A stretch of 64,000 nucleotides of DNA, taken from Syncephalis fuscata S228 (lineage: Eukaryota; Fungi; Zoopagomycota). This document shows, in pieces, positions 1 through 64,000 of this stretch. The notes beneath the pieces are model-generated. The model saw only the letters and a list, made by a program, of their open reading frames with translations. It was not told where the DNA came from and did no database searches. The DNA lies in contig JAHLTZ010000008.1 of NCBI GenBank assembly GCA_025786725.1, forward strand, positions 755,656-819,655, written 5' to 3'. Position numbers and translations under genes: made by a program. Position 1 is the first letter of the stretch. Every line of letters begins with the position of its first letter.

Positions 1-2407
1 TGGCCCGCTCTTCCTTTTCACGACGTAATCGTTCCTCAATATCAAGCTATATATTATTAATCGTGTTATTATTAATCGTGTTATTATTAATACTGTATTA
101 TTAATGTTACTAATACTGTAACTTACACGTCGTTCATCAACGATATTCTTCTTTGTACGGCGCATTTGACGTCTTGTGGCTGAATTACGGCCACGTTTGC
201 GATTCTTTACATCCTTTTTATCTTGGTGAGCAGCAAGCTATAATAGTATATGTACATATATATATATTGTTTTTAGCTATCGTGATTATTAGGTATTAAC
301 TATTGTACTTACCAATGATTCAAATCGTTCTTGATCAACCAATGCTTGCGGTTTCTTGTCTACTCGACCGATAAAGTTGGGCTCTAACATGATAAGATCT
401 GGTTGAATCTATAGATTGTTTAACAGTGAGTGAATAGTTTATACACTAGACTATTAATAAACTTACCTTCTCCAATAGACTATGCACTTCTGTTTCTCGT
501 CGTTGTTTTGCGGTCTGGTATGGATTGGCGGTTAAACTATCAAAGTTGGGTTCGCCTGATCCTGGTACTACTAGACTGGAAATACCATCGGTACTGCCAT
601 AACCAAGTACATCATCATAAGGACAGAATTGGATTGCATTAATGATTTGACGAGGTGCCTGGTGATTCATATAGGGCGAGGCTTGTTTTGTTTGGAAAGC
701 ATCCTTCCATACCTATAGATGTATATATATATATATATGTGTGTGTATATATGTATAAATAAGTGATATCAATCTACTATTAAATATACATACCGTTACT
801 GTATTGCCATATCCTACTGCTAATAGACCCATTTGGCTAATATCAAGTGAGTGGGCGGGTTTAGGCGTGTAATAGTCATGAACTGCTTCAAATTTACGAA
901 TATCCCATATCTTTAGTTGACCATCTAATCCTGTGGTGGCCATATAACTACATTACATGGTTATTACGTGTGTATTTGATATATTATTATGATTTACTTA
1001 CTGTCCTGAAGACTGGACAGCTATTGCCGTTACTGGTCCTTTATGGCATTGCATCTTTACCAGGGAGAGGTAGTGTTAGGACTCCATAGTGTTACAGCAC
1101 CTATATTTAAATTAGAAAGATATTAATGTATACTTACAACTAACGCTTACCTTGAGCATGTCCCAAATGGATTACGGCATTGTATGGATTCTGGGCCATG
1201 ACATTACATTGGCCTAATCCAGTATTAATTTCGGCAACCATTTGACCAGTAGATGTGTCGTGGTATTTAAGATAGCCAGATTCATTCTACATATCAACAG
1301 CAGGTATATTAATAAATAGACAACATTAATTAAATAATAAATGACTTACAACGCTTGTAAGTAAAAAGTGATAAGGAAGGAAATCTAACTTGTGAACATT
1401 GCCATGTTTCTTTAAACAATGAATTTCTAAGCCTGTATGATCATAAATATAAACGTGTTTCTTTTGAGCCACAGCAAACATCGTCTCATTATGAAGCCAG
1501 CTATGATAGATACGGTTAATAAAGATTTAAAGTAATACAATTGACTTACCATACGTCTCGAACAGTTTCACGTAATTGAAGTTCACAGTTTAATTTACCT
1601 GCACGCCAGTCAAATGCAGCAACATGACCACGACGACCACCAATCAATAAATGACTATTATTCAATATTAAAATGAGTATATATAAATATATCTATCTAT
1701 CTATCTATATGTAACAATACTTACCGTCCATTACGTGCGTAATCCAAAGTATATGGTCCAGTTGTATCAAATTTCAAATTAAATATCTAAATAATTGGTA
1801 TCATTTATGTATTTAGCATTGTTAAATAGTGTCAAATATTATATTACCTTATTCTGATTAGCCATATCTAAATGTTGGCCAATTTGATCTTGTGTAAATT
1901 TAAATGTTTTCTCCATGCCTTCAGCTTCCAAATAACTATTTATATTTTATTAATATACCAAATACCATATAATAAATACTATAATTATAGTAACACTTAC
2001 CCAACTTCCTCTGTAAGAAGCATTTCCGCTCGTGCTGCTGTCTCGGCTGCCTCCCGTGCAAATTTATCCATCTTGTTCATAGCACTGCGTAGTCGACCAC
2101 CTTTTACTGGCTAATACATCAATATTCATTATATCAATTAATTATTATTATTAATGACTATATCACTTTTATTTACCTTATTACCGGATTTTACTTGGTT
2201 AATACGCTCATATTTGGTTATACGTTCTTGTAATTCCGGGTTCAATATCGACGGTTCTGCTGTACCAGTAGTAGACGCTTTCATACCACCACGCTTCTTC
2301 ATACGATGCTTTTGTTTTGCACCCGTAGATGCACCCGCCTCTCCAGCCCGTGGTTTCAGTTTATTCACGGCATTCTGCATACCTGATGTACCCTTTTCTG
2401 CTGCCAT
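1..2407 (-). CDS. UTP7: U3 snoRNP/SSU processome WD40 protein Utp7 (WDR46/BING4); multi-exon, runs off the left edge
   Basis: Exons encode [18 protein letters not shown] (WD40) and the BING4CT motif [35 protein letters not shown]; ATG at 2407; many short GT-AG introns. Confidence 0.93.
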
Positions 2408-2790
2408 CTTTACTTAATAAAAGCTAATAAAAAAGTAATAAATAATAAAAAAAAGAAAAAAATCCCTTACTCATTAAATGTACAGTTTATAGATTTATCA
2501 GTTTTACATTAAGCGTGTGTTTATCAAGGTGAATGTGTGACTTGTTCTTCACTTCTATAGTCATACCACACACACACACACATATATATATATTATCTAC
2601 GTGCCATATCCATCCTTGTTGATGACTGTGATAACTAACCATGACTGTAACAGCAATAACAACACAGTAACAGCGCTACTTTCCTTTCATCTTTACATTG
2701 TTTAACTTTATTGACACACTCCTCCTTTATCCTACACCTGTTATTACACAGTACCGCCATCGTCATCTCTAACTCAGACTACTGTCAGCC

Positions 2791-4694
<1,904 letters not shown>

Positions 4695-5762
4695 CTATAA
4701 ATATTAATAAAGTTTAAATTTGATTAAATACAATAGATAGCTTGATAGATTGATTATTATATGATGCGTCGTAATTAATTGTTATTATTCTTATTCATAT
4801 CTAATAAAAAGCTATATATTTTGAGTGTCAAAGCAATAGCATGTAGTTGCTGCTATGTGTAAGTAATCAATATAACCATTTGCCTCCCAATATCACAGTA
4901 TAAATATCATTTTGTTAGCATCTTTCTTATAATGACCACAAGAATGCAAAGCAAAAGAAAGCTAATGATAAAATTAGAAATAGAATTGAAAGTCGGAAAC
5001 TCGATACAATGCCATAATAAGCTATTCTTTAAGCATGGCCATTGCTATTCTAAGCTTCCAGTTTCAGGCATAATTTTTTGATATGGTGGAGTACAATATA
5101 TCAAGTGAACATCAATCAATGCCATTAATTCTCCTTACTTTATTGATAGGCAGATACTGTTGATTTGTTTTAATAATATAACTTTAAACTCGTATACACA
5201 TGTTCTATATTTATTGTGATATTCAAACTAAGCGGTGCTTTATTCCAAGTGCCATCATCTAAAGCTATGAGCTGTCTTAATCGTTTTTATCTTATAGAAA
5301 CCATACAATTGCTGGTTATTCGTAATGTGAAACATTAAAATTTGTGTTTAAATTTACAGCATTTGTACGAGACTTCTTTTGATATTGGCATTTAAAAATA
5401 ACAACCACACAAAGCTAGCATTAGTGCAACAAACCACGTCTTGCCCGTTTTGCACTATTCATATATATAGAAACAAAATGCAATTCTAAAAAAATTGTTC
5501 CTCAAATTCTATGTTGGAATATCGGAGATTTGCTACTTTTGAATTATTTCCATGTGCTTTTTTACAATTTCTTGTTCAAAGCGTGCATGCCATATTTGTC
5601 CAACCTTTATAGCAAATATATCGATTATCTTATAGCGTATTTCGCTATAAATGTCTGCATTTTTAGCAGGTCTGCTTGTTTAACCATCACATCCTATTTC
5701 CTCACGTACTAGTTTTATAGAAAGCACAGCCTCTTATTCAACAGCTCACTTTTGACATAGTC

Positions 5763-6789
5763 ATGTTTACAATGAAATCAATTCTTGCTATCACAGCTAC
5801 TGCGCTTATGCTGGTATCAGCTACTCAAGCCACACCAGTTAATGGCATGTTTGATTTATTCAAAAATACTGGCAAGTATTTACATTAAATATTCTTGTTT
5901 TTAATTAACGGTATTATTCACATAGAACCCAATAAGGGTATAAGCGATGAATTTAAAAGCACACTTGATATGCATAATATTCAGTTAATAGGCGAAAAAA
6001 TTATATGGACAATTTATACTATCGTGAAGGAAAACAAAATGGAGAGCCCATTAGAGTTGCATGTGGAGCAAGGTCAAACGCAGACAATAAGGCTCTTAGA
6101 TTATACAAGGTAAGTTTATAAGCAATAGATATACAAAACCAATGATGCGTATGAACAACAGGATCTAATGGGTAATCATCCATTACATAATGAGGATAGC
6201 ACTATTTCATTTGCTATACCTAAAACTAGCTTCTTTAACGATAAAATCATTTGCTATGTTTTGCCATACTACGATTGTCAAAAGAAATTTGGAGCTATTG
6301 CTGAAAAATTTCAAAAAAACAACCACAAGCATAGTAATGCTGATGAAGACAAAATGTTGCAGTTGTGGAAAAAGATTGCAAAAGGTACGAGCTTCTATTG
6401 TTTGTATATATATTATAAACTAAACTGCAATCAGGTTTAAACTATTTAAAGAAATTGGGATGGCATGCCCACATGAATATTGATGGTAAATATATCATTG
6501 CTTATTAATATTAATATTAATAGTGTTATCAGATATTTGCGTCAATCAAGACAAAAGTGGATACAAAATACACTTTCTCCGGTTTAGCCATTCCACTCCA
6601 GTAAATAAACGTATAAATGTTCAGAGTGTAAATCGATTTATTATAAGACACACCATAGAGACTATTGAGCATAATAGGCAACTGGTTTTAATTAGTCTAC
6701 TTGACGACGGTACGCCAGAGTCAAAAAATATGACTGGAAGTCTATTGTACGTTACGCGGTGGCCTGTGGCTTTAATGGCCATCCAATAA
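5763..6789 (+). CDS. Secreted protein-kinase-like (probable pseudokinase), multi-exon
   Basis: Signal peptide MFTMKSILAITATALMLVSATQA; micro-exon 6435-6485 GLNYLKKLGWHAHMNID at the subdomain VIa/VIb position; intron layout shared with the genes at 24.8k, 36k and 45.3k; at least one frameshift; C-terminus uncertain. Confidence 0.6.
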
Positions 6790-7314
6790 ATTTCTGTCTC
6801 TAACGTTAGAAACAGCTAGACCCGTATAAAACTATAATCGACAGTATGCTTCTTGGCCCGATAGCGACGAATAACGTGTCTTAAAATAATCGACATTTCT
6901 TAAATAAAATTGTAATGTGTTTTATTTTAATTATTGCATTTTTCTAATGGCTTTAATATCTTTATTTACTTGTTAATAATCAGCAATGTGTAAATGTTTG
7001 ATTATACTAACAAAATTTGGCATGTTTTAAACATGTATATATACAAAATCAAATTAAGGCAACTGAAAGTAGTTTGGTAAATCGTTTCTAATATTTATTT
7101 AAATATTGATGATTTTTTACTATAAATCATACACATAATGTAATACTAGTTTTTATGTATAATGATAAACAACACCAGCTAATCACTGGTCCAATACATA
7201 TTATTGTACATCATTACCACTCGATTTATATTATCGCGTTATCATATATGATGTTTTTTCATAAATAAATAACGCAAGCCTCTTTCTTTCGCAAACATTA
7301 AAAAACTACAATTA

Positions 7315-7380
7315 GATAGATAGATAAATAATAATAGATGGACAATAATAGATAGACAATAATAGATAGACAATAATAGC
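7315..7380 (+). repeat. Short tandem repeat: (AGAT)n plus ~15-bp unit ATAGACAATAATAG x3
   Basis: Directly visible. Confidence 0.8.
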
Positions 7381-7988
7381 TGGTACCTTTAAGGACGACA
7401 TCCCAAGAAATGCAGCCATGCCACCATGTTAACTTGGTTCACCAATACTAGGCATCGTTTATATGGCAAACTTGTATTTTGCACCGTTGTTTATGTGATG
7501 TCTACACACATGACGGACCTGTGCACTACGATTCCATTTCCTTGAACTTTACCATGTGCTATCACATTATTCATTGGCACCTTCGTATCACCATGTGTGC
7601 ATCACTCAGTACGCATGGTAATGTTATGCACGCGGCACTCATTTGCATGCTGTACGTGCCATTATACAGCAAGAGTCGTTTGCTTGCACCATTTCTTTCT
7701 CAATAATAACGCTTTCTTTTCTTCTACTATTGCTTTTTCTTCGATTACCACTAATACTACAATTATACTACCTCTACACCATCTATCCCCCCCCTACACT
7801 ACTTCAAAATAATACTACAACTAAGCCTAATACGACATTTATTTCCTGTATCCTATCATGTTCATTGTAGCAATTGTATAGTATAAGAGATTTAGCAACA
7901 ATTGCCCTATCATCCCATAGTTACACATAGTAACGCTCCTTCCATATTCTCCCCCTATTCCTTATACCTTTGTCGATAGTTTGCGACC

Positions 7989-10508
7989 ATGGGGCAGGTA
8001 CCCAGTCGAGGGCCATACGATTCAAATCGTCTACTAGCGGCCCGCTCTCGGTCGCGCTCTCGCGGCTCTCTGCTGTCTAGGTCTTCATCGGCAGCTGTTA
8101 CCGTAACTTCGAGTGGACCAGAGCAGGTACGCTCATTTCTATCGGTCGACGAAGATTCGGATACTATTTTTGGCCGGCTAGACCGAGAAGAGAAGCGTGG
8201 TAACGAAATCTGGACCGAGCAGTCCATTTATGGATCCATGACTGGTCATTCTGCAGCCACTGTTCCTACATCGCGCAATGGCTGTTGCAGCTACGGTGCA
8301 CGATGCAGCCTGGCTTCGGCCAATCCAGCTGCAGCCGTAGATGGAAAAGCTTCAATGCCAGGCTACGAGAAGCCTGAAGGTACTCGATATCTTCAACACT
8401 CAAGTTACCATTGTGAGTGCTCTAACACCGACGACCGTCCACGTCGTTCTACCCTACCAGGACTATCCTCGTCTTCATCTTCATCCTCCGCCAATACAGC
8501 GTTACCCGGTCGATGCTTAATGCGTCCACCTGCTGTGACGGCTGAACCATATCGAATGGATCTCACAGAAAGCTCAAACCGTAACCCACGCAACCGTCTT
8601 CGTAAGATGGCCAGTCTAGCAAGCAGTTTGCGCAGCTTTGCCATGGGTAAACGATCAACACCCAGTGTACGTAGTGAGCGCAGCATGGATAGTATTACAT
8701 CAGATTCATGTGAAGGCCACTCTACACCTACAAAGGATCCCTCGTCTGGGCTTGTAGTAGTAACGACACCGACACCTATCTACTCCGCTAATGGTTCGGC
8801 AAGTAGCTTTGTTGTATCGGCAAATCATGTCGATGCTACATGTACCAGCGAGCTTTCTACAATGTGTGCTAGTCCCGTTGATTGGCAGTCTTCAAGTCAT
8901 GTCCGTTCCTCTTCGTCTAATACTGCTACAACTTCGTTTCCGTTTACCGATGTGCTTGAATATGTGCCTGTAAGACGGGGTAGTGTTCAGGAAATGCCAT
9001 TACGCAAAAAGTGTTCAATTATTGGCAGTTTTCAACGACGTTCACCAAAAGACAGTCCACAAATGGGCATTGCCACTGATATTGGTGCAATGAAATCATG
9101 TCCGCTTGTGGCCAGTGCATCGTATGATCCAACGATGCAGTGTACTACTCGACAAAATTCAATATCGACTGATGGTAAAGGCTCCAAATCCAGGCCAAAA
9201 CTAAATATTATTACTGAACTAAATCCAAATGTGGTGCAGCTCAAAAGTCCAGTTCACTGGTTCAGTTTCATTGGGTGCAGGGCCGACGGCGCTGTGATTT
9301 TGGTCAAGGTGCCTCGGAAATGCTTCCTGGTGATCAGGACGACGTTGATTAGTAAGTAGTAATTAGTCGCAATGTTGTATAATACTTACATTTATTTAGT
9401 GCCGATCATTTACATGACATTATCTGGTTTATTGCACGTCGTAACTACTTTGCTCCTTTATTGTATCCAAAGCGTGTTCTAGACATTGGCTGTGGCAGTG
9501 GGACGTGGATGCGCGTAAGTAACATTATAATGTATAGGCATTAAATAATCAACTGACCTTTATATAACAATAGGAAATGGCTACAAGCTTTCCTAAAAGC
9601 CAATTTACCGGCATCGATTTAGTCGATGTATTTGCGCGTGATCGTGCTCCTAAAAACTGTCGCTTCCAACTGGCCAATATACTTGATGGCATGCCTTCTT
9701 TAGCGGCAAACCATTTTGATTATATTCACCAGCGAATGCTTGTATTTAATATTCCAACCGATAGCTACTCAAGCGTATTTGCGAATACCATCGTCTATTA
9801 CGACCCGGAGGCTTCCTTGAGCTGATGGAGTGTGATATGCAACTACAGCCTGCCGGTCCAGTGGGCACACGTCTTAACGCTATGTTACAGATGGTGTGCA
9901 ACTCGCGTGGTATCAATCTAGATCATGCTGCTTCGCTAGATCAGTCTATTACCTCTGCTGGTCTACACTGTATCGGTAGAGAAGTACTGCATGTGCCGGT
10001 TGGCGCATGGGCCGGCGTAACAGGCGAGATTGTGGCACGAGTACTTCTTGGCCAAATATTTTCTAATTTTGAAGACTCCTTTTTACGTCTGGGTTTACTT
10101 GAAGATTCATCAAAGTTATTTAGCACTGATGCTACTTTTAATACTAACAATAACAAAAGCGATTTTATCTCAACAACCTATAAAGACAGTAGCGATTTTG
10201 GCCTAAGTACAGAAAGCTGGGCCATGCCTGATATGATGACAGCGGCAACACCAGGAACGTGTCCAACGTCATCAACAGACATATGTGCTACAGGGTTGTC
10301 CGGAATGACGCTACATACTGTTTCAGAGGAATCATCGTTAACTTCGGCAAATTCCGAGTCATCTTCACATATGCCTCAACGTATTCGCTGGGATGCCGAA
10401 TCACGAGCCGCCAATCTTGCCGATTTACTTGCTCGTTTCACCAAAGAAGTTGACGATCGACAAACTCATTTATTAATGCATGTTTTTGTAGCACAGAAAA
10501 AGGCATAG
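7989..10508 (+). CDS. Class I SAM-dependent methyltransferase (LaeA-like) with long Ser-rich N-terminal extension
   Basis: Motifs RVLDIGCGSGTWMR, FTGIDLVDVF, FDYIHQRML, VPVGAWAG; introns near 9352-9399 and 9515-9573; apparent frameshifts near 9250 and 9780. Confidence 0.88.
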
Positions 10509-11823
10509 TATATTATGTGCTTTTGCAAAGCCCCAACACCTACTTTTTAGAAAATTGTTTTTTTACACTATTGCTATTGCTATGGATTTTCAAACCTTGT
10601 TTAATTTCATATTCATTTATTAACTATTCATACTCGATGACTTACTTTTAATGTCGTTCATCTTTTATTGTTATTAATCTCATTTTGAGTATTTGAATTT
10701 CGATAGTAGCATTTTACACCGGCTATCATTGTTCATTCTTGTTATCATGCTCATGTTAATATTATTACGAGTTGACACAGCCTTTAAGGCCATGCAATTT
10801 GTTTAAATAAATATACTCTGCACAATAATTAATATTTTAGGTGCATTATAAAACAATTTGAAACTATGTACAAATTACATTGTCTCCCATAGCAGTGGTT
10901 CATCAGATTGCAATATCTAATGAAGATTTTTTAAACAAATTTAATTTTAATTGATTAGTGTTTATATATAATTTCAATAGAAAGAGGTATCACTACTGAT
11001 AGTAGAACAAATTCAACAAATAGAATATTGGCAAACATATTTAAAGCAATCGATTGCTATCGACAATAGTTGGTATACTTGCTATAAAAACGCAAGTAAA
11101 TGGTTTAATTGTAGCTATAGCAATGCATAATAAATGTATTTGCTTATTCCGGAAGTTCTAGAGTAATATCAGCATGCATTATACTGTCAAATATCCGTCT
11201 TTTCAAAAATAAATGCAAAAAGATTATAATTAGACACACGAGGAAAAGTGAATAATTATTGTTTTCACGCTTAAGCTTGACAAGATACTAATCACATTTG
11301 ACTTATACATCGAAATATAATGTATGTTTTTGACGGCCATTACATTGTGAATTCGTATTGTATTATAGCTTGGACACTCAAGTATGGCATGTAGCTTACG
11401 CTGTGATTTGATAGCCATTAGATTGACCAATATTTAAATTTACAGTTGTTATAAATTAGCCAGTATATATAAATTCAATTGAATCACTAAACTTATTAGT
11501 CATTTTTTTAAAAAAAACACGTAGTTTTTTTTAATAAAAAAAGTCGAATTTGCCACCAACAAAAATAGTCGCTGTTTTTCTGTGATGTGTGGCAAGATAA
11601 GTTTAAAAGAACAGTTATATATAAATATATAAATATAATATTAATATCTTATTAATAACACGTTTAATAATAACGACTTCTAGTGTTCAATGATTTTACT
11701 GTTATTTAACTTTACTACTATACTCATTATTTTTTATAATGATATTGTATATGCGTTCACTTGTGTGTGGTATTATAATTGTAGGAATGTGTAAAGTGTA
11801 GAAAGTTTTAGACCAACTTTAGT

Positions 11824-13030
11824 ATGCACCATGTCATTGAACATTACTTTGTGCAATCCAAATATCAATGCAGCCTTTTCACCAAAATTTCATCTAAATT
11901 ATTTATTACGGCGTTATACAAAATAATTGCTACTGAATTCATTACACGTATAGCAGCGGGGACATCAAACGGCGCAAGAAATCCCAGGACATCAAATGAC
12001 GATTATAAACTTAATTTATTTGTTATTGGAAACTTTAAACCGCTTATCGATGCAATGAATTCTAGGAAGCCATTTGATTTAGCTAAAATTGACTTTGAAT
12101 ATCGTATTACTATCAGTAGCAAAACTGATGTTAGGATTAAATTTCTTAAAAAATAAAAAAATTAATGGTGAAAGTGAATTTATATACGATTTCTGGTTAT
12201 AAACAATCTAACAATAAAGAAAACTTGGCGACATCACAATTGTTCCTCGCAATAAATCATCACATGATATGAGTGGCACATTGCGAAGAAAAAAGACTTA
12301 TACCGTCCTTCTAATTTGCTTCATGTTGTTAGCGTTGTTGGCGAAATCTTAGCTTTTGTTTTCATCATACACACCTTACTTTTCAGTCAGCGTCGCCTTT
12401 GACCTTGGGAAATTATCCAACGGTATTTTGTACGTAACAAAATACTTAGTACTATGCCGCAGTTCATGAGAGACATGAAATCTACCAGTCAACCCAAATC
12501 TAAGCAAGCTACAACTATAGATATAGAGTTTTATATGCGTTAAATCTACAGAAACAGAATACTTATCACGACCACCAAAATTATAGAATTATTACGTCGA
12601 CAAGTATCATTAAATGGCAGTATAGCACCATATGTACCACCAATGATAGTTGATGAGAAGCAGTAAAATTATTTGCCACACTTTTTTTTGAAGATGAAAT
12701 TCATGAACTTGAGACAATATTGACTACACAAACTATAAAAACACAAAATTACAAGGCACAAACGGAAACACAAATGAAAGCACAAGTAGAACAACTTGAA
12801 CTGGCATCACGACGACTTGCAGCATTTAAGGATAAATAATATCCAAACAACTCAATATTACGTTAAATGAACTAATAAGTAATGATAATAACAATGGTAA
12901 TAATGGTAGTAATTTATTAAATTATTTGATGGCCCAAATAATAATTTTTTAAAGCTCGTTTAACTAAGTTGGAAGCATTTCAACATCGATTGGGAGCATT
13001 TTACCTGGACCCTGATCTGTTTAAAAATAA
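11824..13030 (+). pseudogene. Decayed intronless ORF of unknown family with coiled-coil-like C-terminal part
   Basis: 110-aa ORF followed by stop- and frameshift-broken coding-like stretches (RKLGDITIVPRNKSSHDMSG; EDEIHELETILTTQ...KAQVEQLELASRRLAAFKDK). Confidence 0.4.
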
Positions 13031-13272
13031 TTAATTTATATATTTGAAGTTATTTTACTTTCACATTTTTTATTTACTCATTTCACTTCCTTTTTAAATA
13101 TTTTTAAATACAATTAAACATCTATTTATCACTATAAAATGTATAATATTACATCCAACATTAATTAATTCATGTGTAATTATCAATACAATAATGTAAC
13201 TAATTAATTATTTTTATTATTGCTTTAATATATATATATTGTTATTTATGATATTGATTGTTCAAAATGCCA

Positions 13273-13690
13273 TTTATTTAGTCAGATTGGCTATAAGGGA
13301 AATGACTGTTTAATAGACGACATTTATAATAGTTATATTAATCTTGAGTTTACATTACAAATATGCCCAAAATGCAATACTAGAATATTAGAAAATAGAA
13401 GAGACCATTCAGATGTAATAATCCATATTGTACGTAGATGCAACAACAACAAATGCGGAATGACATGGAAGCACAATCATATGGCTTCTATTAATATTCA
13501 ATCAATCTTTTTATACATGGCTAACAACAATAATAGTCGACCTCAATGTTTCAATGAAATTAAATAGTATGCTACATTCTTTAAATTAATAACAATGTTT
13601 TAATAAAGAGTAATATAACTATATTGTGCATAACAACGACATGACTCTGATTGGAACGAATTTTACTTTGGGAATTCAAGATGCAGAAGT
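13273..13690 (+). mobile_element. Fanzor/TnpB-like 3' remnant, copy 1 (Zn-finger + RuvC-III + conserved 3' non-coding tail)
   Basis: Translates TLQICPKCNTRILENRRDHSDVIIHIVRRCNNNKCGMTWKHNHMASINIQSIFLYMANNNNSRPQCF, fitting the TSxxCxxC...C-x4-C...WNRDxxAxxNI...RPxxF end of Fanzor1; homologous to 20014-20232 (+) and 23809-24245 (-). Confidence 0.8.
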
Positions 13691-13878
13691 CATGCTGTTA
13701 TGTATAACATAGTTATATTACTTTTTATTAAAATATTATACATGCTATGTATTATTCCATTTTTAGCTTTTAACTTTAGTACTTGTTAATTGAGTTAAAT
13801 AAAATGCTGCATCATATAAAATATTGTGTGTTATTTAACATTATTATACAATTTAATTAAATTTATTAATCAGTATAG

Positions 13879-14066
13879 TGTAGTGCGGTTATGTCGGTAC
13901 CTAAGCCCAGTACCTAGGCCTCTGGGATATCACCCATGGCGGTATGAGTTCCGTGGACGTTCGCTTCTATTGCTTGATTTGATAAACAAAATCCCTCTAC
14001 TCAGAAGGGCAAGCACTGTAGGTATTCTCTTACAGATGCTCGAATCTGCCTAACTAGAACGCTACG
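13879..14066. other. GC-rich 188-bp island with degenerate TGTAGTG...CGCTACG termini (solo LTR or ncRNA?)
   Basis: Sharp compositional contrast with flanks; imperfect inverted termini; short hairpins; no TSD seen. Confidence 0.3.
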
Positions 14067-14512
14067 TAACTTTTTAACACTTAATACAAAATAAAATACA
14101 ATTCAAAAGGCTTTTCCTTCTTTATTCAAAAGTGTGTTTTGAATCCTCTTATTATGCATCAAAGATACAGCAAACACAACACAGCAATGCCGAGCTACAT
14201 ATATCAATTTTTATTAATAAAAGAGCTGTAACCATACCGACAACGGTTATAGACAGCGTATAGCCAATATATAATAAAATGATAAACATTATAATGAATA
14301 CGCAATATTGAACGAGATTAGTAATGTTCAAGTTATTGAGCATATATGTATGTGCATGAGCAAAATAAGTCAATTTTATTAATAATAGTTCTAGAACAAA
14401 AATAAAAACAGTTTTGGATAAAGAAAGTCTAGACAAGTATAAGATGATATATAAAATGATAAATGTACGGTAAGAAAACATATAAACCGATGTTAAAGGT
14501 ACAGTGTGTATA

Positions 14513-14600
14513 CATCATCATGTTCAATAGATTGGACGTTATTAAATTTAGTCATTTGATCACCAAATCATAATAAATAACTAATAAATTGTTTAATGTA
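14513..14600 (+). repeat. Dispersed ~90-110 bp repeat, copy A
   Basis: CATCATCATGTTCAATAGATTGGA.GTTATTAAAT...CAAATCATA shared with ~19672-19785 and ~61152-61262. Confidence 0.7.
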
Positions 14601-15280
14601 AAAAGATTATCTTTATTTAATTAATAAATAATGTAATATATACAATTCATAAATTAAATGGTATTGTACATAAAAAGACTATGAATAAATTGAAATACCA
14701 ATGAGTGAATTGTTCAAGTGGTGAAATACAAGAAAGAATAAAAATCAATAGCATAAAAGCAAATATATTCATAAAACAATGTCATTAGTAAAATAAGAAG
14801 AATGGATATCAATGCATAAACAAATGTCATTATCATAGAACATAATATTACAGTTGACAACTCTAAACTTTTAAGCATTAGATTCAGTATATAAGCAACA
14901 GCTTTTTATTGTAAATGATGATTTAAACACAAATTAATCTAATCAGCTCGTCAACTATTTAAATCACTACAATCGATTGCGTAAAATAATTTACTACTCT
15001 GGGGGATTAAAGTAGATAGTTAACTAAAAACATTTATACATTACAATATCGATGTTAATTAACATTGAAATAATCAACCGTTTACATTTCGTGGCAGCTA
15101 TACTGCAAAGCGATTAACATGAAAAACGCATAGTACATTCTTTAAATCTGCCATTATACTGCAAATAGGTGCAAGTATAACAGCATGTTGTTGAAGAAAC
15201 AAAGGCTATTCGAGCAATGAAATAAAGCAAACATATCTTAGAGTGAGTAATTAAGTAATTGTGTTGTCAAACATAATCCT

Positions 15281-16748
15281 TTAAGGCTTCTGGCCATAAA
15301 AGTAATAAGCATGAACAAGCGTTCTATGCTCATCGCAGTCTTGCCATAGCTCGTCGAGAAGCTTGTCGTATTCCTCTTCCGATGAAACGACACCAATAAT
15401 AGCGGCCAATTTTTTCAGGCTACGTAATGCCTCATCGATATTGTTGCGCATCATACGACCAGAAATGCCAGCCCATTCGCCCACGGGAAATTCTACAATG
15501 CGCGCCTGAATCTCTATGTAGCCAGCTCGTTTCATTAGTTTGTCAAGACGACGAATAATGGAAAGATCGAGGCCACGATAAGCAAAACACTGCTCGACAA
15601 TCTTATTTACGCGATAGCCGATATCACCGACATTCTGAAAGCTGAAGTCGGTATCAGCCAGCTCGAGAAAACCGCCAGACTGTGTAATGCGAAACAGTTC
15701 GCCTACATGTGTTGGCCAGAAAGACGCGGGGATGGCACCACTCATCAAGCGTTGGTGAACAAAGTCGTAGCGATTCGAAGAGAATGACAATCCTAATATA
15801 GCAAATAAAAGGTAAATAATCGAGTATATATCATTTATATTAGTTGTATTTACCTTCCAGTATATTTCCCAATTCAAAAGCACAATTGTTTGGCATGTCT
15901 GTTTGCATAAAAATGTCGGCAATATCAACGCCAATTAGGCTGGCCTTTGGATAATCGCGCGCCACTTCCTTCATCCACATACCGGTGCCACAGCCCACGT
16001 CTAAAATCCGTTTTGGGTCGTTGACTGGCGCGAGGTATGTGCGACGAAGTACATAGCGAATAATGTTGTGCTGCGTATTGAGTCTATCCGTTTCATCAAG
16101 ATCTGTAGGCCATAAATAATTGGCCATATCTTCATTTAGCATACGGCGGCCATCCTGCCAAATGTATTTAGCTGGCACAATGCTTGTTGAGCTATTGGAA
16201 CCTGTTGTACTATGGTCATTGTTGTCGGATTTAATCAGCTTAGGATAGCAGTTTTCGTGGCCGAAAGAACCGCCTTCGCTATGACTACGCATCATACCAT
16301 TAGAAAAATCGTTGGCACTGCTGTAACTATTGCTATGCGTGTGCGGTCCCTTTACTTGACAAGGAACGTAGTTGGTATCAAGTAGTGCATGGGCGACACA
16401 ATCTGCACATCCACCGCAGTGCACGAAACCATTGGAAAACTTTTGAATATGTTCGCCAATATTTGCGGTCATTTGGTCCATACTACGATTATTGTGGACG
16501 TGTGCGGATGTTAAATCAACACTTAAACCAAGATGCGATTTATTGCGTCGTATTCCCGGAATACTTTGTAGAAATTTAGAACCTTTCTTGGTTCCAGGAT
16601 CAGCCGTAGGAAGTACTTCATGCTGCAGCTGTTGCATACACAATGGTGATGGGCGTCGATGCTGATGAGGCTGTCGACGGCAAGCATGCTTTCGCGCAGC
16701 TTTTGAATCGCTTGCCGTGCTTTTACGTGATGATGTAGTGTTGCCCAT
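15281..16748 (-). CDS. Class I SAM-dependent methyltransferase (LaeA-like), one intron ~15793-15852
   Basis: YLWPTDLDETDRLNTQH, RILDVGCGTGMWM, LIGVDIAD, YDFVHQRLM, FPVGEWAG. Confidence 0.93.
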
Positions 16749-19671
16749 GATGTTTGTCGCTCACTTATTAATCTTTTTTTCTCTTTCTCTTGTTTCTTCT
16801 ATTGCTACACAGCGGGGTCAGAAAAGCGGGGAAAGAACAAGTCGGATTGAACTGAGCCGGTAAATAAGCGGGCGATCAATAACACCAGAAATACGCAATT
16901 CAAGCCACAGTCGTACACAATAGGAAGCTGACGTCTAGCGCCGAACCGGTACTGTTCTTAGCAAAGATTGATATCACGTGCCAAACCAGCTGTATTACGC
17001 TGGAACGTAATTGTCTATAGGAATAAAAAGCAGTGCTGCTGTATAGTGAAGGATAATATTAAACGCCTAATCAAATGTTATACCAAAAATTTAGTATCTA
17101 TAGACTGTTTATTCAAGCGGACAAGAACGAGGTTGAAATATCAAAATCAAAAGTCGTTACTCGATAGGCAAGGCGTAATAATGCTCAACCAGTTTTGGTA
17201 CCAAAATAAATGTCAGCTGAATTGACCAGCATGCCGACTTTGGTTTATTGTATCACCATCACGTCCACCACAGACCATGAACGAAGAAATAAACCATCAA
17301 AAAGTACTTACCCGTGCGTATCCAAAAGAATATAGTCGGATATTATATAGCTATTGTTGCTATTTAAGTAGCGGCTACGTAAAATGAGAACTACAATCTA
17401 ACGCTTGATTGAGAGCACAGTATTGAGTCGTTATATAGTGTGAGAGGAGAGTAAACGGGAATAAACGAAAAATAATAGCGTTAAGGCGTGTAACGGTTAG
17501 GTTAGGTTCAATAAAAGGCGCCGAGAAAATGAAGTAAGAAGCAGGCCAAGGAGCGCAACGTTAAGCTTTGGCCGTAAATATCTGAAAAAAAGTTAGTAGG
17601 ATGATGGAGACGGAATAATACTGGTGTAACAAATATCTTGAAACGACGGCAAGTTTCGTGTAGGATATTTGTTTGGAGAATTAGGAAAATAGAAACGAGA
17701 AAGATAGAAAGAGTGGGAAATAGAGCGATAGATAGAAGGAGAGGAAGAAAAGAATACGCAGTATATCAACGTATAGTTGGACAAATAGTGCCAATGCTAT
17801 TGGTGCCGATAATAATAGCAGTACTAATCGTAATGGTAATAAAAATGGAATGATTGGCGATGGCAAAAGAAAACATCCGAATGCAAGACGGCGTCCGCGT
17901 GTCTATTTTAACCATGTTCTCGTCCTAAACAACTACAAAATGCCGCATTGTTCATTCATTGGACCCATTAGGGTAACGAGCTGATACTGATTACGAGGAT
18001 GGTCGGCGATGGCAGCAATAACAGAAATGGAAATGCATGAGCAGCAGCAGCATTTGTAGGCCATTTACTATTCAGCTGCACACAGCAGTGTAATGCATGT
18101 GCCGTCCATTCGTTGGTCTATTGCTTCTGACATCTTTGATTTCGTCGTTTGATTTGTACGCAAAAGGCGGAGGCACTAACGTGTGCCAATACGCGTTTCG
18201 TATGCATGCGGGCCAGTTTTGCTGAAAAAAATTCCTAGCATGTGCCCCTTGTGGCCTTGGGTGCGACTGTTTTCCCTCTTCACTTGCTTGCTTGCTACTA
18301 CTCACTTGCTAGTGTTTTACTGCTTTAGCCGCTAAATGATAATAAAATGACATGATAGGCCTAAAGGGTCGAGTTAAAAGCTTAGTTGGGACCGCTGAGT
18401 GTTTATTTGACGATTTCAGTGAAGTATACACGTGCACATTGCTTTCATGCAACCAAAAAAACGATGTCTTGCGCGATTGGTAAATTTTATTAGACACGCT
18501 TCACGGACGTGCGTGGTTGGTCTTACTCACCCGTGTTTACAGACCAACGACGTCATTGTCGTAACGGTGCATGAGCGTGCGCAGACAAATAGAAAATACT
18601 GGGTCTCAAAAAGCAGTATTTCATGACTACTTTGATCTTAGCAGAAGGCCTTGTTCGTAAGTTTTTCATTTAATAGTACATTAACCATAAACGACTTTTT
18701 ACAGAAAATATTTATATTATAGATAATGCTTATTTGTCCACAAGGGGCTCGTATACAATACATCGATTCTAATCGCGATAACATCGCTTAAAGCATTGTT
18801 TAGCAAGTGGTGTACTACCGATAAAGCAATAACAAACTCTTCTGAGGTTGCACGGTTATACAGTAACCCGTAATGGCAAAAACAGACGCTATAAATTTAT
18901 GTTAGTACTATTAATCTGCTTTAAAACTGTTGCTATCCTTTTTTCAATTTTTCATATTGATTAAACCTTTTGTTTTTGTATCGTATTTAAAACACTCTTG
19001 CTTGATGTTACACCAGTTGTACCAGTATTTAACTTATGGTCTAATAGAAATCACAATGTAATAAATACAATAACACATGGTTACTGTATTTTATTTCATA
19101 TTAATAATTACATGGGGCACAATGAGTGAAAGAAAAGATTTAAAATGTAAGTTTACAATTACATCTTTAGTATAACTGGTCAAATAAAACGAAAAACATA
19201 TGCTGAGTGCGCAACATCTACGTAAATTAAACGTTATTCAATAGTTATAGCACAATATAATGATAAACTAATAATAATAAACTGCTTATTGTAAAGCTAT
19301 GCCATGCTAATAAAGCAGCCACTAATAAAGCTATTGCTATAGTAGATATGGTTGTTTTTCACGCCTATTCTAGCCATTACTACGAAACTATTTTATTTTA
19401 GGTTTCCAACTTCAAGATGAAAACAAAAAATCTATAACTCAATAATAAAACGTCCATCGGTTTTTAACACTGAGAAGTGTCGTTTGTTGAAGCATCACTA
19501 TGTCAACTCCGTTTGAATTAGTTGAAGTTGAGCCAGTCTGTACTATTTTCAATATTCGATATTAGAGTTAATAGATGTTAAATAGCATTTTCATGTTACT
19601 TACAATAAAATATAATAAACAGATAAATGTTAATCCATATTATTGTTGCAGTAAAGTATTCAAAGCATTAT

Positions 19672-19785
19672 AATTTGATATTTAATGTCATTTACTATCC
19701 ATCATCATGTTCAATAGATTGGATGTTATTAAATAGCCACTTTAACCACAAATCATACTAAATGGCTAACAAATTTAATTAAATT
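19672..19785 (+). repeat. Dispersed ~90-110 bp repeat, copy B
   Basis: Homologous to 14513-14600 and 61152-61262. Confidence 0.7.
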
Positions 19786-20013
19786 GTATAATAATGTTAA
19801 ATGATACACTATTTTATACAATAATGCAGTTTATTTAATTCAATTAGCAAGTACTAAATTAAAAGTTAAAAACGAAATGCTACATAGCATGTATATATTA
19901 GTGCAACAACACTAGCACAATCAAATAAAACAATTGACTAAATAATTGCTAATATCATTACTAAAATAGCTAATGTGGTTGTAATTGTAGTAAATGTAGC
20001 TCATTGTAATATG

Positions 20014-20232
20014 TTAATATTTAGTCAATTTTTCTACACATGACGAACAATAACAATCAACCTCAAATGTTCCAAAGAAATCAAACAGTATGTTACATTA
20101 TTTATTTAAATTAATTTATTAATAATATTTTAATAGAAAGTAATATAATTATGTTGTGCATAACAATGGCATGACTTCAATTGAAATAAAACTTTGCTTT
20201 GGGGACTCAAAATAGGCGGCGCAAAGTAAAAT
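20014..20232 (+). mobile_element. Fanzor/TnpB-like 3' remnant, copy 2 (last codons + non-coding tail)
   Basis: NI*SIFLHMTNNNNQPQMFQRNQ followed by TGTTGTGCATAACAATGGCATGACT...ACTTTGCTTTGGGGAC...GCAAAGTAAAAT. Confidence 0.75.
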
Positions 20233-20316
20233 TCATTCACTATCATTATGATGATGGTTAAAAATAATAAACTTGTTTGTCGCCTATTTCAATAACTAAC
20301 CATAGTATTAGCCACC

Positions 20317-22307
20317 ATGACCACTACAAAGCCTATTGAACGACAGAATAAGCTGCTTTTTATACTGATTGACGGCGTCGGCGACGTGTCGGTCTCTTCT
20401 TTGGCGGGAAAAACACCTTTGCAAGCGGCACATTTACCTCACTTGGACCGAATTGCGCGTATGTACAACTATTTATAAAGCATAAGTAACATAATTATGA
20501 ACACGTAATATCGTTGCTAGTTAAAGGTGTCAACGGCTTGCTTGATCCAGTAGAGCCAGGACTGGCGTGCGGATCGGATACAGCTCATCTATCTTTGTTC
20601 GGCTACAATCCAAGGCAGTAAGTTTTATGTTAATAATACCGTTTATTTATAAATATTAAAAATCCTACTAATATATATTGGATATTGGTAGATATTACCG
20701 CGGACGAGGAGCATTTGAATCGATGGGTGCTGGTCTTTCAATGATACCAGGCGATATTGCTTTCAAGGTTAGTAGACCAACTTTTATATTGGTTTTGTGT
20801 AGCGTCGATTCATACTAGGATTAGTCGAATTTTGCTACTCTAGACCGTGCATCCGGCATTGTTCTAAAACGTAGAGCGGATCGTAATTTTGAAGGCCTTG
20901 GACCACAATTATGTGCCGATTTAAACGGTCTGTAAGTACTTTGACTAGACGATAAACAATCATTACTATTATCATTGTTATACTAAATGTATCATTTAAT
21001 AGCAAACTACCATCATTTCCTAACCATAGTGTTGCTGTTAAATATGCAACGGAACATAGGTAAGTGAATTTATTACTTATTGACCTATTACAAATCTAAG
21101 TGTTTTATCAATTAGATGTGGCGTTCGTGTTAGAGGTCCAGGTCTAACCGATATGATTACAGGTACAGATCCATTAAAAGACAAGTCAGTTACTTTAAAT
21201 AATAATATAATAATACTAATTAATTTAATAGTCTTCCACTTGTCAAGTGTACACCGACTGATGGTAGTGAAGAGGCCGAACTAACAAGCAAAGTAGGCTA
21301 ATTATAGCTGATAATGTAGTTTATATTAATAATATAGCAATGGGTGGCTGTTTAGCTTGTCAATGAGCTTTCCGACTGTATTTATAACATACTTGTCAAT
21401 CATCCAATTAATGAGCAACGTGTAAAAGCGGGCAAATCTTTGACCAATTGCGTTTTACTACGTGGATGTGGGTCTCGTATCAAGGTAATAGTTGATATGT
21501 TATAGAATTAATACTGAATAATGATATATAGATGCCTACAGTAGAAGAAATACATGGGTTAAAATCATTTATGGTTGCGCCAACATGTATTATCGCCGGT
21601 TTAGGAGAAACCATTGGTATGGGTAAGTAAAGTATTGTGTTGCAAGTAACCACATTATAAACAATTGTATAGATATTTGTGTGGTTCCGGGTGCTACTGG
21701 CGATTACTTTACCAATATTCTGGCTAAAGGAGAGGCGGTCACTGATAAATTATTGCATAGTGGTAAATTATTAGTAAATGGTGATGGTAATTGTAATTAA
21801 TTGTGAATATTAGAATCGCCGTATAATTTTGCCTTTTTACACATTAAAGCAGTTGATGATGCGGGACATGATAAAAATATTGAATACAAAGCAAGTAAAT
21901 TGTAATGAATTTTAAATTGTATCATCTAATATTTTACAGATCCGATTCTTACAAGAAATTGATCAAATGATCGGTAAAGTTGTGGAGAAACTAGAGGATT
22001 ATACAAAAGCATCGAGTGAACATAAGGTAGATATTGGCTTGTTTGCTTATTGGTCTAGCTATTTATTTAATATTTAATTGAATAGGTTACGCTCTGTGTG
22101 ACGGGTGATCATTCAACGCCCGTGCTCTATGGCGATCATAGTTGTGAACCCGTTCCATTTACTGCATTACGCGTCGATCAGATGCCATTACCGCCAGACA
22201 ATGTCGCAACATTCGATGAAATGGCTGCAGCCCACGGTGGGCTGGGTCGTTTTAGTGGACAAGATGTCATGTCGTTACTGAAAACGCTCATGACCATGTC
22301 AAATTAG
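20317..22307 (+). CDS. Cofactor-independent phosphoglycerate mutase, ApgM/archaeal-type (alkaline phosphatase superfamily), ~11 introns
   Basis: [86 protein letters not shown]. Confidence 0.92.
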
Positions 22308-22327
22308 TATTATTGATAGTAGCGTAG

Positions 22328-23302
22328 CTATAGCTTTTTTGTTGGTTGAAATAATGCAAGGAAGTCATCTTCAGAATAAACCTGGCCAAAATGTTGTGCT
22401 GTGGTATTGCGCATATCAATATAAGCATCAAGATTTGTCACACCTAGTGTAAATAGAAAATATGATAGTTAATTGGCACGTAGATTGATTATAATTAGTT
22501 AAACACTTACGTTCAGAATATTCATTACTGATCAGTGGTGGATAATCGGGCGGTGGAGCTAGCCATGCTTTTGTTACTTTATCAATCTACAACAGCTTGT
22601 CATCAATTTGGTCTTCAGTCGCATTAAAATTCACCAATTACCATGTGAGATCGATCAGATGAAAAGTGCTTAACATAATCAACTGCAGGCACAACTCGGA
22701 ACTGCCTTTTTATTTGTTGTTAGTGAGTTCATGAGTTGTAAATAATAAAATTAATCCTTACCGCTGATAAATATTTAATAATTGCATGTTTGGTTTGAAC
22801 GCCGCATCAACATACTTATGAAATAAGCAAGGAAAAGGCAGTAGTGCATCGAAATCGTAAACTATACAGCTAGTTTGATAGCATTTTAGTTGATATACAA
22901 ATCTATTATTATTATTATTAATCCATTTACCTGCTTGCTGTCTGGTTAATCAATATAACATGATAGTCCTAGATATTAAATTATTAAATATCAATATACT
23001 TTAACCGTATCAGTTTTCGTAGCAATCATCATTACCCATATCACAAGTGTACTATCATCTCTAGAAGCCGACTGGGCCCATAGCGGCACCTACAACGCAA
23101 GAAAATAAGTATGGGACGGAATTTACAGCTATTGCAAGTCATACAAGCACTAAGCACTTACCGCGCGACGCTCATTAGAAATAAAAACAACTAGCGCATT
23201 GCTGGTCGGGTCAACAGCAAGTAATTGCTTTGATAAAAGATAAATATTTTCTTCGCAGTATTGCTTTGTATATTGAGTTTCACTTCGAGTCAATATTGTC
23301 AT
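22328..23302 (-). CDS. NTAQ1: Protein N-terminal glutamine amidohydrolase (WDYHV1/NTAQ1), multi-exon
   Basis: YTKQYCEENIY, VVFISNERR, VPLWAQ, DYHVI, YDFDALLPFP, HFSSDRSHM, APPPDYP. Confidence 0.92.
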
Positions 23303-23808
23303 TGTAATGTGTTGTGTGTTAATGATTGTGAGAAGAAAAGGATATTTTATTTAGTCAATGAGATTGATAATTACGTGCTATGTTGTTAATAAAGTCAGCG
23401 TGATCATTGATGTGTTTAATAACGGTCGTGCTGATATGTGATTTTCAACCTATGCTCATTTTAATGATGTACACGACATTGTTTTTATGGTTTTGCACAC
23501 TGAAATGATATATTCTATTATTCAGTTATGCATAACGTATACGTATTTAAATAAACTGTACATGGAAAGTATCAGAAATGCGAGTGATGCCATCATCGGC
23601 GCACTGTTTACTATCAATTTGATACTGTTCGTATTGTATTATCGGCCGATTATAGCGATTTAATCAAATTTAGCCAATATTTTATTTCAAACTATAATTT
23701 AATGGCTATATTAGATACAATTGACCATGCAGCGATTAAACTTTCTACACTTATACAGATGATCAGGAAAACTACACTGATTATTAAATATACAAATGTC
23801 TTGGTTGC

Positions 23809-24245
23809 ATTTTACTTTGCTCCTACATCTGTCCCCAAAGCACAATTCGTTTCGATCAGAGTCATGCCGTTATTATGCACAACATAGTTATATTACTTCC
23901 TATTAAAATACTGTTAATAAACTGATTTAAATGAAGAATGTAACATACTATTTGATTTCATTGAAACATTTAAGGCCGATTATTATTGCTGTTGGCTATG
24001 TGTAGAAAGATTGATCGAATATTAATAGAAGCCATATGATTGCAATTTCATGTCATTCCGCATTTGTTGTTGTTACATTTATGTACAGTGTGGATTATTG
24101 CATCTGAATGGTCTATTCTATTTGCTATTCTTCTATTATTACATTTTGGATATCTTTGTGCTGTAAAATCAAGATTGCTATAATTAGTATAAAAAGTAGT
24201 TTATTAAACAGCCACTTTTCCTATAACCAATCTGACTAAATAAAA
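23809..24245 (-). mobile_element. Fanzor/TnpB-like 3' remnant, copy 3
   Basis: Reverse complement aligns end to end with 13273-13690 (PKC...HTVHKCNNNKCGMT*NCNHMASINIRSIFLH...NNRP) and ends GCTTTGGGGAC...GCAAAGTAAAAT like copy 2. Confidence 0.8.
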
Positions 24246-24836
24246 AAGTCAAATTACAATAGCCCCAGTGCCTTAAAAAGAAGTAAATTTGTTTTGATAT
24301 TAATACAAAACGGGCTACGAACTAATCTTCAAAACTATCACGGTTACACATATAGATTTAGTTGTCAATTGAAGCAAATAGAATATTCTAATGGTGCGTT
24401 ATTCTACTATTTTAGTTGAGCTATCATGCTGTGTTGTATTTAGCAGCAATATAAAATTGAAAATAATAATACCAGAATTCACACATGCTATTTAGATTTC
24501 CATAGAAGGACATAGTTAACGACGATATATATTCAAAATAGGTAATAGTCATGCTTTAGGCCATACTATTTTAGTCGAATAATCATGTCACATTACAATC
24601 AGTAGTCATTGAGGTATAAAAATAAACAAACTTGATGTTTCAAGTGTGCTATTTTGTATTCTACACTAATGAGCTTGACACATAATTTTGTATCAATGCC
24701 TGTTGAGTTCCAATCGGCTTGTGCCTAAATGATTATAAATTCTACAATAGTTAGTGTTTTTCTTCAAATTAGCATACAACTTAGCGTTTCAAATTTTACT
24801 TAGAAAAAATATATAGACAAAAATTCTGTTTTCAGT

Positions 24837-26122
24837 ATGGTTAAAATTGGTATTTTTGCTATTGCTGCTGCTTTTACAGCCATAATACTATCTAGCATAC
24901 CAGCAAGTAGTTTCATGAACGAAGAATCTAATGGTAAATCACATATTATAACCATCATTAATATTAACACATATGCATTACTAATAGATGAAATTCTATC
25001 TAATGGAGCTGGTAAAGTATATTTGGATGATCCAAAAAATCGAGAAAAGCTTGGATTGCCGGTGGATAGGCCAGTCAAATGGAGTTATGCAACTTCTGAA
25101 AAAAGCATTGGTTATACACAATGGAATAACAAAAATGCCTTTGTTAAATGCGTAGAAAGTAGTAATGACGCCATAGAAGAAACTAAAGCTTTTGAGGTAA
25201 TGATTTTACTGGAGCAGAAATACCATTGACTTACATGATAGTTAGATATTGATTAGACTCATAAATCATCCAAAATACAACATACCAGGAAAACACAATA
25301 TTATGCATCCATTAAAACGATTTAATGTTCCGCATCCTAATTTCCCCAAAGAAACAAAAGATAACTGCTTTATCTACACGCGTGCTCCTGGTGCAACATT
25401 AAAAGAATTCATCATTGATAAAACCTGGCAACAGAAAGCTCAGTATCTACCTCAAATATTTTATCAAGTAACGCAAGGTGAGTATTTTATATTCGAGCGA
25501 TAAATCATTAATTGCTATAATTGAATATAGGCATGCTGTATTTACGTCGAGTTGGTATTATACACTATGATATAGATCATGAAAGTAAGTTGCATAGTAA
25601 TTACAAACAGCATGCTAATTAGTTAATGTAGATGTCATGGTGCATGTTAATACTAAAAACAATATGGTTCAGGCAACCATTATTGATTACGACTGTGTAA
25701 GTTTTATCTATGGCAGCATCCAAAAAACTTTAGAATTGGCACCATATACAAACCTTGATATGATAAATGGACATGACCAAAAACGGTATTGCAACATCGG
25801 CAATTCACTATTTAGTACAACAATTCATTTTGCAATTACCGAGGCAGTGATTATTGATGAATTCGATGACATAGTTCAAGGGTCATTTGAAATGATAAGC
25901 GGCATTTTTGATGCAACAGCAAAAGGTTTATCGGTTTCACCTGATAAGCGTTATGGAGTCGTATATGATAGAAAACCTCAATATCCTAGTAAAATGGATG
26001 AACCATATGCAAAAGTATTATATCCTCTTGTTAAAGCCATGAAAAAACTATATGATAGTAGCTATGGCTGTGCAATACCAAATGATGTTTTGGCTTTATT
26101 AGGATTTGCTAACATGAAATAA
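24837..26122 (+). CDS. Secreted protein-kinase-like protein, 4 introns
   Basis: Signal peptide MVKIGIFAIAAAFTAIILSS; AFVKC (VAIK-like), EETKAFE (helix C), GMLYLRRVGIIHYDIDHEN (HRD-like, micro-exon 25531-25584), IIDYD (DFG-like). Confidence 0.8.
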
Positions 26123-26440
26123 ATTGCTTATTGAGCCTGGAATTTAATTGAATGCATTATGTGTATTTAAACTAACGTTGTTTACATTAAGTATGTATTT
26201 AATTTATTTTTCATTTGTACTGAAAATGTAGTTGTAAGCTAAATAGCCATGACGTTATTATGTACAATTGAAATATTAATATAATAAAATTCAAAGATAA
26301 ATATGTCATTTATCCATATAGTTGCCGTAATTCACGCATATTTGTTGTAACAATCTTCTGTGCTTGTTCCTCTATAAACCATTACGCAATTATTATGATG
26401 TCCAGACGGAAATGTTACATAAATTGACACATTACAAGAT

Positions 26441-29400
26441 CTATAACGCTGATTTATGAGCAAGTGCTAGTAAATTCTCAAATTCTCCCGATCGTTCGCA
26501 TAAATAACGGAAAAGACTATCCGACTTTTTGATGAGTGCCGATGGCGTATCAAATTCAATAAGCCGTCCGGAATCTAGATTGTATTAATGTTAGAATTAA
26601 TGTGTTAGCAATCAATATATTTTACAAACCTAGAACCAGAATACGATCATAATCAATGACTGTACGCAAACGATGTGCAATACAAATAATAGTCGAGTGT
26701 TCAAATTCTTTGCGAATAGTTTGTTGCACAAGAAGATCGGTATCGAAATCAATACTGGCCGTAGCCTCATCCATAATAATAATCTAAAAATAATGATCAA
26801 TATTGTTATTAAAAGCAAACAAAATATCAATCAGTCTACCTTGCTATTGCGAAGTAAAGCACGAGCTAATGCTAGTAGTTGGCGCTGCCCTTGGCTTAGA
26901 TTATCACCATTTTCAGTAACTGGAGCATCTAAATGGCCTAGATTGATGGGTCGTGTTGCTTCATCGTTTCTGCTGACTAGGTGACAGCGTCGAAGTGCAT
27001 TCCAAATAATATGATCATCGTGTTGTGAGAATGGATCGAGATTAGTACGAATTGTACCGCTAAATAGTACCATATCTTGAGGAATAATAGTCAGTCTTGA
27101 GCGTAAATCATGTAGTCCAATTTGACTAATATCAATATTATCAATAATAATCTTGCCCGCCATAGGTTCGACAAATCTAAAAAGTGCTGCTGAAAGAGTT
27201 GATTTACCCGCACCTATAACTAATATTAATATAATTTATTATATTTTTATTGGCATAGCCAGCTTACCAGTTCGACCTACAACGCCAACTCGTTCACCGG
27301 GATAAATGTTAAATGTAACATCTCGAATAACCGGACTTAAATGTAAAGCATAACGAACAAACAAATGTTCCACGGACAGATTGCCATGCATTGGCCACTA
27401 CAGAATTGTTAGGCAAAATTTGCTAATAAATATTTTGTAAATAATTTACCTCATCGGGTGGCCTATAACTTTCAATAATTTCCGGTAATTCTTGTTCTAC
27501 CTGAGAGTACTCAATAACACGTTCAACGGCGTTCATAGTGATCTCGATTTTACTATAGTTTTGCACGGCATACTGAAATAAAACTTAGTTACTAGTCATG
27601 AGATTGCTATATCTGCTTACACTGGCACTCTCTGAGAACATTAGAGCATAAGTCAGAATAAAACCAGCCGTGCTTGCATCGATGCTGTTATGATAAATTA
27701 TGATAAATACGCCAACAAGCAATACTACAAACGCTGCAATCCATCCAATAAGATTAAGCATCCATTGAGTAGACATTGTAAGTAAATAAACTGGGCGATT
27801 CATAGTATCAATACACTCGGATATTTGTGACATGAACCATTGTTGTGTGCCAAAAGCTCGAATCGTAACCACGCCTCTAATAATAATAATGTTATTATTA
27901 TTATTATTATTACAAATTATTAATACATTTATTTAGTATTCTGTAGAGTAATAAAGCATACCTTAATGTCTCGGTTATTTTTGAAAGAAATGGAGATCGA
28001 GAAACCGATTCAATACGCTTAATACTACGAGATGCTTTTAAATAGTATTGAGTGGCTAATACATAAATTATACCTAAATAATTATATTGTCATATTAATA
28101 TGGTGACCTATCTACATTACCACTGTTACTAATAATAACTCACCAATAGAGATGCTAATAGGTATAAAATGTGGCAGTACTACAGCTATAATTGCTAATT
28201 GAAATATAATATTACCAACAGCTGAAATAAGAAAGAATAAATGGGTTGGTAAATCTTGGTCAATCGCATTGATGTCACTACTAAATCGATTAATAATACG
28301 GCCCACTGGTGTTGTGTCAAAGAATCTAATGGTGGCACGTGTAATGCTATTCACTAGATTACCATGTAAACTGTGACTTGCTTTAAGAGCTGCAAAATAT
28401 GTAAAGAAATGTGGCAGTCCAATAAAAGCAAGTGTTATAAGTGTTAATGCAAAATAAATTACAAAATGCCAACGACGATTCTGAGCTGTCGTCTGCTCTC
28501 TTTCGTCCATATACTAAGCCAGTAGCTTTGTAAAGCAAATGTTAATTCATAAAACATATAGATGGAAAATATTGCCGTCCATAGAAGGTAGCCGCCACTT
28601 GCATTAAAGTAGGCACGGTAGATTTTAAATGGCACGCTACCTTCGGCGTATACTTCATCATCGATAAGTCTTCCACCAATAGGCTGGTTATTATATACAT
28701 TCGTACTGGTAGTATTAGTAGCGGCAGTAATAATCGGACCATTATCGTGCTGGTAATCAACCAGTAAATGTGTTGTATTATCTAGATTAGTCGATAAATT
28801 CGTTGGTGTACTAATAGTGGTGGTGGCAGTAGTGGGAATAGCCGCAGTAGACATAGTAGTAGGCGTGGTAACAGTAGGTCGTTGACGTACCGAATTTACA
28901 AAAGATGAAGTACGTCCCACAGGTACTGATGCATCATCGTAAAGTAGCAGTGCCTTTACCAAAACTTCTGAAGCTTGTCCTTGTGACACAATGCATCCAT
29001 CCTGCATTAGAATGGCTAGAGCTGCGTTATGCATACCCATGTCAACATGGTGTGTAACGAGAATACAAGTACGATCACGCATAAGTGGTCCCAGTATGCA
29101 CTTGTCCATAATATGTTTAGCAGTAGGCATATCAACGGCCGAGAAGCAATCGTCCATAATAATATGATTTGCTCGACTGTAGACAGCACGGGCAATGGCA
29201 ATACGTTGACGTAAACCGTTTGACAATGTCACGCCTATTTCGCCAATTTGTGTAGCATCGCCCATATCAAGATTTTCAAAATCCTTTTCAAGGGCACAAG
29301 CATTGCTTACTTGAAGATAGCGCTGTGCATCATACGATTGACCAAATAAAATATTATCACGTATTGATATATTTTGTAGCCATGCTTGTTGTGCAACATA

Positions 29401-31916
29401 AGCTATACAGCTACTCAATGTGCCAGTTTCATCTAGAACGCGCTTTTTACGTGGTAGAAACACTTGGCCGTGAACACATGGCATTTCTAATTTGTAATTA
29501 TGTAATGCTATTAGTCAATACAAATACATTGATATAAACAATACTTACCACCTAAAAGCGCCAGTAACAGTGATGTTTTGCCACTACCTGTTGGACCGGC
29601 TATAACATTTAGTTGACCCACTTGAAATTCGACATTTATATTCTGTAATTTAAATCCCGATAAACTACTCGTACTATTGATATCCATAAACAGTGAATCT
29701 GGACTGATACTCGACCAACAAAACTCGCCATTAACAATACCGATACGATCAGTCTTTCTTTGATGGCCTGAATAGCCAAAACTATCACTACTGGCTGGAA
29801 CATCGGGTTCGGCAAGAAATTCCTCAATTCGTTTGCCACTTACACGACATTGCAACACCCAGAAGAGCATGTCGGGCAATTGTGACATAGCCGATCGTAA
29901 TGAACTAAATAGCATCATTGTTGTAAAGGCTAGTGATGGAGTAAGTACGTGATTAAATCCAACGGCATAGGTGCCCAATGAAACACAAGTAACTAGCATA
30001 GGACCGCCGTAAACACTAGTGGCTATGTACACAAATAAGATATGTCGACGCCACAATAGTTGAAGCTCTTTTGATCGTGCTTTAAATACTCTTTTACAGA
30101 ATTTGTTTTCCCAAGCAAGATATTTAATAATACGCATCGATTGCAACATCTAATCAACACTGATTAATCACTACCAGTAAATTATCTACATTCATTGTAT
30201 ACATACCTCACTTATAACCGATAGCCGACGGTCAGTCGCACTATACAATACTTCATAGAGACCGGTAAGTCGTGCCATCACCATATTCGATAGTACCAGT
30301 AGTAGACCAAAGATAACAAAGCCCACAAGAGTAGCTGGTCCAATCAAGGCCCAAAGAAATACAACTGTAATGCAGACTTGCAATACACTTCCAATTAGAA
30401 CATGTAAGTAACTAAGTGCTTCGCCAATATTCTGTACATCAACATTTAACAGATTAACAATTGCTCCGGTAGCCCATTCCATAGCATTTTCACTGCTAGA
30501 TTTCATTGTCTGTTCAGTATACTGTGTATAACTACTATGGGTACTGGCAGTAGAGGCAATGGTCGGCGGTGTATAGCTAATATTAATCTGTCGAGACAGG
30601 CCTTTTTGATATATTTTGTGCGCTAAAATTGCCTTACTGCGCAACGATAAATGTAAACCGATCATTGTATTCTGCTGCTGTATATTCGAAGCAATAGATT
30701 CACCGAGGAAAAGACCAGCAACACATAGCGATGCATAAAAGTATGAAAATGATTCTAAAGGCGCTTGGATATGATGCAAGAATAGTTGGAGTGATAGTGG
30801 TGTAATGAATACAAAACTACTCCAAAATAATACGTAGAAACATTGTAGAGTAATTTCTTTACGAAATGTCATTAATAAATTTTGTAATAATGACCGACGA
30901 CTAAATTACGTAATTCATTTCATTAATACCAATTAAATAATAAAAGTCTTTTTACTTACTATACATTGTAATATTGATCAAACGCCGTGGCTGAACGATC
31001 CTCTGGTGTTAATTCCCACATATCAGCTCGTTAAGAAAGCGTCTATTGCCGATCTCCATCAATGGTGTAAGCCAGCCAAATGTTAATGAATCGAGTAAAG
31101 TGGCCGATGACTCGAGCGTGGCCATTCGACCTGTCCTAGTGATACGAGCTGGATTTCTTATTAATAATATGCCTATAACAGCAATCTGAGCGCCTAACAA
31201 CATAAATAACATGGGCAAATGCTTTCTATTGGTAAAATGCCATGTATCCTGTGCCATTGCCAACCAGCATTAATAGCAAGCTGATATAAGCAATAACTAA
31301 TAGAACATGCTGATGAACACGTATAAAGGATGTTTCTCTATCCAGTGTTTGCCATAAAACAATTGTTGATAATATGGCCAGATATATCTAATAACAAATA
31401 AGCTATTGTAGATAATACTTTTAGTAACTAAATATTTACCCATACTATAGTATCAGTTAGTGATAGCCATAAGTCTTGTATTCCTTCATATTTTATACTT
31501 TTCCATATTAATAAAAAACTAGATGATACAGTTAATAGACAGCCTGCCAATTTCCATATAGCAGCATTTCTATTTCTGCTCTCGATAATAATATTAATTT
31601 CAAGCGCATGTTCTATCATTGACGTTGCTTTACTACTGTATAACGAAGAATGTCGCGTTCGTCGTGTTGCTGCATCATCGTCATGGTTGTCACTGTAATT
31701 ATTATAATTATTTTCTACTTCTTCTGTAACATCTAACTCGTCGTCTAGTGCAGCTGGCACGGCTCTTAAATGTTCAATCGATTCAAGGGACTCAGTGGAT
31801 AGTCGTCGATAGAGACCTTTCTTTGTATCTCCGTGGCAATAGAACCAACGGATACATAGTAGTAGTATAGAGATAAATATTGAAACTAATGGAATCAGAC
31901 TGCTAAGCATCGTCAT
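26441..31916 (-). CDS. ABCC/MRP-type ABC transporter (YBT1/YCF1-like), multi-exon
   Basis: TMD-NBD-TMD-NBD; Walker A GPTGSGKT and GRTGAGKS, signatures LSNGLRQR and [35 protein letters not shown]; a few probable indels. Confidence 0.93.
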
Positions 31917-33006
31917 TCTTATATAAATATAAATATACAAGTATATAGTATATATATACTACAGCAATTCCTCAACAAAGCTGCTAAGAATGGAATGTGA
32001 TGACGGCAATTGAATGGTAATAAGCAAGTAAATACAGTAAGTATGTAGTAAGTACTTTTGTATTATTTTCATATACAGAAACTATTACTATCACTGTTAT
32101 GACTATTTTAAATGTACGTATAAGCTATGAAAAGAGGAATAAATAGGCAGGTATACATTAAGTAGTGGATATCTTGTTGCGTCATCAGTTAAGGCGACAA
32201 TTCATTGAAATATGAAAATGACGATAATAACTGTGCTAATACTTGCGCTGACGTATACATTTTCAATTAGTCTATTACTATTGCTATAGATAGAATGGCA
32301 GTATACAGTCACGTTAACTAGCGAGTATAGTCAGTAATACCAGTTATACAGTGTGTTCAATTCAAACGGAGTTTTAAAACCACGCCGCTTTGTGTTAATT
32401 CTATTTATTATTACTCTTAAACACACTATAAAATATAGTATAATCAATTAATTTTAATACTTGGCGTCAACATTCTATTTAAATAAAACTACCAGACACA
32501 CTGCTACTCTTTGTTTTTAACTTTAACAAGGCCTTGGCATAAATCGGAGCTACCTTAAAGAACAAAATTATTTCGGCGTTATATTTCGGCGCAAACAGGT
32601 TGAATCAATGATTTCTCGGATTTACTTACTGCATGCATATTTATATATATAGGAAGAGATAGGGCAAGCAGGCAAACGGACTGGCAGTCATACTTTCATC
32701 AGTACACATTCATGTGGCCTATAGCACTCTTACCACTCAGCCACTCATTCTTATATATTTCTCTTGGTTAATCGATTCTTTCATTTTGATTAGTGCTTTA
32801 CTCGACTATAAGCAACTACTGCTATTGCCACTCCTCCCTCTTCTTCTTCTTCTTCGTATTTTCTTCTAAACTTTATTGCTGGTCATTACTGACAAAGCAC
32901 TGCGTTTTCGTGCTTTTGTCTAGTACGCTGAGCAGCTTACTTTATAATTTGATCGAGATTATAGTCTCTGCATAGATTGCCGTTTTATTAACTTGTCTTG
33001 CGTGCC

Positions 33007-35706
33007 ATGTCCCAGTCCCTCTCATCGGCAACTGCAGCGTCCGTTCGGACATCAAAAACTACAACATTCCAGCGATTTGATTATCTAGAACGCTTGCCAA
33101 CTGAATTGCTGGCAAATCTCTTACAGCTAGCAGGTCCCCGTGCGTGTGTCCGTGTAGCATGTGCCTCACGCCGTTTATGGCAAATAGGAGCTGCACACCC
33201 CGCATTGTGGCGCAATCTATATGTAAACTCGTTTCCACTAGACGACAAAGAAATTGAGTGGATAGAATGGTGTAGCGGTATTATAGCGCTAGAAGAAGAA
33301 AAAGAAATATCGGCATATGACAATGATACCAGCGATACTTTGTCAGTTGATTTGCCGACTGCGGATATTCAATCGGGCACAGCATCACCTATTTATGCTC
33401 GGACTACGAATGTGGTATCCTCGCCTCCGCCCGTACTACGCGGGCCACTTGTGCGCTGGTTTTGGCTGTTTCGACGCCGTGTCTACACGGATCGTAATTG
33501 GCGACAAGTAAGCTTTGAATTGAATACTTTACAATTTCCGGGTGCATTTAGCAAGGCAGCCTGGCGTGAGCTTCATATTTGGAAAAGCTCTTTGTCCAAC
33601 ACCATCTTTTTTCTTGATGCCCACGTGTATAATGGCCATACTACGGCAAATCGTGCCATCGACACAGCAAATGACGATATAGACAGCAGCCATAATGATA
33701 TATCCAATATTAATGCGTCAACGCATACTGACATCGATTATTATGATAATTTATCTTTCAATGATAATGATAACGAATATTATGACGATTTTTATGACTC
33801 TTGCGATTCAGATGAAGATGAGAATGAACATGATTACCGATTGGAGAGTGGTGAAGACCTACTACTTTCAAACGCTGACAGCACTAATACAGTTATTGGT
33901 GGCCAACTATTTATACTTCGACATCAACCAGGTGCTACAGTTCAGGAGTTAAATTTGGGCCCTGAATATCTACGATTATCGCTACGGCGTGCTCCTATTG
34001 TTCGTTCCAATAGTCAATATATTGTTGTAGATGGCGATGCTGTTTTAAAAAATAGCGAGCTTATTACAACAAAAAACGATTCTATTAATGAAGTGAATGG
34101 AAATGAATTTACTTGTTTATCTACAGCGCCCAAATCGCCTATTAATCGACCAACAATTCAACGACGTGTTTGGATATGGCGTGTAGGTGAAATGAGCCTA
34201 TTCTTACTTTGTGTAGTCATACTCCAACAAGAAGACCTTCAATGCTTACAGTTAATGAACTGATCGACGGCCCTTCATCATCTGCACATATCGAATTGAT
34301 GTTTGCTGATTTAATGAGTAATTGGCTTTTATGTAGAAGGACAAAAGGCGTAGCGAATGAACTGAAAACTGATCATATATTATACGATTTATCTCAATAC
34401 ACGGGTAAATCGGCATCTACAGCAGATGAACATATCATTGCGTCTTTAGCTGAGGATGCAACGGCGGTTCATTTTCAACGAATTTCTCGCAATGCAGCAG
34501 CCATCGATAAATACGGCCAAGTAAATAGGACAGGGACACGTAAAACGGGCGATTCAACTACAGGTATATTTGTTTACTCGCACAATTACATTAGTGACAA
34601 TACTGCAACCAGTAAAGCCAATAGTCAAGTGGATAGCAAAGATAATGTATCACAACAGTTTAAATCATTAGCATGGCGTGTTGATGCTATTTATCACACG
34701 GAAAAGAATACGACAGTTAAATGTGTAGCATCGGGTATTTGCAAAGACTTACTAACCAATGAAATAACACAAAGTCAACCATTACTCGCCTCGCGTATTG
34801 ATGATGATCGCGTACTATTCCAGGTACAGTCGCTCATTCTAGATACAGTATGGCTGGCTGTACTTTCGTACGTGATGGTGGCAATATACTTTGGCAACAA
34901 CATGGCAATTTCTATCGTCTTGAATTATACACTGGCTATGGATTCGTAGCAGTCAACTCGACTATAGACGAAGAAGAAGCCATAGATACACCTAGCACGT
35001 CTGCTACCTCTTTAGCTATGCCTATACACGCTATTTCATCTTCATCCTCCCCCTCCTCTTCTTCTAACTATGTTAAATCAAATACAACTTACATGGTATC
35101 CGATTTAGCTGGTCCTTTTGAAAACTGTTGCGATGACGCTGTTTGCAGGCGGCTAACTTATGGTAGTGAGTCATTTTATCTGAACAAAATTTAGAATTAA
35201 TTAATCCGTCCTCAACGACTGCTCATGCACCAATGAACGATGAAGTACCGGAAATGGCCAGTGTCTCCTCTCGAACTGTCGTATTATCGCCTGATAATGG
35301 CAATTCGATAGATGATGGCAAAAAACACGTAGCAGAACACGGCGATCTTTCAGACATCAATCAAGAACAGCGACAATCATTTATACAATTACTATGTTTA
35401 GCCCATGGCCGTCCACTTCGACAGCCTATGCGTTTTAACGGACTTTGTCGCGCTACACGGATTATCGGCTCGATTGGTCTTACTACCCCAGCATCCGCGG
35501 CAGAATGGTATTTCTGCGTAACAGATATTGCTACGGGCCTTCCCTTATCACGGTTGGATTTCGTACAACGCGGTCGCAATCCAAAAGGACAAATTTGTTC
35601 CACCTATTCGGTTATGGTAGATGAGGATCGTCCGGGCTATTGCTGGGTTTTCAATTTCAGCGAGTCAAGCTCCAAGCCGATTAGCAACAATAATTTGCCT
35701 ATTTAA
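33007..35706 (+). CDS. F-box domain protein (broken by apparent frameshifts at ~34200, ~34860, ~35200)
   Basis: LERLPTELLANLLQLAGPRACVRVACASRRLWQI...LWRNLY F-box motif; four abutting ORFs without clear introns. Confidence 0.75.
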
Positions 35707-35977
35707 TTATTCGTATTCGTTTTTAACAGCGTTTGATACTATTTAATTTCCATTTTCTTATTACTTGACGAATAACAGTTTATTATCCATTCATTAAAAT
35801 AAAATAGTTATATGATTATATTAATATTTCAATTGTACATAATAACGTCATGGCTATTTAGCTTACAACTGCATTTTCAGTATAAATGAAAAATAAATTG
35901 AATACATACTTAATGTAAACAACGTTAGTTTAAATACACATAATGCATTCAATTAAATTCCAGGCTCAATAAGCAAT

Positions 35978-37262
35978 TTATTTCATGTTAGCAAATCCTA
36001 ATAAAGCCAAAACATCATTTGGTATCGCACAGCCATAGCTACTATCATATAGTTTTTTCATGGCTTTAACAAGAGGATATAATACTTTTGCATATGGTTC
36101 ATCCATTTTACTAGGATATTGAGGTTTTCTATCATATACGACTCCATAACGCTTATCAGGTGAAACCGATAAACCTTTTGCTGTTGCATCAAAAATGCCG
36201 CTTATCATTTCAAATGACCCTTGAACTATGTCATCGAATTCATCAATAATCACTGCCTCGGTAATTGCAAAATGAATTGTTGTACTAAATAGTGAATTGC
36301 CGATGTTGCAATACCGTTTTTGGTCATGTCCATTTATCATATCAAGGTTTGTATATGGTGCCAATTCTAAAGTTTTTTGGATGCTGCCATAGATAAAACT
36401 TACACAGTCGTAATCAATAATGGTTGCCTGAACCATATTGTTTTTAGCATTAACATACACCATAACATCTACATTAACTAATTAGCATGCTGTTTGTAAT
36501 CACTATGCAACTTACTTTCATGATCTATATCATAGTGTATAATACCAACTCGACGTAAATACAGCATGCCTATATTCAATTATAGCAATTAATGATTTAT
36601 CGCTCGAATATAAAATACTCACCTTGCGTTACTTGATAAAATATTTGAGGTAGATACTGAGCTTTCTGTTGCCAGGTTTTATCAATAATGAATTCTTTTA
36701 ATGTTGCACCAGGAGCACGCGTGTAGATAAAGCAGTTATCTTTTGTTTCTTTGGGGAAATTAGGATGCGGAACATTAAATCGTTTTAATGGATGCATAAT
36801 ATTGTGTTTTCCTGGTATGTTGTATTTTGGATGATTTATGAGTCTAATCAATATCTAACTGTCATGTAAGTCAATGGTATTTCTGCTCCAGTAAAATCAT
36901 TACCTCAAAAGCTTTAGTTTCTTCTATGGCGTCATCACTACTTTCTACGCATTTAACGAAGGCATTTTTGTTATTCCATTGTGTATAACCAAGGCTTTTT
37001 TCAGGAGTTGCATAACTCCATTTGACTGGCCTATCCACCGGCAATCCAAGCTTTTCTCAATTTTCTGGATCATTTAAATACTCTTGCCAGCTCCATTAGA
37101 CAGAATTTTATCTAACAAACACATATTTATGTCAGTACTAATAATAACTATAATATGTAGTTTACCATTAGTTTTGCCGCCTATAGCACCACTTATTGGT
37201 ATGCTGGATAGGGTCACAATTGTACAAGCAGCAGCAATAATAAAAACATTAGTCTTGATCAT
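35978..37262 (-). pseudogene. Inverted near-identical paralog of the 24837-26122 secreted kinase-like gene, apparently disabled
   Basis: Exons 3-5 almost identical to the + copy; exon 2 has a 1-bp deletion (~37082) and a CGA->TGA nonsense codon (37057-37059). Confidence 0.7.
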
Positions 37263-38849
37263 ATTGAAAACTGGATTTTTGCCTATGTATTTTTTTTAAG
37301 TAGAATTTGAAGTGTAGAATTGTTTGAAATTTTGAAGATAATTGCAGATTATTGTAGAATTTATAGTTAGCCGATTGTAACTCAGCTGACATTGATAGAA
37401 AGTATGCTGCTTATTAGTATGAAATGCAAAATGACGCACTCTAAGCATCAATTTTATTTATTTCATTCCACGATGGTTCCTAAATGCAACGTGGCATGAT
37501 GATTAAACCAGAATGATATATTTCAAAGCATGGCTATTGCCTATTTTGAATATATATAGTCATTAACATAGTATATGGAAATTCAAAAGGCTTAGCACGT
37601 GTAACTTTCGGTACTTTTTAAAAATTTGTTAATCACCATATTTTATTGAAGGGAGTTTAGAAAAATAGATTGTTTTTTAATTTATTGTAATAAATTCAAT
37701 AAATAAAATAGACCGTTTTAAAATTTATTTATTGAAATACACCTTTTTGAAAATCTATTAAATGTCTACCAAACTAGTTAAAGAAGCTATGTTTAACAGT
37801 ATCAAAAACTGAGTGTTGTTGTTGACGAGTTTAAGCTTGTTAATGGTTGCAATTTTAATAGGAAAAATAGTGATTCAAAATTACAATTATCTGTCTTTAT
37901 AAGATTATTCTAGCAACAAATGTCAGTTTGTTTTGACTGCCAGAAAGCAAAAAACTAGCTTGTTGTTAAAAATTATTCAATGCAATCTTAAGCATTTTAA
38001 TGGCTGTCCATATGCTTCTGGTAATGATATTATTAAATTTATTATTAAATTATTAAAATACTGCAGTTACATTTTTAGATGTAAAACCAAACTATGTACA
38101 AATAAAAGTATTAAGTATGTACATATTTGATTATTTAATATACACTAACAATCGTAATAGCTTAATAGGTGTTATTATTTTTTATTACAAAGCTTAGTCT
38201 GCCTTTGATACAATAAACAAGAATGACATTTTACTGTTCTATAATTCCGGACAGGGTCTTGTGAAAGTGTGACCAAGAGATATACCATGTGATTGGATCA
38301 CCAGTTAAAGTGCATGTGATTGATTACAAAATAATATACTATCGGATATTAGCACCGATTACTAGTAACAAATGCCTATTACGACAATATGACGTGTAGC
38401 TACTTGTTAGTTGTAAGCATATGAGCAGTCATCTGAACTAATATGCTGCGCTAATGATCAAATACTACAAGGCATTCCAGTTCTATTATTAGCTATGTTT
38501 ACTATATAATAATAGCTTTATTCAATATCAATAAAGAAATAATCAAGTTTCTAGTCCAACATTATTTCTACTTAGTGTCATACAAGTTATTCAGTTTATT
38601 ATAGTTAAACTGTGGTAATTAACGACCAATAAGGAATAGTTTTATTATAAAAGCAATACAACCAAACAACACATTGTATTCTGAGCGTTAATGTAAGCGT
38701 TAATAAGCATCAGAAATTAACGTTATAGGATGGCGACAGGATAATGTGTTGCTTGGTCATCTAAGTTGCAATTTTTAAAACTAGAAGCGTAACAATGGTG
38801 AAATTTAAAAACGACGTATATTGCTGATTTTTTCTTTATTCAAGCAAAT

Positions 38850-39600
38850 TATATAAAAAACAATGATAAATATGTTTAACGGCTAAAGCACCAGGTTGCA
38901 GAGTGTGCTAACACCGATGGTATGAGCTGGTGTTAATTTTTGGTGTTAAAAAGGCGTTTTTAATTAATTAATGTTATCAATAAATGGTGTTGAGTGCGCA
39001 ATCAAAGTATTATTAAATATTGCTATGTTGCACCCATTTACCCTTCCACCTATCTTATAATTAAACCATTGGCAATTACCAATTGCCCATGTTTTCTCAA
39101 ATATGCTGTAGTCATTGGTACGTATTGCCAGCTTTAAGTGACTCTAGATTTGATTTATAGCTTTACTTTGCCATCTGGCAAACATAGAATAATGGTACCT
39201 TTTTCTTATCAGATAATGCCTTGGCGTGTGCCCTGTATATTTGCCATATTGCTGACGCCGCAATACTTTGATTTCTAGAATGGATTTGTTCCATACCCAC
39301 AGTCCATTCAAAACATCCGCCAGCTCTAGCGGTATTGATTGGCACGGTGGTGTACAAATCCGGTCCAAAAATTTATCAACCACCCCCAAAAATTCCTAAA
39401 TGTGTTTACACCCATAAAAGCAGCGTTGTAATGTTTTTGTGTATGAAAGGCATATTGAACACATTGGTTATTTTGTACTTCATAGCACCAATTGCACAAT
39501 AGGTTGCCATATACATATATATATGGTTTGTACCATTGTTTGTAAGTTTGTCTTCAATAGTCATAGTTGATACAAAGCCACGTCTTCATTTAATGGTTCT
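38850..39600 (-). mobile_element. 5'-truncated, decayed non-LTR retrotransposon (LINE) 3' end, copy 1
   Basis: Mosaic reverse-strand translation C..C...TLQRCFYGCKHI*EF.GVVDKFLDRI...SAIWQIYRAH...FARWQS...FEKTWAIG resembles the CCHC (zf-RVT) end of ORF2; 5' limit uncertain. Confidence 0.65.
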
Positions 39601-40027
39601 AATTGCTGATAGTAACAACTAGGCCCATTTTTACTGTCAGTAAAGACCAGCGACCCTAATAGAAGCAGCATGTTTCAAATAGCAGCTATAGTTATGTATC
39701 AAATTACGTGCAATGACAAGGAGATAAAAGGCGAACAAGCAATACCTCACCAGGTAGAATAGACACCTAAGGCGGACCTCAATAAAGCGCTGCTTGTCTA
39801 GTCATTATTACATTTTATATCAAGATAGCTAAACAACCATGCTATTTGCTAATATTCATCTGATTCATATGACAGTAATTAATATTAAGCATCAATTTTT
39901 ATTCATGCTAATTTAATTTTAAAATAGACATAATGGGTTGGCTAAGCCATATACAAACATCATAGTACTTAACTTGTGACACTGTTTTGTGTATTTATAG
40001 CATCGCAGCACAATGTATTGGACATTA

Positions 40028-40220
40028 AATAGGTAAATAAGCACTACAAAGACATGCACTACGTGTGGTTATTATTGATTCTTTTTTAGAAAGCAGCAAT
40101 AGAATGATTTGACAACTTGTATTGAACGTTAAATAGATAAACGAGCACTGTAAAGACGCGCACTGCATGTGGTTTATTATTGGCTATTCTTTAAAAACAG
40201 CAATAAAATGATTTGACAAC
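40028..40220 (+). repeat. ~103-bp diverged tandem duplication upstream of the small secreted protein gene
   Basis: AAATAG.TAAA..AGCACT..AAAGAC..GCACT...TGTGGTTTATTATTG...GCAATA.AATGATTT(T)GACAAC occurs twice. Confidence 0.8.
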
Positions 40221-40610
40221 CGAACTGTTTACTAAATACTATGGAGTAAAAATAATATATTGCAAACAATAGATTTTAAATATACAAATATAATAAGTGG
40301 CACCATTTGATGTTTATACCTGTTAGGTAGCTAATGGCATTTGTAACATTCTGCGGTAATATACCTGCAAAGTCTGCTGTCTATCAATCTTCCTAACCTG
40401 TTCTTTACAATAAATACTTGTGTACGGTGCATACTCCGTTTGATTGGAATGTATCAAGTTGCCTATAAAATGGCATCTCATTAGCACAGGATCTCGTTTA
40501 CAACATTCCACTTGAACAGTCTTTACCAGCCTCTCACTTTTCTATACTCTTACTTTCTGCTTTAAGCACGCCTGATTTTTGTCAACACAACCACCTATAC
40601 ATTTAACAAC

Positions 40611-41102
40611 ATGTTGCACTACTCAAAGATATTGGCCATTGCCACCGTTTTAGCCGTTGTTCCATGGGTCAGTGCTGGTAAGTAGTTCTGATTTTATGTT
40701 ACATTCTACTTACTTGTCAATCTAGATATTGTTGAAATTAACTCACCGGCACAATATAGCAGCCAATGTATCGGCAAGCCAATAAAAATTGCATACGATG
40801 TCTTATATAGAGATATGGCCATAATGACATCAGTTAAAGTCAACTTTGTTTCAGTAAACGGTAAAACTCGCTTCCTTAACATAGCCAACAGTAAACGACC
40901 ATCAGGCGCTGGATCATGGAAATATAGCAAGAGCTGGCCTACATCCGCAAACCTTACTCCTGGCGACTACAAAATTGAATTCAATGGTAAAGCTGTCATA
41001 AGAAAAATACCAAGTCCAGGCGAGAAATATACCGATATTAATAGCGAGGAATATACCGATATTAATAGCGAGCAATTAATCAAACTGGTTAAATGTCACT
41101 AA
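40611..41102 (+). CDS. Small secreted protein (~150 aa, beta-sandwich-like), one intron
   Basis: Signal peptide MLHYSKILAIATVLAVVPWVSA, intron ~40678-40725, mature DIVEINSPAQYSSQCIGKPIKIAY...LTPGDYKIEF...KLVKCH; not captured in full by the ORF track. Confidence 0.8.
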
Positions 41103-41339
41103 TATTAAATGCTGTATTGAAACATTAGCATTAGTATTTTCAAGCTTTATTTGCGTAATAAATTGCTCTATTAATGACAGACAACTTAATATAATCAAAT
41201 ACGTTATAAATTTTTATAATTATACAGTGTATACTTGCTGATACAAATGCTGTATTATAAACAATTTACAAACAACGACATGGCGCGGTCATGTATTTTT
41301 TTAAAATAGTGTCAATTGCCATATTTTATTTAGATAAAA

Positions 41340-41804
41340 TTTATAAAAACAATTTAAATATGGTTAACGGCTAAGCACCAGGTTGCAGAGTGTGCTAACA
41401 CCGATGGTATAGCTGGTGTTAATTTTTGGTGTTAAAAAGGCGTTTTTAATTAATTAATGTTATCAATAAATGGTGTTGAGTGCGCAATCAAAGTATTATT
41501 AAATATTGCTATGCTGCATCCATTTACCCTTCCGCCTATCTTATAATTAAACCATTGGCAATTACCAATTGCCCATGTTTTCTCAAATATGCTGTAGTCA
41601 TTGGTACGTATTGCCAGCTTTAAGTGACTCTAGATTTGATTTATAGCTTTACTTTGCCATCTGGCAAACATAGGAATAAATGGTACCTTTTTCTTATCAA
41701 ATAATGCCTTGGCGTGTGCCCTGTATATTTGCCATATTGCTGACGCCGCAATACTTTGATTTCTAGAATGAATTTGTTCCATGCCCACAGTCCATTCAAA
41801 ACAT
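41340..41804 (-). mobile_element. 5'-truncated LINE 3' end, copy 2
   Basis: Near-identical direct copy of ~38850-39316. Confidence 0.7.
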
Positions 41805-42167
41805 TTGCCCGTGTAAATTTCGGTATTATTTACTCTGAGTTTAAGTATTTACTAAATACGGCTTAACATAAAAATCCCATAAATTAGCACGTTAGAACAT
41901 CAATATTCCAATGCACCTTCCAAAAATCATAACAACTGTTTTATTACTGTAATTTCTATTCGTTTTACAGCTGTATTTATAGTATAACCAGCAAATAAAT
42001 AGACTAGTATTAAGCGTTACATCCAATTCATATTGGATTATATCTTTGGTAATAATTGTATTGGAAGATAATAATTTTAAAAGTTACTATTTATAGCTTA
42101 TAATTAAATTACAAATTATACATTTATATTAAACATAGAGCTAGTTATACCTTCAATTATATACTAC

Positions 42168-42831
42168 TGTTACTAATTTACCTGTATAACTATGGTGTAA
42201 ATTGCGCTATTTACTAAATGTGGTAAATAACTTAATTAGCAATAATTACATCACGTGATTGTTCCCATTTCTGGTAATCGTCAGGGTCCTTACAAAGATA
42301 GTCGTGCTTTCAGCCAAGATACGACGATCATACTATTATAATTGCTTCTAATTCGTAGCAGGAAACACAGCGCCTATAAATATTTGCGATCCACGGCCCC
42401 ATATTACTTATTAAAGTAACACTGGCCCCATATCGCTTGAAGAAGAAATTGAACAGACAAGCCGTTCAAGTTCTTCCTTCGCAGTATTCAAGACCATTTA
42501 CTATAAAATGGCAACTATGTTTCTTAATCTTAATAAACATTATCTTATCTTGGTTTAAATTCTTTTTTATTTTATTTGAATTTTGAACCTTTTGATCATT
42601 TCAGTCTTGCAGTGATTGCTAGACTGAACTGATCTTTTTATCTGAGTTAACAATATTCTAGTCATTTATTCTACTTCTGTGGAAATTATTAATTAAAGGT
42701 TAATAATCTTTATTAATAAAAACAATTAAGTAAGTCTTATATAACACTAATTACTAACATTATAGGTCACTCAAGACCAAGCATAATATTAGTAATCTGT
42801 TTATTATTCTACTCTTAGTGGAATAGTAACA
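42168..42831 (+). repeat. 5' LTR
   Basis: TG...CA ends with 8-bp terminal inverted repeat; appears identical to 44237-44900. Confidence 0.95.
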
Positions 42832-42833
42832 TT

Positions 42834-42851
42834 TGGCGAGCACACCAGGAC
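42834..42851 (+). promoter_or_regulatory. Primer binding site (probably tRNA-Arg)
   Basis: TGGCGAGCACACCAGGAC 2 nt after the 5' LTR; resembles the complement of the eukaryotic tRNA-Arg(ACG) 3' end. Confidence 0.75.
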
Positions 42852-42913
42852 CTGGTAAAACAGGTCCACCGGCCCCGAAAGATCTCCTGTGCAAATAAAT
42901 AAAGCATTATGCT

Positions 42914-44245
42914 ATGGACGGCCCGGAAAACTCAAGAGTAAGAAGAACTCCATTATGGACAACAGGCTACACCACAGATACAAGATACAAGTACAATGAT
43001 TATTATCTGCCCCATAAAACAATGGACTACCACGCAAAAATTGATGATAGCATTCCGTTATTCAACAGTTTAATTAAAGACGAAGATCCAATTCTGTGGC
43101 TGGAACTATTTGAGCAAGGTGCTAGACGGAATGGATGGCTAGAGTACGAAAAACTAGCGAAAGTATCATTGTATCTGGAAGGACGTGCAGCGCTGTGGTT
43201 TTACGATGTAGAAGATTGGATCCAAACATGGAGAGAAAGCGATGATTTTGGTCATTATTCAACCAATTCATTCTATGGAAAATTCTACGCAAAGTTTATT
43301 ACTCCAAGTATAGAACGTCTTTGGCTAGAACAATTTCGATATTGCACATTTGTAAAGAATGATAGTGTTACAACATTTGCTAAACGGTTAAGCGAAATAC
43401 ACAAACGTTGTACGCTATATCTAAATGTTAGTGACGCTGAACTGATCGATCAATTTAAGCAAAATTTATCTGTTGTAATACGGGAAAAATTGTTAAGACA
43501 TTTAGATTTTATGGAACGCGAATATCAAATTCGACAATACAGCTTTGATACAATCGTTAAAATCACTCAAAGAGTGGAGTTAAACCACATTAATGAATAT
43601 GGTAGCCTACCATATGACTATTCATGTGAACAAATTGATCACGAGCCGTATCATTGCCATTACGCAAAATCAATTTATATGCGAGAATGGATATATACGT
43701 CTGTTCACCAAATTCGTCACAAAGTACAACCAAAGTCAACAGCGTGTCAGCCGACAGTACATATTGTCAACAAATGTCCGCCGAATCAAACTGCCTCAGA
43801 CAAAGTAATTGATACTAAGCAACAAGAAGATATAGTTGAATATGAAGGCACTAATAATATCAATTCAAGTACTACGTCATATGATTTGCAAGTTGATTCA
43901 ACAATTGTCGATAAAATACAACAAAGGTTAATATCATGCAACAACTACATCGAGCTAGTAAACAACAATGTAGACAAGTTCGATGAGATAAAATTGAATG
44001 CTACTAAATTGGTTCGGCTTAAACGCAATGCCGAGAATATAAATATAAATTATATATTGCATTCGAATAACTTGCCATTATTGTCAGCTTTCGACAACTA
44101 CAATTATGGCATCTTTATGTTGGATAACAGAGGTAAAGGAAGCGCTAAACCATACGAAGAATTATCTTTGTCCAACTTAAAACATTCTTTGTGTTATGGA
44201 CAATGCGAGGACGCATTTTCGTGTGGTGCAGGGGAATGTTACTAA
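42914..44245 (+). CDS. gag: Retrotransposon Gag (Ty3/gypsy capsid-like), 443 aa
   Basis: EDPILWLELFEQGARRNGW...KLAKVSLYLEGRAALWF and SVTTFAKRLSEI...LIDQFKQNL (MHR-like); stop codon lies inside the 3' LTR. Confidence 0.9.
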   Translation: MDGPENSRVRRTPLWTTGYTTDTRYKYNDYYLPHKTMDYHAKIDDSIPLFNSLIKDEDPILWLELFEQGARRNGWLEYEKLAKVSLYLEGRAALWFYDVEDWIQTWRESDDFGHYSTNSFYGKFYAKFITPSIERLWLEQFRYCTFVKNDSVTTFAKRLSEIHKRCTLYLNVSDAELIDQFKQNLSVVIREKLLRHLDFMEREYQIRQYSFDTIVKITQRVELNHINEYGSLPYDYSCEQIDHEPYHCHYAKSIYMREWIYTSVHQIRHKVQPKSTACQPTVHIVNKCPPNQTASDKVIDTKQQEDIVEYEGTNNINSSTTSYDLQVDSTIVDKIQQRLISCNNYIELVNNNVDKFDEIKLNATKLVRLKRNAENININYILHSNNLPLLSAFDNYNYGIFMLDNRGKGSAKPYEELSLSNLKHSLCYGQCEDAFSCGAGECY

Positions 44246-44900
44246 TTTACCTGTATAACTATGGTGTAAATTGCGCTATTTACTAAATGTGGTAAATAAC
44301 TTAATTAGCAATAATTACATCACGTGATTGTTCCCATTTCTGGTAATCGTCAGGGTCCTTACAAAGATAGTCGTGCTTTCAGCCAAGATACGACGATCAT
44401 ACTATTATAATTGCTTCTAATTCGTAGCAGGAAACACAGCGCCTATAAATATTTGCGATCCACGGCCCCATATTACTTATTAAAGTAACACTGGCCCCAT
44501 ATCGCTTGAAGAAGAAATTGAACAGACAAGCCGTTCAAGTTCTTCCTTCGCAGTATTCAAGACCATTTACTATAAAATGGCAACTATGTTTCTTAATCTT
44601 AATAAACATTATCTTATCTTGGTTTAAATTCTTTTTTATTTTATTTGAATTTTGAACCTTTTGATCATTTCAGTCTTGCAGTGATTGCTAGACTGAACTG
44701 ATCTTTTTATCTGAGTTAACAATATTCTAGTCATTTATTCTACTTCTGTGGAAATTATTAATTAAAGGTTAATAATCTTTATTAATAAAAACAATTAAGT
44801 AAGTCTTATATAACACTAATTACTAACATTATAGGTCACTCAAGACCAAGCATAATATTAGTAATCTGTTTATTATTCTACTCTTAGTGGAATAGTAACA
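44237..44900 (+). repeat. 3' LTR
   Basis: Copy of 42168-42831 followed by the CTAC TSD. Confidence 0.95.
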
Positions 44901-45341
44901 CTACTTTTATTTAAACATTGATAAAAAAACCAGATTTAATAAATTGTCGCAATTAATTCATCGGGGGTTTTTCTTGTTTTTTTCCTAATCCATTTGATGC
45001 GATAAGAATACGTAACATTTATCTAGCATTTAAAGATTAAATCTTATCAAAATTGCTTTTATTCCAGTTTTGTTCTATAAAAGTAAAATTTATCATTCTA
45101 TTTTTATAAAGTGCTGTTTTAAATGGTATTTGGAAATATCATGCGGCGCATACTCAATTTAGCAAGTCCCAACTAACGAGTACCCGTAGGACTTTTAAAA
45201 AATTGAATAAATATTAGCAGCAGTATTACTACGCGCATCGCTTTTAGTTCTTCCTTTTTACGACTCACAGGCTCTTGCCATTGTTATTACTTTCCAGCCA
45301 ATTATTTGACTTTAACGAACAATTTTGTTATAATGATACTT

Positions 45342-46882
45342 ATGAAAAATAGTCAGCTTACTAAGTGGGCCAGTGCTTTGGCATTTATTTTATCTGCACA
45401 TCTTGCTTTAGCCACAGCGCATAATATTAGCCAGCTCAAAAGTATAACTATTACTAATGCTCAGTTTTATAATTTGTGGCTAATAGCAAATTTTAGATGT
45501 TTTAATGAATCGTAAAAGAGGCCCTCCCGATGGAATCGGTGTTCCTGATAATCTTAATCCAACGAACCAAGAATACTCATGGACACAGAAATATAACTTT
45601 CAACGTGTTCTTGTGAAATGCCGAGCTCCTACTGCTTTTAATAATCAGTTTCAATTTTATCAGGTAATAACTACAAATATTTGGTTGCAAAGTTTGTCAT
45701 CCTTTAATGCTTATTTTAGGATTTTATAAATAAAGCATCTACGCTACGTGGTGTCGCAGGAAACGAATACATTACAGCACCTCTTTTCGACTTTGACATA
45801 CACGAAAAGCGCTGTTTTGTTCTATTAGACAATTGTCCCTTGTCATTGACCGTTTACTCAGGATATATATCACCGGCTAAAAAAACAGAATTATTTCCTC
45901 GTTTATTTAAGCAGTTGATACAAGGTAGCTATCTATTGTTAATAGTTTGCTATGCATGTCATTATTAATTAACTACGTTTATTTAGGTGTTAACTATGTA
46001 CATCAACTTGGATGGGCCAATTTAAACTTTGATTTAAACAGTAAGTTATTACTGTTTAACTAATGTTTATCGGTACACTAAGCAACAACAATAGGCATTT
46101 GTATTAAATTAAACCCAGAACCAACAATGATGATTTATCTTGATCGTATAAAAAGCTTGAAGCCACTTCAATATAACACCGACCAAACAGTTATACCTAA
46201 GCCAGCGTATGATCCCTTTCTACTCTACCCAAACGAATGGGTCTCTCAAAATCTTGTAGATCCACGTAAAGCTGACTTATGGAACATTGGTGAAATATTC
46301 TACTATGCATTTTTTTCCAACATTAAATATTACGAAGGATTAGAAGAGGCAAAGCAAATGGTTGATCACACATTCTCCTCGATTAAAATGCCACGACCAA
46401 CATCTTCGGTCAATCTACAAGAAGCGTTTAAAACATTTTTGCCCAAGTTTAAGTATTTCATAAAACATCAATTAAATGATAGCTTAAATTCTTTAAATAG
46501 TAACAGTAAAAGCAGCAGTGATCTAGCTATTTTGCTTAATTTACATGGCGGTTTCCCTCAACAGCTTATTACAACACGACCACAGACGCCGTTTAACGAG
46601 ATAGTGCTATCGCAAAGTATAATCAACCTGTTAAAAACCAGTTTGGGTATTATCTACCATGACGACCATTTTAAACATTATACGCAGTTTATACTTAACG
46701 GATTTTATCGTTTGGGCATTATAGGTGCTGTAACATTGGATTACACTCAGCATTCTAAAATGTACGCTCCTGCACTCAAAATGATCTCTCAACTCTTGGT
46801 TTGGTATCCGCAACAACGACCCACACCAGAAGATTATATCAAACAATGGATTAGTAGAGAAACTGCTCAAGCTACGTCATAA
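45342..46882 (+). CDS. Secreted protein-kinase-like (probable pseudokinase), 4 introns
   Basis: Signal peptide MKNSQLTKWASALAFILSAHLALA; VLVKC; micro-exon 45987-46040 GVNYVHQLGWANLNFDLNS; KADLWNIGEIFY (subdomain IX); LLVWYPQQRPT (subdomain XI). Confidence 0.8.
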
Positions 46883-47170
46883 TTAGTCTAATGGTTATTT
46901 GGATTGGTTGTCATGTTCAAAAGCACATTATCAATAGTATGGTTATCAAATAGCTGCTTCATTTTACATATTTTACAATTGACTAATAATCATTTTAAAC
47001 TTTAATACAAAATGCAAGTAAAATATAAACGTAACATTATTATTATTGTTGTTGTTATTGTTATTATTACTATTTTAGCGATGGGCACTGAAAGACGCTA
47101 TAAATGTATAGAATTGGATGGCAAAAGAGAAAGAAAGAAAGAAGAAAGGAGAATAAAATAAAGTGTGTTA

Positions 47171-49453
47171 TTATTCGCGGAAAGAAACGGTTCGTTTACG
47201 TAACGGCGTGGCATCTTCCTTTGTTTGACCACGACGTGGACGACGTGTATAGTCGAGAATAAGGAAACGACCGCCATACCGATCAATTCGGCCAGTAAAT
47301 GAAGGTGTAACACATAATTCATCGTCACGAGCATGTGATCGACTAGAAATTTGTGTAGTGGAGGGAAGTGCTAAATTGCTGAATGGTGAACCTGATCTAA
47401 AGGCAGCATCTAACGCATTAAATTGCGGCGATGATGTTGTTTGAGGAGCAATTAATGGCGATAAACGCGGTGAAACAGAACGGCTATGTGGTGCATGCGA
47501 ATGTGGTGTAGGTGCACAAAGATGCTGAGTACGCGTTTTTGGGCTTTCGCCCGATGATAGCTCATTATCGGTCGTATTATCAACAGGTTGACATTCCTCC
47601 CACTCTGTTGGCCATAGCCAGCGTAAAGCTAGACCCGTTGTTACATCTACAAGACAACGACGGCCTTCCTCGTTGCTTACTACAGCTACCGAACCAAGGA
47701 CATGAGCTGGACGCGGTGTAGCCCATGGCCAATGGCACTGATAGCGTGGAAGGCCATTTGACAACGAAAGAGCTAGACAACGGGGTGGAGCAAGCGCGTC
47801 TACGTCCAACGAGGCTGCATTGGCTGCTGACAAGTTATTGCCAACATCAGCGTCAGGATGTAAAAAGAACTGTGCTATACCAGCCTCGGCAAATACTTCA
47901 ACCGAGTGTAGATCACGATGACGTGCCAATTCGCGATCCCACAACAAACAGTTTAAACGTGTAGAATGCAAAGCAACACGAGAGCGACGCTGACTATGCG
48001 CCACTGTAGCGCCGGATGGGTCTCTACACTGTGTGTATACCACAAGTACACGATCTGCATCAACGGCATAGACACGTAGCGTATCACGGTCAACACCTTC
48101 GATTGGCAACATACCCGCACGCGATGCACGACGTTGTCCATTGTGTTTAATAGGCGATGGATCGTTATTGGCACTGTTACGCGACCGAACCGACCATTGC
48201 TCCCAAAGCATCTGTAGACGATGGCCTACAACACCGCAGGCATAGACGAGGAGCGATCGATCGTCGGATGCTTGTACACAGCCATGACCAAGACTGCTGC
48301 CGAAATTACCAACTTCGGTGGCATTTCGAGCCAGATCGTAGACTGTATACCCGTTGACTGCAGCACCAGATAAAGGTGATCCACAAGTGCTGGTCGAATT
48401 GGCCGATCCAGTGCCTTGTGATGAGCGTGGCGTCACTAGCCAACGACCACGTAATTCAGTCAATCTAGATGCATCAAATCCATCAACTCGATATGCCATA
48501 TGTTGATGGCCAGTCTTCCATACACAAAGTGTGTGACGGGGTGTAACAAACATTGAGCCGCTATTGTTGGGCACAGGCAAATTGACACCATCCGTAACAG
48601 CAGCGGCAATGGAATCAGCGACCAACACCACAACAAATCGATCATTAATACGTGCATCTGCCACGCCGGGAATGCGGGCCACGCCCAACGCAGAACGACG
48701 AGCGCCTCGGCCACGTAGAACACGAGGTGGTGGCGTAGTTAAAACACCAGGTATACCTTGCATACCTTTGTCGGATAATTCGTAGAATCGTGGTGAATAA
48801 TCTCCCCGATGCTCAACAATGATAACTCGACCTTCACGGGCCACTCGTAAAATTGTACCGGCTGCACCACTGGCGAGTACATTGACACGCTCACCTTTCT
48901 CGACGGGCAAAATCACTTCACGTAGACGTGCACGCAGCGGTGCCATTTCTGATGTTTTCTTTTTCAATCTACTCGCTCTACTCCCTTCACTTGATTCATC
49001 TTGTAAGCCGCCGTTACGCCAGGCCGTTTCTAATTGTCGCCGAGCCAGAAACACTTGATTCCAGCTGATTTCTATGGTATCGTTGGATGCGCCACCAAAG
49101 GTAGACACACTATCTTTAAGCCACGAACGTAGCCAGTCGCGCTCCTCGTGAGCACTTAATAAATAAGCCGCGCGGTATAAACGACGGCCAAAGCCTGGGT
49201 CCGCCATTACGGCACGGTGTAGTTGCCACGAACATGCAGCCAAACGAACAGCTGTACGTAAGTCATCAGGGCTAATAAACCGAACAATACGTTGTAATAC
49301 TGCGTCTGGAATGCCCAGTGGCGCATTTAATTTCTCTATGCTTCGTTGATGTCGATGGCCCGATATTTTTACCTTTTCGCTGTAGCGGGTAAGTGTGGAT
49401 TTACGTGCCGGATTACGAGCGGGCTTTGTCCAGGGAATCACGTCGGGAGACAT
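47171..49453 (-). CDS. Intronless 760-aa F-box-like protein
   Basis: Long ORF; LGIPDAVLQRIVRFISPDDLRTAVRLAACSWQLHRAV F-box-like motif; W...F..R..LE.AWR pattern similar to the 33-kb gene. Confidence 0.75.
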   Translation of the reverse strand: MSPDVIPWTKPARNPARKSTLTRYSEKVKISGHRHQRSIEKLNAPLGIPDAVLQRIVRFISPDDLRTAVRLAACSWQLHRAVMADPGFGRRLYRAAYLLSAHEERDWLRSWLKDSVSTFGGASNDTIEISWNQVFLARRQLETAWRNGGLQDESSEGSRASRLKKKTSEMAPLRARLREVILPVEKGERVNVLASGAAGTILRVAREGRVIIVEHRGDYSPRFYELSDKGMQGIPGVLTTPPPRVLRGRGARRSALGVARIPGVADARINDRFVVVLVADSIAAAVTDGVNLPVPNNSGSMFVTPRHTLCVWKTGHQHMAYRVDGFDASRLTELRGRWLVTPRSSQGTGSANSTSTCGSPLSGAAVNGYTVYDLARNATEVGNFGSSLGHGCVQASDDRSLLVYACGVVGHRLQMLWEQWSVRSRNSANNDPSPIKHNGQRRASRAGMLPIEGVDRDTLRVYAVDADRVLVVYTQCRDPSGATVAHSQRRSRVALHSTRLNCLLWDRELARHRDLHSVEVFAEAGIAQFFLHPDADVGNNLSAANAASLDVDALAPPRCLALSLSNGLPRYQCHWPWATPRPAHVLGSVAVVSNEEGRRCLVDVTTGLALRWLWPTEWEECQPVDNTTDNELSSGESPKTRTQHLCAPTPHSHAPHSRSVSPRLSPLIAPQTTSSPQFNALDAAFRSGSPFSNLALPSTTQISSRSHARDDELCVTPSFTGRIDRYGGRFLILDYTRRPRRGQTKEDATPLRKRTVSFRE

Positions 49454-50135
49454 GCTACGGTCACTACTACCACTAATACTACTAATATGGTTAGAAAAAG
49501 ATACTAATAAAATATAAACGCAGTCTATTAAAGAACCAACGACTCGTCAAAGTGTAGAATAAAAGTCGTGTGTGTGTGTGTGTGTGCGAGTGTGTAAGAC
49601 AATAGTGCTTGTAAGAAGAAAGAATAGGAATGAGAGTGGAAAGTTAGGCCGTGCTCTGGTCGGCGAGAGAAAGGACGGAATATAACAACGAGATTCAGAG
49701 AACGCAATAGAGTGGCTAAAGATAAGAATATAGCTAAGCCACGAGATGAACGTCGTGGAGTCTGGACAAGTCGGTGGAGTCTGACTAAAAAAGGACAAGG
49801 CGGTAGAAGCGAAGGAGGTGCAAATAGATGGCAACCACTCTATTTGGTTGGCCGGTAAAAGATGGCCAAGGTCTAGTATGGAATGCACTCTCTGGTTAAT
49901 AATATTGACCCGTAAGAATATTAACCTGCAAGGACACGCACGTAGATATGCACGCACGTACTGGTACACTCGCGCTCGCTATTACTCACGATACTTACAA
50001 TGAAAGCAAGTAAAAATAGAATAATAGAAAAGTGTGTGATATATTGGTTTAATAAATGATCAAAATACTAAGTAATTGAATGAATCGATAGCGAGTGACA
50101 GATAAAATGCAAAGATCTAATAAACGTAGAATAAA

Positions 50136-50177
50136 GCGTGCGTGCGTGTGTGTGTGTGCGTGCGTGTGTGTGTGTGT
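50136..50177 (+). repeat. Compound (CGTG)n/(TG)n microsatellite
   Basis: Directly visible; other microsatellites at ~2567 (CA), ~49567 (TG), ~51869 (CTACCA). Confidence 0.85.
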
Positions 50178-52910
50178 GGAATGGTTTTACGAAGTTAGAA
50201 GAGTCAACTAAAGTACTTTTAATAAAGTAAAGTGTTATAAAGACTAATAATAATGCTACTATTAGAACTAGAACTATTAATGAGGCGATGACGGATGATG
50301 CTGATAAATGTGCTATTCCTGGCGTGATATCATGCCAAGAGGGTTTATTTATGTCTCTGGACAAAGGCGAATTGGCCAGCAATAAGCTAAACATGCCCCG
50401 CATCACAGTCGTCGGTGATAGGCGGGTACGGCTACACGGCTATGATTATTATAATACGCCGACAAATAATGTACATTATCACAGGTATTGTTGTTGTTAT
50501 TGCTATTATTGTTATTATTATGGTTATTTTCCGTGACTGTTCCGGAAATCGGTTTCGTATCCTTCCTTCCTTCCTTTGATAGAGAAAACGTCTGCCACTT
50601 GTCGCCTTGACTCTTCTTTTTGCTTGTTTCTTCTTCCTTGATTCTCCTTTATCTTCGGTAAGAGAGTGGCAACAGCGTAGGTGAGAATGCGTTGCGTTTG
50701 AATAGTGCTTCAGCCATGAAAGGCCTTCTCCTTGTACAATACTACTCATATTTACCAACTTTTAATCTAGTACCCTTTCCACGTGCGACTAAACTATTTT
50801 GAAATGCCAGGGCCGTGGCTTGTTCTGTTAAAGTTGCCTTTATTTTTTATTACCACAAGTCTATTGTCGTCGTTGTTGCTGCTGCTATTACTAATAGTAC
50901 TTATTCAACGTGTGTCGTACATAATTGTCTGGATTCAACGCAATCCTGATAGCCAAGCAATGATTCGATGTTTCAATCCACCCTTTGACCTGCAGCTCTT
51001 GCTGATCCATCTTTTTTTAGCAATTCATTGTAAAAATAAACATATTATTTAGTTAGTTCTAGGATTAGTCAACAGCTTGGGCCCACTGCGTTGAATTAGA
51101 CCATTGCTGTTGTGTGACAAGCATTAGTGTATTGTTCTTAATCTATTTATATTGTCCTTGATCTATGAACATTGTCTGTACTAGTATTATTTAATAGTAA
51201 CTGACTGCATCAATGATAGATAACAATAACAAATGGGCAAATCATACACACAAAACAACGCAGTGTATCCAACCAAATAACCAGTCTCCATTTGCATCGT
51301 TATTTCGTTGTCTACACTGGTACAATGGTTATTTCCATTATATCTATCGATCATTGTCATAAGCGGCCACTAGGATGGGCCATTTACAGCAATTGCTTAA
51401 TTTAGTATAGGTCGTGTTTTCAATTTATCCTTTTCCGGTCAGTTTTCCCCCAATCCTTGAGATTCGTCAACGACCATCGAGCCATTTCACGTGTTGTTTA
51501 GTAATACCGCCGTTCTCTCTTGGCATATTTGCTTTACGACAAGCACGCGTGGATTTGAACGCACTGCTCCGACAAAACCTCGTTAGTACTGTTCTCTTTT
51601 TACTCAATTAACACTCCGTGCTGTATCGTCGCTATTCTTATTATTGCTGCTGTTGTCGCTGTTATTAATATTCTGTCTCTTTATTCTCTTTATCACATCC
51701 CGTGCTTACCTATCTGTTTAACCAACCAACCATTTATATCGCTGGTATTACGCAGCTATTACATCTATACAGCTATATGAGCGCGTGAATACCAAGCTTT
51801 GCTTTCGTTTGAAAATACCTTTGTCTTAGATACATTCTATTACCTTTCTTTCTTTGTTCTAACCAACACTACTACCACTACTACCACTACTACCACTACT
51901 ACCTGTGCTCGTTTATTCTAGTAAGTAATCTCGCAATGGACTATTCATACCAGACAGTATTGCTATGATAAGGGGATGTAATTATTTGTAATAATAGCCA
52001 TATTTTGGTAAATGGTTTATTATTGTTTGTATCGTCTGTAAAGTCTATAGAATATGAATAATAGACACATGCCATCCAACTCACAAGGAACTATGGCTAC
52101 TCAAAACACCATTCGTAACTGCAGCACATGCCATGCCTTTAATGCATAAGAATGCATGTTATCACGCAGGGAATATTGCATTTAAAGGATTAACGCCATA
52201 TGGCTCCTTATTTTATGTTTTTTGCCTTTCCTCAGCTATTTTATCTTTGTATGGTAAAAGTAGTAATTATTTATTTAATTTTACATGTGATCATTTATAT
52301 TGTATTGCATATTAACTTAATTTACAGCGTATTTAAAACACAACAAAGACATGAGATAATAATAATAATAGCTATATATTATTCGTTTATTTATTTATAC
52401 TATTGCTTAACGATCTATATGTTATCGTCGGTTATACAAAATTGTTACATCGGTATAAATTTTCTTTTTTCTCCGTGACTATCCGATCTGAAACTATTAT
52501 ATTAAAATGACGACTTTTGATTGGAACAAGGCCGGTACATCTATGCCGAAATGCTATCAATCTATGTTGTCGTTTTAGTAATATTAATTATAAATAAACA
52601 GGGATAGATGAACTATGGCAACGCAATACTAACTGTTCTTTTGTGTCCTGCTTGTTTTAGATTGCATTGCTTAGTATTCCCGACAAGATTTTTTATTGTT
52701 TTACAAAAAAATATTAGTCGAGTAAGTAGAAATTTATAAATGTCACTGAAACCTTGTTCGCTAATGACGTTTCACCAGATTTCTTTTCTGTTTACCATTT
52801 GCATTCTTGCATGTGATGGTGTACCACCTTCATTTCTAAATCGATATTCATAGCTCTAGATTCATTAGCAAACAACAAGTCACTGGACTGTATTTTAAAG
52901 CAATTACGCT

Positions 52911-54587
52911 ATGATTGGCAACTCTTTAGTGGCCCAAGTAGCACTTGCTACGGGTATCACACTATTGACAGCGGTAGCGCCCATCGCATTCATCCATCAT
53001 TTACTCCATTTGTTCCATGAGTCGCCACTTCTTCCGGCTCATGCACTCGATACACCATTCTCATTTTATTCGCTACTACACTACTGGTTGGGTGTTGAGC
53101 TTTTGTTTTATGTTTATTTTGTTACTACGTATCGCCGATTACAACGCGGTTCACGCTACGTGCAATTGACCGACCATGAACGAAGTGCACTATTCTATCG
53201 CTGCTGTAGCGAGTGTGGCCCACTTGAAAAGTTCTTTCCTGGCTGGTTTAAACGGGCTGAACATGTACCGCGGGCTATTCGACACGAACCGATTATTCTT
53301 GACGAAATCTATCGCGAAAATGCTCGCGAATGGCTGGCGTGGGGCTTTTTCGGCGGTACTTTAGAAGACGCACAAGCACGAGCACGTACTTGGAAGCAGC
53401 TTAACTGGATGCTTGACTATATTGAAGAGAATTTCCATCATCAATTTCCAAAAGGTTACAACACAGACTTGACAACTCTACGGCTCAACCTTGATCCGGT
53501 AAAGGCTGTACATAGACCGTGTTTCTTTTATGCAGTAAGTTACAACGAATGGCTTGTATAATTAATTATATGGCTAATGCTATTTATTCTGTATTGCTAG
53601 TTGATATTTGTTATAGATGGATTATGTAAAGTATTACTTTATCTAATTGGCTTTCGTCGTTATGGGCGTGAACCACGCAAGCTTACCGTTTTCGCAGCCT
53701 CGTTGGCCGGTGGCTATTACGACAACGATACAGAGCTGGATGGGGATCATGACATAGATAATCCATCTGAAGATGGTAATAAGAACGCTAATGGTCGTTC
53801 CGTTCGCCGTAGACCTTTAGTTACTTATTGGTATCGCCCTGGTCGTCCAGCCATGCCATTGGATAATGATAGCCAAGCACAGCAATCAGAATTAGAGCAA
53901 AAACAACCATTGCCTATTGTTATTACCCATGGTATTGGTATTGGTATAGCACCTTATTTTAAATTTGTTTGGCGAGTATTAGTTGCTACAAATGGTTCTG
54001 CTCCTATTTACCTCGTCGAGTTACCGCATGTTAGTATGCGTTTTTATGGCCGTCCACCTACTGTGCCAGAAACAACTCGCGAGTTAGATGCTGCACTGGT
54101 CGAACACGGGCATAGCCAGGCTGTATTTGTCGGCCATTCACTTGGCTCGGCAGTCGTGGCCGGCATGTGCCGTAGTTCACGTAAACGTGTGGCCGCTGCC
54201 GTTTTGGTCGATCCTATTTGCTTTTTATTACATCTACCGGCTGTAGCTTATGGATTCGTGCATCGTCGACCAACACGCGCCAATGAAAGATTTGTAGCTT
54301 TTTTTGCATCTCGCGAGCTATTTATTAGTCGATTCATTAGCCGTAGCTTCCATTGGTACCACTCTTGCATGTGGGCCGATGACTTGCCAAGTGATGCTAC
54401 AGTATTTTTATCACAAAATGATCTTCTCGTGCCATCACGCGAAGTAAGCGAGTACTTTAACCGTCAAAACGTCAATCATCATATGATGCCACTAGATCAT
54501 GCCCAATTTATGCTTAACCATGATTGGGAATCCAAAATTGTGCAAAATATTGCCGATTATGCTACCGGTGTTATTACTGCAGAGTAA
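52911..54587 (+). CDS. Membrane-associated alpha/beta hydrolase, one intron ~53536-53600
   Basis: LRLNLDPVKAVHRP, HGIGIG, nucleophile elbow GHSLGS, LVDPICFLL, C-terminal D (NDLLVP) and H (DHAQF). Confidence 0.9.
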
Positions 54588-54755
54588 CATCGCAGCTAAG
54601 CCAGTCAACTAAAATAAGTTTTTTTTAGTTTTATATTTGTGCGTGTTTGTATATGTATAAATGAATACGTACTAGTATTTATTTGTTTTAAAAAACATAC
54701 ATATACACTATAATTTTAACTAAAAATTTACCTGGACAATTATTTTATATCATTA

Positions 54756-55092
54756 ATAATGAGTAGTTTTGGTGTCTAATGACCTTTATTTTAATGCATT
54801 ATTGCTTCACTTGTTGTTCTACGATGTACCGACATGTTGGGTAAATTGACTTTTATTATTTACACTCCATTTATTAATGAATTAAACTCGGCTGTTTATA
54901 AATATTGACTGACAGGCTCCACAGCTCACAATCTACGTCATCACATTCCCTTTCTCTTTCTTCACACTTGATAGCATATATCCATTGCATATACTTGTAC
55001 ACTCCATATATACTATATAAATAGTGTTATTAGTTGAGTGCTTATTATTTAGGTACAAACACCTACGCTATGTACTTGCATTGCTCTTTTGT
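54756..55092 (+). repeat. Dispersed direct repeat, copy 1
   Basis: Highly similar to 63705-64000, with a near-identical core of roughly 200 bp. Confidence 0.9.
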
Positions 55093-56024
55093 AATCTGAC
55101 CTTATTTTACAAATCATCTTTACTTCGCTCATTGACATTGGCACCATTATTAATATAATAAATATATTTCTGACTTGTTTTTATGTTAACCATATGCTGT
55201 GAAATCTCATTGTATGTTTTTCTTTACTATAAGTCATTACAGTTCATTCAGTCTGTTACTAGCAAGATCTCAATATTAGCAAGTCGTGCTGCTGTGCTAG
55301 TATTAAGCACTGTTTTTTTATTTTTATGATTGAGTAAACATAGTTTTTCATTCAATTGCTTGGCAATAACACTAGCAACTAATGAAATATTAGCTTGAAA
55401 TTAAACAACAATATAAATAGCAAATAAATTTTTTACTTTAAATTATAAAAAGCTTTTATTATTATATAATCAATTATGCATGTAATAGCATAAAGTATTA
55501 TAAACGAGCGAAAAAGGTACATGGATGCCAGTGGTAAAGTTATAGCAGTGTGTTTAATAAACAGAATGCACTATATTATAAGAATGATAAAATGGATAAA
55601 AGGAATATGCATATTGGATAATAAATATACGATAATGACAATTTAATTGTTAATATAATTTACCATTCAGTTCCATGTTCACTAATAGAATGTTTAATTT
55701 CAATGTGTAAGTAATCAGTATAACCACTTAGTTTCCAAATAATAATCAATGTTAACAAACTGCTCCTAAAAACAAACTGGATACTGCTTTTAAACGACAC
55801 AGTACACTAAGTCATTGATGCATTTCATTTGATTTAAACATAACAAGTCCACAAATTCTTAGAAATTAAAATGCTTGCATTTGCTATACAAAGAATATAC
55901 TATACTAAGTGCTGTAGCTGAATAAATAATATATAATTTTAATATAATTTACTAGTTAATTTGCTATAAAAGAAATGCGGCAATAAAATACCAGACTAGT
56001 GCTGAATACATATATGTAAATTGC

Positions 56025-57862
56025 TTAGCCTTTAACTGTTCCTTCATACGGAACAAAAACAGCATGATCCGATGGTGATCCATTGACTCCAAGATTGGGA
56101 TCGATGACAATATACCCGGAATATGACCATATTTCATGTTTTAATATATTTGTTGGCGTACTAATTTTGATTATGACCTCGCTTATCTGATGTGGCTGTA
56201 GCTCAATAGATTCTGGAAAAAAACCTCTGCAATTACAGATGATCTTAGCGACATATCAATGGTATGCGGCAATCTTGGAACTGCAGCAGTTGGAATGTGT
56301 AGAAAACTATACGATAGCGATGTGGCAGATAGAGATGAAATCTTGATTGGCACATTCGCTACTTTGGCATACGTATATCCCATATTAACTGACGATGGTT
56401 CAGCGCGAATACTTCTAGCATCTATTAGCTTGTTAAGATTAATCATGCCTGCACCCTGATATAATGCAGGTGCATAATAATTTACACCTCTGTCTTTGAC
56501 TGGAACTGCGCTGTTTTGCAATACAGCCTTTATATATCCAATGCCAATCAACCTATTTCGATTGAGTTCAACTATCAGTGCAGTTGCACCGGCAACATAT
56601 GCAACAGCAGCCGATATATCGCTGAAATGAGGCTCGCCTCTTTTTTCATAAACGGTGGTAGTATAAACATCATAGCTTGGTGCCAAAATGTCAGGATAGA
56701 AAGGTGGTATGAATGGCTGATCTTGTGGCCCAGCTGTGTCGACAGCAACGCTGCCATACTTAGTGTAGCCATACTTTTCTGCAAAAATATATTTGTATCT
56801 AGGCTTATTCTTGTAGCCTTTTTTTATAAATAAAGCATCTTCTTCACTAATGCTAAACAAAGGTGTATCACATTGTTGCTTTAATTTGTAAGAGTCGTTT
56901 ACGATGATAAGTGCAGTCATTCCTATTGTTTTAGCGAGCTTTAGTATGGCATTTATTTCCGTCTTCCTATACCAGATAAGTGCAATGCCTCCTTGATGTA
57001 ATCCATTAAACTGTCCATCTGGTGCACCTATAGGATCGTTGGGAAAGATATCTACTTCGCCAAAGCTATAGCTCATGTCTGAACATCTGGACGTAAATTC
57101 AATACGACGTCCAGTTGTTTTTTCTTCAAACCAATGCGATAAACGATATTTTTGTTTAGCACCGCCAACGCCTAATACAGGAAGGTTTTTATATGAAAAG
57201 TGTTGCTGGTCTATAAAATTGTTGACCGTTGCTGCAACAATCATAATCACACCGTGTTTCGCAGCATCTTCGATTGTTAGTCTCAATTGGGTGCTACTTT
57301 CATCTGCAATGGCAATTTCTGGTAATACAATAATTTTCATTTGATCTTTGTATACTGCAGTTGTCAAAGCTTGCAGCACTATCGAGCTTGAAGTTGGACC
57401 TTCGCAGCCAAATACGCAATAAGTGCCAAGTGTTGCCTCGGGCGCAACTCCAGTAAAATAGTTGGTTTTTGCAACGGCGATCCCTGCTAGACCTATGCCG
57501 CGTTTATTGCATTTAGATCGATCTTTAAATTGGCCATATTTAGCAGCTATAAATTTGTGATTATATTCATAGTTTCCTTCAAATGCAGTAGCCCTAAGAT
57601 TAATGCCACTATCAATGATTCCGAGTTTTACGCCTTTCCCTTTGAAGCCCACGGTGTGAAGTGCTTGAATACCGGTGGGCACATAGTAAGGTGTTACATA
57701 AATTGGTTTGCCGGTGATTTTAGAGCTAATAACGGGATGGCGGGAGTTGGCTATTGCATAAAAGTTATCATCATATATTTTGGTACTGCCTATGATAAAA
57801 TGTTGCGTTGAACAAAGCAGCAGCAGTACAAAAGTAATAAATTGATGTGTTTGCATTACCAT
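56025..57862 (-). CDS. Secreted subtilisin-like (S8, PA insert, Fn3-like C-terminus) protein, probably catalytically inactive
   Basis: Signal peptide; GKGVKLGIIDSGI; GVAPEATLG; PDILAP; YVAGATAL; QGAGMIN; after a frameshift in an A-run at ~56220 the frame continues YSGYIVI...VPYEG to the stop at 56025. Confidence 0.85.
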
Positions 57863-58557
57863 TATCACTATAATCAACTTTTGTATAAAACGTATAACTT
57901 AATTGTATAAAAAGTGTTGATGAAAACAAGCGGAAATGAGACGCTGTATAGAGACGCTGTATATGAGATACAAATATTTAAATAAGTACCTAGCGGCTAT
58001 TTTAGCCCCAGATAAAATACCATAAGAGAATGCTAGCATGGGCTAGATGCCATTTTAGATTACCAAACAGGATACTCAAACGTGTGTTTAACTACTAATA
58101 ATGAAAGCCGCTAGTAATTTGATTTTAGTTGGTCATATTTCCAGTTTAGCAGCTATCATGTGGGGCTGTTTCTTTCTTAATCATTCGCCTCTATTTTATA
58201 TAGCTTTTATTTGATGGAGCTATTGCCCAAAATATTACATGCCAATGCATATAGTTTAACAATCAGTTTACAAATAAATGTAATAATTATGTATTCTAAG
58301 GTTATACAAAATTGTCATTGTAAACCATAGTAACTAGTTTGGCAGCTGATATGTTGCTACTATTCTGATATTGTGACAATAGCCACGTAAAAGCACAACT
58401 AAAAATACACCATGAACGACTGATCTGTTAAAATTGTATGTGGTTAATCACAAGAATAGTATATCTAGATTGAATATCAACACTAATTACTGATCCATAT
58501 AAGTACTTTAATATTAATTCGTAATAGTTATTACCAGATTAAAAAGCGTTTTTGCTA

Positions 58558-60170
58558 TAATTAGATGGCAATACTCAATGTATGTAAGTTAAAAACAATA
58601 GTAGTTGTTTGATTGATGAACTGTTGACAATAATATGTACAACTTTACGTATAGTCAAGCAAATCGCTTGATATTCTTGTAAACGTATGCACATATCATA
58701 TAGGTAGCTATTGGCAAAGTATACCGTTGTTATGTTGCGTGATAATATAATGTAGTGATAATACACTAATAAATGTGCAAAAATAGCAGTTTTTACAGAT
58801 TATAGCTCATATAATAAAATGTAGCAAAATGATTGCCGGATTTGAGTTCTTCTGCTTAGTTATACAGATCGGTACAAGAATGAACAAAAGTTTTGCAAAA
58901 AAATGTTAGTCAAAAATCCAATTTACGTATTTTTAATTTATTTGTAAAGCGCTAATAATATTACGTATAACTTTACGTATAATCAAGTAAATTACCTGAT
59001 ATTTTGCACAAGTATGCACATAACATATAGATAGCCATTGGCAAAGTATACCGTTATTATATTGCATAATGGTGCAATGGTAGCGATAATACGCCAATAA
59101 ATGTGCAAAAATAGCAGTTTTTTACCATTCATGACTTGTATAACTAAAATACAGCAAAATAATTGCTGGATTCGAGTTCTCCGTGCTTAGTTATACAGAT
59201 CAGTATAAAAATTGAAGCAATGATTTTTGTAACAAAAGTTGGTCAAAAATGCAATTTGAGTATTTGTTAACTAGAATTACGTTATACGTATACACATAGC
59301 ATAACTCGCTGCTGTGCATTGCTATTTCAACATAATGACTTGCTATCATGCTTGTTTTAGCACTGTAGAGCGCTGTAGATTTACTTTAGATTAAATTTTA
59401 TTTTTGTTATTAAATCTTTAAATTCGTGGGATTTGCATAATTTCTTGTCAACTAATAACACGTAAATTGCATTTTTGACCAACTTTTGTTGCAAAAATCA
59501 TTGCTTTAATTCTTATACTGATCTGTATAACTAAGCACGGAGAACTCGAATCCAGCAATTATTTTGCTGTATTTTAGTTATACAAGTCATGAATGGTAAA
59601 AAACTGCTATTTTTGCACATTTATTGGCGTATTATCGCTACCATTGCACCATTATGCAATATAATAACGGTATACTTTGCCAATGGCTATCTATATGTTA
59701 TGTGCATACTTGTGCAAAATATCAGGTAATTTACTTGATTATACGTAAAGTTATACGTAATATTATTAGCGCTTTACCAAATAAATTAAAAATACGTAAA
59801 TTGGATTTTTGACTAACATTTTTTTGCAAAACTTTTGTTCCAATTCTTGTACCGATCTGTATAACTAAGCACGAAGAACTCAAATCCGGCAATCATTTTG
59901 CTACATTTTACTTATATGAGCTATAATCTGTAAAAAACTGCTATTTTTGCACATTTATTAGTGTATTATCACTACCATTATATTATCACGCAACATAACA
60001 ACGGTATACTTTGCCAATAGCTACCTATATGATATGTGCATACGTTTACAAGAATATCAAGCGATTTGCTTGACTATACGTAAAGTTATACATATTATTG
60101 TCAACAGTTCATCAATCAAACAACTACTATTGTTTTTAACTTACATACATTGAGTATTGCCATCTAATTA
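58558..60170. mobile_element. Foldback-like palindromic element: ~700-bp inverted arms, ~206-bp spacer, internal ~290-bp duplication in each arm
   Basis: 58558-59257 is the near-perfect reverse complement of 59464-60170; no credible coding capacity. Confidence 0.85.
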
Positions 60171-61151
60171 CACTAAAAGTACTCTTTCAATATTGCTGCA
60201 TACTATCGTGGCATTAATGCAATACTTTTTATATTTAAATTTATAAACTAGTGTCATGTCGTCATTTTACTGCGGTGATAGCTATTAAAAATCAAGTATT
60301 ACAACCATATGATGATTGTATTGTTATGAAGCACATCCAAGCATTACACTGTGTTATCGAATGGCTGTTAAGATTACAGATTGGTCACAAGAACAATACA
60401 CTATTGGATATCAGCGCCGACTACTAACAATAAGAAAGTATTACAATAATATAACCAGTAAATACTTGTTTTTACGAACTAATAACATTGCATTGATAGT
60501 GTAATACTAAAGCATTTGGTTTTACTATTAGTTATGCCTACTACAAAGCAGCAACCTTATTTAGTATCAATAAAATATACTCGATTTCTAGTTTTACTTT
60601 ATTACTCATAGTATCATGCAAGCTATTCCGTTTATTATATCTAAATTATTATTACTAAATCAATATTGACTCACCAACACGTTTTATTCTGAACATTAAG
60701 GTAATCGTTAACAAGTAGCAAAGTCCAACATCATACAATAATGCTAGAATATGGTGCTGCTTGGCCATTAAGTTAAAACTCTTAAAAGTAAAATTGCAAC
60801 GTAATTTAACATGATTTGGGAATCAAATGAGTATAGGCAATATTCGTGCAATTAAACTAACCACTTGTTTTATTAAAGATAAAATGAAATAGTGAGTTTG
60901 ATAATTTAAGTTAATAAATAAAATAAGTATAAATCTCCAATGTATAGAGCTATTACTAAACAAACAATAGTTTGAATTAAAGCAATTTCAATTAGTCATT
61001 AAATAATATATAGTAGAATAAATAAATAATGAAGAGTGTGTGATTACAATGAATAAAGTGTGCTCAAGTCTATAAAATAAAATATGATTGACATATAATA
61101 TTTATATAAATAGATAGAAGATATATGAATACAGGATAGTGATAGTGATTA

Positions 61152-61262
61152 TTTTGATTATTGATGTCACTCACCGCCCAGTTCTATGTTCAATAGAATA
61201 ATGCTATCGATTATAGCCATTTGACTATCAAATCATATTAGATTGTTACTAAATTGTTTAAA
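61152..61262 (+). repeat. Dispersed ~90-110 bp repeat, copy C (more diverged)
   Basis: ATGTTCAATAGA...TAGCCATTTGACTATCAAATCATA...CTAAATTGTTTAA. Confidence 0.55.
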
Positions 61263-63704
61263 TAAACAGTGTAGTGATAGTCGTATCTAGTGTATTGTAT
61301 TCTAGTTATCTACATGCCAATAGCTTTTTAATTAAGCGAATATAATGCAACTCGAATTTCAAAAGTACGATAAACTATAAACAGTAACAGAGTTAACATT
61401 ATAATATTATGTCGTTTCACTAAACACACCATACACTTTATTGGAATTATTTTAGTTTAATATACATAACTTCCTCTTTGCCACCACTGCCACTTTGTTT
61501 ATTTAACTAACACAATTAAAGTGCGCAATAATACCAGCTAACACTTGGCTGGATAAAAAACCAAATGAATACATATTCCCTCCATTTGGAAAACCACATC
61601 AAGTGATAGCATCAGCAGCAATACATAGTACTACTATTGATACTTGTACTAATGATAGTAATAATTGGTATTGTAACTACATGCAAAAATGGTGGTGAAT
61701 GATGAAAAGTGCAATCCGGATATATTTGTCGTCCCGATACCAATGTTTGAATGACTATAACAAATGTTTGTTAGTATTGTTTAGTATTATAAAGTGCCTA
61801 CACCTAATTGATTGTTGTTCGTGTATAGTTTATAGTGTACATATAGCATGGTTGTTTTGTTGTTTGAATATTATTACTAGTTGTTATACAATACAATAAA
61901 TAAATTAAAATACTGTTGAAAGTTGCTAATCAAGATAGCATTTAATATAGAAACTAAGCGTCCACCTGGAGTACCGACAGTACTACGACTTGGGCGTAAG
62001 TAACAGTTGCCAGAAACACATAGCTCTATACTAGCGCCCGTCAAGATGATGATGTTGTTTAATAATGCTATAATACAATGTAGTAATTCAAGTGGAGCAA
62101 TAAGCAGCACTAGACTATGGACCCACCCATTTGTAGTTAGTGTGTAAAGCCAACGCATATGAATACTACAACATATTACAACTAAACAACACATGTCATA
62201 TGCCGATATGCTATTATAAGACCACAATATAACAACTAGCCTACGCTACAATGTAATCAATCGTAGAGATATCATCATTTTCGGTCGCTAGTCCAAGTTT
62301 TTTCAATACCCAAATGCCCCAGACGGCAGTTGAAAATTAAAATGATATGTCGACCAGTGCTATACTGTAAATCGTTTAATAGCACCCACAAATAAACAGT
62401 AACTGATATGCAATGCACCCTTTATAGGTGATCACATATCACACCTAGTCTAGTGTGTGATGATAGTATCCGGCAAGTTGGATACCGCTACACACCTCCA
62501 GCGCGCGTTTAAAACAAGTGAACACTAACATATGGCAACCCATTACAGGTCGCCGCATAAACATGAGGTGGATGTACAGCCCCAACATCTAACTTGCTAG
62601 ATATATCTACTGAACACCCCAATTTCCACATGCATCCGCACTATACTAGTATACAATCGCCTATTACGGGCAACTGTATAATACCGATCCCAGTATAATA
62701 CAATAGTCTGCAACATTATACTATACACACAATACTGCCCACAAGCAAGCACACAGTTACCATGATCAACCAAAAAGGGATCCCATACCACTGGATGTAA
62801 CTACTAAACTTGATGCTATACCATTAACAAGCGGTTTATGGCACATTAACAACTAGAAACAGGAGAAGGCGAGGTAATGAGCAAAAGTAATCTCAACACA
62901 ACCTTATAAAATTGTCTCAAAGCATATCTGCCAATTAAAATGGGTAATATTGGTAAATAGTATGTGCCAACTGTTCATTGGCGCGCTGCAACTGACTGAA
63001 ACCTAATGCTAGATACCATCTTATCAGTAAATTGGATTATAATCCCTTCCTTATTTCCATATTTGCTCACTTTTTGCCTTCCATTTGCCGGTCATTTCCG
63101 CGCATAATCAGCATATCTACACTGGCTAGTTGAATCAATTGGCCAATACAACTGAAACATAGCCAAATGCAACCATTCTTAATCAGTTGTACCACTATAA
63201 TAGCGGCTCTTTCCGATGCTATCAATATTGCCAGGGTCTAGCAGGTATTTTTGCTTTCCCCCAAGTATTCTTGCCATTCGCACACAATTAAATCAGTCGA
63301 TCCACACAATTTATTACTGTATTAGTTAAATAAAAATGACTACTTTTCTTTAGAAATATGGTCTATAGCATAATTCACCGATTGAGTTTCAATGCTACTA
63401 AATAGAAATAAAATACACGTTGTTCATATTACATTACAAAGTCCGTTAAAGCTATGAAGTAAAAACAGGAATAAACACGTAACCATATCGACTGCAAAGG
63501 CTAACATGAAAACTAGTATGATGTGGCACATGCATGCTTAGCCAAGTGATTATATAAAATACCGATATGCACAATAGTTTGCTATACAACTCAGGACTGA
63601 GCCATTGTGTTATTAAACAGAATATACTATAATAAATGTAACGTTAAAGTATTTGTAAAATAAAAATACTATTTTTATTTTATTTTCTGATAACATATTC
63701 TATG

Positions 63705-64000
63705 ATAATGAGTAGTTTTTGTGTTAGATGACTTTATTTTTAATACATTTATTCATTTACTATTAATCTGTTCTATGATGTACCAACATGTTGGGTAAAT
63801 TGACTTTTATTATTTACACTCCATTTATTAATGAATTAAACTCGGCTGTTTATAAATATTGACTGACAGGCTCACATCTCACAATCTACGTCATCACATT
63901 TCCCTTTCTCTTTCTTCACACTTGACAGCATATATCCATTGCATATACTTGTACACTTTATATATGTTATTTACACTATGTACTTGCATTGCTCTTTTGT
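63705..64000 (+). repeat. Dispersed direct repeat, copy 2 (runs off the right edge)
   Basis: Homologous to 54756-55092, with an internal deletion near 63960. Confidence 0.9.

Follow-up and report, generated by a model that had tools for sequence, protein, structure and literature searches.

Three Fanzor1-derived repeats in Syncephalis fuscata as probable dead copies of a miniature cut-and-paste transposon family

Why does the genome of the fungus Syncephalis fuscata S228 carry three repeats resembling the 3' end of a Fanzor gene within 11 kb, and to what kind of unit do they belong? The window that we analyzed is a stretch of 64,000 nucleotides from contig JAHLTZ010000008.1 (positions 755,656 to 819,655, forward strand), in which a sequence-only reading had proposed the three repeats and their Fanzor origin. 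A pairwise repeat search within the window found all three where they had been proposed: 13323-13546 pairs with 23970-24193 (224 nt, 84% complementary), 20048-20186 with 23850-23988 (85%), and 13581-13656 with 20111-20186 (82%). The peptide quoted earlier for the first repeat (copy 1) is the exact reading of frame 13274. The three repeats are real, their derivation from Fanzor1 is confirmed by the profile comparisons below, and the Fanzor interpretation is supported.

Copy 1 alone scores 21.4 bits against PF07282 (E = 2.9e-4), under the cut-off of 26.3, and a genome search places 26 sister copies above that cut-off. Two further profiles were used, one built from the genomic copies (A1) and one from full-length Fanzor1 relatives (A2). 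The best match of A1 in the PDB was the Fanzor1 of G. theta (E = 8.6e-4), followed by Cas12m, TnpB, and Cas12f. In a library of 1.84 billion proteins, A1 matched 673 at E ≤ 1e-3, and many of these matches lie at the extreme C-terminus of proteins of 550 to 1040 aa. The D, E, C4, and RD residues are invariant in the full-length relatives, and these are bona fide Fanzor1 proteins, since A2 matches SpuFz1 (8gkh, S. punctatus; E = 1.7e-50) over nearly its full length as well as PpFz1 (9cf0, P. parasitica; E = 1.2e-40) and GtFz1 (9cer, G. theta; E = 1.8e-39). A phmmer search of the PDB with one full-length relative, P0004, gave no match. A2 matches copy 1 (C350:769004-769210, window positions 13349-13555) at E = 2.7e-18 over profile positions 558 to 628. 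PF01385 (OrfB_IS605) had no match in the genome, an uninformative result given the divergence of the Fanzor RuvC domain. The peptide is the C-terminus of a Fanzor1/TnpB protein and does not belong to a non-RuvC zinc-finger family.

The remnant aligns with the C-terminal RuvC-II, TNB zinc ribbon, and RuvC-III of SpuFz1, PpFz1, and GtFz1. Compared with these proteins, it lacks REC, WED, and RuvC-I, and other residues stand in place of the catalytic E and D. The RuvC-I aspartate and the WED/REC half are absent from all three copies, in which the upstream sequence is a noncoding module or a TIR. As had been noted, copies 1 and 3 are without the RuvC-II D-E motif, and so is the 650-bp consensus. 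The remnant cannot act as a nuclease, no copy codes for an active one, and the copies are transposon debris. None of 164 library proteins (150 listed hits plus 14 cluster members) exceeded 67.5% identity to the examined loci, so the remnants do not correspond to any protein annotated in this genome.

Copy 1, delimited by aligning it with 20 further copies from the genome and by mapping the ends, is a MITE-like form of ~650 bp (13046-13692, plus strand) and diverges by 11.3% from the family consensus. It reaches 227 bp further left than previously drawn, to a left TIR that starts at 13046 and carries a 6-bp internal deletion. A noncoding, AT-rich left module follows (13071-13348, plus strand), with stops throughout all consensus frames. 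The Fanzor1 coding remnant (13349-13567, plus strand; placed by translation, the A2 profile, and PF07282) runs from a residue just after RuvC-II to the stop codon and holds the C4 zinc ribbon, a degenerate RuvC-III, and the C-terminal tail. The zinc ribbon is kept in copy 1 (CxxC...CxxxxC), and RuvC-III reads W-K-H-N where W-N-R-D is expected. Homology to other subfamilies begins at 13349/13350, exactly at the T-x-Q-I-C codons. In the family alignment, the tail extends from the stop codon to the right end (13568-13692, plus strand), where the right TIR is truncated, with about 13677-13692 left and a cut after 13692. Part of a second tail, in inverted orientation (13693-13739, minus strand), is joined there as a fold-back, inside the right TIR and at a 5-nt microhomology. 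It was recognized by reading the sequence, by an inverted repeat (13594-13635 with 13696-13737, 88%), and by family queries that match 13686-13737 on the opposite strand.

Copy 3 (23803-24266, minus strand), delimited by family queries and reading of the sequence, measures 464 bp, retains both TIRs, and is a deletion derivative: a 12-nt sequence, repeated in direct orientation with one mismatch, brackets the deletion that removed its left module. This revises the family unit proposed earlier from ~430 bp to ~650 bp, the ~430- to 460-bp form of copy 3 being a secondary deletion. The left boundary near 13273, taken to be common to copies 1 and 3, is an internal deletion junction in copy 3 and not an element end. 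The frame of copy 3 is broken by a W codon turned into a stop, the first zinc cysteine is lost, and RuvC-III reads stop-N-C-N. Its TSDs, in element orientation, are aaggcact on the left (24267-24274, minus strand) and aagacatt on the right (23795-23802, minus strand; read from the sequence); they match at 6 of 8 positions, and both mismatches are transitions. Copy 3 has a paralogous duplicate of the same structure, locus L015 of contig C47. Copy 2 (19996-20238, plus strand) is a shorter deletion derivative of ~243 bp, matched by family queries over 20014-20235 at 81 to 87%, with its ends read from the sequence. Its left TIR is degenerate and is followed by ~25 bp from the left part of the element, the final ~17 codons, the tail, and then the right TIR; the zinc finger region is wholly absent, and no recognizable TSD was found at the element ends. 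A stray 110-bp fragment (14905-15014, plus strand; blastn, 83.6% over 110 bp) resembles the right-hand portion of L046-type elements, which form a longer subfamily.

Genome-wide, the copies have common ends. The TIRs are ~30 bp long with a common core in a comparison of ends across copies, start with G-G-A-G-C / G-G-T-T-G, and gave 302 matches in the genome at up to 3 mismatches versus 0 for a reversed control. The TSDs are 8 bp long: they are identical at 8 of 8 positions in L023 and L014, where extension to 9 bp fails, and in L025/L026, where the 8 bp are perfect and identity continues by chance into the element end. They match at 7 of 8 positions in L012 and L046 and, as in copy 3, at 6 of 8 in L044 and L051. 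Sequence outside the TIRs is unrelated between copies. A genome-wide search with 428 bp of copy 1 yielded 40 scored matches (81 to 95% identity), and its first-look candidates in the genome of 29.4 Mb numbered 634, so that chance cannot account for the repeats. Depending on the search, first-look candidates number 634 to 680; the searches score the best candidates only, so copy counts are bounds. The left module has 371 first-look candidates, and the 280 bp upstream of the remnant are conserved at 85 to 88% identity.

Subfamilies of 243, 464, ~650, and 726 to 865 bp have common ends and different interiors. L040, L044, and L046 have the first ~45 bp in common with copy 1, and homology resumes at 13349/13350; the left module (13071-13348) was not found in the longer subfamilies. 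Among these, L040 and L039 extend further upstream, by as many as ~35 codons, and keep the D-E-Y-x-T-S motif, and the RuvC-II glutamate (D-E-x-x-T-S) is kept in L040, L041, and L033. RuvC-III is W-N-C-N in the family consensus, and W-N-R-D persists in a few copies (e.g., L027 and L038). The L033 type represents a second Fanzor remnant family, whose protein is ~35% identical and whose terminal sequence is identical to that of the first; no further Fanzor exons were found upstream of L033, the best-preserved remnant of the other family. Copies diverge from the consensus by 8.6 to 12.7%, with differences of 8.0, 9.7, and 5.9% at codon positions 1, 2, and 3. Synonymous changes make up 19.6% (25.2% expected) and stops 5.0% (5.5% expected). 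The copies decay neutrally.

The three repeats are very probably dead copies of a MITE-like, nonautonomous cut-and-paste family that arose from an internally deleted, TIR-bounded transposon carrying Fanzor1. The earlier proposal of an internally deleted nonautonomous family stands as to the deletion origin; the copies are not bare gene fragments, since they are cut-and-paste derivatives with TIRs and TSDs. The parent would have been a TIR-bounded transposon whose right end carried a Fanzor1 gene. A founder of ~650 bp would have kept the left TIR, the noncoding left module of ~280 bp, the last ~70 codons (which begin just past the RuvC-II glutamate and take in the zinc ribbon as well as RuvC-III), and a tail of ~150 bp with the right TIR. 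A transposase acting in trans would then have raised it to several hundred copies, each insertion making an 8-bp TSD, and later deletions at short direct repeats would have shortened some of them, among these copies 3 and 2. We infer both the complete Fanzor1 element as parent and the mobilization in trans. Counted against the transposon reading are the missing TSD of copy 2, the missing right end of copy 1, the unseen parent, an 8-bp TSD that fits hAT with a TIR start that does not, and the usual MULE TSD length of at least 9 bp.

A full-length Fanzor, which the sequence-only reading had expected in this genome or its ancestry, was not found in the genome: all 70 scored matches of A2 fall within profile positions 495 to 632 of 637, at the C-terminus, and all 77 scored matches of P0004 are confined to the C-terminal ~140 residues. 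In a search with an N-terminal profile, C317:733801-734291 was the only genomic locus to match the RuvC-I region. Matching TIR pairs bound four candidate long elements (C339:593246-599722, C77:2865-12444, C328:389907-399676, and C22:4299-15887). Nor could an associated transposase be pinned to the family. The 8-bp TSD fits hAT elements, the family TIRs do not start with Y-A-R-N-G, and the hAT dimerization domain PF05699 had no match in the genome in a search run without a positive control. MULE transposases are present: PF10551 has 15 matches, of which four keep open frames (204 to 243 aa). None of these matches adjoins a listed TIR match at 0 to 1 mismatches. The 8-bp TSD falls outside the 9 to 11 bp of MULEs. 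Some sources allow MULE TSDs of 8 to 9 bp.

Bacterial IS200/IS605-TnpB elements also have short stand-alone or nonautonomous derivatives, which bear an omegaRNA and keep the transposon end that encodes the guide RNA. These elements move by single-strand "peel and paste" and have no TIRs or TSDs, whereas the carrier here is a eukaryotic TIR element and the RNA role is putative. Closer counterparts exist in Mucorales, where the elements ROr-4 and PBl-3 as well as MCi-4 carry Fanzor1 between TIRs and TSDs without a transposase of their own (PMC3627910; PMC10530073); among nonautonomous TIR carriers of Fanzor1, hAT ends are the most frequent (PMC3627910; PMC10530073). The Syncephalis units resemble these Mucorales elements as Fanzor1-derived cut-and-paste units lacking a transposase. 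The Mucorales elements are 4.5 to 5.2 kb long, number 6 to 9 copies, and hold a whole Fanzor1 of 1165 to 1245 aa, with 9-bp TSDs and TIRs of the G-G/A-A-T-A-A type (TSDs of 9 bp and TIRs unlike the present ones also mark the MuDr-like Fanzor elements of Mucorales); the Syncephalis units, in contrast, measure 0.24 to 0.87 kb and have the last ~70 to 130 codons, 8-bp TSDs, a different TIR, and hundreds of copies. Their size below 1 kb, lack of intact coding capacity, TIRs, TSDs, high copy number, and origin by internal deletion are MITE-like. Unlike in MITEs generally, the interior is a recognizable piece of an RNA-guided nuclease gene with its presumed guide RNA region.

That region raises an explanation that would complement the transposon reading, although we consider it unlikely: the 3' end and tail may have been kept as a source of omegaRNA for a Fanzor1 acting in trans, now lost or rare, which would have cut empty sites so that miniature elements were kept or copied. 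The tail (13568-13692) has the right size and lies where Fanzor elements encode their omegaRNA scaffold; published guide RNAs of Fanzor proteins reach downstream beyond the ORF and overlap the right TIR (PMC10530073). Across subfamilies the two ends are retained unequally, with ~45 bp in common on the left versus always at least ~205 to 340 bp on the right, and first-look candidates number 634 for the right module versus 371 for the left. This asymmetry is explained equally well by transposase binding to subterminal repeats. The second remnant family (L033 type) has the same terminal sequence. Folding of the consensus tail gives three hairpins (z = -3.6; -2.0 to -2.4 in better-preserved copies), but the TIR makes up part of the terminal one, and the window copies fold like shuffled sequences (z = -0.2 to -0.6; copy 1, -0.19). 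The tail shows practically no covariation (alifold term of -0.42; double changes in only 3 pairs, in single sequences), and Rfam at permissive thresholds gave two chance-level hits only in 12.5 kb. A search for sequencing runs returned two DNA runs, with a word share of 0.06, and no RNA run.

It is most improbable that three Fanzor genes decayed in place, leaving their 3' ends recognizable. Within Fanzor/TnpB proteins, conservation is highest in the catalytic C-terminus (Bao and Jurka 2013, PMC3627910), which would fade last, but the common ends contradict this reading. The remnant has a TIR 300 bp upstream (only 30 bp in copy 3), the unit is flanked by TSDs, the upstream 280 bp are themselves repeated at hundreds of places at 85 to 88% identity, and copies are unrelated outside the TIRs. 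Domestication of the Fanzor C-terminus as small expressed zinc-ribbon proteins of ~110 aa is barely credible: many copies have open frames of 100 to 131 aa, but there is no synonymous excess, third codon positions change least, the zinc cysteines and RD motif are gone in many copies, no start codon is conserved in the frame, and the 26 of 70 scored A2 matches without stops come close, by a rough estimate, to the share that would survive neutral decay at ~10% divergence.

The relatives of the remnants point to other fungi. All of the named relatives checked (about 20 clusters, with names covering 28 of the 150 listed hits plus one further set of relatives) belong to Mucoromycota, most of them to Mucorales. 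A tree of 109 columns places three Syncephalis remnant families in three different Mucorales clades, and no bootstrap tree unites them. The genome itself is that of a Syncephalis, with 81% and 79% identity to proteins from S. plumigaleata and S. pseudoplumigaleata. Syncephalis is a mycoparasite, and Mucorales, of a different fungal phylum, include its hosts. Two or more horizontal transfers of Fanzor1 transposons between Syncephalis and its Mucorales hosts, followed by a miniature burst that kept the guide RNA side, are possible but doubtful. Identities are only 45 to 55%, pseudogenes underlie the tree, which is short, ancient shared lineages predict the same picture, and families A and B have one terminal sequence, which speaks for diversification inside this genome. 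Fanzor transfer between Mucorales and mycoparasites has been raised as an idea for Parasitella (Xu et al. 2024, PMC11423790); our literature search found no paper pairing Fanzor with zoopagomycetes.

The copies represent ordinary transposon decay and offer no usable nuclease. The abundance of Fanzor1-derived elements in a zoopagomycete bears on the taxonomic range of Fanzor1, and for annotation, several hundred "Cas12f1-like TNB" domain matches in this genome are MITE debris and not genes. Two leads follow: whether the guide RNA module may have been kept for a reason, and whether Fanzor transposons may cross between Mucorales and their mycoparasites.

We compared the three repeats with one another in a repeat search of the window, which is AT-rich (GC 29-48%). 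As the sequence-only reading had held, they are mutually related: 13323-13546 pairs with 23970-24193 over 224 nt (84%) and 20048-20186 with 23850-23988 (85%), and 13581-13656 is repeated at 20111-20186 (82%). The peptide quoted for copy 1 was recovered in frame 13274, with both CxxC...CxxxxC and W-K-H-N-H-M-A-S-I-N-I. Copy 1 alone matched PF07282 (Cas12f1-like TNB) at 21.4 bits (E 2.9e-4), under the Pfam cut-off of 26.3 bits; the 29.4-Mb genome holds such matches at 87 places, 26 of them over the cut-off. When a profile made from an alignment of 17 open frames of genomic copies was compared with solved structures, the best match was the very C-terminus of G. theta Fanzor1, followed by Cas12m, TnpB, and Cas12f. 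The same profile matched 673 proteins in a library of 1.84 billion, many of them 550-1040 aa long with the match at the end. From 12 full-length proteins among these, all carrying the invariant D, E, four C, and R-D, we built a second profile, which matched S. punctatus Fanzor1 over nearly its full length (E 1.7e-50), P. parasitica Fanzor1 (E 1.2e-40), G. theta Fanzor1 (E 1.8e-39), and, in a genome search, window copy 1 (E 2.7e-18). These matches, to PF07282 and with both profiles, identify the remnant as the RuvC-II-to-C-terminus piece of a Fanzor1.

The repeat does not begin at 13273, nor is the unit the ~430 bp previously proposed. Most genomic copies align from ~13034-13064 to 13672-13692 (genome search with flanks), and similarity drops sharply beyond this ~650-bp unit (alignment of 21 copies). 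The ends are terminal inverted repeats (TIRs) of ~30 bp with the core C-T-G-T-A-C-T-T-T-G-A-C; with up to 3 mismatches allowed, the motif has 302 matches in the genome, whereas the reversed control has 0. The genomic copies L023 and L014, and likewise L025/L026, are flanked by perfect 8-bp duplications; those of L012 and L046 agree at 7/8 positions, and those of L044, L051, and window copy 3 at 6/8. Extension of these target-site duplications (TSDs) to 9 bp fails wherever it can be judged. The left ~280 bp contain no reading frame, consensus included. Homology to other subfamilies and to Fanzor starts at 13349/13350, at the T-x-Q-I-C codons, an onset showing that the founding deletion removed the RuvC-II glutamate together with everything that preceded it.

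Longer relatives elsewhere (726-865 bp) retain D-E-Y-x-T-S and up to ~35 more upstream codons, which align with Mucorales Fanzor1, and because of this retained sequence the family is a nested deletion series. The profiles, the TIRs and TSDs, and the deletion series bear out the earlier view of the repeats as Fanzor-derived, non-autonomous, and internally deleted; the copies are dead. Copies lie 8.6-12.7% away from the consensus and differ from it at 8.0, 9.7, and 5.9% of first, second, and third codon positions. Of the single-change codons, 19.6% are synonymous and 5.0% are stops, where the observed spectrum predicts 25.2% and 5.5%, figures that indicate an absence of protein-level selection in the copies. 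The family consensus already reads W-N-C-N, not W-N-R-D, which survives in few copies, and the stop codon is often mutated, extending the frame. At least four further, mutually divergent families of Fanzor C-terminal remnants occur in the genome: B (L032, L033, L042, L043), C (L047, L057), D (L050), and E (L055). Family B keeps the D-E and R-D motifs intact in a 131-aa open frame, and no upstream Fanzor exons were found within 3.5 kb of it. Its proteins are only ~35% identical to those of the present family (A); both share T-G-A-A-A-T-C-A-A-A, a motif of 10 nt around the Fanzor stop codon (e.g., window 13550-13565 and the L033 tail).

Copy 1 (13046-13692, plus strand) is the 650-bp form, with a small deletion in its left TIR. 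The right TIR breaks off at 13692, where it is joined to an inverted partial second copy (13693-13739), the fold-back being the inverted repeat 13594-13635/13696-13737. The arrangement of copy, inverted partial copy, and 150-bp segment recurs elsewhere in the genome. Copy 2 (about 19996-20238, plus strand) comprises a degenerate left TIR, the last ~17 codons, the tail (stop codon to right end), and the right TIR; no TSD was found for it. Copy 3 (23803-24266, minus strand) has both TIRs and its TSD and has lost the left module by a deletion between the two occurrences of a 12-nt direct repeat. The left boundary once thought common to copies 1 and 3 is illusory, because it reflects this deletion. 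Other dispersed repeat families, at 13732-13882, 19767-19899 (inverted), and 19600-19718 (82-91% identity), also adjoin Fanzor-derived MITEs elsewhere (L007, L028, L039, L049, L058; L004, L006, L064, L068). Contig C47 (L002, L015, L062) carries a 95-97% identical duplicate of window 11700-24300, with copies 1 and 3 ~11 kb from each other. The duplicate either arose by segmental duplication or is a second haplotype left uncollapsed, and the insertions of copies 1 and 3 are older than it. Outside the MITE, a paralogue with 75% identity to the region upstream of copy 1 (11700-13030, with ORF 11824-12156) lies at C317:292716-293852.

Searches of the genome found no full-length Fanzor1 parent among the best-scored matches. 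With the full-length relative P0004, the best 77 of 420 candidates scored all fell in residues 428-568; with the 12-protein profile, the best 70 of 680 all fell at positions 495-632 of 637. An N-terminal-only profile matched a single locus, C317:733801-734291 (minus strand), over the RuvC-I region; the two matching frames are adjacent (E 3.4e-8 and 1.6e-7) and stay open for 131 and 235 aa. This locus is a candidate for a longer, perhaps complete, Fanzor gene. Four inward-facing TIR pairs, 6.5-11.6 kb apart and each with the same sequence variant in both TIRs, bound candidate long or autonomous family members (C339:593246-599722, C77:2865-12444, C328:389907-399676, and C22:4299-15887).

The 8-bp TSD suggests that the carrier is hAT, the superfamily with which Fanzors are most frequently associated (PMC10530073). 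The TIRs do not start as hAT TIRs do, and a search of the genome for the hAT dimerisation domain, run without a positive control, gave no match. The genome contains MULE transposase domains, of which four lie in open frames of 204-243 aa (C90:23312-23599, C351:15327-15614, C336:21728-22015, and C339:307853-308140) that are possibly autonomous elements. The MuDr-like Fanzor elements of Mucorales, however, have different TIRs and 9-bp rather than 8-bp TSDs (Bao and Jurka 2013, PMC3627910). Since the L033-type family has the same terminal sequence as family A, one transposase probably moved both.

The ~150-nt tail sits where Fanzor guide RNAs are encoded (PMC10530073). Three hairpins form when its consensus is folded (z -3.6); in copies that are well preserved, z is as low as -2.0 to -2.4. 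The tails of the three window copies fold no better than shuffles, RNAalifold detected almost no covariation in the tail, and it has no Rfam match. Only an asymmetry hints at a guide-RNA role: no derivative has less than ~205 bp of the right end, whereas the retained left end can be as short as ~30-45 bp. Transposase-binding sites, however, account for this asymmetry equally well.

Two ORFs of the window assign the genome to Syncephalis (Zoopagomycota), fungi that parasitise other fungi. One ORF is 81% identical to S. plumigaleata and 79% to S. pseudoplumigaleata proteins; the named matches of a second are only S. fuscata proteins, the full-length ones ~59-61% identical. All relatives of the remnant whose names were looked up belong to Mucoromycota (Thamnidium, Cunninghamella, Rhizomucor, Parasitella, Rhizopus, Blakeslea, Mucor, Helicostylum, Umbelopsis, Benjaminiella, Radiomyces, Hesseltinella, and Absidia). 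The Fanzor1 C-termini of P0199 (Mucor circinelloides, Mucorales) and P0206 (Umbelopsis isabellina, Umbelopsidales) are separated by branch lengths of 0.1-0.2 (support 98/93), a closeness that may reflect transfer, or contamination, within Mucoromycota. In a tree of 109 columns, each of the three Syncephalis families falls in a Mucorales clade of its own, and they form one group in no bootstrap tree. With data this short and decayed, the placement would fit either ancient shared lineages or several transfers between host and parasite.
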